Assembly: GCA_965603825.1 (NCBI GenBank)
Contig: CBFDEM010000028.1
Coordinates: 310,001 to 374,000, forward strand
Source: Blepharisma stoltei ATCC 30299
Lineage: Eukaryota; Protista; Ciliophora
Reading direction: 5' to 3'
DNA: 64,000 nucleotides
The notes under the pieces were generated by a model that searched no databases, had not been told where the DNA came from, and saw only the letters and a list, made by a program, of their open reading frames with translations. Of this stretch, positions 1 to 64,000 are shown one piece after another. Each line of letters starts with the position of its first letter. The first letter of the stretch is position 1. The position numbers were made by a program, and so were the translations under genes.

Positions 1-799
1 TTGTCAAGCTAAACGTTACAGTGCTTAATGGAGCTTTAAAAAGTTCCCCGAAGCTGCCTTTTTTGGTATTATTTTTTTCCATTAAATCTTTAATATCGAT
101 ATCAAAGCTGTCATTTCCATTGAATTTTGCAATCTAAATATCTGATACCTTGATCAGGACTTCCTTCATTTCTTCAATTTTTCCTTTATCATATAAGAAT
201 ACAGGTCCCTCTTCTAAGAAACTTCTGAGATAAATAAATATTCCATGCAGAATGGTAAATCCAATAGCAGCTGCTCTCCAATCAGTAATAGTAATAACTT
301 TAAAATACTCTATTGTCAATGCACAAGCATAAACAAAAGTAGCTCCAACATTCATAGAAACTGAAAGCAAAGCTAAGTATTTTCTGCTCGAATTTGGAAT
401 ACTTTCCATAAGCAAAGAGTTAGTTATTGACATATCAAGTCCGCAGCCAAGTCCTATAATGAATAAGGATAGAAGTAATGATAAAAATGTATGTGACAAG
501 GTTAAAGCAATTAAGCCTAGCATCATGATATAGCATCCTTTCTTAAATAGAACTATTCTGCCTGATTTATCAGCTTTACGGCCAGAGTAGCCTGCAGCTA
601 GAAGAAGCCCAAGATTTAAAATGGATCCTAAAACTCCTTTATTAGCATTTGTGAGATCTGGAAATTGGGTGATGATAAGAGATATAAGCATTGAGGAACC
701 AATACCAGTAGCAACTGCTTCACAGCTGCATAAAAATATCAGTTTTTGATATCTGCCCCAGCCTATTCTTTCAAGACATGTTTCTGCGACGTTTGCCAT
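1..799 (-). CDS. MFS transporter (SV2/SVOP-like), 3' end runs off the window
   Basis: N-terminal 'LERIGWGRYQ', MFS motif A-like 'GRKADKSGRI', multiple TM segments. A 15-nt intron at 134-148 (GTATCAGATATTTAG) removes the ORF-track stop and the frame continues IAKFNGNDSF... Confidence 0.85.
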
Positions 800-1045
800 T
801 TTAATTTTTTAAACTATGAAACATTAGAAATAATAGAAAAAGCTTTTCGTTTTAAAAATCTGTATAAGGATCTTAATCATTCCCAAAAATTTTTTTGTAT
901 GTTACGAAATAAAAAGTTTCCTTTGAGATTATTTCTGATAAAAAATATATTTATTTGCAAATTTTAAAGAATTTTGGTAGCCTTTATTTTAATTCTTAAT
1001 TTTTGAATGCAAAAGATTGATATTTTTATAAATTAATAAAATTAA

Positions 1046-1384
1046 ATGAACGCTCCAGAGCTACATGAGCTTTTTACTTTACCTCAAGGAAAGAATAAGG
1101 TAGAGTACGAAGAAGACTCAAGAATCGAGTTCGCAGGGACTTTTACAGTTCACTTAGAAGACCACACTCTAGGAAACATTATAAGGATGCAGCTTCTTCA
1201 AGACGACAGAGTCCGGTTTGCAGGCTATAAAGCTCCTCATCCTTTAGAACAAAGAATCCAAGTCAAAATCCAAACAGACGGCCAGATTTCTCCACATGAA
1301 GCATTAATGAATAGCTTAGAAAGTCTGAAAATCACGTTTAAAGGACTACAAGATCAGTTTGAAAAGCAAGCAAAGTCAATTTAA
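1046..1384 (+). CDS. RPB11: DNA-directed RNA polymerase II subunit RPB11
   Basis: MNAP start, 'EDHTLGNIIRMQLL', 'FAGYKAPHPLE'. Confidence 0.97.
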   Translation: MNAPELHELFTLPQGKNKVEYEEDSRIEFAGTFTVHLEDHTLGNIIRMQLLQDDRVRFAGYKAPHPLEQRIQVKIQTDGQISPHEALMNSLESLKITFKGLQDQFEKQAKSI

Positions 1385-1491
1385 TAACATGGATTTTAGT
1401 AAGAAATAGGAAATTACTAGGCTATAACACACAATTTTAAGAAACCTTGCTATTAAACTCTTTTGATAAAATATGCAGAAATAGATAAAAA

Positions 1492-2790
1492 ATGAATGAC
1501 TCTCAAGAACTAGCTGATAATATCGAGCAATGAAAGGTCAAAAGATTAATTCAAAGCCTTGATAAATGCCGAGGACTTGGCACTTCTCTTATTACACTTA
1601 TAATTCCTCCTACCGAGCAGCTATCATTTGCTAGCAGGATGGTTAATGATGAATGCAACTCTGCGACTTCAATTAAATCAAGAAATATGCGCCAGTCAAC
1701 TCTGAGTGCCTTAACTTCAATAAGAGAAAGACTCAAGCTATATGGAAACAAGATGCCAAAAAATGGACTCGCAATCTTCTGTGGGGAAATTCTTAATGAA
1801 AAAGACATCATTGAAAAGAAAGTGACGATTGATATTCAGCCATTTAGACCTATAAACACAAAAATTTATATCTGTGACAATAAATTCCATACAGAAGCTT
1901 TAAAAGACTTGCTAGTAATGGAGGAGAAGTATGGATTTATAATTATTGATGGAAACGGTACACTTTTCGGCACTTTGCAAGGAAACACAAAAGATATTCT
2001 TAACCAATTTTCAGTCGATTTACCAAAAAAATATAGAAAAGGAGGTCAATCTTCAACGAGGTACGCAAGGCTGAGGCTAGAAGCAAGATACAATTATTTA
2101 AAAAAAATTGCAGAGCAAGCTGCTGTGCAGTTTATAACAAATGAAAAAATAAATGTGGCTGGACTTGTTCTTGGAGTAAGTGCTGATTTTAAGAAAGATT
2201 TATCAGAGAGTGAGTTATTTGATGAAAGGTTGCAGTCAAAAATCGTAAAAATTGTTGATATTGCATATGGAGGGCAAAATGGCTTTGAGCAGGCAATTGA
2301 GCTATCAGCAGTAACTCTGAATAATGCTAAGTTTATCCGAGAAAAGACTGTTCTTACTAAATTTTTTGAAGAAATTACACAGGATACTAAAAAATTTTGT
2401 TATGGAGTAGAGAATACTATGAAAGCTCTTATGATGGGTGCTTGTGAAAAAGTAATACTATATGAGAACTTAAGCATAATACGCACGATGCTAAGAAATT
2501 CTGAAACAGGCGCTGAAGAAGTCGAATATTGTGACCGAGAAGATGAAATAAGCACAGTGAATGAAGATGGAGAGAAACTTGAAGTAGCTGAGCAAGGAAC
2601 ATTATCAGAATGGCTTGTTGACAATTACATAATGTATGGGACAGAGTTAGAGCTAGTCACTGATAATAGCCAAGAAGGGAGCCAATTTTCCAGAGCTTTT
2701 GAAGGAATTGGAGCATTTTTAAGGTATCAGTTGGATGAGTCAGAAGGAGAAAGTGAAGAGGAAGAAGAATGGGATGAAAATGCTGTGTAA
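1492..2790 (+). CDS. eRF1: eukaryotic peptide chain release factor 1 (divergent)
   Basis: ATG 1492 is in frame with ORF 1639 through TGA(Trp) 1531-1533: IEQ-W-KVKRLIQSL..GTSLITLIIPP. Also SIKS (NIKS-equivalent), YICDNKF and GGQS motifs. Confidence 0.95.
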
Positions 2791-2963
2791 TAAAACTTCA
2801 TCTCAAGATATTAAGTAAACATAAGCCATGCTTAAAAAATTAAGACCATTAAAATTTATTTTTTAAACTTGGCTAATACAATTATATAAGATACGAACTA
2901 ATGCATAAAGAAAAGTTAAAACTTATTATGTTAAATTTTAAAACTATAATTTTTCTCTGCGTT

Positions 2964-4136
2964 TTAAAGATACCTTATAGACCAAGAATCAGAACATTTC
3001 GATGTATCAACTTGATTAGTCGGAGAGGCATCAGCTCGGTTAATTGGAGATGCATCAAATGACAAATTATTTCTACATGAACTAGACTCATTAATATCAT
3101 TTGGTTGGGGCAATTGAAGAAAGTTGCGTGATGATTTAGAAATAAACTGCTGCAAGTCTACTTCAGAAAGAGTAGTACTTAAGTCGCTTATTTGGTCTTT
3201 TTGAGAATCAGATATAAAGTAGCCAGAAAGTTCAGCTGTTTGCAAAATTTTTTGGTATCTGCACTCTTTTAACTTTAAAAACCTAATTTCATTTTGGGCA
3301 AGATTCAGCGAAGCAGTTATTGTCTTATTTTCGTCCATGATTTTCTCGATTTCATCTGCTGTTAAGTTTCTATTTTTCCCACGAAAAGCAGAAAACTCTT
3401 CGTTTTTCAGAGATAAAGCCCTTAACAGATTTTTATTATTAGTTGTCTGATTTTCAATTCTTTTTTGTAGCCTTTTATTTTCTGCGATTTCTTTATTTAA
3501 TTTTTCTTCGTATTGTTTTAATTCATTCTCAATTTTACTCTTATATTGAGAAATAACATTATCAAATCCTTCTAAAATTTTCTTTAAAATTCCGCTATAA
3601 TGCTTGTCAATTTCAGTGATTTTCTCAAGCATTGCTCTATGAACTTGATAGTATTTATCATCATTTACTGAAATATTATTCAGTTCATTTGACAATTCAA
3701 GTTCCAGATGAGAAAGTTCCGTATGCCAATTTTCTTCATCGCTTTGGCTTTGTTTTTGCCGGATTTTGTAAGGTGATATTGTATTAGATTTATCAGGTTT
3801 TCTTGAAAATATCGGATTTTCACTTGAGGTATCTCTTCTCTTAAAAGTCTTTATTTTCTTTAAGCTTTTTTGATGATTTAAAGAATCAAGGACAATTGTG
3901 CGGCTTATTTTTGGTTTTTCGTCTAAATATGTAGTGGATTTTTTAACAAGGGACTCAGAAGTTATATTTTCTCCATCATTATTTGAGAGAGTTGGGAGGC
4001 TTGACTCATTAGTATAATGGTCATCTTTGGAGTATCCAAAAGATTTGTTCACAGTTGAAAATTTTTGGTGCGACTTTGAAAGCTGGCCATATGAATGGTT
4101 TTTCTGGTGGAGGTTTAGCTTAGGTCTCTGTTGCAT
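2964..4136 (-). CDS. hypothetical coiled-coil protein (possible TSNAXIP1_N-like segment)
   Basis: 390-aa ORF from first ATG 4136, central heptad region; weak resemblance of 'YQVHRAMLEKITEIDKHYSGILKKI' to the translin-associated factor X-interacting N-terminal domain. Confidence 0.65.
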   Translation of the reverse strand: MQQRPKLNLHQKNHSYGQLSKSHQKFSTVNKSFGYSKDDHYTNESSLPTLSNNDGENITSESLVKKSTTYLDEKPKISRTIVLDSLNHQKSLKKIKTFKRRDTSSENPIFSRKPDKSNTISPYKIRQKQSQSDEENWHTELSHLELELSNELNNISVNDDKYYQVHRAMLEKITEIDKHYSGILKKILEGFDNVISQYKSKIENELKQYEEKLNKEIAENKRLQKRIENQTTNNKNLLRALSLKNEEFSAFRGKNRNLTADEIEKIMDENKTITASLNLAQNEIRFLKLKECRYQKILQTAELSGYFISDSQKDQISDLSTTLSEVDLQQFISKSSRNFLQLPQPNDINESSSCRNNLSFDASPINRADASPTNQVDTSKCSDSWSIRYL

Positions 4137-4724
4137 CAGTTTCAAAATAAATTTTATAAAAACGGTTTAGAGGCTTAATATGATTGCTTATTGCTTTGTT
4201 AAAATTCATTAGCAGACAATCAGAATAAAGAAATTTGTCATGAATATTTTCTAAACTTAATAGTGTAAATTCTGCCATAATTATGGACAGAAGAAGTAGA
4301 ATGGAAGTAGCTTAAAGGACAAAAAATTAGCGAAATTAATAATATTTTTATTTAAAAAAATTTCTCAGTTTACTCATCATAAGCTGCCTTAGAATAAGTA
4401 TAAGCCTGCTCCTATTTTCCACATAATTAATTTATTTTTCTAAGTTGTTTCATTAAATTTGCATCTTTACCGGTTGCAAAATGCTATAAGTAGAAAATCT
4501 GTAGATTAGTTTTATTTATTTTACAGGAAGCATTCATCTGATTAATATTTAAGAAAATTAATGAATTATAAAGGGCTTTATAAACTAATTTTACTATTAA
4601 ATTTCGAATTATCCTCAAATTAAATATTTATTTTAAATTAATTAAATTTTTATTAAGGACCAATAAATTAAAAATACGTTAATGCCATAACAAGAATTTT
4701 CCATAGTTTTATAACTATTTTACA

Positions 4725-5576
4725 ATGGATAATACTTTTAAACTCTTTCGAAAGCCTCTTCAAGTTCGTAGTCAGACAGAAATCTTACGAACAAGCTATA
4801 TAGAATCTGAAGATGATTCCCCATCTCAGAAACCAAAAGGAATTTGAACCAAAATGCAAAATAGTGCTCGCTTAAAACTCCTTGCGGCAGGGTTTTTAAA
4901 AAGTGCTTTCCCTTCTCAAAATTTAAAAAAGCCCGATCAAATCCCTCACATCAAATATCGAAATAGTGTGTTTTTTCCCGAAGGGACACAAATTCTACTA
5001 GGAATCTGTCAAAGCCAAGACTTTAATAATCCTTTTCCTGATGAAAAAACTGAAAAGATTAGGCAAAGCTTTAATCCTGCATTTATAGAAATGATATGTA
5101 AAACGAATATAAGGAGAAGTAAAAGTAAATTGAGCAAGGTTTGGAATGAGGATGAGGAGGAAAGAGAGTTTCTGACGGAAAGGGAAAAAGTCATTAGCTG
5201 TATAACTGGCACAAAAACGCTTAAGCCAGAGGCCCAACCTAATGATACATCAGAAACAAATAATAGTGATAAAGAATCACTTCAAACACAAAAAGCAAAA
5301 AAAATATCAATCCGATATAAAAATACAAAAAAAGAAAATAATCCATCACTAATAAACCAGCTAAATCCTATTTCTTTGAAAGCAACCCCTTCTCCTCATT
5401 TCCCCATGATTAATCAATCATCAAAACGAGTTCTGCATAAATCACTCAGTTCAATCAACAATTTAAATGTTAATATAAAGCCAAAGAAGAAGCAGCCTGC
5501 AAAAGTCCGAGGAGCAAGGCCATACCATTCTCCCTATGAAAATATTTTAATCCCAATAACAACTCCAAAAAATTAA
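4725..5576 (+). CDS. hypothetical basic low-complexity protein
   Basis: ATG 4725 in frame with ORF 4854 via TGA(Trp) 4845-4847; ends TAA. Confidence 0.65.
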
Positions 5577-5784
5577 CTCTTTAAATTTTTAGCTAAATGA
5601 GTTATTAATTTTTCTTCCTATTTCTTTCAATATTCAGCCTAATAACATGCTTACGCCTATATAATAATTTTTTCACCAGCTTAATCTTATCCCTTCTATT
5701 TTTTATTTTTTCAAATCGTTAACTTGCACTTTTTAGTTTCTTTGCATTTACCAATCAAATAGTTAATAAATAGCGAGAAGTTGC

Positions 5785-6231
5785 ATGGCATTAATCAAAG
5801 AAATCAATAGCTTCGAGCTCCCCAACTTCTCGCACTCACACTCGTTAATTTCGAATGGCAGCACAAGAGAAAGCTTCGATGACATAGAAAGGTGCTGTTC
5901 GTTAGATTTCGATACAGAAAATTCGGAGATCCAATCACCAGAAATTTTTCCCACAATTATGATAATGCAGCTTTGCCAAAAGAAGGGAGTTCGTAAACCA
6001 AAGGAAGAACCTGGACTATTTCAACAACTTTCAAGCACACAGAAATCGAAAATTGAAAATTTAAATTATAAGTTAGATCTACTTATGAACGCATTGGAAG
6101 ATAGGTTTGAAGCAATTAACGTAAGAGATGATTGCTCACTCAAGCCAAAACCGATTGAACTCGCCACTCCTGGTAGCTCCTTCATCAGCAAAAGACGAGC
6201 GACATTACCATGCAACGTTTTAAGAGTTTAA
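5785..6231 (+). CDS. hypothetical protein
   Basis: 148-aa ORF, ATG to TAA, AT-rich flanks. Confidence 0.6.
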   Translation: MALIKEINSFELPNFSHSHSLISNGSTRESFDDIERCCSLDFDTENSEIQSPEIFPTIMIMQLCQKKGVRKPKEEPGLFQQLSSTQKSKIENLNYKLDLLMNALEDRFEAINVRDDCSLKPKPIELATPGSSFISKRRATLPCNVLRV

Positions 6232-6550
6232 TCTTAATAATACAGCTAAATAATGCTAAATTTTCGATTAAAATTGATTTTTTTGAGTTTTATTGTTTTA
6301 ATTGTGTAGAAAAAATTCTCTTTGATTTAATATTTTGATATCGGTAGATATTAGGACTTCTGCTAAAATCATGTTAGAAATTTATTGAAACCAAGAAACG
6401 TGACAATAAGAAGGCTAACAAATAAATCAAACTGTCTTTAATCATTAATAGCATAAAATCAGATAATTTTCGAGTAGAAAATTTGTAGATGACGACCATA
6501 AAAATTATTAGTTAAAGAAAACTTCATAATAAAAAATATTACAAATAAAT

Positions 6551-7444
6551 TTATCTTGTGCCGTACCTATAAATAGGCATCGAATTTAAAAGCTTTTCAG
6601 TTTTCTTGTTAAATGAAGGTGTGGCAAATTTCCATATATTTCTTTTGCCTAATCCTGCAATAAAAGTTGTTATATTGTCCTCTTCTTCTCTAATAGATTT
6701 CCCCGATTTTCTCATCCTTTCATCGGCTCCTTTATTATAATTTTTTACGTCCTTCATGCCTTCAGGATCTTTTTCTCCATACTCCATTTTGGTATTTTCA
6801 TCAAATTCTTTGACTCATTCTTTGGCACTCTGAATCTCGCCAAAGTCAGTGATGCTTTTATTGGCTATTTTGCTATACTCCTCACAATGAGATCTTAAAC
6901 TTTCACAGGATTCTAGTCTTTTTCTTAACGTCTCAATGCTAGATTTTGATTTATAAACAGACCTCAAAAATGAATACCCAGAGAGCTTTAATTTTGGACA
7001 AAGGTCAATAGAATAGTCTCGTGATTCTAAATTATCAGAAAATGATGCAAGCTGCCTTCGTGTGGTCCCACCCTTTTTCCTATTAGGATACACAGTTGAT
7101 GACCTCGGCTTCATTAGCTTCATACGGTTCGAATCCAAATTTTCTAATTGTCCTATCAATTGGCTTGGTGTCTTATTATGCATGGTATTGCTTTTCAAAG
7201 GCACATCATTTCTGATTTTTTCTATTTCTTTTGATATGCTGCTGTCAAATTCTCGTTTCCTTATCGTCAGGTCATTTTTAGCTTTTTCGATATTGTGAAG
7301 TGATACTTTTGAAGTTAATGAGGAATTTACAGGATTTAATCCTTTTTGCATAAGTTTTATTTTACTTGCGATTTTGATCTTCAGCTCTTCTCCAGTCACC
7401 CTTTTTCCACCATAATCAAGAGAAATGGACCTTATATGAGACAT
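6551..7444 (-). CDS. hypothetical protein
   Basis: ORFs 6815-7444 and 6551-6787 are in frame and joined through TGA(Trp) at 6815-6817 (SAKE-W-VKEFDENTKMEY). Confidence 0.7.
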
Positions 7445-7503
7445 AATTACTATAATCTTTTAACTTTATCCAATTAGCCTTTTCCTTCAAATATTCATTT
7501 AAA

Positions 7504-8676
7504 ATGGTCGAACCAGAGGAATCTGAAACTCCAGGGCAATCTTCTGAATCTCTAGATGCTGGTGTGCTAATGGAAGAAATCGTTGACACCTTAAAACTCA
7601 TCAATTACGAAGAATCTTTTCTATCTACCAAAGGCTTCAAACCTCTGACAAGGGCACAATTTTCACTACCAGGGGCAAATCCTTCAGAGCAGTTTATTTA
7701 TTTTACAGCCTTAGCCAGCTGACTTTTACAAATAAACGGTTCACAAGCCAGCTTCAATAAATACGATGACCCATCTACAGTTGCTAATAGCATTATTGTC
7801 GAGATGAAGAAGCTCGGCATTGACTTAGACTTCCCGCCAGGCAAGCTAAGAGGAGGGCATGGAGAAGGACCCTGCCTTGTCCTTTTGGCGCTAGCCAAAA
7901 AAGCATTGCAAGCCAAAAAGTTTAAATTTGGGAAGCCGATTTTTCCTAAAGAAAATGAAATGGAAGGGGAAGTTATAGAAGATGATGAAGAAGGAGAAAT
8001 CGTAGACGAGGCTATACAAGAGGAAGAGGAAGAAGCAGTCTTTGCAGAGGTCGCAGCTGGGCAGCCAGTAAACCAAGCAGAAGAAGAAGGTCTTAAGCAT
8101 AACGCTCCTGTATGGTCATCGATTGATCCTAATGAGTGGCTTCTTGAAGTAGAAAGGGTTGCTCCCCGTCTTAAGCTTCCATTAGACCCTACAGGAGGCG
8201 ATATTCGTGAATGGAGGGCCCATTTAGAACAAACAAAGCAGCTTAAAGAAAATATAGAAAAAGACCTCCCTGATGTAGAGTTAAAACTTCGGAAAATTGC
8301 TGACGACCTTTCTAAAGCAGTAGAGCGTATAGGTTCGCAAGAAAAAAAAATCAATCTTTCTATGGGAGAAATCGCAGGGGACTATAGAAATCAAGCTAAC
8401 CAATTAAACGAGGTCACGACAAGATACAAGCAAGCCAACGAAAACGTTGCAGAGCTTTCTTCACACTATCAACATCTTGGTGAGAAAATTGAAGAAATTC
8501 AACAAAAAATAGAAACTCAGGGAAAAATGGTTACTAATATTTCACCCCTTCAGGCTATCAAAGAAGGATTGAAATTGCTAAAAGTTGAAGGAAAAGATAT
8601 GGAGTTAAGGTCGGCGGTTTTATCACATGCACTATTCCAGTCAAAACTGAAAGAAAAGTCTACGAATGATGCATAA
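7504..8676 (+). CDS. IFT57: intraflagellar transport protein 57
   Basis: 'LKLINYE', 'NPSEQFIYFTALAS-W(TGA 7720)-LL', 'YDDP', 'KLRGGHGEGPCLVL', 'EWLLEVERVAPRLK', 'EWRAHLEQ', C-terminal coiled coil. Confidence 0.93.
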
Positions 8677-8705
8677 TTTCTAAATAATAAAGAAAAAAGT
8701 CATTT

Positions 8706-10442
8706 TTATCTTATTATACAATAAAACTCTTGGATTTCTTGTAAAATTTCTTGGATTGTAGGCCGATTGATGGGATCTTGATCCCAGCATTTTTCTATAA
8801 GCCCAGTTAGCTGGGTGTTCTGACTCATTTCAGGCCGCTTATTCTAAATATAATTTACCAGGTGCGCAATTTGATACATAATCTGTATAGGTTGTAGGTC
8901 ATTAAAAGGACGTCTTCTATTTAACAATTCCCATAAAAGCATTCCGAAGGCGAAAATGTCACTTTTTAAGGAATATTTGTGTTCAGTGATAATTTCTGGA
9001 GCAACGTAAGGATAGGTTCCATAGGCACCTGAGTCTCTTATAGTATTTTCTTTTACCCTTGCCAGGCCAAAATCACAAATCTTTACTCTACAATGGGAAT
9101 CTACAAGACAGTTGCCTGGCTTTAAGTCTCTATGTACAATAGGAGGCTTGCAAGTATGTAAAAATAATAATCCTCTAGCAATATCAACTGCCATCCCTAC
9201 AAGCTGAGATAAGGAGAGAGGCTCGTGGGTTTCATGCAATAAATGGGACAATGAGCCTTGGGAGATATATTCAGTCATTATAATAGGAGGATTCATGCAA
9301 GCTCCCATAAAGAGGACTATATTAGGATGTCGTATATTTTTCAAAACTTCTAATTCAGTCAGAAATTCAGCAGTATCAGCCAAACTAAATTTCTTTAACG
9401 CAATTTCTGTACTTCTTCAAATCCCTTTGCTTACTTCTCCATACTGCCCTCTTCCTATAACTTCCAAAACTTTTATTTCGCTGCTATCAATGATACCTTC
9501 AATTTTCTTATTGCTTGTCAACGAAGCAATTTTTGTTTCCAGCTCACTTATTCTTTTTTTCAGCGAGGAAATTGTATCAAGAGTCTCGACTTCTCCGACA
9601 GAATTTGACTTTTTTACTGGCTTTGGATCTTCTGGAGACTTTTCTTCTTCAGCTTGAATATTTGGTGAATGGTGGGTTTGCTCCTTATAAATTTTGCTAA
9701 TAAATTGCCAAAAACTTGGCCTTCCGACTTCTCTTGCAAGTCTTAAATCAATGTCACGAACCCTTGCTCCAGCTTCGATTATTTTTTGTATTGATTCTAT
9801 TCTTATATGTCTTATTGCGATTGTCAAAGGAGTTTCATCTCGGTGGTTTCTTGGATCAATTATAGCGCCATTAGCTATTAAGAGTTCTAAAATTTTTGGA
9901 TGATTTGCACGGCAGGCTTTGTGAACTGCTCGATCCCCATTTGAATCTTCCACTTCAATGTCGCTGCCATTCAAAATCAGTTTTTTAACAAAATTTTCTA
10001 GTCCTAAGTCTACAGCCAAGTGCAAAGGGCTTTCACGCTCATTATTTAGCAGCTTCAGAGAAAATCCATGGCGAATAAATTCGTCCAGAATATTTTCATG
10101 TTCTCCTTCAACAGTTCTATGTATTGGATAAGCCCCTTCTCTGTTTTCTTTTATTTCAGGATTTGCTCCGTATTCCAGCAAAGCTCTAAAGATATCTAAA
10201 TTTCCATAAAAGCATGCCAAATGCAAAGGAGTTTCACCATAAGAATTTTGAGTATTCGGAGGAGTATCGCTTGATGCTAAAATATAACGAGTTAAGTCTT
10301 GATTTTGATTTTTTACTGAAATATGCAAAATAGTATCAGAATTCTCTCCAAGTTTCATTTGATTTCAGTTTCTATTCTGCCGAAGCCATGAGGAGATTAA
10401 AGCTAAATTTCCTCCTTGAATTAATTTAATGATGTCTCCCAT
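8706..10442 (-). CDS. ankyrin-repeat tyrosine-kinase-like (TKL) protein kinase
   Basis: Five to six ankyrin repeats (TPLHLA, SPLHLA), GRGQYG loop, KGI-W(TGA 9417)-RSTEIALK, HRDLKPGN, DFG, APE. TGA also at 10365; 15-nt intron 8844-8858; C-terminal 'CWDQDPINRP'. Confidence 0.92.
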
Positions 10443-10470
10443 TTATAATAAATTTATTCATATATTTTCA

Positions 10471-11355
10471 TTATCGAAATTTCTTCTTAAGCTCAGATAT
10501 CTCTACCTTTCTTTCCCTATCTATTTGTTTCATAACTTCATCGATTTCTCTCTGCATATCTTTTTCTAATTGATTCAGCACCATTGCAATTGTATCTAAA
10601 TAAATAGTACCATTATGGCCCATCATGTTTACTTCGTTGATTTCTTCTCGGTATTTATTTTTAATCGTCTGGATTCGATTGACCTTTTCGTCAACGTATT
10701 TTTCCATAATTTTTTCAATTTCTTCCTGGTATTTTTCGAACTTTGTTTCCGTTGTAATTTTCATAACATTTTCAACAGTCTGGGATCTTGTTCTGGATCC
10801 AGGAGTGCTATGTATTGTTGCTTGTTTTTTCCTAGCTTTAAGCCTGTTCTCTAAGTTGGTGCCTTCTTGATGTCGTAGCATTTCGCATATTTTGAAACTT
10901 ATGGATGAACTTGTATGCATATGTTCTTTTATAGCCTGGGCTGCATCTCTTTTGGTTTCTTTTGCAGGTTCTTCATTTAGACTAAGATCTGTTGATTTTG
11001 ATCTCATATTTGAAGAAGCTTCTACCGGGATGTCTTCAAAATTAATTTCATTCTCATTTTTCTTAGAAACTTTGTCATTAACAGCAGACACGTAATCGTC
11101 TCTTGATAATAGTTTCTGAAGCCTTTCTTTGTAATGAATAAATCGATCATCCATGATAGATCCATAATATTCAACGGCAGCCTAAATGAAATATACGGAA
11201 TAAAGCTCAATGAGCTTTGATACATTTTGTGCAGTGCAATTATGCTCTAATTCGCATTCTAAATTAAAAACTTGATCAGAAAAATGCTGAGGAAGTTTTG
11301 GAGATTCTAATTCTTCATTTATCTCAGTTTGTCGTTGATGGTTTTTTCTTGACAT
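10471..11355 (-). CDS. hypothetical coiled-coil protein
   Basis: ATG 11355; 15-nt intron 11182-11196 joins to ORF 11154; probable second stop-free intron 10596-10610. Confidence 0.75.
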
Positions 11356-11625
11356 AATTTAATAAATCAGCATAGTAATAAAATAATTGTTTTTATTAGA
11401 TATTTCAAAAAAATATTAAATAATTCTTAGTCTAAGCTACAATTTTCGATTTTATCTTATTTGAATAGTCTTAATTGGTTCTTTTATGTTCAAAGTCTAA
11501 AATATATTTTATTAAAATTTAAAGATTTTATAAGTTTTATGAAATTTATAAATCACTATTCCTCTACGTGTTCATATTTAAATTTTTTTCACAAATCCAC
11601 GTATATAAAACTAAAGATAGATAAA

Positions 11626-12699
11626 ATGGAATTTTCGAATCGCAAGCTAAGCCGCACTGATAAATCTTTATTATCTGATATAGTTACCAAAATCTATCAA
11701 CTTGAACACACAATTTGACTAGGGCTTCTATTGTGCTTAAATTCTCTATTAAATATTTTTACAATTCTTCCATTAAACACAATTCAGAATCCAAAATTTT
11801 CTAACACTTTTAGATGCTTATTGATCTTAACAGTCTCTGTTTTATTATCATATTTTTATCCTGCATCAAGGCTATATCATGATTTAAAAGAACAAGATTT
11901 TGTAAAACTGAGTGCTCTTTATAATATGGTAGGAATCGCAGACCAGCTACTTATGGCATATGGGAAATTTGCGATAAAGACTTTGTTTGCGTCTTCTTGG
12001 AAAATGGGAACAAAAATCACGAACTTTTTGGTCACATTGATATATTTATTTCTACACACTCTACATCAAAATATAGCTTTAACTGTATTTGAAGTGGCAA
12101 TCCATTCCAGCACTTCCACACTGGTTTTAGTGCTTGTTACATCCGCATTTGTGGAGGTAAAAATTACAGTATTTAAAAAAACAGATCATAGAGCTCTGTA
12201 TCAAATTGTGTGCAATGATTTTATTGATAGATTGCAGCTCTTTACATATTTGCTTACTATTTTAATAAAAGCAATGATTGTGAGTCGATCAAATATTTAT
12301 CATATTATGACCGGGATATTACTTGTATCTATAGATTCAATTATGATTGATTGGATAAAGCATTATTTTATTTTGCATTTTAATAAAATTAGTCCTGAAG
12401 TTTATGAAGAATTTAGAAAGAAAAACATGAGGGAAAATTTTTTGTTAATCCAAAATGAGAACTATCATATAGATTATGAAGAAATGGTGCCGAACTGTCT
12501 TGATGCGTGCTCATCAGTGGCGCTTGCTTATCGATACACAGCTCTTCCACATGCATGCATGGTAAATTATATGTAGTTACTTCGAGTTTTTGGAGGTGAT
12601 ATATACCAGACTCTCTCATGTCTTGAAATTGGCCTAGCTATGGGAGGTTTATATTTAGTTAAATGCATAGTTACAAGCATCATTCAGCTCCTTATTTAA
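11626..12699 (+). CDS. TAPT1: TAPT1/Emp65 (DUF747) ER membrane protein
   Basis: 'GLLLCLNSLLNIFTILP', 'SRLYHDLKEQDFVKLSALYNM', 'FVEVKITVFKK', 'IDWIKHYFILHFN'. TGA(Trp) 11716; intron 12562-12576. Confidence 0.88.
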
Positions 12700-12848
12700 T
12701 TTCATAAGCTATTTGATCATCATACAATTTAACTAAAACTGATTGTACGACTATCAAATATTGTTAATTAATTTGTAAAAGCAAAAATTGGAACACTGCC
12801 CATTTACATATTATATTAATAAGAAAATAAGTTAAAATAATGCAATAT

Positions 12849-13418
12849 TTACATATAAAATCTTGTTGATAAATTAAAACTAAGCTCTAGCCTAGAGCTT
12901 GATCTTATAGATTTTTTAGATGTATTACTTGCATACTCAAATCTAGGATTTGGAGTCAATCTTCTAGGGTATTTTTTTGTATCTCCAGTATCAATTACTG
13001 CGAATTTTATTAAAGCTGCAGGGTATTCTTTTCTGTATTTTTTATATCGTTTCACACATTTTGTTTTCAATTTTGACACATTTTCACACAAAATAGAAAA
13101 ATTTAAACCTTTTTTAACTGATTTTTTTGGTGGACTTGATTCTAAATCAGAATTTTGTTCAATTATTTTATTATTTTCTTTCAGATTTATAACGTAATCT
13201 TCGTCATCACTAATGTCAGTAGATGTGCAAGTTGAGGCTTCATTATGTTTAGATTTCATTATTTTGATTTCTCTATTATTGATGCTTGGTAAATGAACCT
13301 TTGATGTTTTTCGGTCAAACAGTGTAAACTTTTTAGTTTCCACTTGTGGAGAATTATTTTCTAGGCTTGGCTCAGATGGAACAAAAATTTTCTTTCTGAT
13401 AGGCAAAAATACTTTCAT
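12849..13418 (-). CDS. hypothetical basic protein
   Basis: 189-aa ORF, Lys/Ser-rich. Confidence 0.6.
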   Translation of the reverse strand: MKVFLPIRKKIFVPSEPSLENNSPQVETKKFTLFDRKTSKVHLPSINNREIKIMKSKHNEASTCTSTDISDDEDYVINLKENNKIIEQNSDLESSPPKKSVKKGLNFSILCENVSKLKTKCVKRYKKYRKEYPAALIKFAVIDTGDTKKYPRRLTPNPRFEYASNTSKKSIRSSSRLELSFNLSTRFYM

Positions 13419-13843
13419 ATTTAAATTGCTTTTGGATATTTTGGGTTAATTGAATTATCATAATAATTTAATGGAATATGATAGAAAATTTTCAATGGCA
13501 ATTTTATAATCATATGACCCTGAGCAATAAGCTTTACAGCTTATTATGCGAATGGTTAAAGAGATCTTCGTTTTAATCCCAGCCTCGATAATTTAGAGTC
13601 TGTTTCATGGCGAAGTACATTTAAATTAATACCACCATAAAATAATGCTTATCCAAAGCCTAAGAGCGCAGAGAAATCAACTAGTTTGTGTTTTTCCCCC
13701 TTATTATGTAAAGAATATTGCAGTCCATGATTTAATGCTTACGTTTAATTTACCATCTATCTGCTAGAATATTCTCTCTTATCCTTTATTATCCGAGTAA
13801 ATCCCCAGATTTCTTTAATCTTCATCTAATTTTATACTAATAA

Positions 13844-14785
13844 ATGGTGAACAAATTGATTTCAACCTTTGTCGTTCTGTTCGCATTGGCATCTTCTATG
13901 CCAGCTGATCTTGAAGTTAAGCAAATCTTAACCGGTGAGTATGACGGCTTCAAAACATTCATCAACAGTTTCATGGATGGCTACACCGGCACCACTTTCA
14001 ACCTCCCAGCTACCTGTTTCTCCCAAGACCAACAAAACACCCTCAATCAAAACATCGTTTCCCTATTTTTCAGCATCCTCCAATTCAAGAAAGCTGCAGT
14101 TGCTACCAACGCTAAAGCTTTCTTAGACAACTTTGCAACTTACAGCTATGGATGTGGACTCAATGAAATCACTGAAAACTGGGTTGCTGATATCAAAGCT
14201 AAAAGCGAATTCTGGATTCTTGCTAACTTTGTGGAATCAGAAAAAGAAATCGTTGCAGCCATGCATCAAGCCTATGTTTATCTTGGAGAAGAGAAATGGA
14301 GCCAAGCTGGTCAAAGCTTCGGAGTTGCTATGAGCCATATGGTCCCAGCACCAACTTCATCCTTACAATCAGGAAGACCAATGTACATGAACTTCTTTAA
14401 CGGGTTCTTACTTGGATTACAAAAGAATCCTTTAGTCCCATCAGCTTGCTATTTGGATTTAACTGACTTATTCCAATACACTGAAAATGTTGCCACTGAC
14501 ATTAAGCAGATGCTCGCCTTCAACATGATTGGCTTCGCAGCATTTTCTTCTGACTACGTCAGATTTGTCGAGAACGTTGGGTATGCTAATTCAGACTGCG
14601 ATTTCACCTACCTAGCTACTTTCTTAACAGAGAATGGCTTTGAAATTATCCTTAACAACTACCTTGCAAGCGGAAGCACCACTAAAACCTTATCTGAAAC
14701 CATTGCAGATTGCAGTTCTAACTATAATGAGTGTGGCCAAGCTGCTGGAACATTAGTTCAGACACTTCTTGGTTGGGGAATCTAA
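13844..14785 (+). CDS. secreted protein with two internally repeated Cys-containing helical domains
   Basis: Signal peptide MVNKLISTFVVLFALASS; repeats FINSFMDGY..C..C..QAGQSFG and FFNGFLLGL..C..C..ECGQAAG; C-ending codon bias suggests high expression. Confidence 0.85.
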   Translation: MVNKLISTFVVLFALASSMPADLEVKQILTGEYDGFKTFINSFMDGYTGTTFNLPATCFSQDQQNTLNQNIVSLFFSILQFKKAAVATNAKAFLDNFATYSYGCGLNEITENWVADIKAKSEFWILANFVESEKEIVAAMHQAYVYLGEEKWSQAGQSFGVAMSHMVPAPTSSLQSGRPMYMNFFNGFLLGLQKNPLVPSACYLDLTDLFQYTENVATDIKQMLAFNMIGFAAFSSDYVRFVENVGYANSDCDFTYLATFLTENGFEIILNNYLASGSTTKTLSETIADCSSNYNECGQAAGTLVQTLLGWGI

Positions 14786-14860
14786 CCTAATATATTCATT
14801 TATTAATTGGTTTCTAATTCATATCGCGGGATAATAAAAATTTAAAAGGGGTTATTATTT

Positions 14861-15457
14861 ATGAAAATTCATCAACAGCCTGAAACCAACCTTAGACAGC
14901 AGAAACTCGAAGAATTCTTCCACCAAGAAAAGCCAGCAAAATCTGAGGCTTCGATTTTGCCCAAAATTAGATGCTCGTCTAACCCAGATATAAATTATAT
15001 CTCCCCTCAGTCTCTAGCAGATCTTCTTGACAATAAAATTTCAATTGAAAAATATCTCGTAATTGATGCTCGCTATCCTTATGAATATGAAGGTGGGCAT
15101 ATACAGTCCGCAGTTAATATTTCTTCACCAGAAAATCTTTCTAGTATTCTAGAAGGCTCGAATTGGGAAAATACTCCTATCATAATCCACTGTGAATTTT
15201 CACAGCAGCGCGGCCCTGCTTTGTATCGCTGGCTTAGAAACTCAGACAGGCTTCAAAACATGGAAAACTATCCTGCCTTGTCGTATCCTGAGCTTTATAT
15301 CCTTCAAGGTGGATATTCTGAGTTCTTCAAATTATTTGAAAATTTCTGCACGCCTCAAAGCTATGTTACTATGAAAGACCCGCTTCACAAACATGATAGG
15401 AAAAAGCTAAAATCCAAGACCTGTCAGCCAAGAAAAGCTTATTTAAGGTGTTCATAA
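14861..15457 (+). CDS. CDC25: Cdc25-family (M-phase inducer) phosphatase, catalytic domain
   Basis: 'IDARYPYEYEGGHI', 'HCEFSQQRGP' (HCX5R), 'YPELYILQGGYSEF'. Confidence 0.95.
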   Translation: MKIHQQPETNLRQQKLEEFFHQEKPAKSEASILPKIRCSSNPDINYISPQSLADLLDNKISIEKYLVIDARYPYEYEGGHIQSAVNISSPENLSSILEGSNWENTPIIIHCEFSQQRGPALYRWLRNSDRLQNMENYPALSYPELYILQGGYSEFFKLFENFCTPQSYVTMKDPLHKHDRKKLKSKTCQPRKAYLRCS

Positions 15458-15859
15458 ATTATCTAAATCATTATTTTAATAAATAATAATATACTGATTA
15501 TGATAATGCAAAAACTTGATCCAGGACTATCGCCACCTAGCATAAATATGAGCATTTTTTATACAATTACTAGCTATAAACCCAATGGCTAAGATCTTAA
15601 TAAAGTGCTTTTTTGATAGGTTTTTTGACTATAGAAATAATTAGCAAATTAAGCTGATTCTTATCATATATAATATATGAACTTGAAATATTATAATAAT
15701 ATGTTCTATTGTCTTAAACTCAAAGAGGGTAGTAATGTTTTTCATAATTAAAAAATAATTTCTATTATTAAATAAAAATACCAATTCAATAAAAAACTCA
15801 TAAGAGAATAATTTAATATTTTTTCAATATCCCCCATTGGAAAATTTATAAAAATAAAA

Positions 15860-16906
15860 ATGGACCCAAGAGAAATTGGCTTATGTGCATTATTTTGTGG
15901 TGTTGAACATGTAAGCGAAGCCGTCAAAAGAAATCGCCTTGAAGTTGAAGCTTTTACTTCCCTAATTACTTATGAGTCTTCTCCATGCTTCGAAAAGCTT
16001 AGAACTACCTTGATAGATGTTGTAACAAGCATAGGTGAAGAAAAAACAAGTGCAATGCTATCAATTTCTCCTGAAGCTTTAAAGATCATAACCACTCAGA
16101 AGTTAAATAACTCAAAAAACAATTCTACAAAGCAAGCTACTCCCAAAAAAAATATTCATGCACCCAAGCCACCAAGCATTGACTATTCAAATACAGAATC
16201 TCTTAAAGACCGAATTGTTAGGCTCTATAATGCTGGTGTCAGAATAAAATGTATTCAAGGATTATATGACTTACAAAGCCCAGGCCTTATACATAGTCTT
16301 TGCAATTGGACTCGTTGTGATGCCGAAACCGTTGAAAAGCTTAAAAATAAGCGTCAAGAAATACTTAATTTGAGAAATGAGGGAAAAACTGATGAAGAAA
16401 TAATCGCACAACTGAAAATTGCCCATCAAAAACTTAAAGAAATTGCAGGCGATTTTAATCGAACAAAATTATTCTTTACCAAACAAGATATAGAAGATGC
16501 TAAAGACCTTGCAAAAATTCTAAAAAATAGAGATAAAGCTGCAAGAGAATTAGGAATTTCAGGCGTGATTTTTAGGAAATGAATCGATGGGAAAATTGAA
16601 ACTTTGTGGGAAACTGAAAATGGGGAGGAGCCTCTCAAAAAGTTAGCATTGCTAGAGAATTATTTTATTATGAAAAATGTCGAAAAAGCTGCTAAAAGTG
16701 CAAATGTGGATTTATTGAGAGCTGGGAGATGAATAAAACAATTTGAAAAAAAAATGACAGAACTGAATGAAAAATTATTTAAAAGGCCTAGGAGAAAACA
16801 TACTGAAGAAGGAGGAGTTGAAAATGAAGATGGGGAGCCAGAAAAAAAGCAAAAAATCGAAGAAAATACTCCGAGTGATTGTACTGAAGATGACAGTGAG
16901 TCATAG
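15860..16906 (+). CDS. multi-helix-turn-helix putative DNA-binding protein, paralog A
   Basis: Open to TAG 16904-16906 when TGA 16580 and 16730 are read as Trp; HTH-like 'DKAARELGISGVIFRKW'; co-linear with paralog B. Confidence 0.8.
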
Positions 16907-17037
16907 CTTTTATTATATTAATATTATATTTAAATCTCTATCAAATAATTGAATTTATGAAGAGTTTTAATTACCTGTAGAAAAAGCTTCTAAACAAAGT
17001 ATTTATATATTTTTATTAATTAGTAAAATATCATTGT

Positions 17038-18141
17038 CTACTCAGCTTTTTTAAGTTTTTTCTTAATCTCTTCTTCCATTTCTTCATCTTTCTGTGTCTT
17101 CCTTCCTTCCTCATTCATTTTAGCCTCAAACTGTTTTACTCATTTCGAAACCTTCAGCACATCAACATTTCCAACCTTTGCCGCTTTATCAACGCTCTTT
17201 GTTAAAAAGTAAGTTTCCAATGAATTTAATATTGTGAGTGGATCAACTCCATCCTTATCATCAAACACAGTCTTTATCCTTCCTTTTTCATTTTTATAAA
17301 TCCACTCATCCAACGTTGACACAGAAATCCCTAGTTTTTTTGCCGTTTTGTCTTTATTTTTTAGAACGCGATAAAAGTCTAGGGCTTGTTTAATATCTTT
17401 TGCTGTGAAAATCAACTTTATTCTGCTCGGCAAAACACCCAATACTTCGTTTAGTTTATAAACCTTGATGTTTAACTCTGTAGCAATCTCAGCCTCTGTT
17501 TTGCCTTCTTGCTTTAATATTAACGCCCTTTCTTTAATTTTTCTGCATTTTTCTGCAACGTCTGGCTCAGATCTTTCTCATAGGCCTCAGCTGTGGATTA
17601 TGTTTAAGTTGCGGATGTCATACAAGTTTTGGATAACTCTTGTTCTTACTCCATTAGCATAAAGTCTGATGACCCTAGCTTTTAAATCATTAATGCAATT
17701 ATACTCGCCCAGCTCTTTGTACTCTTCTTCAGTGCTTTTATGGTTTTCTTGAGAATTTTGGCTGGCGATCCTTATACTTGGCTGCTCTTTTGAGCTTGGT
17801 TTTTTATTTTCTTCGGGATTTCTACTTTTTTCTTTGGAGCGGTAGCTTGGAGGAGATGGAGGGGAAGATTCACGAGTTTTGCTTTTTGGGGCTTCTTCAT
17901 CTTCTAAAATAATCATAGAAAGGACTTTTTCTGGCATTTGAAGCATTTCGCTGCATTGTTTCAAACCTATATCTGATACGACCTCTTGGAGTGTTTGTCG
18001 GAGCTTTGCGAAACAAGGGGCCGACTCATATGAGACTAATGAGACATAAGCTTCGACTTCTTCTGGGTCACGGTTCATTAGCTTGCTTACTGAGTTAACA
18101 CCTCTAAATAAGGCACACATTCCAATATCTCTAGGTCTCAT
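17038..18141 (-). CDS. multi-helix-turn-helix putative DNA-binding protein, paralog B
   Basis: Open via TGA 17587 and 17140; 'EAEIATELNIKVYKL', 'DKTAKKLGISVSTLDEW'. Confidence 0.8.
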
Positions 18142-18255
18142 ATTAATTTTATTAAGACCCCTGAAATTTATTCATTTTTAAAAAATTTATGAGCCTTCAA
18201 CAATTAATGTAGTTTTGTTTTAACTTATACCTATAGGTTACCAGTATATAACAAC

Positions 18256-19803
18256 TTATAATTTTTCTGTCAAATAATCTTTAAGTTCCGCAAACGTGAT
18301 GACTCCATCTCCATTTGTATCAGCCTCATCTAAGAATTTCTTCCATTCAGAGTCTTCTATTCCAGGGATCCCTGCTTTCAGCTCGTCAAGTGACAATTTT
18401 CCATCTCCGCTTGTGTCATACATTTTAAAGGCTTGTTTTAGCTGAGTTTGATTAATCATAAAATTCCATTCAGTCGTCGCAGTTACGAACTCTGTGAAAT
18501 CAATATATCCGCTATGATCAGTATCGCAATTCTTCATAATAGCTTCAATATCCGCAGGAGATGTCAACCCTAATTCTAAGTATCCTTCAATTAATTCTTC
18601 TTCAGATAATTTTCCATCTCCATTTTTATCTATCCTTTTGAAAATTTTAATTAACTCTTTTTCATCTTTTGCAGTAAAAATTTGGCTTGTTATAAAAGTT
18701 TTAATTGATTTGGCTATTTTTGATTGATTCTATATAAAGCTTACCCTAAATTTCCCTAAATTTGATAATGCTTCGGTAGAAATCGGATTGGCTTCTGCTT
18801 CATTGCTCAAGTATTTCTCCACCCACGGGTGATTTAATACATCTTGTGCACTTAGCCTTTTTTTTGGGTCCACAGTCAGCATTTTTCTTACTAAATCTTT
18901 CAAGTCATCAGAAGCATTTTCCCAGGCTCCTTTCGTCAAAGAAAACTGTCCCTTTTTTATCAATTTAATATAATCTTTATCATTATCAGCATAAAATGGA
19001 GGTTTTCCACCTATATAATTTTTACATATCATAACATAAAGAATAATCCCAGCACTCCAAATATCGCATTTCTCATCATGTGGCCTATCAAATACCTCTG
19101 GAGCCATATAATAAAGTGTTCCATTTGCTGATGTCAATTTTGCTCCCGGATTAAGTCTTTGTGAAATCCCAAAATCAATGACTTTCAAATTAGCATCTCT
19201 TTGAGAAGATTCTAATAATAAATTTTCTGGCTTTAAATCCCTATGAACAATTTCATTTGTGTGGCAGTAATTTATTGCAGTCATCATATCAATAAAATAT
19301 CTTGCTGCTATTTTTTCGTTAAATCCTTGAGTTTCGATGATTTTATCAAACAATTCCCCCCCAGATAAATACTCTGAAACTATATAATAGCTTTTTCGAG
19401 ACTCTATTACTTCATAAATCTTCATAATATTAGGATGATCCAATTCGCGTAGAATTTGAACTTCCTCAAGCATTTGTTCATTTGTGGATTTATCCAGCTT
19501 ATCTTTTGGTATCTCTTTAATAGCACGCCTGAGACCAGATCTCTTATCCTTTGCACTATAAACAATTCCGAAGCCTCCTGTTCCTATTTCTCTGATATTT
19601 TCATAAAATTGATTAATATCCCCACTCTTTGTTCGGATAAAGTTTCCTTTACGTATGGCCATAGAAGAATGGCGATTAGGGTTTCTTCGATTAATTTCCT
19701 GGGGCTGATAAGTAGCGCTACTTTTTTCAGTATCACTAGAAGTATTTAAATCCTTTTTTTGTTTCTGAGGAGTTTCTTCAAGTCTCGATCCACAGCAGCC
19801 CAT
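18256..19803 (-). CDS. CDPK: calcium-dependent protein kinase (kinase + 4 EF hands)
   Basis: MGCCGS acylation motif, GTGGFG, HRDLKPEN, DFG; EF hands DKNGDG, DTDHSG, DTSGDG, DTNGDG; introns 19011-19025 and 18730-18744. Confidence 0.96.
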
Positions 19804-20036
19804 TTATTTAAATAAAGAGATTTAACACCATTGCCTTAATTCAGGAATTTTCAAATAAATTTGAAAAATATGTAAGGTCAATAAATCATTTTCACTATAT
19901 ATATACATTAGATAATTATTGTTATTTATGAAATATGGAAATTCCTTCAAAAATGTATTGAAGCATTCTACTGCTTCAAAAGCTTGGTGATTGTATGGCT
20001 TTGCAGCCCAATCCCTACTTTTAGGCTAAATAGTTT

Positions 20037-21613
<1,577 letters not shown>

Positions 21614-22101
21614 CTTTGAATTAATTGATGAAAAATAGAAATAAGTTGTATAAATATCTTCCGAAATTAAAAATCCTCAAAATTATTTATATATAGTCAC
21701 ACATTTTAATCATCTTTAAAACAATAAAGACAATTGATATTTATAAAATTATAGAAAATATTTTGCTAATTTGTCTTAGCTCGCATAATTTATGTCTAAA
21801 TTTTATTTTTCTTCCTTAAAATTTTCAATAATGCAAAAAATGCTTAATAAATTTAGTTTTAAATTATCCAAAAATCCTTTCGGCTGGATAATTTTCTTAT
21901 ATCAATATCAGATTGTTATAAGCTTTCTGCTCCATTTTTTATATAAAGTAGCCTCCCGAGTCATTTTCATCATCGTGATTATTATCCTTATTTTTTAAAA
22001 TTTCTCATAAAGTGCTTTGTTGTATAGAAAAAAAAACTTATCGAAAATCAGTAATTAATTCCATTTAAAATTTAATTAGCTACAACAATTAATTTGCAAC
22101 A

Positions 22102-23172
22102 ATGGTAAAAACTCGCTCAAATCAGACTGCAAATAAAAAAAGCGCAAAACCTGCGGTAAGGAAAGGAAGTAAAACTAAAGAGAAGAAATTAGCAAAAGAA
22201 AACCTATCGGTAAGCAATGTTGATTTCGACCCAAAGTATAAACTATTTGAAGCAGCTACAAAAGGCATTGCTAGCGATATTGAAAAAGGAAACATTTTTC
22301 TTGACCAGTTAGAGCAGCTTTCATGAACATACCCTGTGCTGAAACGAACGCCTTGCCCATTTCAAAATTGTCCAAAGTGCTCGCAACTTTATGACACAAA
22401 AGATAAGCTTCCGATTTGCCTGCCTTGTGGACATACTTTTTGTAATAACTGCATAAAGAAATGTTTAATAACCCCAGGCCGAGGTTTGTGTCCATTAGAC
22501 AATAAAGAATTTTTTTCTCTTATCGATTTCCTGCCAGTAAATTTCGCACTTATAGTTGACATTGAAGAAGTGCCACAGCGCTGCTCGATTCATCGGCTTA
22601 TTTTGATAGGGTATTGCCGTGACTGCAGCAAATTGATATGTGGTAGATGCATGTTTGATCATAAAACTCACAATTGTTTTGATGTAGATTCGGATGAAGC
22701 GCTAAAGAAAGCTGATTATAACTACGAATTGATTGCTAATTTAGAAGCAAGCTTAATAAAACAAAAGAATATTTGGGCTGAAGAGTTCGAAATGATGAAG
22801 GTTTACTTAGGCTTGATTGAGCAATTTATAAAAAAGTATGACGATGAAAAAATGCTTAAGGATAAACTTGCTATGGATATGGGACTTAATGATGACAGAA
22901 TCATTAAACTGGTTATCGATCTTAGGCATCTTTTAAATGGAGAATTAAGAGCATTAATGAACAAAATTGCAGAGTGCCTGGCTAAACATGTAGGAATTTT
23001 AGCAGATTTGAAAGCAAACTTTAAACAGATGACACTGCTTGATAGACTTTGCTTATGCTTGGAACATAATTTCGATTTAAATGCTCAGCCAAGTTCTATC
23101 AGTGCTGTAGAGAGATTATATAACGCACTTGAGACTGTAGAAAAATTAAAAGATCCAAATAATCAAAATTAA
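22102..23172 (+). CDS. RING finger + B-box (TRIM-like) protein
   Basis: CPKC..LPCGHTFCNNC..CPLD RING; CSIH..YCRDC..ICGRC..DHKTH B-box; joined through TGA(Trp) 22324. Confidence 0.88.
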
Positions 23173-23305
23173 ATAATTTTGATACATAAGATATATTATT
23201 TTAAATCAATAACTCCCTTTAAGTCAACAAATTTTCTTCCCTCTTTATGGAACGAATAAAAACTCTAGATATTTTTTATTCAATTTTCATTTACCATTAA
23301 TTATA

Positions 23306-26215
23306 ATGCTAAGTCGCTCCGCCTTAAAAATCCTTCAGAAAGGCAGAAGATTCATTTCAGACTCTTTTACGTCAGGAACAAATGCGTGGTATATGGAAAA
23401 TCTCTTTGACCAATACAAGCAAAATCCAGAGTCAGTCCACGCCTCCTGACGAGCTTATTTCAAAGGTTTAGAAACTGGGCAAGAAGAACCATATACAGCT
23501 CCATCCTCGCTTTCTCCTGCAGCGTCTCTTACTGCCTCAACACCTATCAGCTCTAACTATATACGTGACGCTCACAAAGCTGTGCTACTACTTCAATCTT
23601 TCCAGCGTTATGGGTACATGCTGGCTGACCTCGACCCTCTGAATCTAACCTTAAATGTCAATCGCCATCTGGCTGACGTCAGAATTCCAGGACCAATCCG
23701 CCTGGAAAACTACAAATTCACTGAAAGTGACATGGACAAAGAATTCGATATCGGCAGCTCCTTGATTTCAGGGTTTTTGTCCTCATCAGGGCCATGGGCT
23801 GGGAAGTGGAAGCTGAGAAACATCATTGACATGTGTAAAAAAGTCTACTGTGGAAAAATAGGCTTTGAATATATGCACATCCCATTCAGAGATGAGTGCA
23901 ATTGGGTTAGATCCAACGTAGAAAAAGAGACTTTGTTTAGCTACTCTGCAAAGGAAAAAAAAGAGCTTCATTATAAAGTTGCTAAAGCGCAGATGCTAGA
24001 AGAGTTTTTCCATAAGAAATTTTCTACTCATAAGAGGTTTGGCATGGATGGGCTAGAAGGAGCAATCTTGGCTGTTGAAGCTGTAATAGAAAGAGCTGCA
24101 GAACATGGAGTAACGGATTTTGTGATTGGAATGCCCCACAGAGGAAGGCTAAATGTGATGGCAAATGTATTGTTCATGAATTTGGAAGAAATGTTTGGGC
24201 TGTTTTTCGGGACTGGGTATAAAGATGTAGATGAAGGAGATGTAAAGTACCATTTGGGACAAACTGTGGAGAGAGAAATTAATGGGAAAAAAGTTACTAT
24301 TAGACTATTAGCAAACCCTTCACATTTAGAAGCAGTTGACCCAGTTGCAGTCGGACTTACAAGAGCTATTCAAAACACCAGACTAAGCAGAAAAAGCGCT
24401 ATGTGCATTATGATCCATGGAGATGCTGCGCTATCTGGCCAAGGTGTAGTATATGAAACTCTACAGTTTGAAGATTTGCATGATTACAGCACTGGTGGAG
24501 TTGTACATTTGGTGTTCAATAATAATATCGGGTTTACTACTGTTCCCAAGGATTCAAGATCAGGGCTGTTTCCAACAGAAGTCGCAAAATCTATTGCAGC
24601 ACCTATTTTCCATGTGAACGCAGATTTTCCAGAAGAAATTGATTATGTGTCAAGATTAGCTTCAGATTGGAGAAATGAGTTTAGAAAATCAGTCTTCGTA
24701 GATGTGATAGGTTATCGTCGATATGGGCATAATGAACTAGATGAGCCTAATTTCACCAACCCAAAAATGTACCAGCTTATCAAAGATCATACCCCAGTCC
24801 TCCAGCTCTATACAAAGAGGCTAGTAGAAGAAGGAGTTTATACCCCAGAGCAAGCAGCAGCAGTCCTTAAAGGGATTAATGATATCCACGAAAAAAGCTT
24901 CGTTGAGGCAAAAAAAAGTGCAGAGTCTTTCGTCCACAAGCCTTATACACTCGAGAAAAAAGAACAAAAGGCTAAAAGTGACCCGAATAGAACAGGTGTA
25001 AAAGAAGACATTTTGAAAGAATTAGGAACCAAAGTAAACACACTTCCATCAGATTTAAAGCCTCATCCACAGGTCGCAAAGCTCTACAAAAATAGGCTCA
25101 ACGCTATAGAAAAAGGCGCAGGCATTGATTGGTCCACTGCTGAAGCTTTGGCATGGGCCACTATTCTTACATGTGAAAAATTCCCAGTCAGAATTAGTGG
25201 ACAAGACGTAGAACGTGGCACTTTTTCTCAGAGGCATTCCATAGTCCACGATCAACAAGAAGATCGTAAAAAATATTGTCCATTGAGCCATTTAGAAACA
25301 AGCCAAGCTGTCTTTAACGCGACAAATTCCCATCTCTCTGAATTTGGTGTCCTGGGCTTTGAATATGGCTATTCTATTGTCAACCCGAACTCCTTAATTA
25401 TGTGGGAAGCTCAGTTTGGAGACTTTGCCAATGGCGCCCAAATCATTATTGATCAGTTCCTTACAAGTGGAGAGGCTAAGTGGGGCCAAGAATCCGGGCT
25501 TGTTCTTTTGCTTCCCCACGGCTATGACGGACAAGGTGCTGAGCATTCTTGTGCAAGACTTGGCCGTTTCTTGCAGCTTTCCTCAGAATACCCATATGCG
25601 ATCCCTGAAAACTTCTTAAAAGACCGTAAAGAAAACTTTTTCCATAATATTCAAGTCGTAGTCCCATCAACACCTGCCAATTATTTCCACTTTTTGAGGA
25701 GACAAATTAAGCGAGAGTTTAGGAAACCTTTAATTGTTATGTCACCTAAGCGTCTTTTGAGGCATAAAGAAGCAGTTTCAAATATAGGAGAGTTTTCTGA
25801 GGACAGAGTGAAGAGGGTATATGATGACTGGACACCTGAATTGACGACTCCAAGTAGCGTAAGAAAGGTATTACTGTGTTCTGGACAGCTCTATTATGAT
25901 TTGGTAGAAGAAAGGAAAAAGAGGAATATTAATGATATTGCCTTGGTCAGAGTGGAACAGATTTCACCTTTCCCATTCGATAAAGTCAAGTTCGTAGCTG
26001 ACAAATATGTAAACGCACAATTCCAATGGGTGCAAGAAGAACCTCTAAATCTTGGAGCTTGGCAATATGTTTGTCCAAGAATAAAAACTGCTATTGGAAG
26101 CAGAGGCGATGACTTAACTGCAGTTACTAGAAAACCATCAGCTGCAGCAGCTACTGGTTATTCTTCAGTTCATACAGCGGAGCTATTAGATTTATTAGAT
26201 AAAGCTATGCATTAA
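23306..26215 (+). CDS. OGDH: 2-oxoglutarate dehydrogenase E1 component, mitochondrial
   Basis: Presequence MLSRSALK; 'PESVHAS-W(TGA 23447)-RAYF'; GMPHRGRLN, NPSHLE, HGDAALSGQG, YRRYGHNE, SGQDVERGTFSQRH, WEAQFGDF. Confidence 0.98.
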
Positions 26216-26225
26216 AAATAGAAAA

Positions 26226-27167
26226 TTATTTATGACGTCTCAAAGCATTTTGGATAGTATTTATCCAAAGCATGCAAGTTGCTTCATCCTGGGCACTAAA
26301 CAACAGCCTCCGCTCTGCTGTGTATCATTCAATCTCTCTGGTGCTTCATGATATTCTTTCACAGACTCTGCTTTTTTTGCTGACATCAGACCTTTCAGAT
26401 CTCTCTGGAGATTCTACTCTCACAGGTCTCTTCATCAGTTTTCCGTCCTCTACACTTTGTTTTTGGTCATTGACGCTCGTTTTTTGTAACAAAATTTGGC
26501 TCATAGGGTCTTCATCAGCATGTCTTGAGAGCTCAGTCATTTGGTCTTCATCTGTTAAAAATATTTCAAATTGATACAAGTTGTTGGATTTTTTAAGCTT
26601 CTGCTGTTTTTCTGGGACTTTAAATCTGGCCCGCTTCACATCTTTTATTTGCGCTAATGGGACTAAGCATAAAGGCTTATCAAACCAACATTGGGCTGAG
26701 TATTGATTTTTGAAATACATAAATTCAAAATAAGTGACTTGGCATCATCGAGATATAAATTGATGGGAAATACCAGGGCGATATCTCATAAGTTCACCTT
26801 CTAATAAAACATCTTCAGAACTCCAGACTGTTGCAAAATCAGTTGGAAATTTTGATGTGTATTTTATAGCTTGCTCATATGGCATTCTTTGGGAAGCTTC
26901 TTTATGAGGAGATGGAGGCCGAAGATTAAGAAAGTCAGGCTTGTTATGATTTTCTGTAATTTCTGGAGATGAAAAATATTTTGAATCAGATTGCATCGTT
27001 GAGTTGATTTTTTGTGTTTGATTGTTTTTAGTTGATGCTTTTTTAGCGAAGGATGTATCGTCTTCTTCTAGAATCTAGCTGAAAATTACTTTTAAAGTGA
27101 TTTGCGAGACATCAAGAGTGGCTTCGTTTGACTTGTTGCCACATTGACACTTTCAGGTGCAGCCCAT
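26226..27167 (-). CDS. PH-domain-like protein with N-terminal acylation motif
   Basis: MGCT-W-KCQC start; intron 27075-27089; 'LLEGELMRYRPG..FISR-W-CQVT..FMYFK'; C-terminal 'LLFSAQDEATCMLWINTI'; several TGA(Trp). Confidence 0.75.
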
Positions 27168-27309
27168 TTATCTAGCTGTTAATGTGTTATAAGGAGAATA
27201 AGATTAATATTTTAGCTTGATTTAAAGCTATTATGACAAAAACTTTGTTTTAAGCCAATTTATAATAAATTCTATTAAAATGACTGAATCCTACTAATTC
27301 ATATTTTGA

Positions 27310-28242
27310 CTAAATCTTTTCAAGGACCACATAGCTAATTTGCTGTTCTGTGACTGGTTTCATTTCTCCACATATATCCTTAAAAATATTCATAATAGCA
27401 TCTATGTCTAGTAATATTTCTTCATGAGTTTTTCGGTATCCTAGCACTCTCCTCATCATAATCAGGCATGGGTATTTCCAAAAATCGACAAGGTTATCTA
27501 AATAATCATCAATAACTCCAGTTTTTATATATTTTTCATAAGCTGGCATTGATATTGTTTTTTCTTCAATTTCCTTGATTTTCCATATCTCTTTAAACTC
27601 TTCTAAAATTTCTTTTACTTCTTCATTTGACCTAAAGCAAGTATGCAAATTTAGTTTTGGCTTTTCATGCTCCTCAAACATTTCTCCTTGCTCAATTAAT
27701 GTTGTATAGGCCAGATCTAAACAGTCCCAGGAAAAGTTTACTGATAGATCTTTTGGTTTCGATAAAATATCAAAAAGCAAATTCCCGCCTTTGACTACCT
27801 CATTTGCTCTGATTGACAAAATTCTTCTTAAATCAGCTTTCGACCTTTTAGAAAGCTCAGCTTGTATAATAGGCTCTTGAGAAAGTGTTGCTAAAATATG
27901 ATCTGGCGCTGGAATTGATACTGAAGGGGAATTAAAAACTTGGAATGCGTAAATTGTATCCAAAGTTTCAGTAGGGTATAACTGACGAAAAATAGTCCCT
28001 GGGGCAAAAAAACGATTAAAATTGTGAAACTTTTTTGGTTCATAATACAGCATGGTATTATAATCGTTTAAAGGGAAATCTGTTCGATAGATCTCAGTAT
28101 CTGACAATGTTTTGTATAAAAGAGGATTGCTAAAAAGGCCTTGGTACACAGTAATTTCACCTAGTCTTTTTGCAGATGATAGATACTTAGAAAACATATT
28201 GGCTCCTCCTTCTGCAAATGATTCGATCCAATGACTTGTCAT
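27310..28242 (-). CDS. SABATH / SAM-dependent carboxyl methyltransferase-like protein (degenerate)
   Basis: 'TDFPLNDYNTM' (cf. NDLPxNDFNTLF), 'APGTIFRQLYP' (cf. PGSFYxRLFP), 'DLRRILSIRANEVVKGG' (cf. RAxELxxGG); no clear DxGCxxG SAM motif. Confidence 0.7.
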   Translation of the reverse strand: MTSHWIESFAEGGANMFSKYLSSAKRLGEITVYQGLFSNPLLYKTLSDTEIYRTDFPLNDYNTMLYYEPKKFHNFNRFFAPGTIFRQLYPTETLDTIYAFQVFNSPSVSIPAPDHILATLSQEPIIQAELSKRSKADLRRILSIRANEVVKGGNLLFDILSKPKDLSVNFSWDCLDLAYTTLIEQGEMFEEHEKPKLNLHTCFRSNEEVKEILEEFKEIWKIKEIEEKTISMPAYEKYIKTGVIDDYLDNLVDFWKYPCLIMMRRVLGYRKTHEEILLDIDAIMNIFKDICGEMKPVTEQQISYVVLEKI

Positions 28243-28283
28243 AGTAAAAATGATAATTTTTTATTAAAATGGCTAGATAAAGA

Positions 28284-29486
28284 TTAGAAATCAAAGTTAT
28301 ACGAATAAATTTGAGGATTTTCAAGCAAAATTCTTTTGGCATAATAAGGAAAGATAAACTCTCTCTGTAGGAAACCTTTAAGGCCTCTAGACTTGAATGA
28401 GGCATAAGCTAAGTCTGCAAAGGTTATTATCTTTTTCGTGCGGAGCTTGCGCATATCTTCGAATTTTTGGAAGCCTTCTGAGATTTCGTTCATTTTTAAA
28501 CATTTAGCTAGCAAAAAGGCATCTTCAAATCCTAGCGAAGCTTCTTGGAGTGAAAACGGTGAGATACTATGAGCAGCATCTCCAATTAAGCAAACTCTTC
28601 CATCATATCACTTTTCAGGCATGCTCAGATTATAAACTGGATAAATTCCTATATTATCCACAGTTGAAAAAATGATATCTTTAATAAAAATAGCATCCTT
28701 CGCAAAAGTCCCTATTAGCTTATGCTTCCACTCATCAGCTGATATATAATTATTATTTAAATTTTTCTCTGGAGAGATATGAGAATGTATAGTTGCTGTC
28801 CAATAAACTTGATCCTTGGCTGTATTTTTAAAGCTGAAAACACCTTCTCTACATATCAAAACATTATAATCTGCAGTATTAGGTGAAGTTGGACATGTAG
28901 AAAATCCACAAAATCTAACTGTTTTATCATATACAGGGGATGGGAAATTTGGAAAAATTATATTCCTCACCTGTGAGAAAGTCCCATCGCTGCCAATTAA
29001 AAAATCTCCTTCTACTTCAGAATTATCTTTAAAAATAACTTTCAGACTTTTTTCAGTGTTTTCTATATGTGAAATTTCCTTTTCATAATGAATTTTTATC
29101 CCTTGTAAATTGAGCTCATTTAGGATTGCTTTGTGGAGTCTGCTTTTTTTGATGATTATGGACTCTGCACCGTATTTGGCTTCATTATCACTTTCATCGA
29201 TAATTTTTAATTTATTTTTGTAATTCCAATAGATTTTTTTGTTCAGAGGAAAGCTAAATGCCTTGATTTGATGGTAAATATCAATATGATTAAGGATTTT
29301 TGCACCGTTTGTAGGGATTATTAAAGGAATTCCAGAATTATCGGGCTGAAAATTTTCTTTTTCAAAGATTATAGACTCAATGTTAGCTTGCTTTAGAAAT
29401 AAAGCTGAAAGTGGTCCTGAAAGTCCTGCCCCTATAATGATAGCTCTTTTAGATGAAAAGGTTCTGATAAAAAATCTTTTCATCAT
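28284..29486 (-). CDS. FAD-dependent monooxygenase (group A; UbiH/salicylate hydroxylase-like), probable mitochondrial presequence
   Basis: 'IIGAGLSG', 'DFLIGSDGTFSQVR', 'PEK-W(TGA 28608)-YDGRVCLIGDAAH', 'GFEDAFLLA'. Confidence 0.9.
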
Positions 29487-29741
29487 TTCTAAATCCTTTT
29501 ATCTCATAAATGGCCTCTAAATTGAGAATTATAAAGGTAACAGCATTAGAATTAAAATACCTACCAAATAAAAATAAATTATGATTGGAAGACTTAAAAA
29601 ATTGTTTATAAAATTTTAAATCACTTTGAAATTCCAATAATCTTTATTATTCTTTCTTGCAAAACTTATCTACATCTTCACACCCCTTTAATTATCATTT
29701 ATCTTACTCTTCAAACTCCAGTTCGCTTATCCTATATAAAT

Positions 29742-30089
29742 ATGGTCAAGGAAACTAAAGAACTAGAGCCAGTGACAAGAGACTACACCATTCACCTTCA
29801 TAAGCGTCTCCACCACACCAATCTCAAAAAGCGAGCTCCTAAGTCAATAAGAATCATCAAAGACTTCGCTCAAAGAGTAATGAAGACCAAAGATGTCAGA
29901 ATTGACTATCACTTAAACAACTTTTTATGGTCAAGAGGCATCAAGCATGTACCTTTCAGAGTAAGAGTGAGGATGGAAAGAAAAAGAACTGAAGAAGAAA
30001 CTGCTGGAGAAGAGCTTTACACCTTGGTCAGATATTTGCCTGTAGACTCATTCGAAGGACTCAGACCAGAGAAAGTGGAAAGCGAGTAA
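29742..30089 (+). CDS. RPL31: 60S ribosomal protein L31 (eL31)
   Basis: 'VTRDYTIHLHKRLH', 'KKRAPK', 'WSRGIKHVPFRVRVR'. Confidence 0.98.
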   Translation: MVKETKELEPVTRDYTIHLHKRLHHTNLKKRAPKSIRIIKDFAQRVMKTKDVRIDYHLNNFLWSRGIKHVPFRVRVRMERKRTEEETAGEELYTLVRYLPVDSFEGLRPEKVESE

Positions 30090-30239
30090 CACATAAATAA
30101 GTTATTTCTAATAAAATTATTCATTTTTCATATAAGAACAGATGGTAAGGATTAAAGAAAAAGACTCTTTAATAATAGCTTTATTCAACTGTTTTTTGCT
30201 TTAATAATCTCATATGAAATTAATTATATAATTTCATTA

Positions 30240-32276
30240 TTATTTCGAAGACACCTTAAGCAGTGTTTTTGCTTTCAAATTGAACTCAATCAATGTAGAT
30301 TCATATTGATATATATAAATTTTGTCCATAAAACTCATTGAATGAGAAACCGGTCCAAAGTTATCAATCTTGCATTCTCCAATATGTTCCCAAAAGTCAA
30401 AATCGTTCACTCTGCTTTGATATAAATTTCTTGATGCTTCAGCTATATATAATCTCCCACAATAGCAAAACATCATTTTATAGCAGCCACTTAAGGCTGG
30501 TTTAAGATCCAAATCATTTTTGTACCTATCATTAATAATGTCATAGACTTTAATTTTCTGGAATGCATAGGCAACCATTAAAATATGGTCTTGAAAACTA
30601 GCACAGCTCGAACTAATAAATTCTTGATTTGAAAGAAGTGGAGCGCAACTTTCTCAAGTTTCATTAGAAATACTATACTTTTCTGAGACAGGCGTCTTTC
30701 ACCCACCAATCGCATAGACATAATTTTTATGATATGCTAGACCTACTCATGATGCAGGCTTTCCATTAGCTAGATATTTAATAGTTGCATTTTTATCAAC
30801 AAGAAATGTGGTTCCTAGCATATTACCTGTATAAATATCTATGACTTCTCCATAGAAAAAAGTTGATTGGATCCCAGGAACTCAAACAGATCCATACCCC
30901 ATCGTATTCTTATCCAGATTAAGGACTTCTTTAGTATCTAAAGTTTGTAAATTTAACGCATAGACATTATTTGTTTTTAACTTCACAAATAGCATCTCAT
31001 TTGGTTCACATAGAGATAGAGAATTTTCATCAGATTGGCCTTGCTGGGTCTTTTCTTCTTCATAAGACAAAGTTTCTTCTATTTCTGTACGAATTCTGAG
31101 TATATTAAAATCATTACCTTCGTCATGGTCTTTGCTAATTGTATTATCTTGTGAACTTCTTTTAAAATCAGAGCTAAAAGTTAAAAAGCTATTTTCCAGC
31201 AGTTTTCCAGAGTCATCTTCATGCTTAGATCAATCTTGACTAGCAATTTCCTCGCGTGACTCTCCAGATACTCCTTTTTCACTAAAATGATCTGAATTGT
31301 CAAAAAAATGATTTTCTTGTGTTTCATCTTTTCTGGCTATTTTTGATTTGATTTCAATTAATTCATGAGACTGAGCTGCTTCAGAGCTTTCAAAAGTCTT
31401 TATTTCTACAGTAAAATCATCGAAAATTCAATTAAACCCTGCCAGTTGTAAAGTGCGCTTCAAAATTGATTGAAATAAAACTGAGTCTTGTGGAATGCTG
31501 ATGCCTAGAGAAAGAGATTCTCCAATTATTTTTGGATGGCTTAATATATCGTATATTCTTGGCCTTCTGCATTTATCTTTTTGCAAACATTGATCAACAA
31601 AATATTTCATGCTTTCAGAGTAGCAATCACTAATAGGATTATGTGGCACCATTTTATCTTCACCGAACGGATGATCCAACTGGCAAAGATAATATAAAAC
31701 GCATCCAAGTGCCCAAATATCACTTGATTCTGAGGCAGGCTCTTTCTGTGACATCTCGGGGGGAAAATATCTTGGTGTACCTTTAGAGGTTGAGGCATCT
31801 TGAAATCGAGAAACTCCGAAATCAGCTATTTTAATATTATCTTCTTTATCAAGCAAAATATTTTCTAGCTTAATGTCTCGGTGAATAAAGTTGTTTTTAT
31901 GCATGCACTCCAATCCTATGCATATTTGGATGAAATATTTTCATATTTCTGCTTCTTTTAGTTGTTTATCGAGTTGTTTTATTTTATGCCAAAGGTCTAA
32001 ATTTTCACAAAATTCGGTTATTATGAAAATTTCTTCATTTCACACAACTAAATCTTCTAGGTGGATCAAATAAGGATTTTTCAAATCTGACAGAATTCTG
32101 ATTTCAGTTTCAACATCTTTTTTAGCAGACAATGCACTAGAAACAACTTTCATTGCATAAAACTCATCATGAGAAGTATTTTTTTTCTTTACTTTATAAA
32201 CAACCCCATAGCCTCCTTTCCCAATTTTTCCAAGTTTGGTGTAGGTGTTGTTAATTTCATTCGGGAAAAATTTCAT
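30240..32276 (-). CDS. NEK-like kinase fused to C-terminal Kelch-like repeats
   Basis: Single 678-aa frame with 8 in-frame TGA; GKGGYG, YAMK, HRDIKLEN, DFG, PPE; Kelch-like 'YVYAIGG-W..SEKYSISNET-W-ESCAPL'. Confidence 0.85.
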
Positions 32277-32580
32277 ACTTAATTATTACTATTAGAATTG
32301 TAGAATTCAGAACTCATAAGGGGTGATTTACTTTAAAATTTATAGTTGATTGGATAGAAGGCTGCTGATGCATTATTTTTGCTTCATTAATGCTCACACA
32401 GTTACAATCAATTTTCTGTCACCTGAATAAAAATATGTTAATTTTTCAATTAGCCCAATTGTATAATATACTATCTCCAGCATGAATAAAATCATTTCAT
32501 TTTTTAGCACAACAAGTGAGTATTGATGATCAATAAGAGAAGCCACACTTTCTTTTATTTTTTAATTCTTAAGAAATTAT

Positions 32581-34545
32581 CTAAATATCATTTAAAATTT
32601 TATAAAAGTTCCATCCTCCTTCTCCATCAAACTTGAGGATGTAATTATGATACTTCATCAAACTATCTCTATGCGAAACTGTTATTAATGTGATACCTTT
32701 ATTTTTCAAAGTCTGATAAATATCCCCTTCAATATCCATACTTATCGCGCTAGTGCAATCATCTAAAATAGCAAACTTTGGCAAATGGTATAAAACTCTG
32801 CTAATTGCAATTCTTTGTTTTTGGCCGCCACTAAGGGTGTCATTTCAGTCTTCAATTTGTTCAAAGCCTCCTCGTTTTTCTAAAACTTCATCTAATTTAA
32901 GGAATTTTAAAAATTCTTCAAGATTCTCATCAGTGATCCCTTGGGCCAGCATCTGCTCTTTTGTGTGTGGATAAATGATCTGCTCTCTCAAACTCCCATA
33001 TGGTAAATATGGCCGCTGTGGGATGTAAAAAATTTGATTCATTGGCGGAGTTTCAATTGTTCCTGAAAACAAAGGCCAAAGTTGTCCTAAAATGCGGAAC
33101 AATGAAGTTTTCCCACATCCATTTGGACCTTGTATAAAGGTATTCATTCCTGGATTTATAGTAAAAGAGATTGATTTTATTAGTAAATCCCCATTAGGAG
33201 ACACAATCGGGACATCTTCAAACTTGATTTTATCCGAAATTATCAGTCTCCCTCTTTCAGAATTCGAAAACTCTGAGTCTAAAATCATTTCTCGCTTATA
33301 TTCTCCACTAGCCAGTTCATCCAATACATCATCCGCTTCTTGTATAAGTGAAGTATATCCAATTAAAGACTGGATTTCTTTATAAGACACTACCATTCTT
33401 CCTACAGCTTTAGCTAAATTTATCAGCAAACTTGAGTTTTTTATGAAATCTCTCGTAATTGCAGAAGGATCGTCTCCTATTTTGGCTAAATAACCGCTGC
33501 TATTATTACCAAAAACAGGAAGCCCTAATACTCCATATGCTACCATGACAGCACCATATTTGACTAGCATGTTATCGCAGGCACTCATAAAATACCGCTT
33601 AGCCAGCATATATTTTATATGTGACACTAGCCCTCCGAGGATCTGGCTCAGCCTTCTAAGCTCCCATTCTTTGCCTTGATAAAAAGCAATTTCTTCTGAA
33701 TGGTCGACTATATCTGTGTGAAGAGTCCTATAAATCCCTTCATTTCTCTGTTCCTGAGCAGTTAGCAAGCTAATTGGTGGAGAGATAAAGCGGATGATAA
33801 TCCCTGATATAAAATACCAGCCAATTATAACAAGAGGGCCTTTATATCCCATGAGTTCAGATAACTTTCTACTTAACAAAACAATATCAAGCAGAGGCTT
33901 CGTCAAATTTGAGTACAAGTTACTCAGACAGTTTGCCCATTTTTCTATATCTTGTGTAAATCTTTGGTCAGGGTTCGGGATTCGGCTATCTAAATTGGAC
34001 ATCTGATAATAGACAAGGCCTTTTATATATTTTTCATTCAAATACAGAGCCATTCTTTGCCTAAACTGCAGTGATAGTTTTCTTATTATATACTCTAAAC
34101 CACTATTCACCATTGAGGCTGGTATTGCAAACATTCCTAAATGCACCAGCTACATAAAAATTACCCTTTTAAGAAACAATAAAAAATCCTGATTCACTAT
34201 AGCTTTGACTATTGAGCCATTAATTGTCGAAATGGAAATACTTAAAATAGTTCGCAATACCAATCCTGCAGTCAGGCAAAATAGATTTATGAATTCCTGG
34301 GACCTTCAAGCTGGAATTACGACATGTATCAAATGGCAAAGTTTGATTATGAAATCGATATTTAGCACCCTTTTGCTTTTCTTTGATCGCGATATCTCAG
34401 GAAATCTTTTATTATCAATTTGTTGCGATCTGCGAATTATCCATAAAAGTCCACATAAAGTTCCGATAAGTGCGATTTTGCGTTGTTTTGAAGAAATTGC
34501 TGCTTTAAAGAACCGAAAAACATGATAGTCAATAGGTATGTTCAT
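32581..34545 (-). CDS. ABCD: peroxisomal ABC transporter, subfamily D
   Basis: 'NPDQRFTQD', 'SEEIAFYQG' (EAA-like), Walker [10 protein letters not shown], 'YIPQRPY', 'D-W(TGA 32845)[11 protein letters not shown]', 'ILDDCTSA'; TGA 34306; intron 34150-34164. Confidence 0.95.
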
Positions 34546-34630
34546 CTTTATAAATAAATTTCACACAAAAAGATAAATGACATCATCAAATATTATTAAG
34601 ATTTCGCCAATGCTATTTATCTAGCTTAAA

Positions 34631-35374
34631 TTAGTCCTTCTCAGCTTCACCAGAAGTCCATAATGTATGGTTGTCTCTGAGTAGCTGCATTATCAAAGTT
34701 GCATCCTTATAGTTCTCTTCTGAGATATTATCTAATTCTGGAATCGCTTCATCAAATGCAGTTTTGGCCATTTCACAGGCTTTTTCTTGCTCCTGCTTGA
34801 TTTCATAGTAAAATACTGAGAAATTCAGTGCTAAGCCTAGTCTTGTAGGATGGGTTGGCGGCAATTCATTTTTAGCTATTTCAAATGCTTCCAAATAAGA
34901 CTCTTCCGCTTTAGATGCTGGAGCATTTTTTGCAGCTCCTTGAGCGAATTCAGACATATAGCGGTAATAGTCACCTTTCATTTTGTGATAGAAAACGCGA
35001 GCTTCTGAGTTTGCTGCCTTTGGGATCAGGTCAGTGTCAATCACATTAAGAATATCATCACAGCTACGCCTAAGCTCAACTTCTACCTCACCACGATAGC
35101 TCTCAGCTGCTGTTTTATGGGCAGCGTTGCCTCTTCTTTCTTCTTTGTGCTCAATAGAATTCAAGACTCTCCAAGAAGTTCTGCGAGCTCCTACAACATT
35201 TTTATAGGCCACTGAAAGGATATTTCTTTCGTCAACTGTTAAGTCTTGCGTTGACTTTTTGACGAAAGCTTTGACATAGCCAACCATTTCTTCATAGCGC
35301 TCTGACTGTTCTGAGAGGCGGGCGAGGTAAATTAACTCATCGCGCTCCAATGATTCAGGCCTGTCGATATTCAT
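34631..35374 (-). CDS. 14-3-3 protein
   Basis: '[14 protein letters not shown]', 'KMKGDYYRY', '[15 protein letters not shown]', 'LIMQLLRDN'. Confidence 0.98.
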
Positions 35375-35399
35375 ATTTATTATTCTTAAAAATGGTTAC

Positions 35400-37199
35400 T
35401 TAAGGCTGGGTTTTCTGAAAATGCTCAATTCCATCCCAGACTGTCAATAGTTGTCCAATTGCTCCATTGATTTGAACATTAGTTTTAGAAAGGCTTTTAA
35501 GCTCATCTAGATCAATATTTTTAAGCTGGTCGTTCATTTCTAGCTTTTTGCTGAGGTAAAAGACTTGGGCTCTGAGTTCAGAGTTTTCGCTGAAAAGCTT
35601 TTTGGAGTCATCTCCTGACCGTCTTTTATCGACCTCTAGCTGACTGTTTCTCTCTAGCAACTGTTTAAAATTATACGAAGTCTCATGAAACTCCGCATCA
35701 AACTTTTTAACATTTTCTTCATGCTTCCTATGCTCTTCTATTAGAGTTTCATACTTATTTTTCTCTTTTATGAACTCTTCTTTGAGTTTATTAGTTTCTT
35801 CAATTAATGCAACATTTTCTGCATATTTCGATTTAAACTGTTCCATGCTATAGACTGCTTCTTTTCTAGAGTCTTCAATTTGCTTAATAGCAATTCTCAT
35901 ATCTTTGCTATCAATTTCTCTTAATTTCTTGTTCAACTGGGTTTCTTGGTACACTTTTTCTTTTTCCATGTCATTTTTAAGCTCCACGATCTGGACTGCA
36001 AGCTGCTTTTTCTCAGCCAAAAGTTGTGCACAAGATTTCTCAATAAGGTCTTTAGCATATTCTAACCCTCTTGATTTATTTAAATATTCATCTCTCTCTA
36101 TAGCAACTTCATTTATTTTTTTTGTAATTTCTTCTAATTGCACTCTTAATGATGTTATTGTGGTGTCTTGGTCAATTTTTTCTTGCAAAATTGCGATTTG
36201 CTTTTGTAAGTCAATTATTTGTTTGTTTTTTTCTTCTACTACATAATTTTTATAACTTTCCATTGCTTCTAACTTTTCCATTGTCTTCTTTATTGTTAGA
36301 TCTTGCTTGTCAAATTTCAGCTTCAACTCATTAGCCCAAGTTTTCGCTAATTCTTTTTCCTTGGTAATTTCTGCTAGCCTTTTCATAATATCGTCCCTAG
36401 AAAGTGTTTCCCCGTTTAACTGCTTTCTATATTTTTCGGTTTCTTGATTAAAATACTGGATATTTTCTCTATAAACCCCTTCAGCTTCTTTATAATCTTC
36501 TATAGCTTTTTCCAAACTCATTTGTAGAGATAAATGTCTTGTTGCTAAGTCTCGATTTTCCCTTCCAAGAACTGTTAGTCTTGCTTCTAAATCTGCTTGC
36601 AGTTTTTTGTATTTTGCTTTTAAGGCAAAAATGCTTTCATTTAGAGGGCCTGTTTCCATCCCATCAAGAGGAAACATAGATTTTTCGTCTTTTTCTTTTT
36701 CTTTAAGTAGTTTTAGCTCAAGTTCTAAGAAATAAATTTGTTGTTGGAGGTTATGGATGTATTCGTCTTCTAGACTTATTTGAGTTTTTGTTTTGTTAGC
36801 AGTTTTTGTTGTTGCAGTTGTTGGCCGTTTTTTAGTATCAGGCTGCTTTGGGTCATTTATCAGTGTTCTTAGACCTGGCGCATAAGTTTCTTGCACTTTG
36901 GCTTCATTTCTGTAAGAAGTTTCAGTGCGTCTTGGGTCAGATCTAACTTGCTCAGGGACTTTAGACTCAGACCAATAAGAAGCTCGCTGATCTTGGCTCA
37001 GCTCAGCAGGTCTGCTGCTTGTTTGGAAATTTTGAAAAGTTCCACGAGGGTCTTGCCTCTGGGAATTTAAATTTTGTGGAGGTTCCTGCTTTGAAAAAGA
37101 ATAAGAGCTATACGATTCTAGAATTTTAGGGTCATAGCTGGGCGCTTGTCTCTGGGCGTTAGTAAATTGGACTGAGCTTTGATATCCTTGCCGTTCCAT
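35400..37199 (-). CDS. long coiled-coil protein
   Basis: 599-aa ORF; 'YIHNLQQQIYFLELE' followed by extended heptads. Confidence 0.8.
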   Translation of the reverse strand: MERQGYQSSVQFTNAQRQAPSYDPKILESYSSYSFSKQEPPQNLNSQRQDPRGTFQNFQTSSRPAELSQDQRASYWSESKVPEQVRSDPRRTETSYRNEAKVQETYAPGLRTLINDPKQPDTKKRPTTATTKTANKTKTQISLEDEYIHNLQQQIYFLELELKLLKEKEKDEKSMFPLDGMETGPLNESIFALKAKYKKLQADLEARLTVLGRENRDLATRHLSLQMSLEKAIEDYKEAEGVYRENIQYFNQETEKYRKQLNGETLSRDDIMKRLAEITKEKELAKTWANELKLKFDKQDLTIKKTMEKLEAMESYKNYVVEEKNKQIIDLQKQIAILQEKIDQDTTITSLRVQLEEITKKINEVAIERDEYLNKSRGLEYAKDLIEKSCAQLLAEKKQLAVQIVELKNDMEKEKVYQETQLNKKLREIDSKDMRIAIKQIEDSRKEAVYSMEQFKSKYAENVALIEETNKLKEEFIKEKNKYETLIEEHRKHEENVKKFDAEFHETSYNFKQLLERNSQLEVDKRRSGDDSKKLFSENSELRAQVFYLSKKLEMNDQLKNIDLDELKSLSKTNVQINGAIGQLLTVWDGIEHFQKTQP

Positions 37200-37211
37200 A
37201 TAAATATTTAA

Positions 37212-38420
37212 ATGAGCAAGGAATATTTTTTGGCACTATATGGCGAAGAAGGGATTAATGTTTTAAAAACTCCACCCCCTTATACGACATTGAGAGTGAA
37301 CACACTAAAAATCGATATGAATGAAGCTATTAGGATACTTGAGCTTTTGTTTCCAAGATATGATATAAAAGTTCATGAGAAAATTAATGATTTATTGTGT
37401 ATACCAGTTAATGGGCCTTTTAATATTCAGCCTGTTGAAAAGGCAATTTTTGTGGACAATCGCTGCGGAGAGGCTATTTTGAGGGGTTCTCACATATATG
37501 CACCAGGGGTGTTAGGAACAACTTCTGATTGTAATTATAAAATAGTCCAAAAAAATGAAATAGTAAGTATCTACTCTATTTCTGTTCCTATAAATCGAGG
37601 AACTAAGACAACAATAGAAAATGTTGCTGAGCCTTTTTATTTGGGAAATGGAGTTTGCCAAATGTCGCGTAGAGAAATCTTTTCCACTAATAAAGGCTTA
37701 GCAATTATTATCACTGAGGGTATTTATCAGACACCTTCCTTTGAGAATCTCCCAAAAAATTTATTTTTCCCACAAAATGAGCCTAGTGCTTTAGTTGCTC
37801 ATATCTTAGACGTAATAAAAAATTAGCCAAAACCAGGAGAATCCATACTCGATATGTGTGCTTCACCTGGAGGAAAAACAACTCATATCTCAACTTTAAT
37901 GCAGAACCAAGGAGAATTAATTGCTCTTGATAAAAGTAAAAAAAGGGTAGAAGAACTAAAAAGTAGCAATTATATAGGCAATGTGGATATCTGGGAAAGT
38001 TTTGCAGATGTTAGAAAAATTGATGCGACCAAAGCAAAACAACGCTTTGGGGGAAAAAAATTCGATAAAATATTGCTAGATGCTCCATGCTCAGGATTAG
38101 GGCAAAGGCCAAAATTAAGCTTCCAAGAAATTAATGTGGATTCAACAGCTTTATATCAAAAAAAATTTTTGGAAATTGCTTGTGAGATGCTGAAACCGGG
38201 AGGAATTTTAGTATATTCAACATGCACTGTTACGCAAGAAGGTAAAAAATAATCAGAAAATCAGCAAAACATAGGGTGGGCTATTGAAAATTTAGAATTA
38301 GAGCTTATTAACCAGGAAATAATGATTGGGGATGCCAGCGAACCTTTAGGGCTGACGCAGGTATTTTCCCCAATTTCACACAGCATGGGATTTTTTATTG
38401 CAAAATTGAGAAGAAAATAA
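37212..38420 (+). CDS. NSUN6: NSUN6-like RNA m5C methyltransferase (PUA + RsmB/NOL1 domain)
   Basis: 'CGEAILRGSHIYAPG', 'LDMCASPGGKT', 'ILLDAPCSGLG', 'YSTCT', 'GFFIAKL'; 15-nt introns 37531-37545, 37812-37826, 37963-37977, 38242-38256. Confidence 0.92.
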
Positions 38421-39306
38421 TAATTGAAGGATCTCAATATAGTAAATTTCTGCTTTTATATAAAATAATAATATCTATAAAAGTTAAAAATTGAGTAAGT
38501 TCCTTTTTCAATTCATTCATGCTATTTTTATACTCATTTTCTATTTAATTACCATTTTCTTCTTAGAATTAGAAGTCTTTAGGTTTATTTATGCTTGGAA
38601 TTCCATGCCATATTGCAATTCTTCTAAAATATCATTTTTATGCATATTAATATAATCTAAATGGCCAAATTCAAGCCTAATTTATAATTCTTTATTAAAA
38701 AGTTTATAATATCTATAAATTATTATCATGTGACAGGTTTTCAGTTAATTCTAGAGACCAAAGCCTAGCAAATTTTGCCGTTAGGAAAGCTGAGTTTTCT
38801 ACTACTTAATCTTTATTGAAATTTGTTTAATTTTAATTAGATTCTTTAAGCTCTTCTCGATTTTTTCGAAAAGTTCATGTGATTCCACTAGTTTTTGAAC
38901 TAGTGTTTAGTTAATTTTATTATGTCAAAAATCTTATAATTCAGTCTTCTAATGGGTATATTTTATATATTCAACTATTATAGCTGTTTTGACTGAAGGA
39001 CTCGTAGATTTCTTTTATTTATCTTCGACAGAATTTTAGTTGCAATTTAAACTTTTTCACATCAATAATTTCAGAGAAAAAGAGATTAGGCTGCTGAGAT
39101 ACTTCATTTATATTTTTTTGTCCTGATAAGAAATTAGCTCCGTGCTAGCTCTCTTCAATTTCCTTTTTTTGATTAGAGCGATCTTCCATAACTATTTTAA
39201 GTTCATCTCTTAAACGACTAAATGATTAATTTTTTGGACTGAAATTATTTTTAAATTCTGATATAAGTCATTTATTGTTCCTCTGACATAAATAATTAAA
39301 TTAAAG

Positions 39307-39846
39307 CTATATAATAATTGAATTTGAAGTCATTCTTGACCATGATGGCTTCTGCACCATGCTATAAATTGAATAAATCAAAGTTATGTGTTTAAATACC
39401 ATCACTGAAGCACCTAAAGCGCCATCTGAATACGTTTCATCTCAAGACCTTTCACAAATCTCAACCTTTGTAAACGAAAAGCAGTATAAAAATCTTACAA
39501 CTAGCAAATAAATTGTAAAAATACTAAACAACGTTTCCATCAAAATAAAATAAAAATACTCTTCTATGTTGTCTATGGAAATACACATACCAAGTAGAAT
39601 GCAATGATGTGACCTTTGCTTGTAGCAAGTTTGGCAGATATCACAGTGCCATGAATACCTGCACATTTCATTCCTGCAGAATAAAACTCTTGCTTCTCTA
39701 AATCTACATAAAATAATAGTCCCTAGCAATAAATAAGACATCAAATTATATAGAAAATCCAGCTCGTTTCCATCTGATTGCTGTCTCCTGAAATAACTAG
39801 TAACTCACCAAGTAAGACACTCAAAGGTTAAAAATAAAATATTCAT
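39307..39846 (-). CDS. short DHHC palmitoyltransferase-like protein (SHHC variant)
   Basis: 'HCDICQTCYKQRSHHCILLGMCISIDN..YFYFI'; ATG 39846 in frame via TGA(Trp); TGA 39442; 3' end uncertain. Confidence 0.6.
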
Positions 39847-39865
39847 TTACTAATTACAATAAAAT

Positions 39866-40738
39866 TTACATTGAAAATATTAGCCTGTTGATCAGCATCG
39901 ACTTGAACTCTCCAAACGAAATTTTCATATTTTTCGAGTTTTTTGTTTCATGGCAATTTTTTATCATTAAGTTCGCAAGCATTTCTAAATGATATTTAGC
40001 TGTTCTGTCAGCCATATCAAGGACCTGTACTAGCTGATCTCTACTGAGCTCTTCTCCATATTCATGCTGAGCGAGAGAGAAAAAAACTAAATAAAAGATA
40101 CATAATTGTTTTTGAGCTTTATAGGTTTTTCTATATTTTTTTCCAATAAACTTATAAGTGAAAATATTTCAGTTAGAAGTTTCATGCAAATTTTCAATTG
40201 CTCTTATAAATAATTCTCCATTTATTCATGTAGAACTACCCAAAGGAGCACTTAAAATATGCCAAAAAAGTTGATCACAAACATTGCAATCGAGCCAAAA
40301 TTGTCGAATCACTACTATATGGATTTCAGGATTATTTGGATAATTTCTGACCCAATTCTTGCTTTTATACTTTTCTACGAGTGAGAAGAAGATATTATCC
40401 ATAGTTCAATACTGATCAAATGTATAAGAATATCGTAACTTAGGCAAAAAGTCATAATTATTGCTTCCATTAGGACTGTTCTTAGTTTTTGATCTAGATT
40501 CTACAGTGTCGCACGAGCTTCCGAGATCTGAATTATTATCTTTTATACAAATCAGATCTTTTAAGTTCGAATAACTAGAAGATCGGCGATGATTTGGCCG
40601 TCTCCTCTTATTTGAAATATTGGACTGAAACGCTATTGTAGATTTTAAGCTCTCATACTTGGTAACTAGAAAAAGTAGCTTGGTTATTATGAGAGAGTCA
40701 ACAAAAGGGGAAGTTGAAACCATATAAACTTCAGTCAT
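39866..40738 (-). CDS. hypothetical protein, C-terminus weakly EF-hand/calcineurin-B-like
   Basis: ATG 40738; frame stays open through TGA 40406 and two further TGAs; probable intron 40087-40101; ends 'ISFGEFKSMLINRLIFSM' TAA. Confidence 0.65.
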
Positions 40739-41055
40739 AATATACGTTTTATTTAATATTTTATTATATAAAAGATAACTTAATAAACAAAAGTTTGGTT
40801 TGTAATAAAATTTCAACGCAGTAAATATCAAGCAGAAATTTCTATTTGTGTATGATTTGAACTTTACAATTTTTATCAGTATCTTTATTTTAAATAATTT
40901 TTTGAAAATGGTAAATAAGTTGAAACTCCCGCTATCTTTATATTATTATACAAAAATAATATATTAATTATTTTGCACCTTATTTATTTGCAGAATATTT
41001 TATTTATATATTTGGCTCTAAGTCGTAATGTTTAGCATAAGTTACAACTAATTTA

Positions 41056-41874
41056 CTATTTATAATTTCTGATTATCCGGATCTGCTTTTTATTATCTTT
41101 TTTTATAGTATCTTCGTATGAATAAATCCCTAAGCTGTTACGTGTAATTACAGGATCTTTTTGATATTTACTTCTATATCCCAAATTAGTAGGAGACATT
41201 CTTCCATGAAGACTAGTTCCTCGTGCCTCATTTTTTCTTCGTTTTTCTACAAGTTTATCGAGCTTATTTACCAAGCTCAGCCCAATATTTACCTTAGGCG
41301 AGCTTACCATAAATAAAGTATTTTTTTTCTTTTGTTTTCGTTGTGGGATCAAGCCATTTCAGCGAGTGTCCAAAAGCTTAAAGCTTCCATTTGAAGAAGA
41401 TTTTGTTTGACAATTAAAAATTTTCGCCAAGCTTGGGTTTATTGACGGGCTTGGAGTTTTAGATTTTTCAAAATTAAAAGCAGGTCTATTCCTGCAAGGC
41501 GGAGTTTTACATCGGTAAATTAATAAAGCATTTTTTTGGCTTCTAGGAGAATATTTAGTTTGTGTGAATTTTAAAGATTTGTTTTCTTTTAGCTTGATCC
41601 CGTTGAAATGGTGGCTGCTTCCACTAGAAAGACCTTTTTTCTGAAATCTAGGTGTTAATTCGGCGTCATTAATACCATCTGTACATTGGATTGCAATTGT
41701 ATTAAATGACATATAAGAATCGTTGGCTTGAGGAATCTCAGCGGGTATGAAAGCAGATTCAGATAAATTAGAATAAGAATTAAAGTGGGCTTTACTTGAA
41801 GAATAACGCTTGCTGAGACTTATAGGGTCAATATTGTGTGCCTTTGGAAGGTCAATCACACAGTTTTTCTTCAT
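41056..41874 (-). CDS. hypothetical basic protein
   Basis: Two in-frame ORFs joined by TGA(Trp) 41359. Confidence 0.65.
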
Positions 41875-41944
41875 TTTTCCATAAGTGGAAGATTATATAA
41901 TAAAAATTCATGCACTAGACTAACAAATTAATTTATGAAAATTG

Positions 41945-42919
41945 TTAATTTTTACTTTCCATGAGCCTCTGTAAATCTTCATCCCACATGGCTGCTTTAA
42001 CAATTTCACTTATTATTTCATCACAATCTCCGTCAAAAAATACGTCTCTTTTAGATTCTGATTCAAATTTGAATCCATTCTGTATAAACGAATTTAGTCC
42101 TCCTTTATTTATAACAATTCTTGGGGTATCATAACTTACCATTTCTGCAAGTGAAGCAAAAGGAAAAACCGTTAAACCTGTTCCGATAACCAAAAGCAAA
42201 TCAGCAAAGACAATTAACTCTGCCTTAGAGTGGTAGTTAGTTGGCAGATTTTCCCCAAAAAATACGACATCAGGTTTAACGACACCACCGCAATCGCAAA
42301 ATGCTGGCTTTTTTTCGAGCATATGCTCACGTAGCCTTGCTATTGGGTATTCTTTTTTGCATGATGTGCAGTGAGCATTGTTAACGTTTCCATGGGCTTG
42401 AACAAGCTTATTTGTGGAGAGTCCAACTTTAATTTCTAATCCGTCAATATTCTGAGTATAATACATAAATAAGAGTCCTTTCTGTTCAAGTAATTTTATG
42501 AAATAGTGGGTAAGAGTTGGCTTTTTATTAACTGTTACCAGTTTAGGGCCGATTCTGTAAAAAGGTTCTGGGTTAGTCTTGAAAAAGTTTATGTCAAAGA
42601 CTGCTTCAGGGCATGGCAATGGCAAGCCTTCTTCTTGGATTTGGGCATAAAGACCAGTTACAGGGGTCCTAAAGTCTGGTATTCCGGCATTTACAGATAT
42701 CCCAGCACCTGTCATAACTGCAATTCTCTTATAAATTTTCGAGGAAATTTTTGTGCCAATTTCTTTAATATTTCCTTTTTCAAAGTAAATCGCATCATCT
42801 TGTGGATTTTCGATAATTGGCCGACTTGAAGTTTGGGGATCTAACGGACTTCTTTCGGAAAATGCCCTATTGGTTAGTGCTGAATTGCAGCTAAAAAAGG
42901 GCTTGATTCGTGAGAACAT
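41945..42919 (-). CDS. class I sirtuin (SIRT2/SIRT3/Hst2-like NAD-dependent deacylase), probable mitochondrial presequence
   Basis: 'GAGISVNAGIPDFR', 'YTQNIDGLE', 'AHG', CxxC..CDC, 'KPDVVFFGE'. Confidence 0.95.
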   Translation of the reverse strand: MFSRIKPFFSCNSALTNRAFSERSPLDPQTSSRPIIENPQDDAIYFEKGNIKEIGTKISSKIYKRIAVMTGAGISVNAGIPDFRTPVTGLYAQIQEEGLPLPCPEAVFDINFFKTNPEPFYRIGPKLVTVNKKPTLTHYFIKLLEQKGLLFMYYTQNIDGLEIKVGLSTNKLVQAHGNVNNAHCTSCKKEYPIARLREHMLEKKPAFCDCGGVVKPDVVFFGENLPTNYHSKAELIVFADLLLVIGTGLTVFPFASLAEMVSYDTPRIVINKGGLNSFIQNGFKFESESKRDVFFDGDCDEIISEIVKAAMWDEDLQRLMESKN

Positions 42920-43481
42920 ATTATAAGCTTAATTAAAAATTGCCTTAAAACAAAATTATCCATACATAAGTGGGAAGATTTATTTATTAGAAGTAACGGA
43001 TATAATAATTTTCAGCTATTTATTGCTAGAAAAATGTCTAATTCTTTATCTACTAAAATAGATATTTACATAGAAATGTTTCAATTATTAAGCAAATATT
43101 ATTTAATTAGACAATTTATACTCATTTTATAATATAAAGATTCGGATATAGAAAATCTTAATATTTTAATTTCATAATTTTTTAAAGTTTTAATAGCTAG
43201 ATTTAGTTTAAATTTAAAGAATTTAATTTGCACGTTGTTATCCAATATTTAAAACTTACTTAATATTATGTTTAAAATAATAAAACAGCAGTGAAATAGT
43301 AACTTAAGCTCTGTCTTGATAACTTTATTAATATTTCAGACTTGCTTAAAAGCATATTGGGCAAGATATATATTTTAATATTTATTATTTTTAATAATTT
43401 TATAGTAAATCTATATGCAAAGCTATTATTAGATGCTTTGCTAATGCATTATATTTTTAGAAGCAATTAAGCTTGGTTATT

Positions 43482-43985
43482 TTAAAGTTTACTTGTCATC
43501 ACTGGCTTATTTTTTAAAACATTCCAAGCAATCGGCCCTATTTTAGTTCCTGCCGTTTCATTGGGATTTATTGGAGTATATGAAACTTGGACGCTTCCAA
43601 AAGCAAAGCTCACGCTTTCTCCAGGGCGGTCTGAAGTTCCGCCTGCACCTGACCATTGAATACCTGCAACAATCACTTGCTTGAACTCATAAACAACAAT
43701 AGGGATTTTATTTCCACTCTGAGTGCATACTTCGACCTTCATACTCTTTAATTCTTTTCCCTGAGTGCATGCACCAAAAAGGTTAACACTAGCTACATCG
43801 GTTTCTTTAGTTACCATAAAATTCGACAATGTTGGCTGGCCTGAGATAGGACTATCACCAGAGCCAACACTTGCAGGATTGCTAGCTCCAAAGCTAAAAG
43901 ATGATAGTTTTATCCAATCTCTATGATTATCATCAGTACTTTCACCTTTAATAGTATCAAGTAAAAGGAAAATATCAAAAGCCAT
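43482..43985 (-). CDS. hcp: Hcp1-family (type VI secretion tube protein) homolog with C-terminal PTS1 (SKL)
   Basis: 167 aa from ATG 43985: MAFDIFLLLDTIKGESTDDNHRDWIKLSSFSFG...TKETDVASVNLFGACTQGKEL...ESVSFAFGSVQVSY...WNVLKNK-PVMTSKL*; co-linear with bacterial Hcp1. Confidence 0.92.
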   Translation of the reverse strand: MAFDIFLLLDTIKGESTDDNHRDWIKLSSFSFGASNPASVGSGDSPISGQPTLSNFMVTKETDVASVNLFGACTQGKELKSMKVEVCTQSGNKIPIVVYEFKQVIVAGIQWSGAGGTSDRPGESVSFAFGSVQVSYTPINPNETAGTKIGPIAWNVLKNKPVMTSKL

Positions 43986-44019
43986 ATTAAATTTACTAGC
44001 CAACTTGTTAATCAATAAT

Positions 44020-45468
44020 TTATCTAATTATAGCTTCATCTTTCCAGGTTTGCAAAAAATCGTGCTTCATCACAGCAAAAATATCTGGACGGACGATTGG
44101 GTCTGGCTCAGTCAGCATTAAAATGATTTTTGAAATATTTCGATTTTCTGACTCAAATCTCTCAGGCAGAATATGATGGGCATTAAGCTGATTAAAGTAA
44201 AATTCCTTTTCTAATGGTGACCCTTCAAAAAACAGTTCAAATAATATAAGTCCCAATGCATAAATATCCATCTTTTGGCTACATTCTTGAGTAAGCAGCT
44301 CAGGAGCTCGGTAATGAATGCTAATTACATCAATTGACCTATTTCTTGGCAAGACGCCGTTTTTATGCTTTGAGCTATCTCCTTGCTCGCTTTCAGGCTT
44401 CGCTATTATTGCAAGACCAAAATCAGCGATTTTCACGCTCAAATTTTTGCTGTCTTTATTAAGAAAAATATTGGTGGGCCTGTATAAAGTTTACTTTAAA
44501 TCCCTATGGATGAAGTTATTACTGTGAATACATTGTACACCTTTAAGCAATTGCTTAAAAATTCTGAAGTTTATCGAGCTATCGATTTTTCTCTTTGAAT
44601 TTTGAAGCCAGTCTTGAAGAGAAATTCCGATACTAAGCTCTGTTTGTATGACTAAATAAAATGTAAAATATGGTTCTTCTGGGACATTTAAGTCACAAAA
44701 TTTGTGGGAATGCTCCTGCTTGGCCGGGTTTAAATGTGGATGGTCTAGCTCAATTCAAGAAGAATAATAGCGTAAAAGGAATTTCGATAGAAGTTTAGAC
44801 ATGCTAAAAACCTCTCGAAACATTTTTTGTTCACGAATGTTCTCTTTGATACCGACATGAAGTTTTATCACTTTTATTGCATAAAATTGGCCATCTAGTA
44901 AATGTTTGGCTTTAAATACTACGCTATTTCTGCCTTTGCCGATTTTATTGATAATTTCGAAATTTTGGTTGCATTTTCCATTTTCAAAATATTTATAAAA
45001 TTTTTCAATGCTATCTCCAATTGATTTTTCGTCGATCTTATCTTGATACATTTTAGGGCACTTAAGTGTAATTTTGATATTATTAAATGAATCTTTTACT
45101 TCTGGAATTTTAATTTGAATATCTTCTTTTTCTTTGTCTTTTAAAGTTTTTATTTTACAGCTCAAATACTCGTCAAATATACATGACTGACATTTTTTCA
45201 GTTCTTTGCTATTCCAGTCTTCACTTTCATCTTGTGAGAATATATTTTCACTTGATTGAGAAGAAGTTATTGTTCTAGCTTCGTCTTCTGATATGATTAA
45301 TTTAGGTTTTTTTCGTTTACTAGACTTTCCCATAAGGTAGCCAATCCCAACAAAAAGCAATAAAATCATCAGCATTTCAACTCCGCTTATCAATTGTAAT
45401 TTACAGGTCAATAAAGAATAAAGACTTGAATGGCATGAGCTGGCTTCTAAATCCCATTTGTCTTCCAT
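44020..45468 (-). CDS. membrane-anchored eIF2-alpha kinase-like protein (PERK/HRI/GCN2 family)
   Basis: N-terminal TM helix; 'AKHLLDGQFYAIK', 'RYYSS-W(TGA 44755)-IE', 'LVIQTEL', HRDLKPTNIF after splicing 44480-44494, 'KIADFGLA', 'DIYALGLILFEL'. Confidence 0.88.
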
Positions 45469-45620
45469 TTTATTATCATCACAACGTTACGTTGTTGATC
45501 AGATTTCTTCGCTGAACCAGCCATAATTTTTTATTTATCCAAATCATCTAATAAAAATATTATAAAGCACTTCATTTCAAGACTCCGGCTTTTAAGTTAT
45601 TTAAATTAGCCAATATTAAA

Positions 45621-46406
45621 ATGGAAGAGAAAAAACAAGTGGAGTATTTTGACTTCACACAAGAAATGCAAGAAGAAGCCGAAAAGATCATAGAAGAAGA
45701 CAATGGATCGCTCTCGAATTTCATATACACAAAATTTGATAATCAAGCCAATAAGATGTGAGATGTGTTTTACAAGAACAATACAGCTAATTTTTTTAAG
45801 GATAGGCACTATCTTTTAAATGAGTTCCCTGAGCTGAATGGAGAAATCTTACTATTAGAAGTTGGATGTGGGGTAGGAAATGCTATTTATCCATTATTAG
45901 AAGATAATCAAGCTTTGAGAGCTCAGGTATGCGATTTCTCAAGAGAAGCAATAAACTTATTGAGGCAAAATCCTTCATTTAACAGTGAAAGACTCCAAGC
46001 AGACGTTTGTGACATCACAAAGCAACCAGTCCCATTTACTGAGCCTTCAGATGCTCTACTAATTTTATTCGTTCTCAGTGCAATATCTCCCGAGAAACAT
46101 AGGCTAGCTATTGCAAATGCTACTTCAAACCTCAAACCTGGCGGCTTAGTCATGTTTCGAGACTATGGAAGATATGATTTAGCCCAGCTTAGGCTTGCAG
46201 GTAAAAGAAACAAAAAACTAAAAGAAAATTTTTATTTAAAGCAAGACGGGACGAGATGCTATTATTTTACCACCCAAGAAATTGAAACTTTATTTGAAGG
46301 CTTCAGAGTGTTAGAAAACGAATACCATTACAGAGTCGTAAAAAATCGCAAAGAGGATATCAAAATGAATAGGGTTTGGATTCAGGCTAAATTAATTAAA
46401 CTATAA
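45621..46406 (+). CDS. METTL6: tRNA m3C methyltransferase (METTL2/6, Trm140-like)
   Basis: 'ANKM-W(TGA 45759)-DVFYK..FFKDRHYL', 'LEVGCGVGN', 'FRDYGRYDLAQLR', 'MNRVWIQ'. Confidence 0.93.
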
Positions 46407-46431
46407 ATATCCCACCATATTAAGTAATAAG

Positions 46432-49400
46432 ATGGACTTGGAAACTCTCGTAGAAACCCTTGACAAAGAATTGAAAAACGAAGACCAGCGATTCCCATTA
46501 AACCAGAGCAGAAAATCTGATTTTTTATTTTCAATTTCTTCAGCTTTAAAATCTGCTGATAAATCAAAAATTGTGCCTCATCAGCCAAAGCTAGAAGCGA
46601 TTTTTTTTGCAAATTTCGTCTCAAGGCTGCTCAGGACCTCTATGCAGATTGTTAAAAAAATGCTTGAAATTGCTTTTAGAGAGAGGGAACACTAATAGAG
46701 CGGGAGATAATCTTTTTGAGTATTTGAAACAAGCTGCCTCGATGAGGTATAGTACAGCTGCAAGATGGGCTGCCCTTAGCATTGTAGGGAATCTTTATAT
46801 TGAATTTGGGCAAAAAATCCCGTCGCCTCCTACAGATGATTTTATTGAACTTTCCAAAAGAATTTATAAAGGAAATGATAACCAGCTAAAAATAGCGAAT
46901 TTGAAAACCCTTATTGATATCACAAAAGCAAGGCCAGGTAATTTATCAGGATCTACAATGCAGGAATGCATAAAAGTCCTGATTAGATATGGAAATGAAA
47001 AATTTAAAGAAATAAAAATCAGAAGTGCAAAAGCATTGAGAAATATAGTAAGTAAATCTCCAAATTCTGTATTAACTATATATGAGCATTTGGCTCAGAC
47101 GTGTATAAAAGGTATGGAAGAAAACACTGATAGTGTTTTTTATAGTTTACTAGGTGAATTGTTTGCTTTACAAATTGATCCAAAATTTGACTGAAAAACT
47201 TGTTCCCCAAGCCGCAGAAATATGGAAACTTATCCAAAATCTATAATGGATGCAATATTTTACGTAACTCAATATTATTCAAAAAATAGTCAACATGAGG
47301 TAAAAGTTGGATTGATTAAAGCACTGGATATTGCCTTAAAAAAATTCCTTAAAGATTCTCTTCACAGTACCAGCGATATAAATACATTCTTAGAAAACAT
47401 TATTGGAATCCCAAGGCTTAGTATCGGAAATGACTATGATAATTGAAGAATCGGTGAAAATTTGACATGGCTACTTTATAAATGCATTGCGTTTTATTTA
47501 TCAGTTCGTCAAGTGACTGCTGCTTTATCATATATCCTCAATAAATTGACAGAACTAAAATCCCAGGTCCATGATTCAGGAGTAATTGAAATGGAGACAT
47601 CATCAAAACGATTTACTGACCCTTTAATAGAAATCCAAGTAACAGTTTTATTGTCAACTTTATCATTAATTTTTTCACGTGTAATCCCAGAGCGTGATTT
47701 GCCACCACATGGTGAAAATCTATACAAGCCAATATTGTGCTATCTCTCATGTGCTAGGCTTTCTAAGACAGCTAGTCGAGTTTTGGGATCTTTGACTTAT
47801 AAGTACCCATCAATCCATTTCCAGCTATTGCACTTATTGCTAACTTACACCACAATTGCACATGCTGAGCTTGCAGGTTTAAAGCCAGAGCAATGCACCA
47901 AAGAGTCTTTCCAAGACTGCATGAATTCTTTGTTAGGGAACTCTTTAGCTTTGGCAACCATTATAAAATGCTCACCAGCTGTGAACCGAGGAATTCCTAA
48001 TGAAATTTCATCAACTGTATTGAATACAGTGAAAGCTATGATTTCTGGCGAATATCAAGGAGAAGTTGTTGATGATGAAAATGTGTTTAAAGATGAAGGT
48101 CTTGCACATGAAATTAATAATGTTAAAAGAGAAGCAGGTTGGATACTAGTAGAAGCACTCATGCACCTTGGACCAAGTTGGGTCGGTGGGTGCTTGACTT
48201 CGATATTTTCACTATGAAAATTACCGTTTGGGAGACAATCCTGTATTATCGAAGAAAATATCCCAGTTCATAAACTTGTAAGCGAAGTTATCCATAAAAG
48301 AGCAGCCAGTAGCAGCTTGCTGGCTTTCATAAAAAATAATACCTCACTTCTAAATCCACAAATTTTTAAACTGATTTCAGTGTTTCTGGCAAATGCTCTG
48401 CAGTTTGTATGCCCTCAGAAAAAATCAACAGTAAGAAAACAGCTCTTAGACCAGCATTGCCAGCAAGGAGATTTAATTTTACTGAAAAAGAACTTATTTG
48501 AGTGTTTAAAGTATGTATCAACACAATATCTAGCAAATAAAATTCCTTTATTATTACATCCTATATGCTCAGAAATAGTCAGTGATAAAATCAATTCATT
48601 TCCTTCAATACATGAAGAATGGCTAAGCCCTGAAGACCATTACTTAAATCTTAAGAAATCTCCTCATCCTTTATTTGAATTAAGTCAGAACTGCTATCAA
48701 GAATACTTATCTGATAATTTGTTATGAAAGCCTTATCAAGATAAAAATCAAGAAAATATCCCAAAAGGAGCCCATCATCAAGATATGATAAACACAGCGC
48801 TCATTGTGTTTTCAGAGATTTTCACATCCCCAAATTTCAATGTTTCGAATCGACAAAAGCTATTTAAATATCTTTCTCAGCACCTATCAAATTCATTAAA
48901 GCTCAAAGAAAATTCAGTTCATAAGTATTTGAAAATGACAACTATTTTATTAGCGACTTTAGGAGCACTAAGGAAATTAGCATTAGCAAGAGCCGTTATC
49001 ACTGACTCAGAATTGATAACAAGCATAAGAGCCATGTTTGACTCTGTAGAATCCATATCTCACCAGCTTGTAAAGCGAATTTATGCTGAAGGGATGATTT
49101 ATCTATGCAAAGTTATGGCAGATCCCCAACAAATCCCAGTTTTCATCAAAGAAGTCGAGCATAGAATTATCCTATCAGAGCATAACCCAGGGGTAAAAAG
49201 CGCAATAGTTTTATTAGTAGCTGGGATGTATAAGCATTTTGACATAGCCTTAATGGAAAAAAATCAGTTATCGCTTGGCCATATAATTCAAAGCATTTCA
49301 AGAGATGCAGAAGTTGGAGGATGGGCAATTCATGCACTTTATAAAATATATAATTTATGTGGACATCGAGTAGAAGCTATCATCAAGGCAACTTTTCCTC

Positions 49401-51887
49401 TAGGATTTCACCATTATTTGGATTTCCAAGGGAGTGGGTTTAATTTTAGGGAAAGCATGCTAATGCTGTGCATGAAATATTTGCAGCTAAATGAAGCTAC
49501 CCAAGATTTACTTTATTTGAGATCAGAAATGGTGTGGGAAGATAGATGGGAAGCAAGCAGTTACGGGCTAGAATGCAGCAGCTCACTTATACAGAATAAT
49601 GTAAAACTAGATTTCAATAGAGTTTTTGAAGTTGCTATTGCAAAACTGCCAAGTCAAGACGCAGTGGATTACTTCCTTGATTTGCTGAGTTTTGGCTATG
49701 GGGCGTATTTTTTGGTTCTTGCAGAAAATTTGATATATGAGTTGTTTATAGTTTTCGATGAGTGAGACAGCTGGAAAAATAAAGAAGAATTAAAAAAATT
49801 TGAAGAAGTAATTGAAAGTCTACTTATCATTGAAGCAAATAAAAATATGCAAAAATCAATAGAAATGTTGAAAGCAATAATTACAAGTGTCGAAGCTGAA
49901 ACTGCAAAAGAAGAAGCGCATGGTCTTTCGTCTCATGATGATAGAGAAACTACGAAAATTTCAATCTACAAGCATCATTTTACTCATTATTCTAAAACTT
50001 TGGCCTTAAAGTTTCTGATATTTTTGATTTCCACTTACCCAAATGCTTTGCCAGTAGAAGAATTAATCAACCTTGGCTGCCATTTAGCCTCAACTGAGTC
50101 AGAATCTCTTAAAATTTTAGGTCTAAAACTAATAAGGAAAATTTACAAGGTTTGTGGACATATAAAAGATGATGAAGACCCAAATAAACTTATGATAGAG
50201 CTGTATGAAGCCCAAGTAAGCGCCATAATTCGAGAATGTATTAATTCAAAGAATATCAATATAGAAATTCAAGCAAATAAACTTTTATTGCAATTTTTAA
50301 TTACTCCAGGAACACAAGAGACTTCTGTTGTTAATAAAATTCTTGCGCCTTTGGTATCTGGACTTAGCGAAACTCCAAAAAGTAATTTTTATTTAGTTGC
50401 CCAAGTGGAGGGGTATAGCGACCATACATGTGCAAAATTATTTTTATCAAAATTAGTTACTCTGTCAAAACTACTATTAGACACTCCACACTTTATTCAA
50501 AGTTTGCTATTAGCGTAATTTCTTATTTAGCCAAAAATCCCTTCTGATTGCAAATTTAAATGCAATTGTCACTGATATGAGTGTCATTTTTACACAGCCA
50601 AAACTAACACTTAAATCATATGAATTTGTTTTAGGTCATCAAGTCGTTGACCAAGATCATCCCAAAATGGGCAAGATTGAAGTTTTGGTATATGCCTTAG
50701 CTTATTTAGCTGATTCTGAGTCACCTTATCTAGCAATGCTTATTGCAGATATTTATATTTTTTTATTTTTACCATACAATGCAAGTAGAGAATCAGCGCA
50801 GTTTAAAAATCAATTAGAAGTCGATTACTTCATGCATCGTCGCAAGCAGATACTTAAGGCTTTGCAGTTAATCATAAGCTATATTAAGGACTCTCGAGTA
50901 ATTAAAGAAGTCATAAGTGGATTGGAGCTGTGTGCAAAAGTTCCTGACATAGAGCACAAAAAAATAGTATTGAAAATTTGTAGTGGAATTTGTAGTGATG
51001 ACGCAGAAAATGTAAAAACAATAGAAAAATTAATAACAGTTATAAAAGAAATGCACAAAGAAATAGAAAAAGAGTGTATGGAGTCATGAAGCTGGTGCGC
51101 GATACAGTACTCAGAGATTCTCCAAAATGAAGGGCTAGATGAGCATACTGATGTAACTCAGTACATGAAAAATATGGCAATATTTTTTGAAGAAGCTATC
51201 AAAGGAAATTATATTGAAATTGTAAAGGAGACTATTGAAAAAATATGAACTCAGGCAGAGACTTTTGAGGACTTTAAGGGAAAAATTGCAAATAAAGTGA
51301 TTGCGAGTTTAATAAAGATTGAAAACTATGAAGTTGTGATAGATTTTCTTGTGAAAAGAAATATTGAAGATTTATCATATTTTTCAGGAGCAATTAATGA
51401 ATTAGGAGAAATTTTAAGGGAATTTTCTCAAAGATCAATAAAAATCACCTCTCATTTATCACAATTTATAGCGACCTCTCCGCCTGTTTTACCTCATTTA
51501 ATTCCTCATATATTTTCAATATTCCAATTAAAGAAAAATTCAGAGTTTTCTACTTATGAAACAAACATGCAAAGCGAAGCATTAAAAATATTGCTTTTAC
51601 TCTTCAAAAATAGCCCAGATAAGAACAAAGCACTCCGCTCAATCATCCCTATGATTCTATCTCTATATTCCTCACAAACAACACTGCCACTAATAAAAAC
51701 TGTAACAAAAGCCCTCCAGCATCTAGCAGCAACATGCTCAGCAGCATTTAAAGAAATTATTTTAAGCTTGCCAGACCACGAAAAAAAGTTCTTGGAGAAA
51801 CAACTCATATCTTCTCAACAAGTCGGGCCTGCTGTTGCCAGCTCCCAGCCAACCATAACATTGCAATTAAAGCTTAAAAAGCCATAA
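46432..51887 (+). CDS. HEATR5: HEAT-repeat protein HEATR5/Laa1-like (AP-1 accessory)
   Basis: About 1800-aa helical frame joined by TGA(Trp) at 47192, 47444, 48215, 48725, 49763, 51087, 51246; 'GNSLALATII..GIP', 'EAGWILVEALMHLGPSWV', 'ELYEAQVSA'; introns 50382-50396 (probable) and 50515-50530 (16 nt); +1 frameshift at T8 46601-46608. Confidence 0.8.
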
Positions 51888-51899
51888 TAATATTTATAC

Positions 51900-52436
51900 T
51901 TAATGAGTATATTTAGGTCCATAAATTTCTTCATCTGAAGATGTATCAATTTCATTTTCTAGCTTAGGAGTCTTTATAACTATTTTAAGCATTTCCATTT
52001 TAGCTTTGCTAATTTCATGCTTTTGCAGCTCAGTTGGAATTCCAAATGCAATTCGTAGGGAATGCCTGATCATAGGAATTTCGGTGCTTTTTCTTTCAAC
52101 TTCTTTTTTTAGAGTTATGACAGCTTTCTTTTTAGCAAATAAATGAGGTTTATATTTCGGTGTGAAATCATTAAATTGGGACTTAGAATTCATGAGTTTT
52201 CTGAAACTCGAAACATTTGCAAGCCTATCCTTACTTCGTATTAAATCATGCGACAAATTTATAGAAGATTGCTGCTTTCTCATTGCGGTTGTAGCTGGTC
52301 TTTTCAATTTTGTGCTAACTCTTTCATTTCTTCTGTGCTCAATTTTATTATTCAGCTGATTTTGGAATAGGTTAAGAGGCTCAAAGGTAAATAGTTTTGA
52401 ATTGGACTTATAAATCTGTGACAAAGGAACGTCCAT
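51900..52436 (-). CDS. hypothetical basic protein
   Basis: 178-aa ORF. Confidence 0.6.
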   Translation of the reverse strand: MDVPLSQIYKSNSKLFTFEPLNLFQNQLNNKIEHRRNERVSTKLKRPATTAMRKQQSSINLSHDLIRSKDRLANVSSFRKLMNSKSQFNDFTPKYKPHLFAKKKAVITLKKEVERKSTEIPMIRHSLRIAFGIPTELQKHEISKAKMEMLKIVIKTPKLENEIDTSSDEEIYGPKYTH

Positions 52437-52476
52437 CCTGAATATATTTAAAATTAAATTATTTTATTGCAAAACC

Positions 52477-53817
52477 TTAATAGTTTTCCACCAGTTTTTT
52501 AATGACTGTTGGGTTGCTACTTTTTTCAATCAAAATTTGGAGCTTTCGAGCTTTTTCTTTTTCTATTGCAGCGCTATAAGCTTTTCCTCGCTTGTCTTCA
52601 TTATTTTTCTCTTTTTCTACTTTAAGCTCATCCAAGCGTTTATTCATGTTTGCGTGCTTTTCCAATCATTTTTCTTTTTTTGCTAAATCCATCCTTCTTT
52701 TTATAGCGGCGTTCTCTAGTGTTCCTTCTTCTTTCAACCTTAATTTTTCATATTTATATTCTAAATCCTTTTGGAGCTCTTCCTTTTTCTGCTTAATTGC
52801 TTCAAAACTGGTCTCTAGTTTATTTTGTATTTGCCTGATCCTATCTCTTTCTTTCTTTTCCTCTTCAATTAAATTTTGTTTAATTTTCGCCTGCTTATTT
52901 AATATTTTTTCTTGTTGGCTCTTCAATTTTTGATTATTTCCTTCAAGTATTTTTCCTCTTTTTTCTTCATGCTCCTGAGCTTTATTTATGATTTTTTTTA
53001 CATGATCAGTATCTTTTTCTTCCTTCGATATATTTATTGTATTTAGATGATTTTCAACCCTTTGTGTGTGCGATGACATTTTTTCAGTTTTTGTTTTCAG
53101 CATCTGCTCATGCAGCTCTTTTGATTTTACAATTTTGAAATTAAAATTTTGCATTTTCTCCTGCAGTTCTTTTTCTTCTTTCTTTTCTCTTTCTTCTTTT
53201 GTCTTAATAAACTCATTTCATCGAGCCAAGGTGGTATCTTTAATAATATCATGGTTTGTTTTTGGTGACCTGCTCATGTGATCATGCGCTCTTGAATTTC
53301 AGTTTTTCCTCTGCTGGATTTGCTCAGTCATTAGTAATTTCAATCTTTCTTCTTGTGCAGCTTTCTTATTCCCGTGAATTTGCTTTTTCTGGTCAATTTC
53401 ATGTTTAATTCTTTCATCAACAAGAGATTTTCTGTTTTGCTTTTTATTAGTATTTTCAGCTAATTCTCGCCGTTTTAGCTCCTCGTCGATTTTTTGTGAG
53501 AGAAGAGACTTGTGACGCTCTCTGGATTTTTCTTTTTCAGCGTTGCTGGGGGATTGAGAGCTACGAGTGTTTTGAGAAGAAGCAGATCGTTGATGCTCTA
53601 AGTTGTTTTCTTTTATAAAGGCTTGTATTGCAGTAACAAGACCGTTTAATTTTTGCTTATAATGCTCATAGCGAAGTATTTGGATTTGTTCAGTTATCTC
53701 TTGGCTCTGAAAATCAGAAAAAGAACGAACGAGCAGGTCATCTTTTTTGATGCCTAAAGTTTTCATTGCTTCACGAATCCTTGGATTATTGATGTCGAGT
53801 CTATATGTGCTTTCCAT
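52477..53817 (-). CDS. charged coiled-coil protein
   Basis: Three in-frame ORFs joined via TGA(Trp) at 53299, ~53218 and 52666. Confidence 0.75.
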
Positions 53818-54368
53818 ATTAACGTAATAAATCGAGATTGAAGAGTGTAGAAGAGTCGAGTAATTAAAAATTTATAAAGCACGAAATATTTTATATTCTT
53901 ATTAAACTTATAATGAGCTGCTTAAATTTCAGCTTAATTATTGGATCTGATCTGATATTTTTCTATCATACTGAAAATTTATTTTAAGATTATCTTCGAT
54001 TATGTGCAGTTAATAATTATTAATCCGAAATAAACACAGATGCAGCTTTCTTGATATTTCATAATTTTTAAATTGTTTATAATTATTGTGATATATGTAA
54101 TGAAAAATCCTGAGAGAAAGTTACTATTAATTAAGATTTCTTAAAGAGTTTTATCTACCCTCCTTATATAGCCATGAAAAAATTTTTACTTATTAAAAAA
54201 TACTTCAGTGTGCTTTTTTTATACCATTGTCGCCCTTTATGCCTTATTTTTGAAAAAATGCTCCATAAAGCCTAAAGGAATTTAAAATTTCATTAAGTAT
54301 CCATTATAAACAATTAGCACATAGCCATTTCTTTTAAATTTTCCACTAAATCATCAAAACCATATTAT

Positions 54369-54908
54369 ATGTTAATCTATCTTTCCCTTCTCATATTTCA
54401 AATTCCACAAGCCCAATCTGAGTGTAATCAAGTTTGCAGGCTGCTAAATGGCTCTCTAAATTGTTTGCACAACTCAAAAGACACAATTATAAAAACCCCA
54501 GAATCAATTCCAACCCACCCGAATCACATTATATGCAACACAGAGTGCGCTGAAAAATGCAAAAATCTGGCAGATAATGTCCTGATATCTTGTCTGGACT
54601 CCTGCGGATGTGGAAATCAGGGCACTGAAACTGATCTCTGCATACCCAAATGTTTGCATTTTTGCGAAGGTTTAAACTCAACCGACAACTGTTTCGATTT
54701 CTGCGCTGAGAATTTCTGTGTCCGGCCAATTGCTGCGTATTATGAAGAGGAGGAGGCAGATTGGCAAATATGAGTCATTATTGCAGCAGTTATCATCGGG
54801 GTCTGGATTTTCTGATTTGTTTATATGAGGACCTGTAGGAAGAATAGGTGCTGCTGTGGATATCAGGAAAGAAGAGAGTCATTAGCAGATTACATACCCT
54901 TGAGATAA
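54369..54908 (+). CDS. small Cys-rich type I membrane protein
   Basis: Signal peptide; CxxxC repeats; TM helix revealed by TGA=Trp (W-VIIAAVIIGVWIF-W-FVYM); tail RCCCG...YIPLR*. Confidence 0.8.
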
Positions 54909-55097
54909 TTACCCCTACTTATTAATATTTTATAATCATTATTTTATGAAGCTCAATAGCGAATTTACCTTAATTTTTATTGTTATTAGATTCATTGAGT
55001 TTTTGGTACCAGGATTTCAATATATCATTAATTAGAATTATTGGTTTTCTCTCCATTAATAGCATATCTTCAACTGCAATATAAGCCAGAATTATAA

Positions 55098-56360
55098 ATG
55101 AACTGCTTGAAACTGTGTCGACTTTTTTCTAAGGCACACAAACTTGCTGAGCCGATTGAGAACATTAAGTCAATGATTTTCACTATTGCAAACGATAGAC
55201 CAGGCCAGCTTAAAGACGCGCTTGAAGCCTTTGCAGCATATAACGTCAATATCTCTCACATCGCATCCAAGCCTGCTGAAATCCTTGACTTCAGAAAAGG
55301 CTATGATTTCAAGGTTGATATAGAAGTGAGTGATGAGGCCAAACTGAAAAGGGTGCTCAAACATCTAGACAAACTTGGATTTAAAACGACAATACTCAAC
55401 AGCAAACAAGTCCCTTGGTTTCCTAGGTCTTTTGAAGACCTGGATAGTCTAGATCAAGCCTGCATGGCAGCTGGTGCCGAATTAGAAAGCACGCATCCAG
55501 GCTTTAACGATCAAACTTATAGACAGCGAAGAGCTGAAATAGCAAAAGTTGCAATGGGATATAAGCTTAGCGACCCAAAAGTCCCAATTGTGCATTATAC
55601 TGATCAAGAAATCGAAACCTGGCAGACTGCATATAGAGCTTTGGATCCTTTGCACAAAGCCCATGCTTGCGATGAGTATAACACAGCTGTTGAAGAATTC
55701 AGAAAGCACTGTAACTTCCGAGAAGACAATATTCCTCAGCTGCAAGAGATAAATGAATATTTAATCCCTAAAACAGGATTTAGACTGAAGCCAATAACTG
55801 GCTTATTGACCCAGAGAGATTTTCTTAACTTTTTAGCATTTAGAGTCTTCGCTTCAACTCAATATATAAGACACCACTCAGTGCCTTTTTATACCCCAGA
55901 ACCTGATATCATTCACGAACTGATAGGGCATGCTCCATTATTTGCAGACCCAGACTTCGCTGATTTCTCTCAAGAAATTGGCCTAGCTTCACTTGGAGTC
56001 AGTGATGAAGAAATCGCTAAACTCGGGACTTGCTATTGGTATTCTGTAGAATTTGGCATAATTAAAAAGAAAAACGGAGAAAGAAAAGTGTATGGAGCTG
56101 GAATTTTAAGCTCAGTTGATGAGATTAAAAATGCAGTCTCTGATAAACCTGAGATCAGGTTTTTTGAGCCTCTTAAAGCAGCTCACGTTCCATTTCCAAT
56201 CACCTCTCTGCAGCCACTTTACTATTGGTCGAACAGCTTTGAAGAAGCTAAGATGGAAATGGAAGATTATGCTTGGAAAGTGCCAAGAGATGTTTCAGTT
56301 TCTTATGATAAGTTTGACCATACGATAAAGGTGCACCAAGACATTACCATGAAGAAGTAA
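55098..56360 (+). CDS. PAH: phenylalanine 4-hydroxylase (ACT + biopterin-dependent hydroxylase domain)
   Basis: ACT domain, 'VPWFPR', 'HPGFNDQTYRQRR', 'TQYIRHHSVPFYTPEPDIIHELIGHAP', 'YWYSVEFG', 'YGAGILSS'. Confidence 0.95.
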   Translation: MNCLKLCRLFSKAHKLAEPIENIKSMIFTIANDRPGQLKDALEAFAAYNVNISHIASKPAEILDFRKGYDFKVDIEVSDEAKLKRVLKHLDKLGFKTTILNSKQVPWFPRSFEDLDSLDQACMAAGAELESTHPGFNDQTYRQRRAEIAKVAMGYKLSDPKVPIVHYTDQEIETWQTAYRALDPLHKAHACDEYNTAVEEFRKHCNFREDNIPQLQEINEYLIPKTGFRLKPITGLLTQRDFLNFLAFRVFASTQYIRHHSVPFYTPEPDIIHELIGHAPLFADPDFADFSQEIGLASLGVSDEEIAKLGTCYWYSVEFGIIKKKNGERKVYGAGILSSVDEIKNAVSDKPEIRFFEPLKAAHVPFPITSLQPLYYWSNSFEEAKMEMEDYAWKVPRDVSVSYDKFDHTIKVHQDITMKK

Positions 56361-56411
56361 TAATTAAAATATTATTCGAGTCAAAATTATTGTTTACTTA
56401 TAAACTGTAAG

Positions 56412-57902
56412 CTAAAGCCAAGGTTTGCATTCTGATAATTCTCCGCTTATATTGAAAGATTTTTTATAGAAATTCATATCTTGATGATAAGCTCCAGGAC
56501 CTATTTCATCTGATGTACCTCTAGGCAACGTATAGTTTGCATACGAAGAAAATCGTTTTTCTGTATATTTATAAATTTTTGGCTTCTTATTATGAAAATC
56601 TTTATGATATTGTCCTGGCCCAGGACTTAAGTCTCTCCTATCTTGAAATCTAGGGCTTGAGCTATCAAATTTAAGCTCAGAATCATCTGCTCGCGTTTTC
56701 TTTACTTTTCAAGGCTGATGCCCAATATAAAATTCAGTAGAAATCTGTTCGCCACTGCATACCATATCTTTATCAAATCTTTGGGTATTGGATACAAGAC
56801 TTGATAGCCCAGTCTTCATTTGATTATCAGCTTTATTTTCATATGACCCAGGCCCTGGAATAATAGCTGGCTTTTTTTCTTTAAATCTTGGAGACTTTAT
56901 TCCAAAGGGATACAGATTTTCTTCATAATGACTAAAGCTAGAAAGTTCATACAGCCCAGGGCCTGGAACATATTCATTTGATGAGAGCTTAAAAACCCTT
57001 TTTTCAGTCGCATTAAAGCTTGGCCTATCATGCTCTTTTTTCTGCAAAAGAAGTTTTTTTCGTAATAGATCATTTTTGTGAGACTTTTCATAGTCATAAA
57101 TTCCTACAGGTGGAGAGATATTTTCATATGCATAAGGTCTATGTGGGTCATTTGAAAGCATCACATCTCTCTCCGTTGTGCTTCCAAAGCCTTCAGCTAA
57201 TGCTTTTGTTTGCTTTCCTGGCAATTGTGGACGATAAGTTCCAGGCCCAGGATTTTCTGATTTCTCAATACTTTTTCTTTTGACTTTTGACTTAAAAGTT
57301 CATGAGAGTTTTTTATTACTTTTTTGAGGGGAATCGTTATTATATTGTCCAGGGCCAGGAATTTCAGTATTGCTTGTAAATATTTCAGGTCTTGTGCTTT
57401 TATAGGCAGAAAAATCAGTTGTACGGGTTGATGGTTTTGTTTTGGAATATCTCGGATTATAGCTGAAGGGGCCGATTTCTTGATTTGGGGTCATTTTGGC
57501 AGGTATTGAAACTGGGCTTGGCTCTAAAATCAACGAAAGTGGCTTATGATTTTGTCTTCCCTTGTATGAAACTTTATGTTTTTCTTCAATTGCATAGCTT
57601 CCAGGTCCTGGATTTTCTTTAATTCCATCTTCATTAGGAAATTGGATCTCTCTTGGAATAGCAGAAAATGTGGTTACCCTGCTCTTCCTCATTTGTTTTA
57701 CTTTTTCATCATGTATATAAGATCCTGGCCCAGGATCGTTTTTCTTAGATAATGGAACGCTCAAAGATCTCATCTCGCTGCTCTTGAAAGGTGCTGTACA
57801 TTGCCGTGATTTTTTTGGTGTCAATACTTCATAAGCCCCTGGTCCTACTTTTGCAGGAGTTGGAATAACTCAATATTCAGTTTTTCGATTGAATTGACTC
57901 AT
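56412..57902 (-). CDS. sperm-tail PG-rich (STPGR/SHIPPO, ODF3-like) repeat axonemal protein
   Basis: About ten PGPGxY-type repeats; frame open via several TGA(Trp) including 57300 and 56709. Confidence 0.88.
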
Positions 57903-58046
57903 TTTAATAACTGAATAAACTTTTCATTTATCATTAACAAATATAATTATTTTTAAGGATTTGAACAAGCTTAAAATATTAATTGTTATATGCTTTATAA
58001 GCAATAAGAAATTATAAGGAAACATTTTTAATTAGACAATTTCATA

Positions 58047-58832
58047 ATGGAAAGTCCTGATTCACATCGCAGCTCAATCTGCAGTGATTCTTCCTACATG
58101 CCAAGCGGTACTCCTTCTATGTCAAATTCTCACTCTTTTGCAAGTGATGCTATGAGTTCTGATGGAAGTCGCCCGAACTCAGGCTTTCACCTCAATAAAA
58201 TCATCAATTCTGCAGAAGTCCAACGAGCCCTAGCTAAGCTGGCAAATCTTCGCGACAAATACGAGCACGAGCGCATTGCAACCTCTTCAGAATACGCATC
58301 TGTGCAGCTTCTCCATTCCCAAGTCAATACAAAACTTCAGCAGTACAATAAAAAAAAGCTGTCTTATAAGAAAGAAATTGAATTACTAAACACTGAAAAT
58401 GCTGAGCTGGAAACTGAAACTGAAGCCTTATTAGCTGAAATTGAAAAAATTGAGCTGGAAATCCAATATAATTCGATAAAAAAACAATCAATAAAAGAAG
58501 AAATAAGAGACATGCTGTCATCCTCAGATAGAAAAGAAATTGAAAAATTAAAAGATGATATAAAAAACTTAGAAATGCAGATAAAAGAATTAGAAACTTC
58601 AGATAGCCTGGTAGCTCCTAATGATTCAATTGCAGAACTGAATTTAGCAGAAGAGGAGCAGCTAAAATCAACAATTTCTCAGCTAAAAAATCAAATAGAT
58701 GAAGCTAGCCAGGAGCAAAAAATATTATCAAGAAAAATTGAAGAATCAAAGGCCAAAGAAGAAATTTTAAATGCGAAACTTTCGGTACTGACGTCCCAGG
58801 TTCTTGGAAACCGACCAAGTTTAATGAAATAA
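58047..58832 (+). CDS. Ser-rich coiled-coil protein
   Basis: 261-aa ORF. Confidence 0.7.
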   Translation: MESPDSHRSSICSDSSYMPSGTPSMSNSHSFASDAMSSDGSRPNSGFHLNKIINSAEVQRALAKLANLRDKYEHERIATSSEYASVQLLHSQVNTKLQQYNKKKLSYKKEIELLNTENAELETETEALLAEIEKIELEIQYNSIKKQSIKEEIRDMLSSSDRKEIEKLKDDIKNLEMQIKELETSDSLVAPNDSIAELNLAEEEQLKSTISQLKNQIDEASQEQKILSRKIEESKAKEEILNAKLSVLTSQVLGNRPSLMK

Positions 58833-58850
58833 TTTTGTAATTTTTTTAAT

Positions 58851-59507
58851 ATGGGAAATTTCTGCGCAAGAAGTGATGCTGATGACTCTGTGACTCGTCC
58901 AAAATTTAACATAGGCAAAGATTACCGCGAGATAGAAGGTCAAGCTTCAGGTGAAGGGATTAAAAAAACGATCGCTTGAAAAGCCTCTATTACCCGTCCT
59001 CAACTTAATTCAAAGCGAGAAGAATTCTGAAGAACAAGGACTACAGGGAGAAGGAGCACCTGGCTTGCTATAAAAAGTGCTGTAGAAGCAGATCACGCCA
59101 CAGCTGCTGTTCTGCTACAAATGGCTGGGATTACGTGCAGAGATGGCTGCATTACTGTCTGTGAAGACGCTAATGGAAATATCTACGATATCCCTCCTTT
59201 TATAATAAATGACCCTGTCGCCTTTGTGAATGAAAAGAAACACCGGGTAAACAGGCCCACAATTGTCGAGCATGAACTTTTAAAACTGAAACTGAGAAGA
59301 CCTGGGAAAGCTCAGGATGTAGAAATAGAAATTGAAAGCCAAAACCTTGTGAGTCTACTTAAAGAGGAATACTCAAAAAAAGAAGGAATCCCAGCTGCAG
59401 ATGTTAGAGTCTTTTTCGGAGGAAAAGAGCTAAAAGACGAGAACACTTTGCTGAGTTATTATATAACCAACGACATGGTTTTGATGGTCTTTTTAAAGCA
59501 AAGTTAA
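58851..59507 (+). CDS. UBTD: ubiquitin domain-containing protein (UBTD1/2, DC-UbP)
   Basis: MGNFC start; 'QLNSKREEF-W(TGA)-RTR..GRRSTWLAIK', 'DANGNIYDIPPF', C-terminal ubiquitin-like domain 'VFFGGKELKD'. Confidence 0.9.
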
Positions 59508-59522
59508 GCATTTTATCATTAT

Positions 59523-62500
59523 TTACGTTTTTTTCTTGAAGAACATCTTTTTTATTGATGAAGATTTTTTAGAGGATTTTTGAATTTTGCGTTTTTCTTC
59601 AATTTCTTCAACTTTGTCTTTTGGTATCCCCAGAATTGAAAAAATCACTTTTAAGCTTCCTTCAATTTCTTGTGATTGTATTGGCAGAATTTCAGCCATG
59701 TTAACTACAACAGATAGCAAGCTTTCAATATTCCCGCTATCAAATTTTGTTTTGCCTTGTGCATTGATTTCTTCATGTAGTAGTCTTAGCTGCTGCTCTT
59801 GGAGCTTTAATGTATTTTCTAAGTCATGGTTCTCTTCTTCGAGCCTCTTTATCGTTGCATAGAGTGTCTGAGCTTCATCCGCATTAAAATTGACTGATCC
59901 TATATCAAATGACCTGTCAGTGTTATCACTTTTCTCTTCTATTGGCAGCTCATCGCGCGAAAGGTCTATATCATGAATCGTAAAAGATTCAAGATTCATG
60001 GTCCTATCCATAAATCCTATTGATTTGCTTAAAGTAGACTCGGTTTTATTTTTTTCTGATACCAAAAAGGTTATGACTTCAATTAAATTCATGTTTGAAA
60101 GCTCAGCTGGGATTATTTCTTCTATTTGCTTCACAAGCTGGAAATAAAATTCTCGGTCCCTAAGCCTTTCTGAGAGATTTTCGTTTTCTTTTTGAAGATT
60201 TTCATAGGCGTCGTTGAGATTTTGCATTTGGAAAATAAAGTCATCTTCTTCAATAGGAGGGATTGATGAAGAAAAAGGCATGTCAGTCAGATTTTGTTCT
60301 TCTACCCAGTAAGAATCTTTACTGTCATTTCCTACTAGACACCAGATTGTGGTTTCATATCTCACTCTTTTTAGTATTTTTACGCTTGATTTTATGTTTG
60401 ATAGCAAAGCTGATGGAGAAACCTTGATATCTTCTTCGTTTTCAAGACGGGATATCACTGTATGCTCTGGACTTAAAAGGCCAGATAGATTTGACGGACC
60501 TTCTGAGGATGTTTTTGCTATCTCCTTCTTGAATAGATCAATTTGAAGCTGAAATTGCTCTTTTTCAATCATTAAATCTGCATTATTCCCATCTAAAACT
60601 TCAATTGTGTGCAATAATGAAAGCTTTTCTTTTTCCAAATGATTTGCCCTGCCTTCTAGCTGCGCAACCATTCCCTCCGTTATCTCTTTTTCGTTCCTTA
60701 ATTCAGAGAGCTCTTTTTCTTTTTCCTTAATTTGTTTATCGAGTCTTTCAATCATGACAGAGTCTTTGCTATTTCTATAATATTCTATTTCTGATTCCAA
60801 TGTTTTTATGACATTCATGTGTTCCTCATCTTTTTGAGTCATCAATTCTTGAATTTTTGATGTTTTTGACTGCAAAGCTGAGAGAGATGATTTTAATTCT
60901 TCATTTTCTGACTCTAACTCAGCCATTGCGATGTCATTATTTTTCTTTAGCTCAGTAATTTCTTCTTGTTTGTCCTTGATGCATTTTTCAAAATCTTCAA
61001 GAAGTTTCATAAGTTCTTGAGAGGTTTCTGTCAAGGCTTCATCTTTTTTTAAATAATCTGACTGAAGATTGGCGTTTTGAGACTTCAGGTCGTTTATTTG
61101 AGATTTATAGTTTTGGATTTCAAGCTTATAATGGTCAATCTGGGATTTAAAATCTTCTTTTTCAATGCAAGATGAGTCGTGGGATTCTTTTTCTTCAAAA
61201 TATTTTTCCTCTAGGTCGTTAATTAGATTGGTTTTATGTTGAAGGTCTTGTTGAAGCTTGATATTTCCGTTTTCGACGGTAATTACCTTGCTTTCGAGAA
61301 ACTGGACTTGAGAAATTAGTTCGTTGATTTTTTCTGAGGAATTCGCTTGCATTTGTTTTGTTGACTCATTCAAACTTTTATTGGCTTGGTCAAGATCCTG
61401 CTTTAATTTTCTTGATTTTTCTAGCTCATCTTGGTATTTTTCAGTTAAATCTTCTATATCATTCTTATAATCATTAATTTCATTTTGAAGATCATCTATA
61501 GTTCTTTCATATTTTTCATTGATTTGGGCTATGTCTTTCTTCAATGAGTTAATTTCGTTTTTCAAGTTTTCATTATGAGCTCTTGCGGATTCTAAATCAT
61601 ATGAAATCTGGGAATTTTGCTGATTTTGGGTTGAGGAAGATTTTTCTAAATACTCAATATTCTCCATAAGCTCATTTAATTCTTTTGTCAGGATATTAAT
61701 TTTGTCTTGATTAGAAGCTTCTGAGGCAGATTTTTCAGAAATTATACTTTGAAGACTAGATATTTGTGATGAAAGCTCATCGTTTCTATATTAATATTAC
61801 TTTTGTTCATATTCTGAGCAATTTTTTGTGATTTGATTTAGTTGGTCCTTGTAGTTACTTAATAAAAGAGATTTTTCTTCGAGCAAATCGTTTAATTCTT
61901 TTAGAGAGCCTTCGAGGATTATTTTAGATTCTTCGATTTCCTCAATTGCTTTTGATTTCTCTTCAATTTGATCTTGCAATTTCTTAAGAATTTCATTCTT
62001 TTCGCTATCGGAATAGTTAAATTCATTAAGTAAATCGCATTTTTCTTTTAACTGTCCTTCTATTTCTTTGATTTGCTTATTCCTTTGAGTCTCAATTAAT
62101 TTAGACTTGCTAATTTCCTCCTTTAGCTGCTCTTCTAAGCTCTTAATCTGATCATTTTTTTGAGTTGCAGCTAATTGTGCCTTATTGATTTCCTCTTTCA
62201 ATTGATCTTCCAAAGTTTCAATTCTTTCATTTTTCTGAGTTTCAACTAGCTTTACTTGGCTGCATGCTTCATTTTTTTCCTTTTCAGTTAAACTGAGCTT
62301 TAAGCTTAATTCTTCTATTTCTCCACATAAAGCTCTCTTTTCATCTTCTAGTTGCTTATTTCTTGTAGTTTCATTTGCTAGCAATGAGTCATTTAGATAT
62401 TTCACTTCATTCTCAAGCTCTATGATTATATTTTCCTTTGATTGTGAGTCCTCAAGAAGTTGAGGCAAAAAGTTCTTCAGTTCTTCTATTTCTTTTATTT

Positions 62501-64000: not shown

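Follow-up and report, generated by a model that had tools for sequence, protein, structure and literature searches.

Why should the nuclear genome of a ciliate contain an uninterrupted gene for the tube protein of a bacterial weapon, and what could the ciliate be doing with it? [quoted passage not shown] A first-pass annotation of the window (by which we mean the whole 64-kb stretch of Blepharisma stoltei DNA analysed here) had described a 167-residue intronless open reading frame (ORF) carrying a series of Hcp motifs and ending in Ser-Lys-Leu (SKL), and had proposed that a horizontally acquired Hcp had been domesticated by the ciliate and redirected to peroxisomes. Here, we take up in turn the identity of this gene, its residence and transcription in the ciliate genome, its bacterial relatives, its isolation from any other T6SS part, and the meaning of its C-terminal tripeptide.

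The ORF, with the motifs attributed to it and the final codons ATG ACA AGT AAA CTT TAA, is present in full on the minus strand, and its coordinates are collected in Table 1 together with those of its neighbours. Its translation matches the Pfam family that had been named for checking, T6SS_HCP (PF05638), over the full profile (positions 1 to 129 of 129, E = 1e-30, 107.1 bits against a cut-off of 23.5), and scores 42.9 bits against the NCBIfam model TIGR03344 (VI_effect_Hcp1), below the cut-off of 58.9. Judged by these profile scores, the ciliate protein is a member of the wider Hcp family that falls outside the TIGR03344 subfamily model. Its best sequence match in the PDB is EvpC (3eaa), with an E value of 4.5e-39 over residues 1 to 160. 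An AlphaFold2 model computed with 74 homologues has a mean pLDDT of 93.1 and a pTM of 0.85, and Foldseek aligns it to 3eaa with a TM score of 0.92 and an rmsd of 1.4 Å, and to Hcp1 (1y12) with a TM score of 0.90. The ESM Atlas holds an entry with the identical sequence, the model of which shows a TM score of 0.90 to a bacterial Hcp cluster. The structural match that the first-pass annotation had anticipated is thus found at the level of predicted models, according to which the ORF is a genuine Hcp-fold gene with the full beta-barrel kept. A six-frame search of the 41.46-Mb genome recovered one Hcp gene (n = 1), and a second genomic copy was rejected on this basis.

Table 1. Positions in the window of the Hcp gene, its candidate signal, its neighbours and its RNA-derived contig.
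Feature	Position	Strand	Details and basis
Hcp homologue, coding sequence	43485..43985	minus	167 codons from the ATG at 43985 to the final codon at 43485, 0 introns, no in-frame TGA; translation, Pfam, PDB, AF2/Foldseek
Stop codon (TAA) of the Hcp gene	43482..43484	minus	read from sequence
Last three codons, AGT AAA CTT (Ser-Lys-Leu), candidate PTS1	43485..43493	minus	alignments
Spacer of 34 nt between kinase stop and Hcp ATG	43986..44019	minus	sequence
Host protein kinase gene, upstream	44020..45486 (open frame to about 45486)	minus	Pfam Pkinase on three pieces
Host SIR2-family gene, downstream	41948..42928	minus	Pfam SIR2, E 2e-53
Discrete RNA-derived Hcp contig, 539 nt	43454..43992	minus	run X1, 0 differences

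With respect to genomic context, the window covers positions 310001-374000 of contig 28, and the Hcp gene lies well inside this contig, about 353 kb into 893,749 bp, in an assembly of 64 contigs with a GC content of 33%. The kinase gene directly upstream contains an in-frame TGA (Trp) at 44755-44757, ends in a stop codon at 44020-44022, and is interrupted at 44480-44494 by a 15-nt intron, GTAAACTTTATACAG, the excision of which restores the catalytic-loop motif HRDLKPTN; when three pieces of this gene were searched singly, each was recognised as Pkinase. The description of this neighbour as an intron-containing kinase gene that uses TGA and lies 34 nt upstream of Hcp is therefore accurate in all three features. 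The somatic genome of B. stoltei has been reported to comprise 41 Mbp, with UGA encoding Trp and introns of 15-16 bp (PMC9942806), and the features of the genome analysed here agree with these. On the other side, about 550 nt of AT-rich, untranscribed DNA separate the Hcp gene from the SIR2-family gene.

Furthermore, we observe that the codon usage of the Hcp gene is fully host-like, as had been suggested from its A/T-ending codons. Its GC3 of 0.263 compares with 0.27-0.33 in seven nearby host ORFs, against 0.40 in the closest bacterial hcp and 0.48 in the tssC that accompanies it, and its host/donor log-ratio per codon (0.163) is close to that of the SIR2 gene (0.157), with the bacterial hcp at −0.063. 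Similarity to the closest bacterial hcp at the DNA level amounts to 71% over 472 nt; it begins at the start codon and fades about 10 codons before the stop, and the flanks of the ciliate ORF lie outside it. The Hcp gene resides in the ciliate nuclear genome and is no contaminant.

Evidence for transcription comes from runs X1 and X2, two of four runs of one study in which this stretch occurs, the contigs of which were compared with positions 41800-45700 of the window. In the contigs of both runs the kinase intron is absent, at exactly 15 nt, adjacent genes are very unequal in depth, and the intergenic DNA at 42979-43371 is covered by no contig from either run. Because the intron is missing and the intergenic DNA uncovered, we regard these contigs as derived from RNA. 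The Hcp gene is represented in X1 by a discrete contig of its own, which extends past the ORF by about 7 nt on the ATG side and by about 28 nt beyond the stop codon; the transcript on which the first-pass annotation had made its proposal depend is thereby present as an exact copy of the gene. In X1 this contig has a word depth of 227, the kinase contig one of 13.5 and SIR2 one of 181, but contig depth is a poor measure, and we therefore grade the Hcp gene only as clearly expressed. Within the kinase-Hcp spacer, positions 43993-44006 are covered by no X1 contig, and one X2 contig runs from 43537, inside the Hcp ORF, over the spacer and into spliced kinase mRNA. The Hcp and kinase genes are thus connected physically not only in DNA but also in RNA, which does not imply a single functional transcript.

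A variant of the gene appears in a second study, where two low-depth runs from another sample, here called organism B, yield a 151-nt contig over 43482-43629. No difference from the window is seen in the last 65 nt of this contig, SKL codons and TAA included, or in 46 nt at the opposite end. The 37-nt stretch between these two parts contains 12 substitutions and four small indels, which leave the reading frame intact; the corresponding loop translates as TYYQVGADGKIGRPK in organism B versus SYTPINPNETAGTK in the window, and the organism B version is nearer to the bacterial relative. The SKL end of organism B is little guide to selection, since the 3' ends are identical at the DNA level.

To trace the origin of the gene, 1.84 billion representatives were searched exhaustively with phmmer, which returned 6,854 relatives, and additional word-index searches were made. 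Identity to the ciliate Hcp exceeds 50% in three proteins only, namely P0002 (73%; found in Logan contigs of SRR26056291 and SRR26056292), P0003 (59%) and P0155 (56%); no other member of the clade and no eukaryotic Hcp copy above 50% was found among the 1.84 billion representatives or by the word-index searches. All three are encoded next to T6SS genes in bacteria: the loci of P0002 and P0155 contain tssB, tssC, tssE, tssF, tssG and clpV, that of P0155 also vgrG, PAAR and tssA, and P0003 is found on a bacterial contig beside tssB and tssC. In an IQ-TREE phylogeny of 46 proteins, the ciliate Hcp groups with P0002 at a support of 100/98 and this pair with P0003 and P0155 at 100/100, and the resulting clade is nested in an otherwise wholly bacterial tree. 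The ciliate protein takes the same position in a quick tree of 108 rows.

Beyond this clade, similarity to named organisms is considerably lower. The best match in GTDB species genomes is 45% identical (a partial match), or 44% near full length, and the named genomes at about 45% belong to Gemmatimonadota, Acidobacteriota and Planctomycetota. The best Hcp matches in JGI metagenomes and in plasmids reach 46% and 40%, respectively, and no Hcp match was found in viral contigs. The Atlas clusters nearest to the ciliate Hcp are all from Bacteria, with Pseudomonadota as the commonest phylum among the few members that have a record. The phylogeny that had been proposed as a means of finding the donor accordingly delivers a bacterial clade with full support and no donor taxon: the TssC from the P0002 locus is only 52-68% identical to those of named Planctomycetota, Acidobacteriota, Gemmatimonadota and Pseudomonadota, the other genes of this locus lie in the same range with respect to named phyla, and for this reason we name no donor lineage. 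From the distribution of relatives it follows that the gene passed from a bacterium to the ciliate. Horizontal acquisition had been claimed from the ORF alone, and it is upheld by a position within a clade whose three other members sit in T6SS loci; we consider horizontal transfer and domestication of this Hcp to be well supported, with very little room for doubt.

In contrast to these relatives, the ciliate Hcp stands alone. Six-frame searches of the 41.5-Mb genome with PF05943, PF05591, PF05954, PF05488 and PF05947 found no TssB, TssC, TssF, VgrG or PAAR, with the E. coli control positive each time, and the 64-kb window likewise contains no gene for sheath, baseplate or spike, as the first-pass annotation had stated for the window and had proposed to check for the genome. 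Hcp is thus the sole T6SS part detected, and its own genome provides no sheath, baseplate or spike with which it could work. Relics of T6SS neighbours in the window were also considered and rejected, the Hcp ORF alone being matched by tblastn with L002 proteins. Because the genome is without any other T6SS part, the ciliate Hcp is unable to serve as a secretion tube.

This directs attention to the SKL end. In an alignment with the three closest relatives, the ciliate Hcp overruns the C-terminus of P0002 by exactly three residues, SKL, and none of P0002, P0003 and P0155 ends in this way. Of the seven-residue tail PVMTSKL that had been described as lying beyond the end of bacterial Hcp, the SKL part is therefore extra, and PVMT is not when the nearest homologue, P0002, is the reference. 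The tripeptide meets the PTS1 consensus, (S/A/C)-(K/R/H)-(L/M), and import by Pex5 and PTS1 is known in ciliates (PMC5755239). From amino acid composition, the chance of finding SKL at one given C-terminus is about 5e-4, that of [SAP]KL about 1e-3 and that of the broad PTS1 pattern about 6.5e-3, and among 196 ORFs of its own genome the Hcp ORF is the only one in the window that ends in a PTS1-like manner. The last seven residues have a pLDDT of about 75, and since model confidence is lowest there, the tail is probably flexible or exposed.

The host has genes for peroxisome biogenesis, with three Pex14_N and 13 PEX11 genes in its genome, and its own marker enzymes use endings of this class. Two of its three catalases end in SKL and AKL, respectively; PKL is the ending of all three SCP2 genes, and PKL or PKI that of 3 among the 12 acyl-CoA oxidase genes examined. 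The PTS1 reading proposed in the first-pass annotation is reasonable, because the same class of tripeptide ends host catalases, the SCP2 proteins and some acyl-CoA oxidases, and because the tail is a derived extension of three residues. Judged on sequence and on the habits of host genes, import of the ciliate Hcp into peroxisomes via SKL is plausible, and we rate its chances as even; SKL could also be a chance ending.

The explanation that we favour runs as follows. A heterotrich ciliate took up an hcp (tssD) gene that had belonged to a bacterial type VI secretion locus and has retained it as a solitary, well-transcribed nuclear gene. The domesticated protein would still form hexameric rings, for which its retention of the invariant family residues offers indirect support, the PTS1 receptor would read the derived Ser-Lys-Leu, and either the ring or its subunits would enter the peroxisome matrix, where Hcp may have been put to new use as a scaffold, as a core or as a carrier that binds cargo in its lumen. 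Taken as a whole (a domesticated orphan Hcp that forms rings, is carried into peroxisomes by SKL and has a structural or carrier role there), this account might equally well prove right or wrong. A narrower version, in which Hcp-SKL rings are imported by Pex5, as folded hexamers or as subunits, and act as a self-assembling core or as a lumen carrier that brings in signal-less cargo (piggy-back import), is more tentative and somewhat less probable than that. Any one specific role inside the peroxisome is speculation and has a probability well below that of import itself; this applies to the Woronin-like core, the cargo carrier and the defensive organelle that the first-pass annotation had put forward.

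The strongest competitor accepts the same domesticated and expressed Hcp and holds that SKL is fortuitous or hidden, so that the protein acts in the cytosol or in some other compartment, for example as a ring that binds host cargo or small proteins such as the T6SS effectors delivered by bacteria that the ciliate encounters or feeds on. All evidence for transfer and expression fits this possibility equally, and Hcp rings are known to chaperone small effectors. Host genes provide further support for it. A hexamer of the ACGTCA/CGTCAT/TGACAT type, putatively peroxisomal, occurs in 6 of the 22 upstream regions extracted for peroxisomal genes and nowhere in the 200 nt that precede Hcp, and the peroxisomal markers that were checked end mostly in PKL, with SKL in only one of them. 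That one, a host catalase, nevertheless shares the exact ending of the Hcp, and a fortuitous SKL must further contend with the low chance of the exact tripeptide given above and with its being a derived extension on a tail of lower model confidence. On balance, a site of action outside the peroxisome is a real possibility, though one that we think should not be expected.

A separate matter is how the slot for SKL arose. The gene for P0002 ends in ATG AAT TGA TCC CCG TAA and the ciliate gene in ATG ACA AGT AAA CTT TAA, with the two TAA codons in the same alignment columns, and UGA encodes Trp in B. stoltei (PMC9942806). If a P0002-like gene entered a host with this code, translation would run past the donor stop to the TAA three codons on, which would immediately lengthen the protein by three residues, and this tail could later have mutated to SKL; the tail may in this sense have been opened by the UGA reassignment of the host. 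The three tail codons share almost no bases, however, being aligned by position only, and we offer this origin only as a hypothesis for that reason. It is made less attractive still by P0003, which ends in TAA, and by the fact that it is no rare coincidence for a TAA or TAG to occur three codons further on, and overall we consider it unlikely.

On the question of selection, the reading of a domesticated Hcp is confronted with that of a neutral passenger, that is, a transferred hcp which is transcribed by happenstance, has no function and is drifting. Between the ciliate hcp and that of P0002, dN is 0.19 and synonymous sites are saturated, so that neither dS nor a ratio is given. All family alignment columns that are invariant or nearly so are retained in the ciliate protein, and the frame of 167 codons is intact in an AT-rich genome, with its codon usage wholly remodelled. 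From the combination of saturated synonymous sites with low dN, the kept invariant columns, the intact frame and the remodelled codons, we argue for long residence under purifying selection. A drifting gene is hard to reconcile with the same observations, since a full shift of codon usage to that of the host takes a long time, the structural model is confident, and the depth of the Hcp RNA contig is at least that of its neighbours (depth being a poor measure).

Some observations do lean towards the neutral passenger. The ciliate branch is about three to four times the length of the bacterial sister branch, and when P0003 is taken as the outgroup, 16 amino acid changes are specific to the ciliate and 5 to the sister; the gene is single-copy and has been seen so far only in this genome and one variant sample, and its sequences in the window and in organism B diverge sharply over the 37-nt stretch. 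The long branch also fits a changed or relaxed constraint after loss of the T6SS context, to judge from the substitutions, and we regard the passenger as improbable. Bacterial contamination or a chimeric assembly was rejected on context, codon usage and RNA contigs and is close to refuted: Hcp is otherwise confined to bacteria and its nearest database and Atlas clusters are all bacterial, but the gene is far from either end of its contig, has ciliate genes close by on both sides, loses its bacterial DNA similarity at the edges of the ORF, uses host-like codons, and is continued without mismatch by RNA contigs into ciliate-specific flanks, in X2 into spliced kinase mRNA.

A ciliate in which Hcp is retained, expressed and, it seems, redirected amounts to a natural experiment in the reuse of a self-assembling nanostructure. 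A eukaryote here seems to be reusing a part of a bacterial nanotube for a new purpose. If peroxisomal import is true, the gene would illustrate cleanly how a protein from bacteria can gain an organelle address via a tail of three residues, and the peroxisomal reading of Hcp-SKL would add a new type of organelle component, made from part of a bacterial weapon. A full-text literature search found no published report of a eukaryote that retains an Hcp tube protein; the "hcp" in a paper on gene transfer into ciliates was rejected as a match, as it refers to the hybrid cluster protein and not to the Hcp of the T6SS.

Comparison with known systems places the ciliate protein between several of them. 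It resembles EvpC of Edwardsiella (3eaa) and Hcp1 of Pseudomonas aeruginosa (1y12), both of them T6SS tube proteins (TssD), in its length, its N-terminus (MAFD...) and its beta-barrel, and is 42% identical to EvpC. Unlike these two, it is nuclear-encoded with host codons and carries an SKL tail, in a genome without sheath, baseplate, spike or PAAR. The same contrast holds at closer range for P0002, P0003 and P0155, its closest relatives and members of one clade with it, which are found in complete T6SS loci, have a GC3 of 0.40-0.46 and lack SKL.

Solitary hcp genes are familiar from bacteria, where orphan Hcps supply a T6SS that is encoded elsewhere. One survey counts 929 orphan islands that contain hcp, vgrG and/or PAAR in bacteria and describes those on plasmids as often independent of a full T6SS cluster (PMC13098142). 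The ciliate gene is like these islands in that hcp lies away from a T6SS main cluster, and differs from them in that it belongs to a eukaryote with no T6SS anywhere in its genome.

For the proposed fate of the protein, a parallel is offered by HEX-1 of fungal Woronin bodies, which bears a PTS1 and self-assembles in a peroxisome-derived organelle. The analogy is one of function only, as fold and origin are unrelated, and a comparable role of Hcp as a core is speculation. With regard to its history, the nearest precedent is the uptake of T6SS effector enzymes by eukaryotes; Chou et al. reportedly described, in Nature in 2015, domesticated amidase effectors (Dae) in ticks and other eukaryotes. 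Both cases concern a T6SS-associated bacterial gene that was taken up and kept by eukaryotes. The Dae proteins are effector enzymes that serve as secreted antibacterials, whereas the ciliate Hcp is a non-enzymatic tube subunit that carries a signal of the peroxisomal type.

Across the 37-nt variable loop segment of the Hcp gene, we observe that organism B (the two low-depth runs X5 and X6) differs from the window by 12 substitutions and four indels that preserve the reading frame. The flanking 65 nt on one side and 46 nt on the other show no difference from the window. The difference between organism B and the window is thus a mosaic pattern, and it may stem from hypervariability of the loop, from gene conversion, or from the presence of a second allele or a paralogue. 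The loop of organism B is closer to that of P0002, the closest bacterial Hcp relative, than the window loop is. With respect to the locus that encodes P0002 (L002), a second hcp copy occupies the same position, after tssC, as the genes for the bacterial relatives P0003 and P0155, and its reading frame is broken in the assembly by an in-frame stop.

Coordinates of the features discussed
Feature	Location	Strand	Remarks
Variable loop segment of the Hcp gene, 37 nt	window 43547-43583	(-)	Hcp residues about 135-147; runs X5 and X6 compared with the window
Spacer from Hcp stop to SIR2 start, about 550 nt	window 42929-43481		very AT-rich
Second hcp copy of the P0002 locus	L002:3501-4013		3' of tssC
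P0006 gene	L111:480-6974		

The spacer between Hcp and SIR2 is untranscribed and is long for this compact genome, given that the spacer on the opposite flank of the Hcp gene measures 34 nt.

The whole B. stoltei genome has large families of peroxisomal genes: acyl-CoA oxidase C-terminal domains number at least 22, and there are 13 genes for PEX11. Several peroxisomal genes in this genome, namely, two PEX11 paralogues (L088 and L089), SCP2 (L108), two catalases (L114 and L115), and ACOX (L102), carry an ACGTCA/CGTCAT or TGACAT element 13 to 45 nt 5' of the first in-frame ATG, and both PEX11 paralogues have an identical 20-nt block (TATCTACGTCATTAATAAAA) in common. This element could be a promoter element common to peroxisomal genes; no element of this type was found in the 200 nt upstream of the Hcp gene.

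Among the further bacterial Hcp relatives P0006 to P0040, many of the top-scoring proteins are long chains (about 1000 to 2164 aa) with six complete Hcp domains each. Pfam assigns six Hcp stretches apiece to P0006, P0007, and P0009; the domain period is ~175 aa in P0007 to P0009, and an LEPR/LELRRVL-type motif lies at the N-terminal start of P0008 and P0009. Gene neighbors of the long multi-Hcp proteins include SecA and a PATR-repeat protein. Our literature search found no paper on single-chain six-Hcp-domain proteins. In the AF2 model of P0007 (pTM 0.68), each Hcp domain has a pLDDT of 80 to 90, and the inter-domain linkers, of ~25 residues, are disordered. The long six-Hcp proteins appear to be pseudo-hexameric Hcp rings formed by a single chain and encoded away from T6SS loci.
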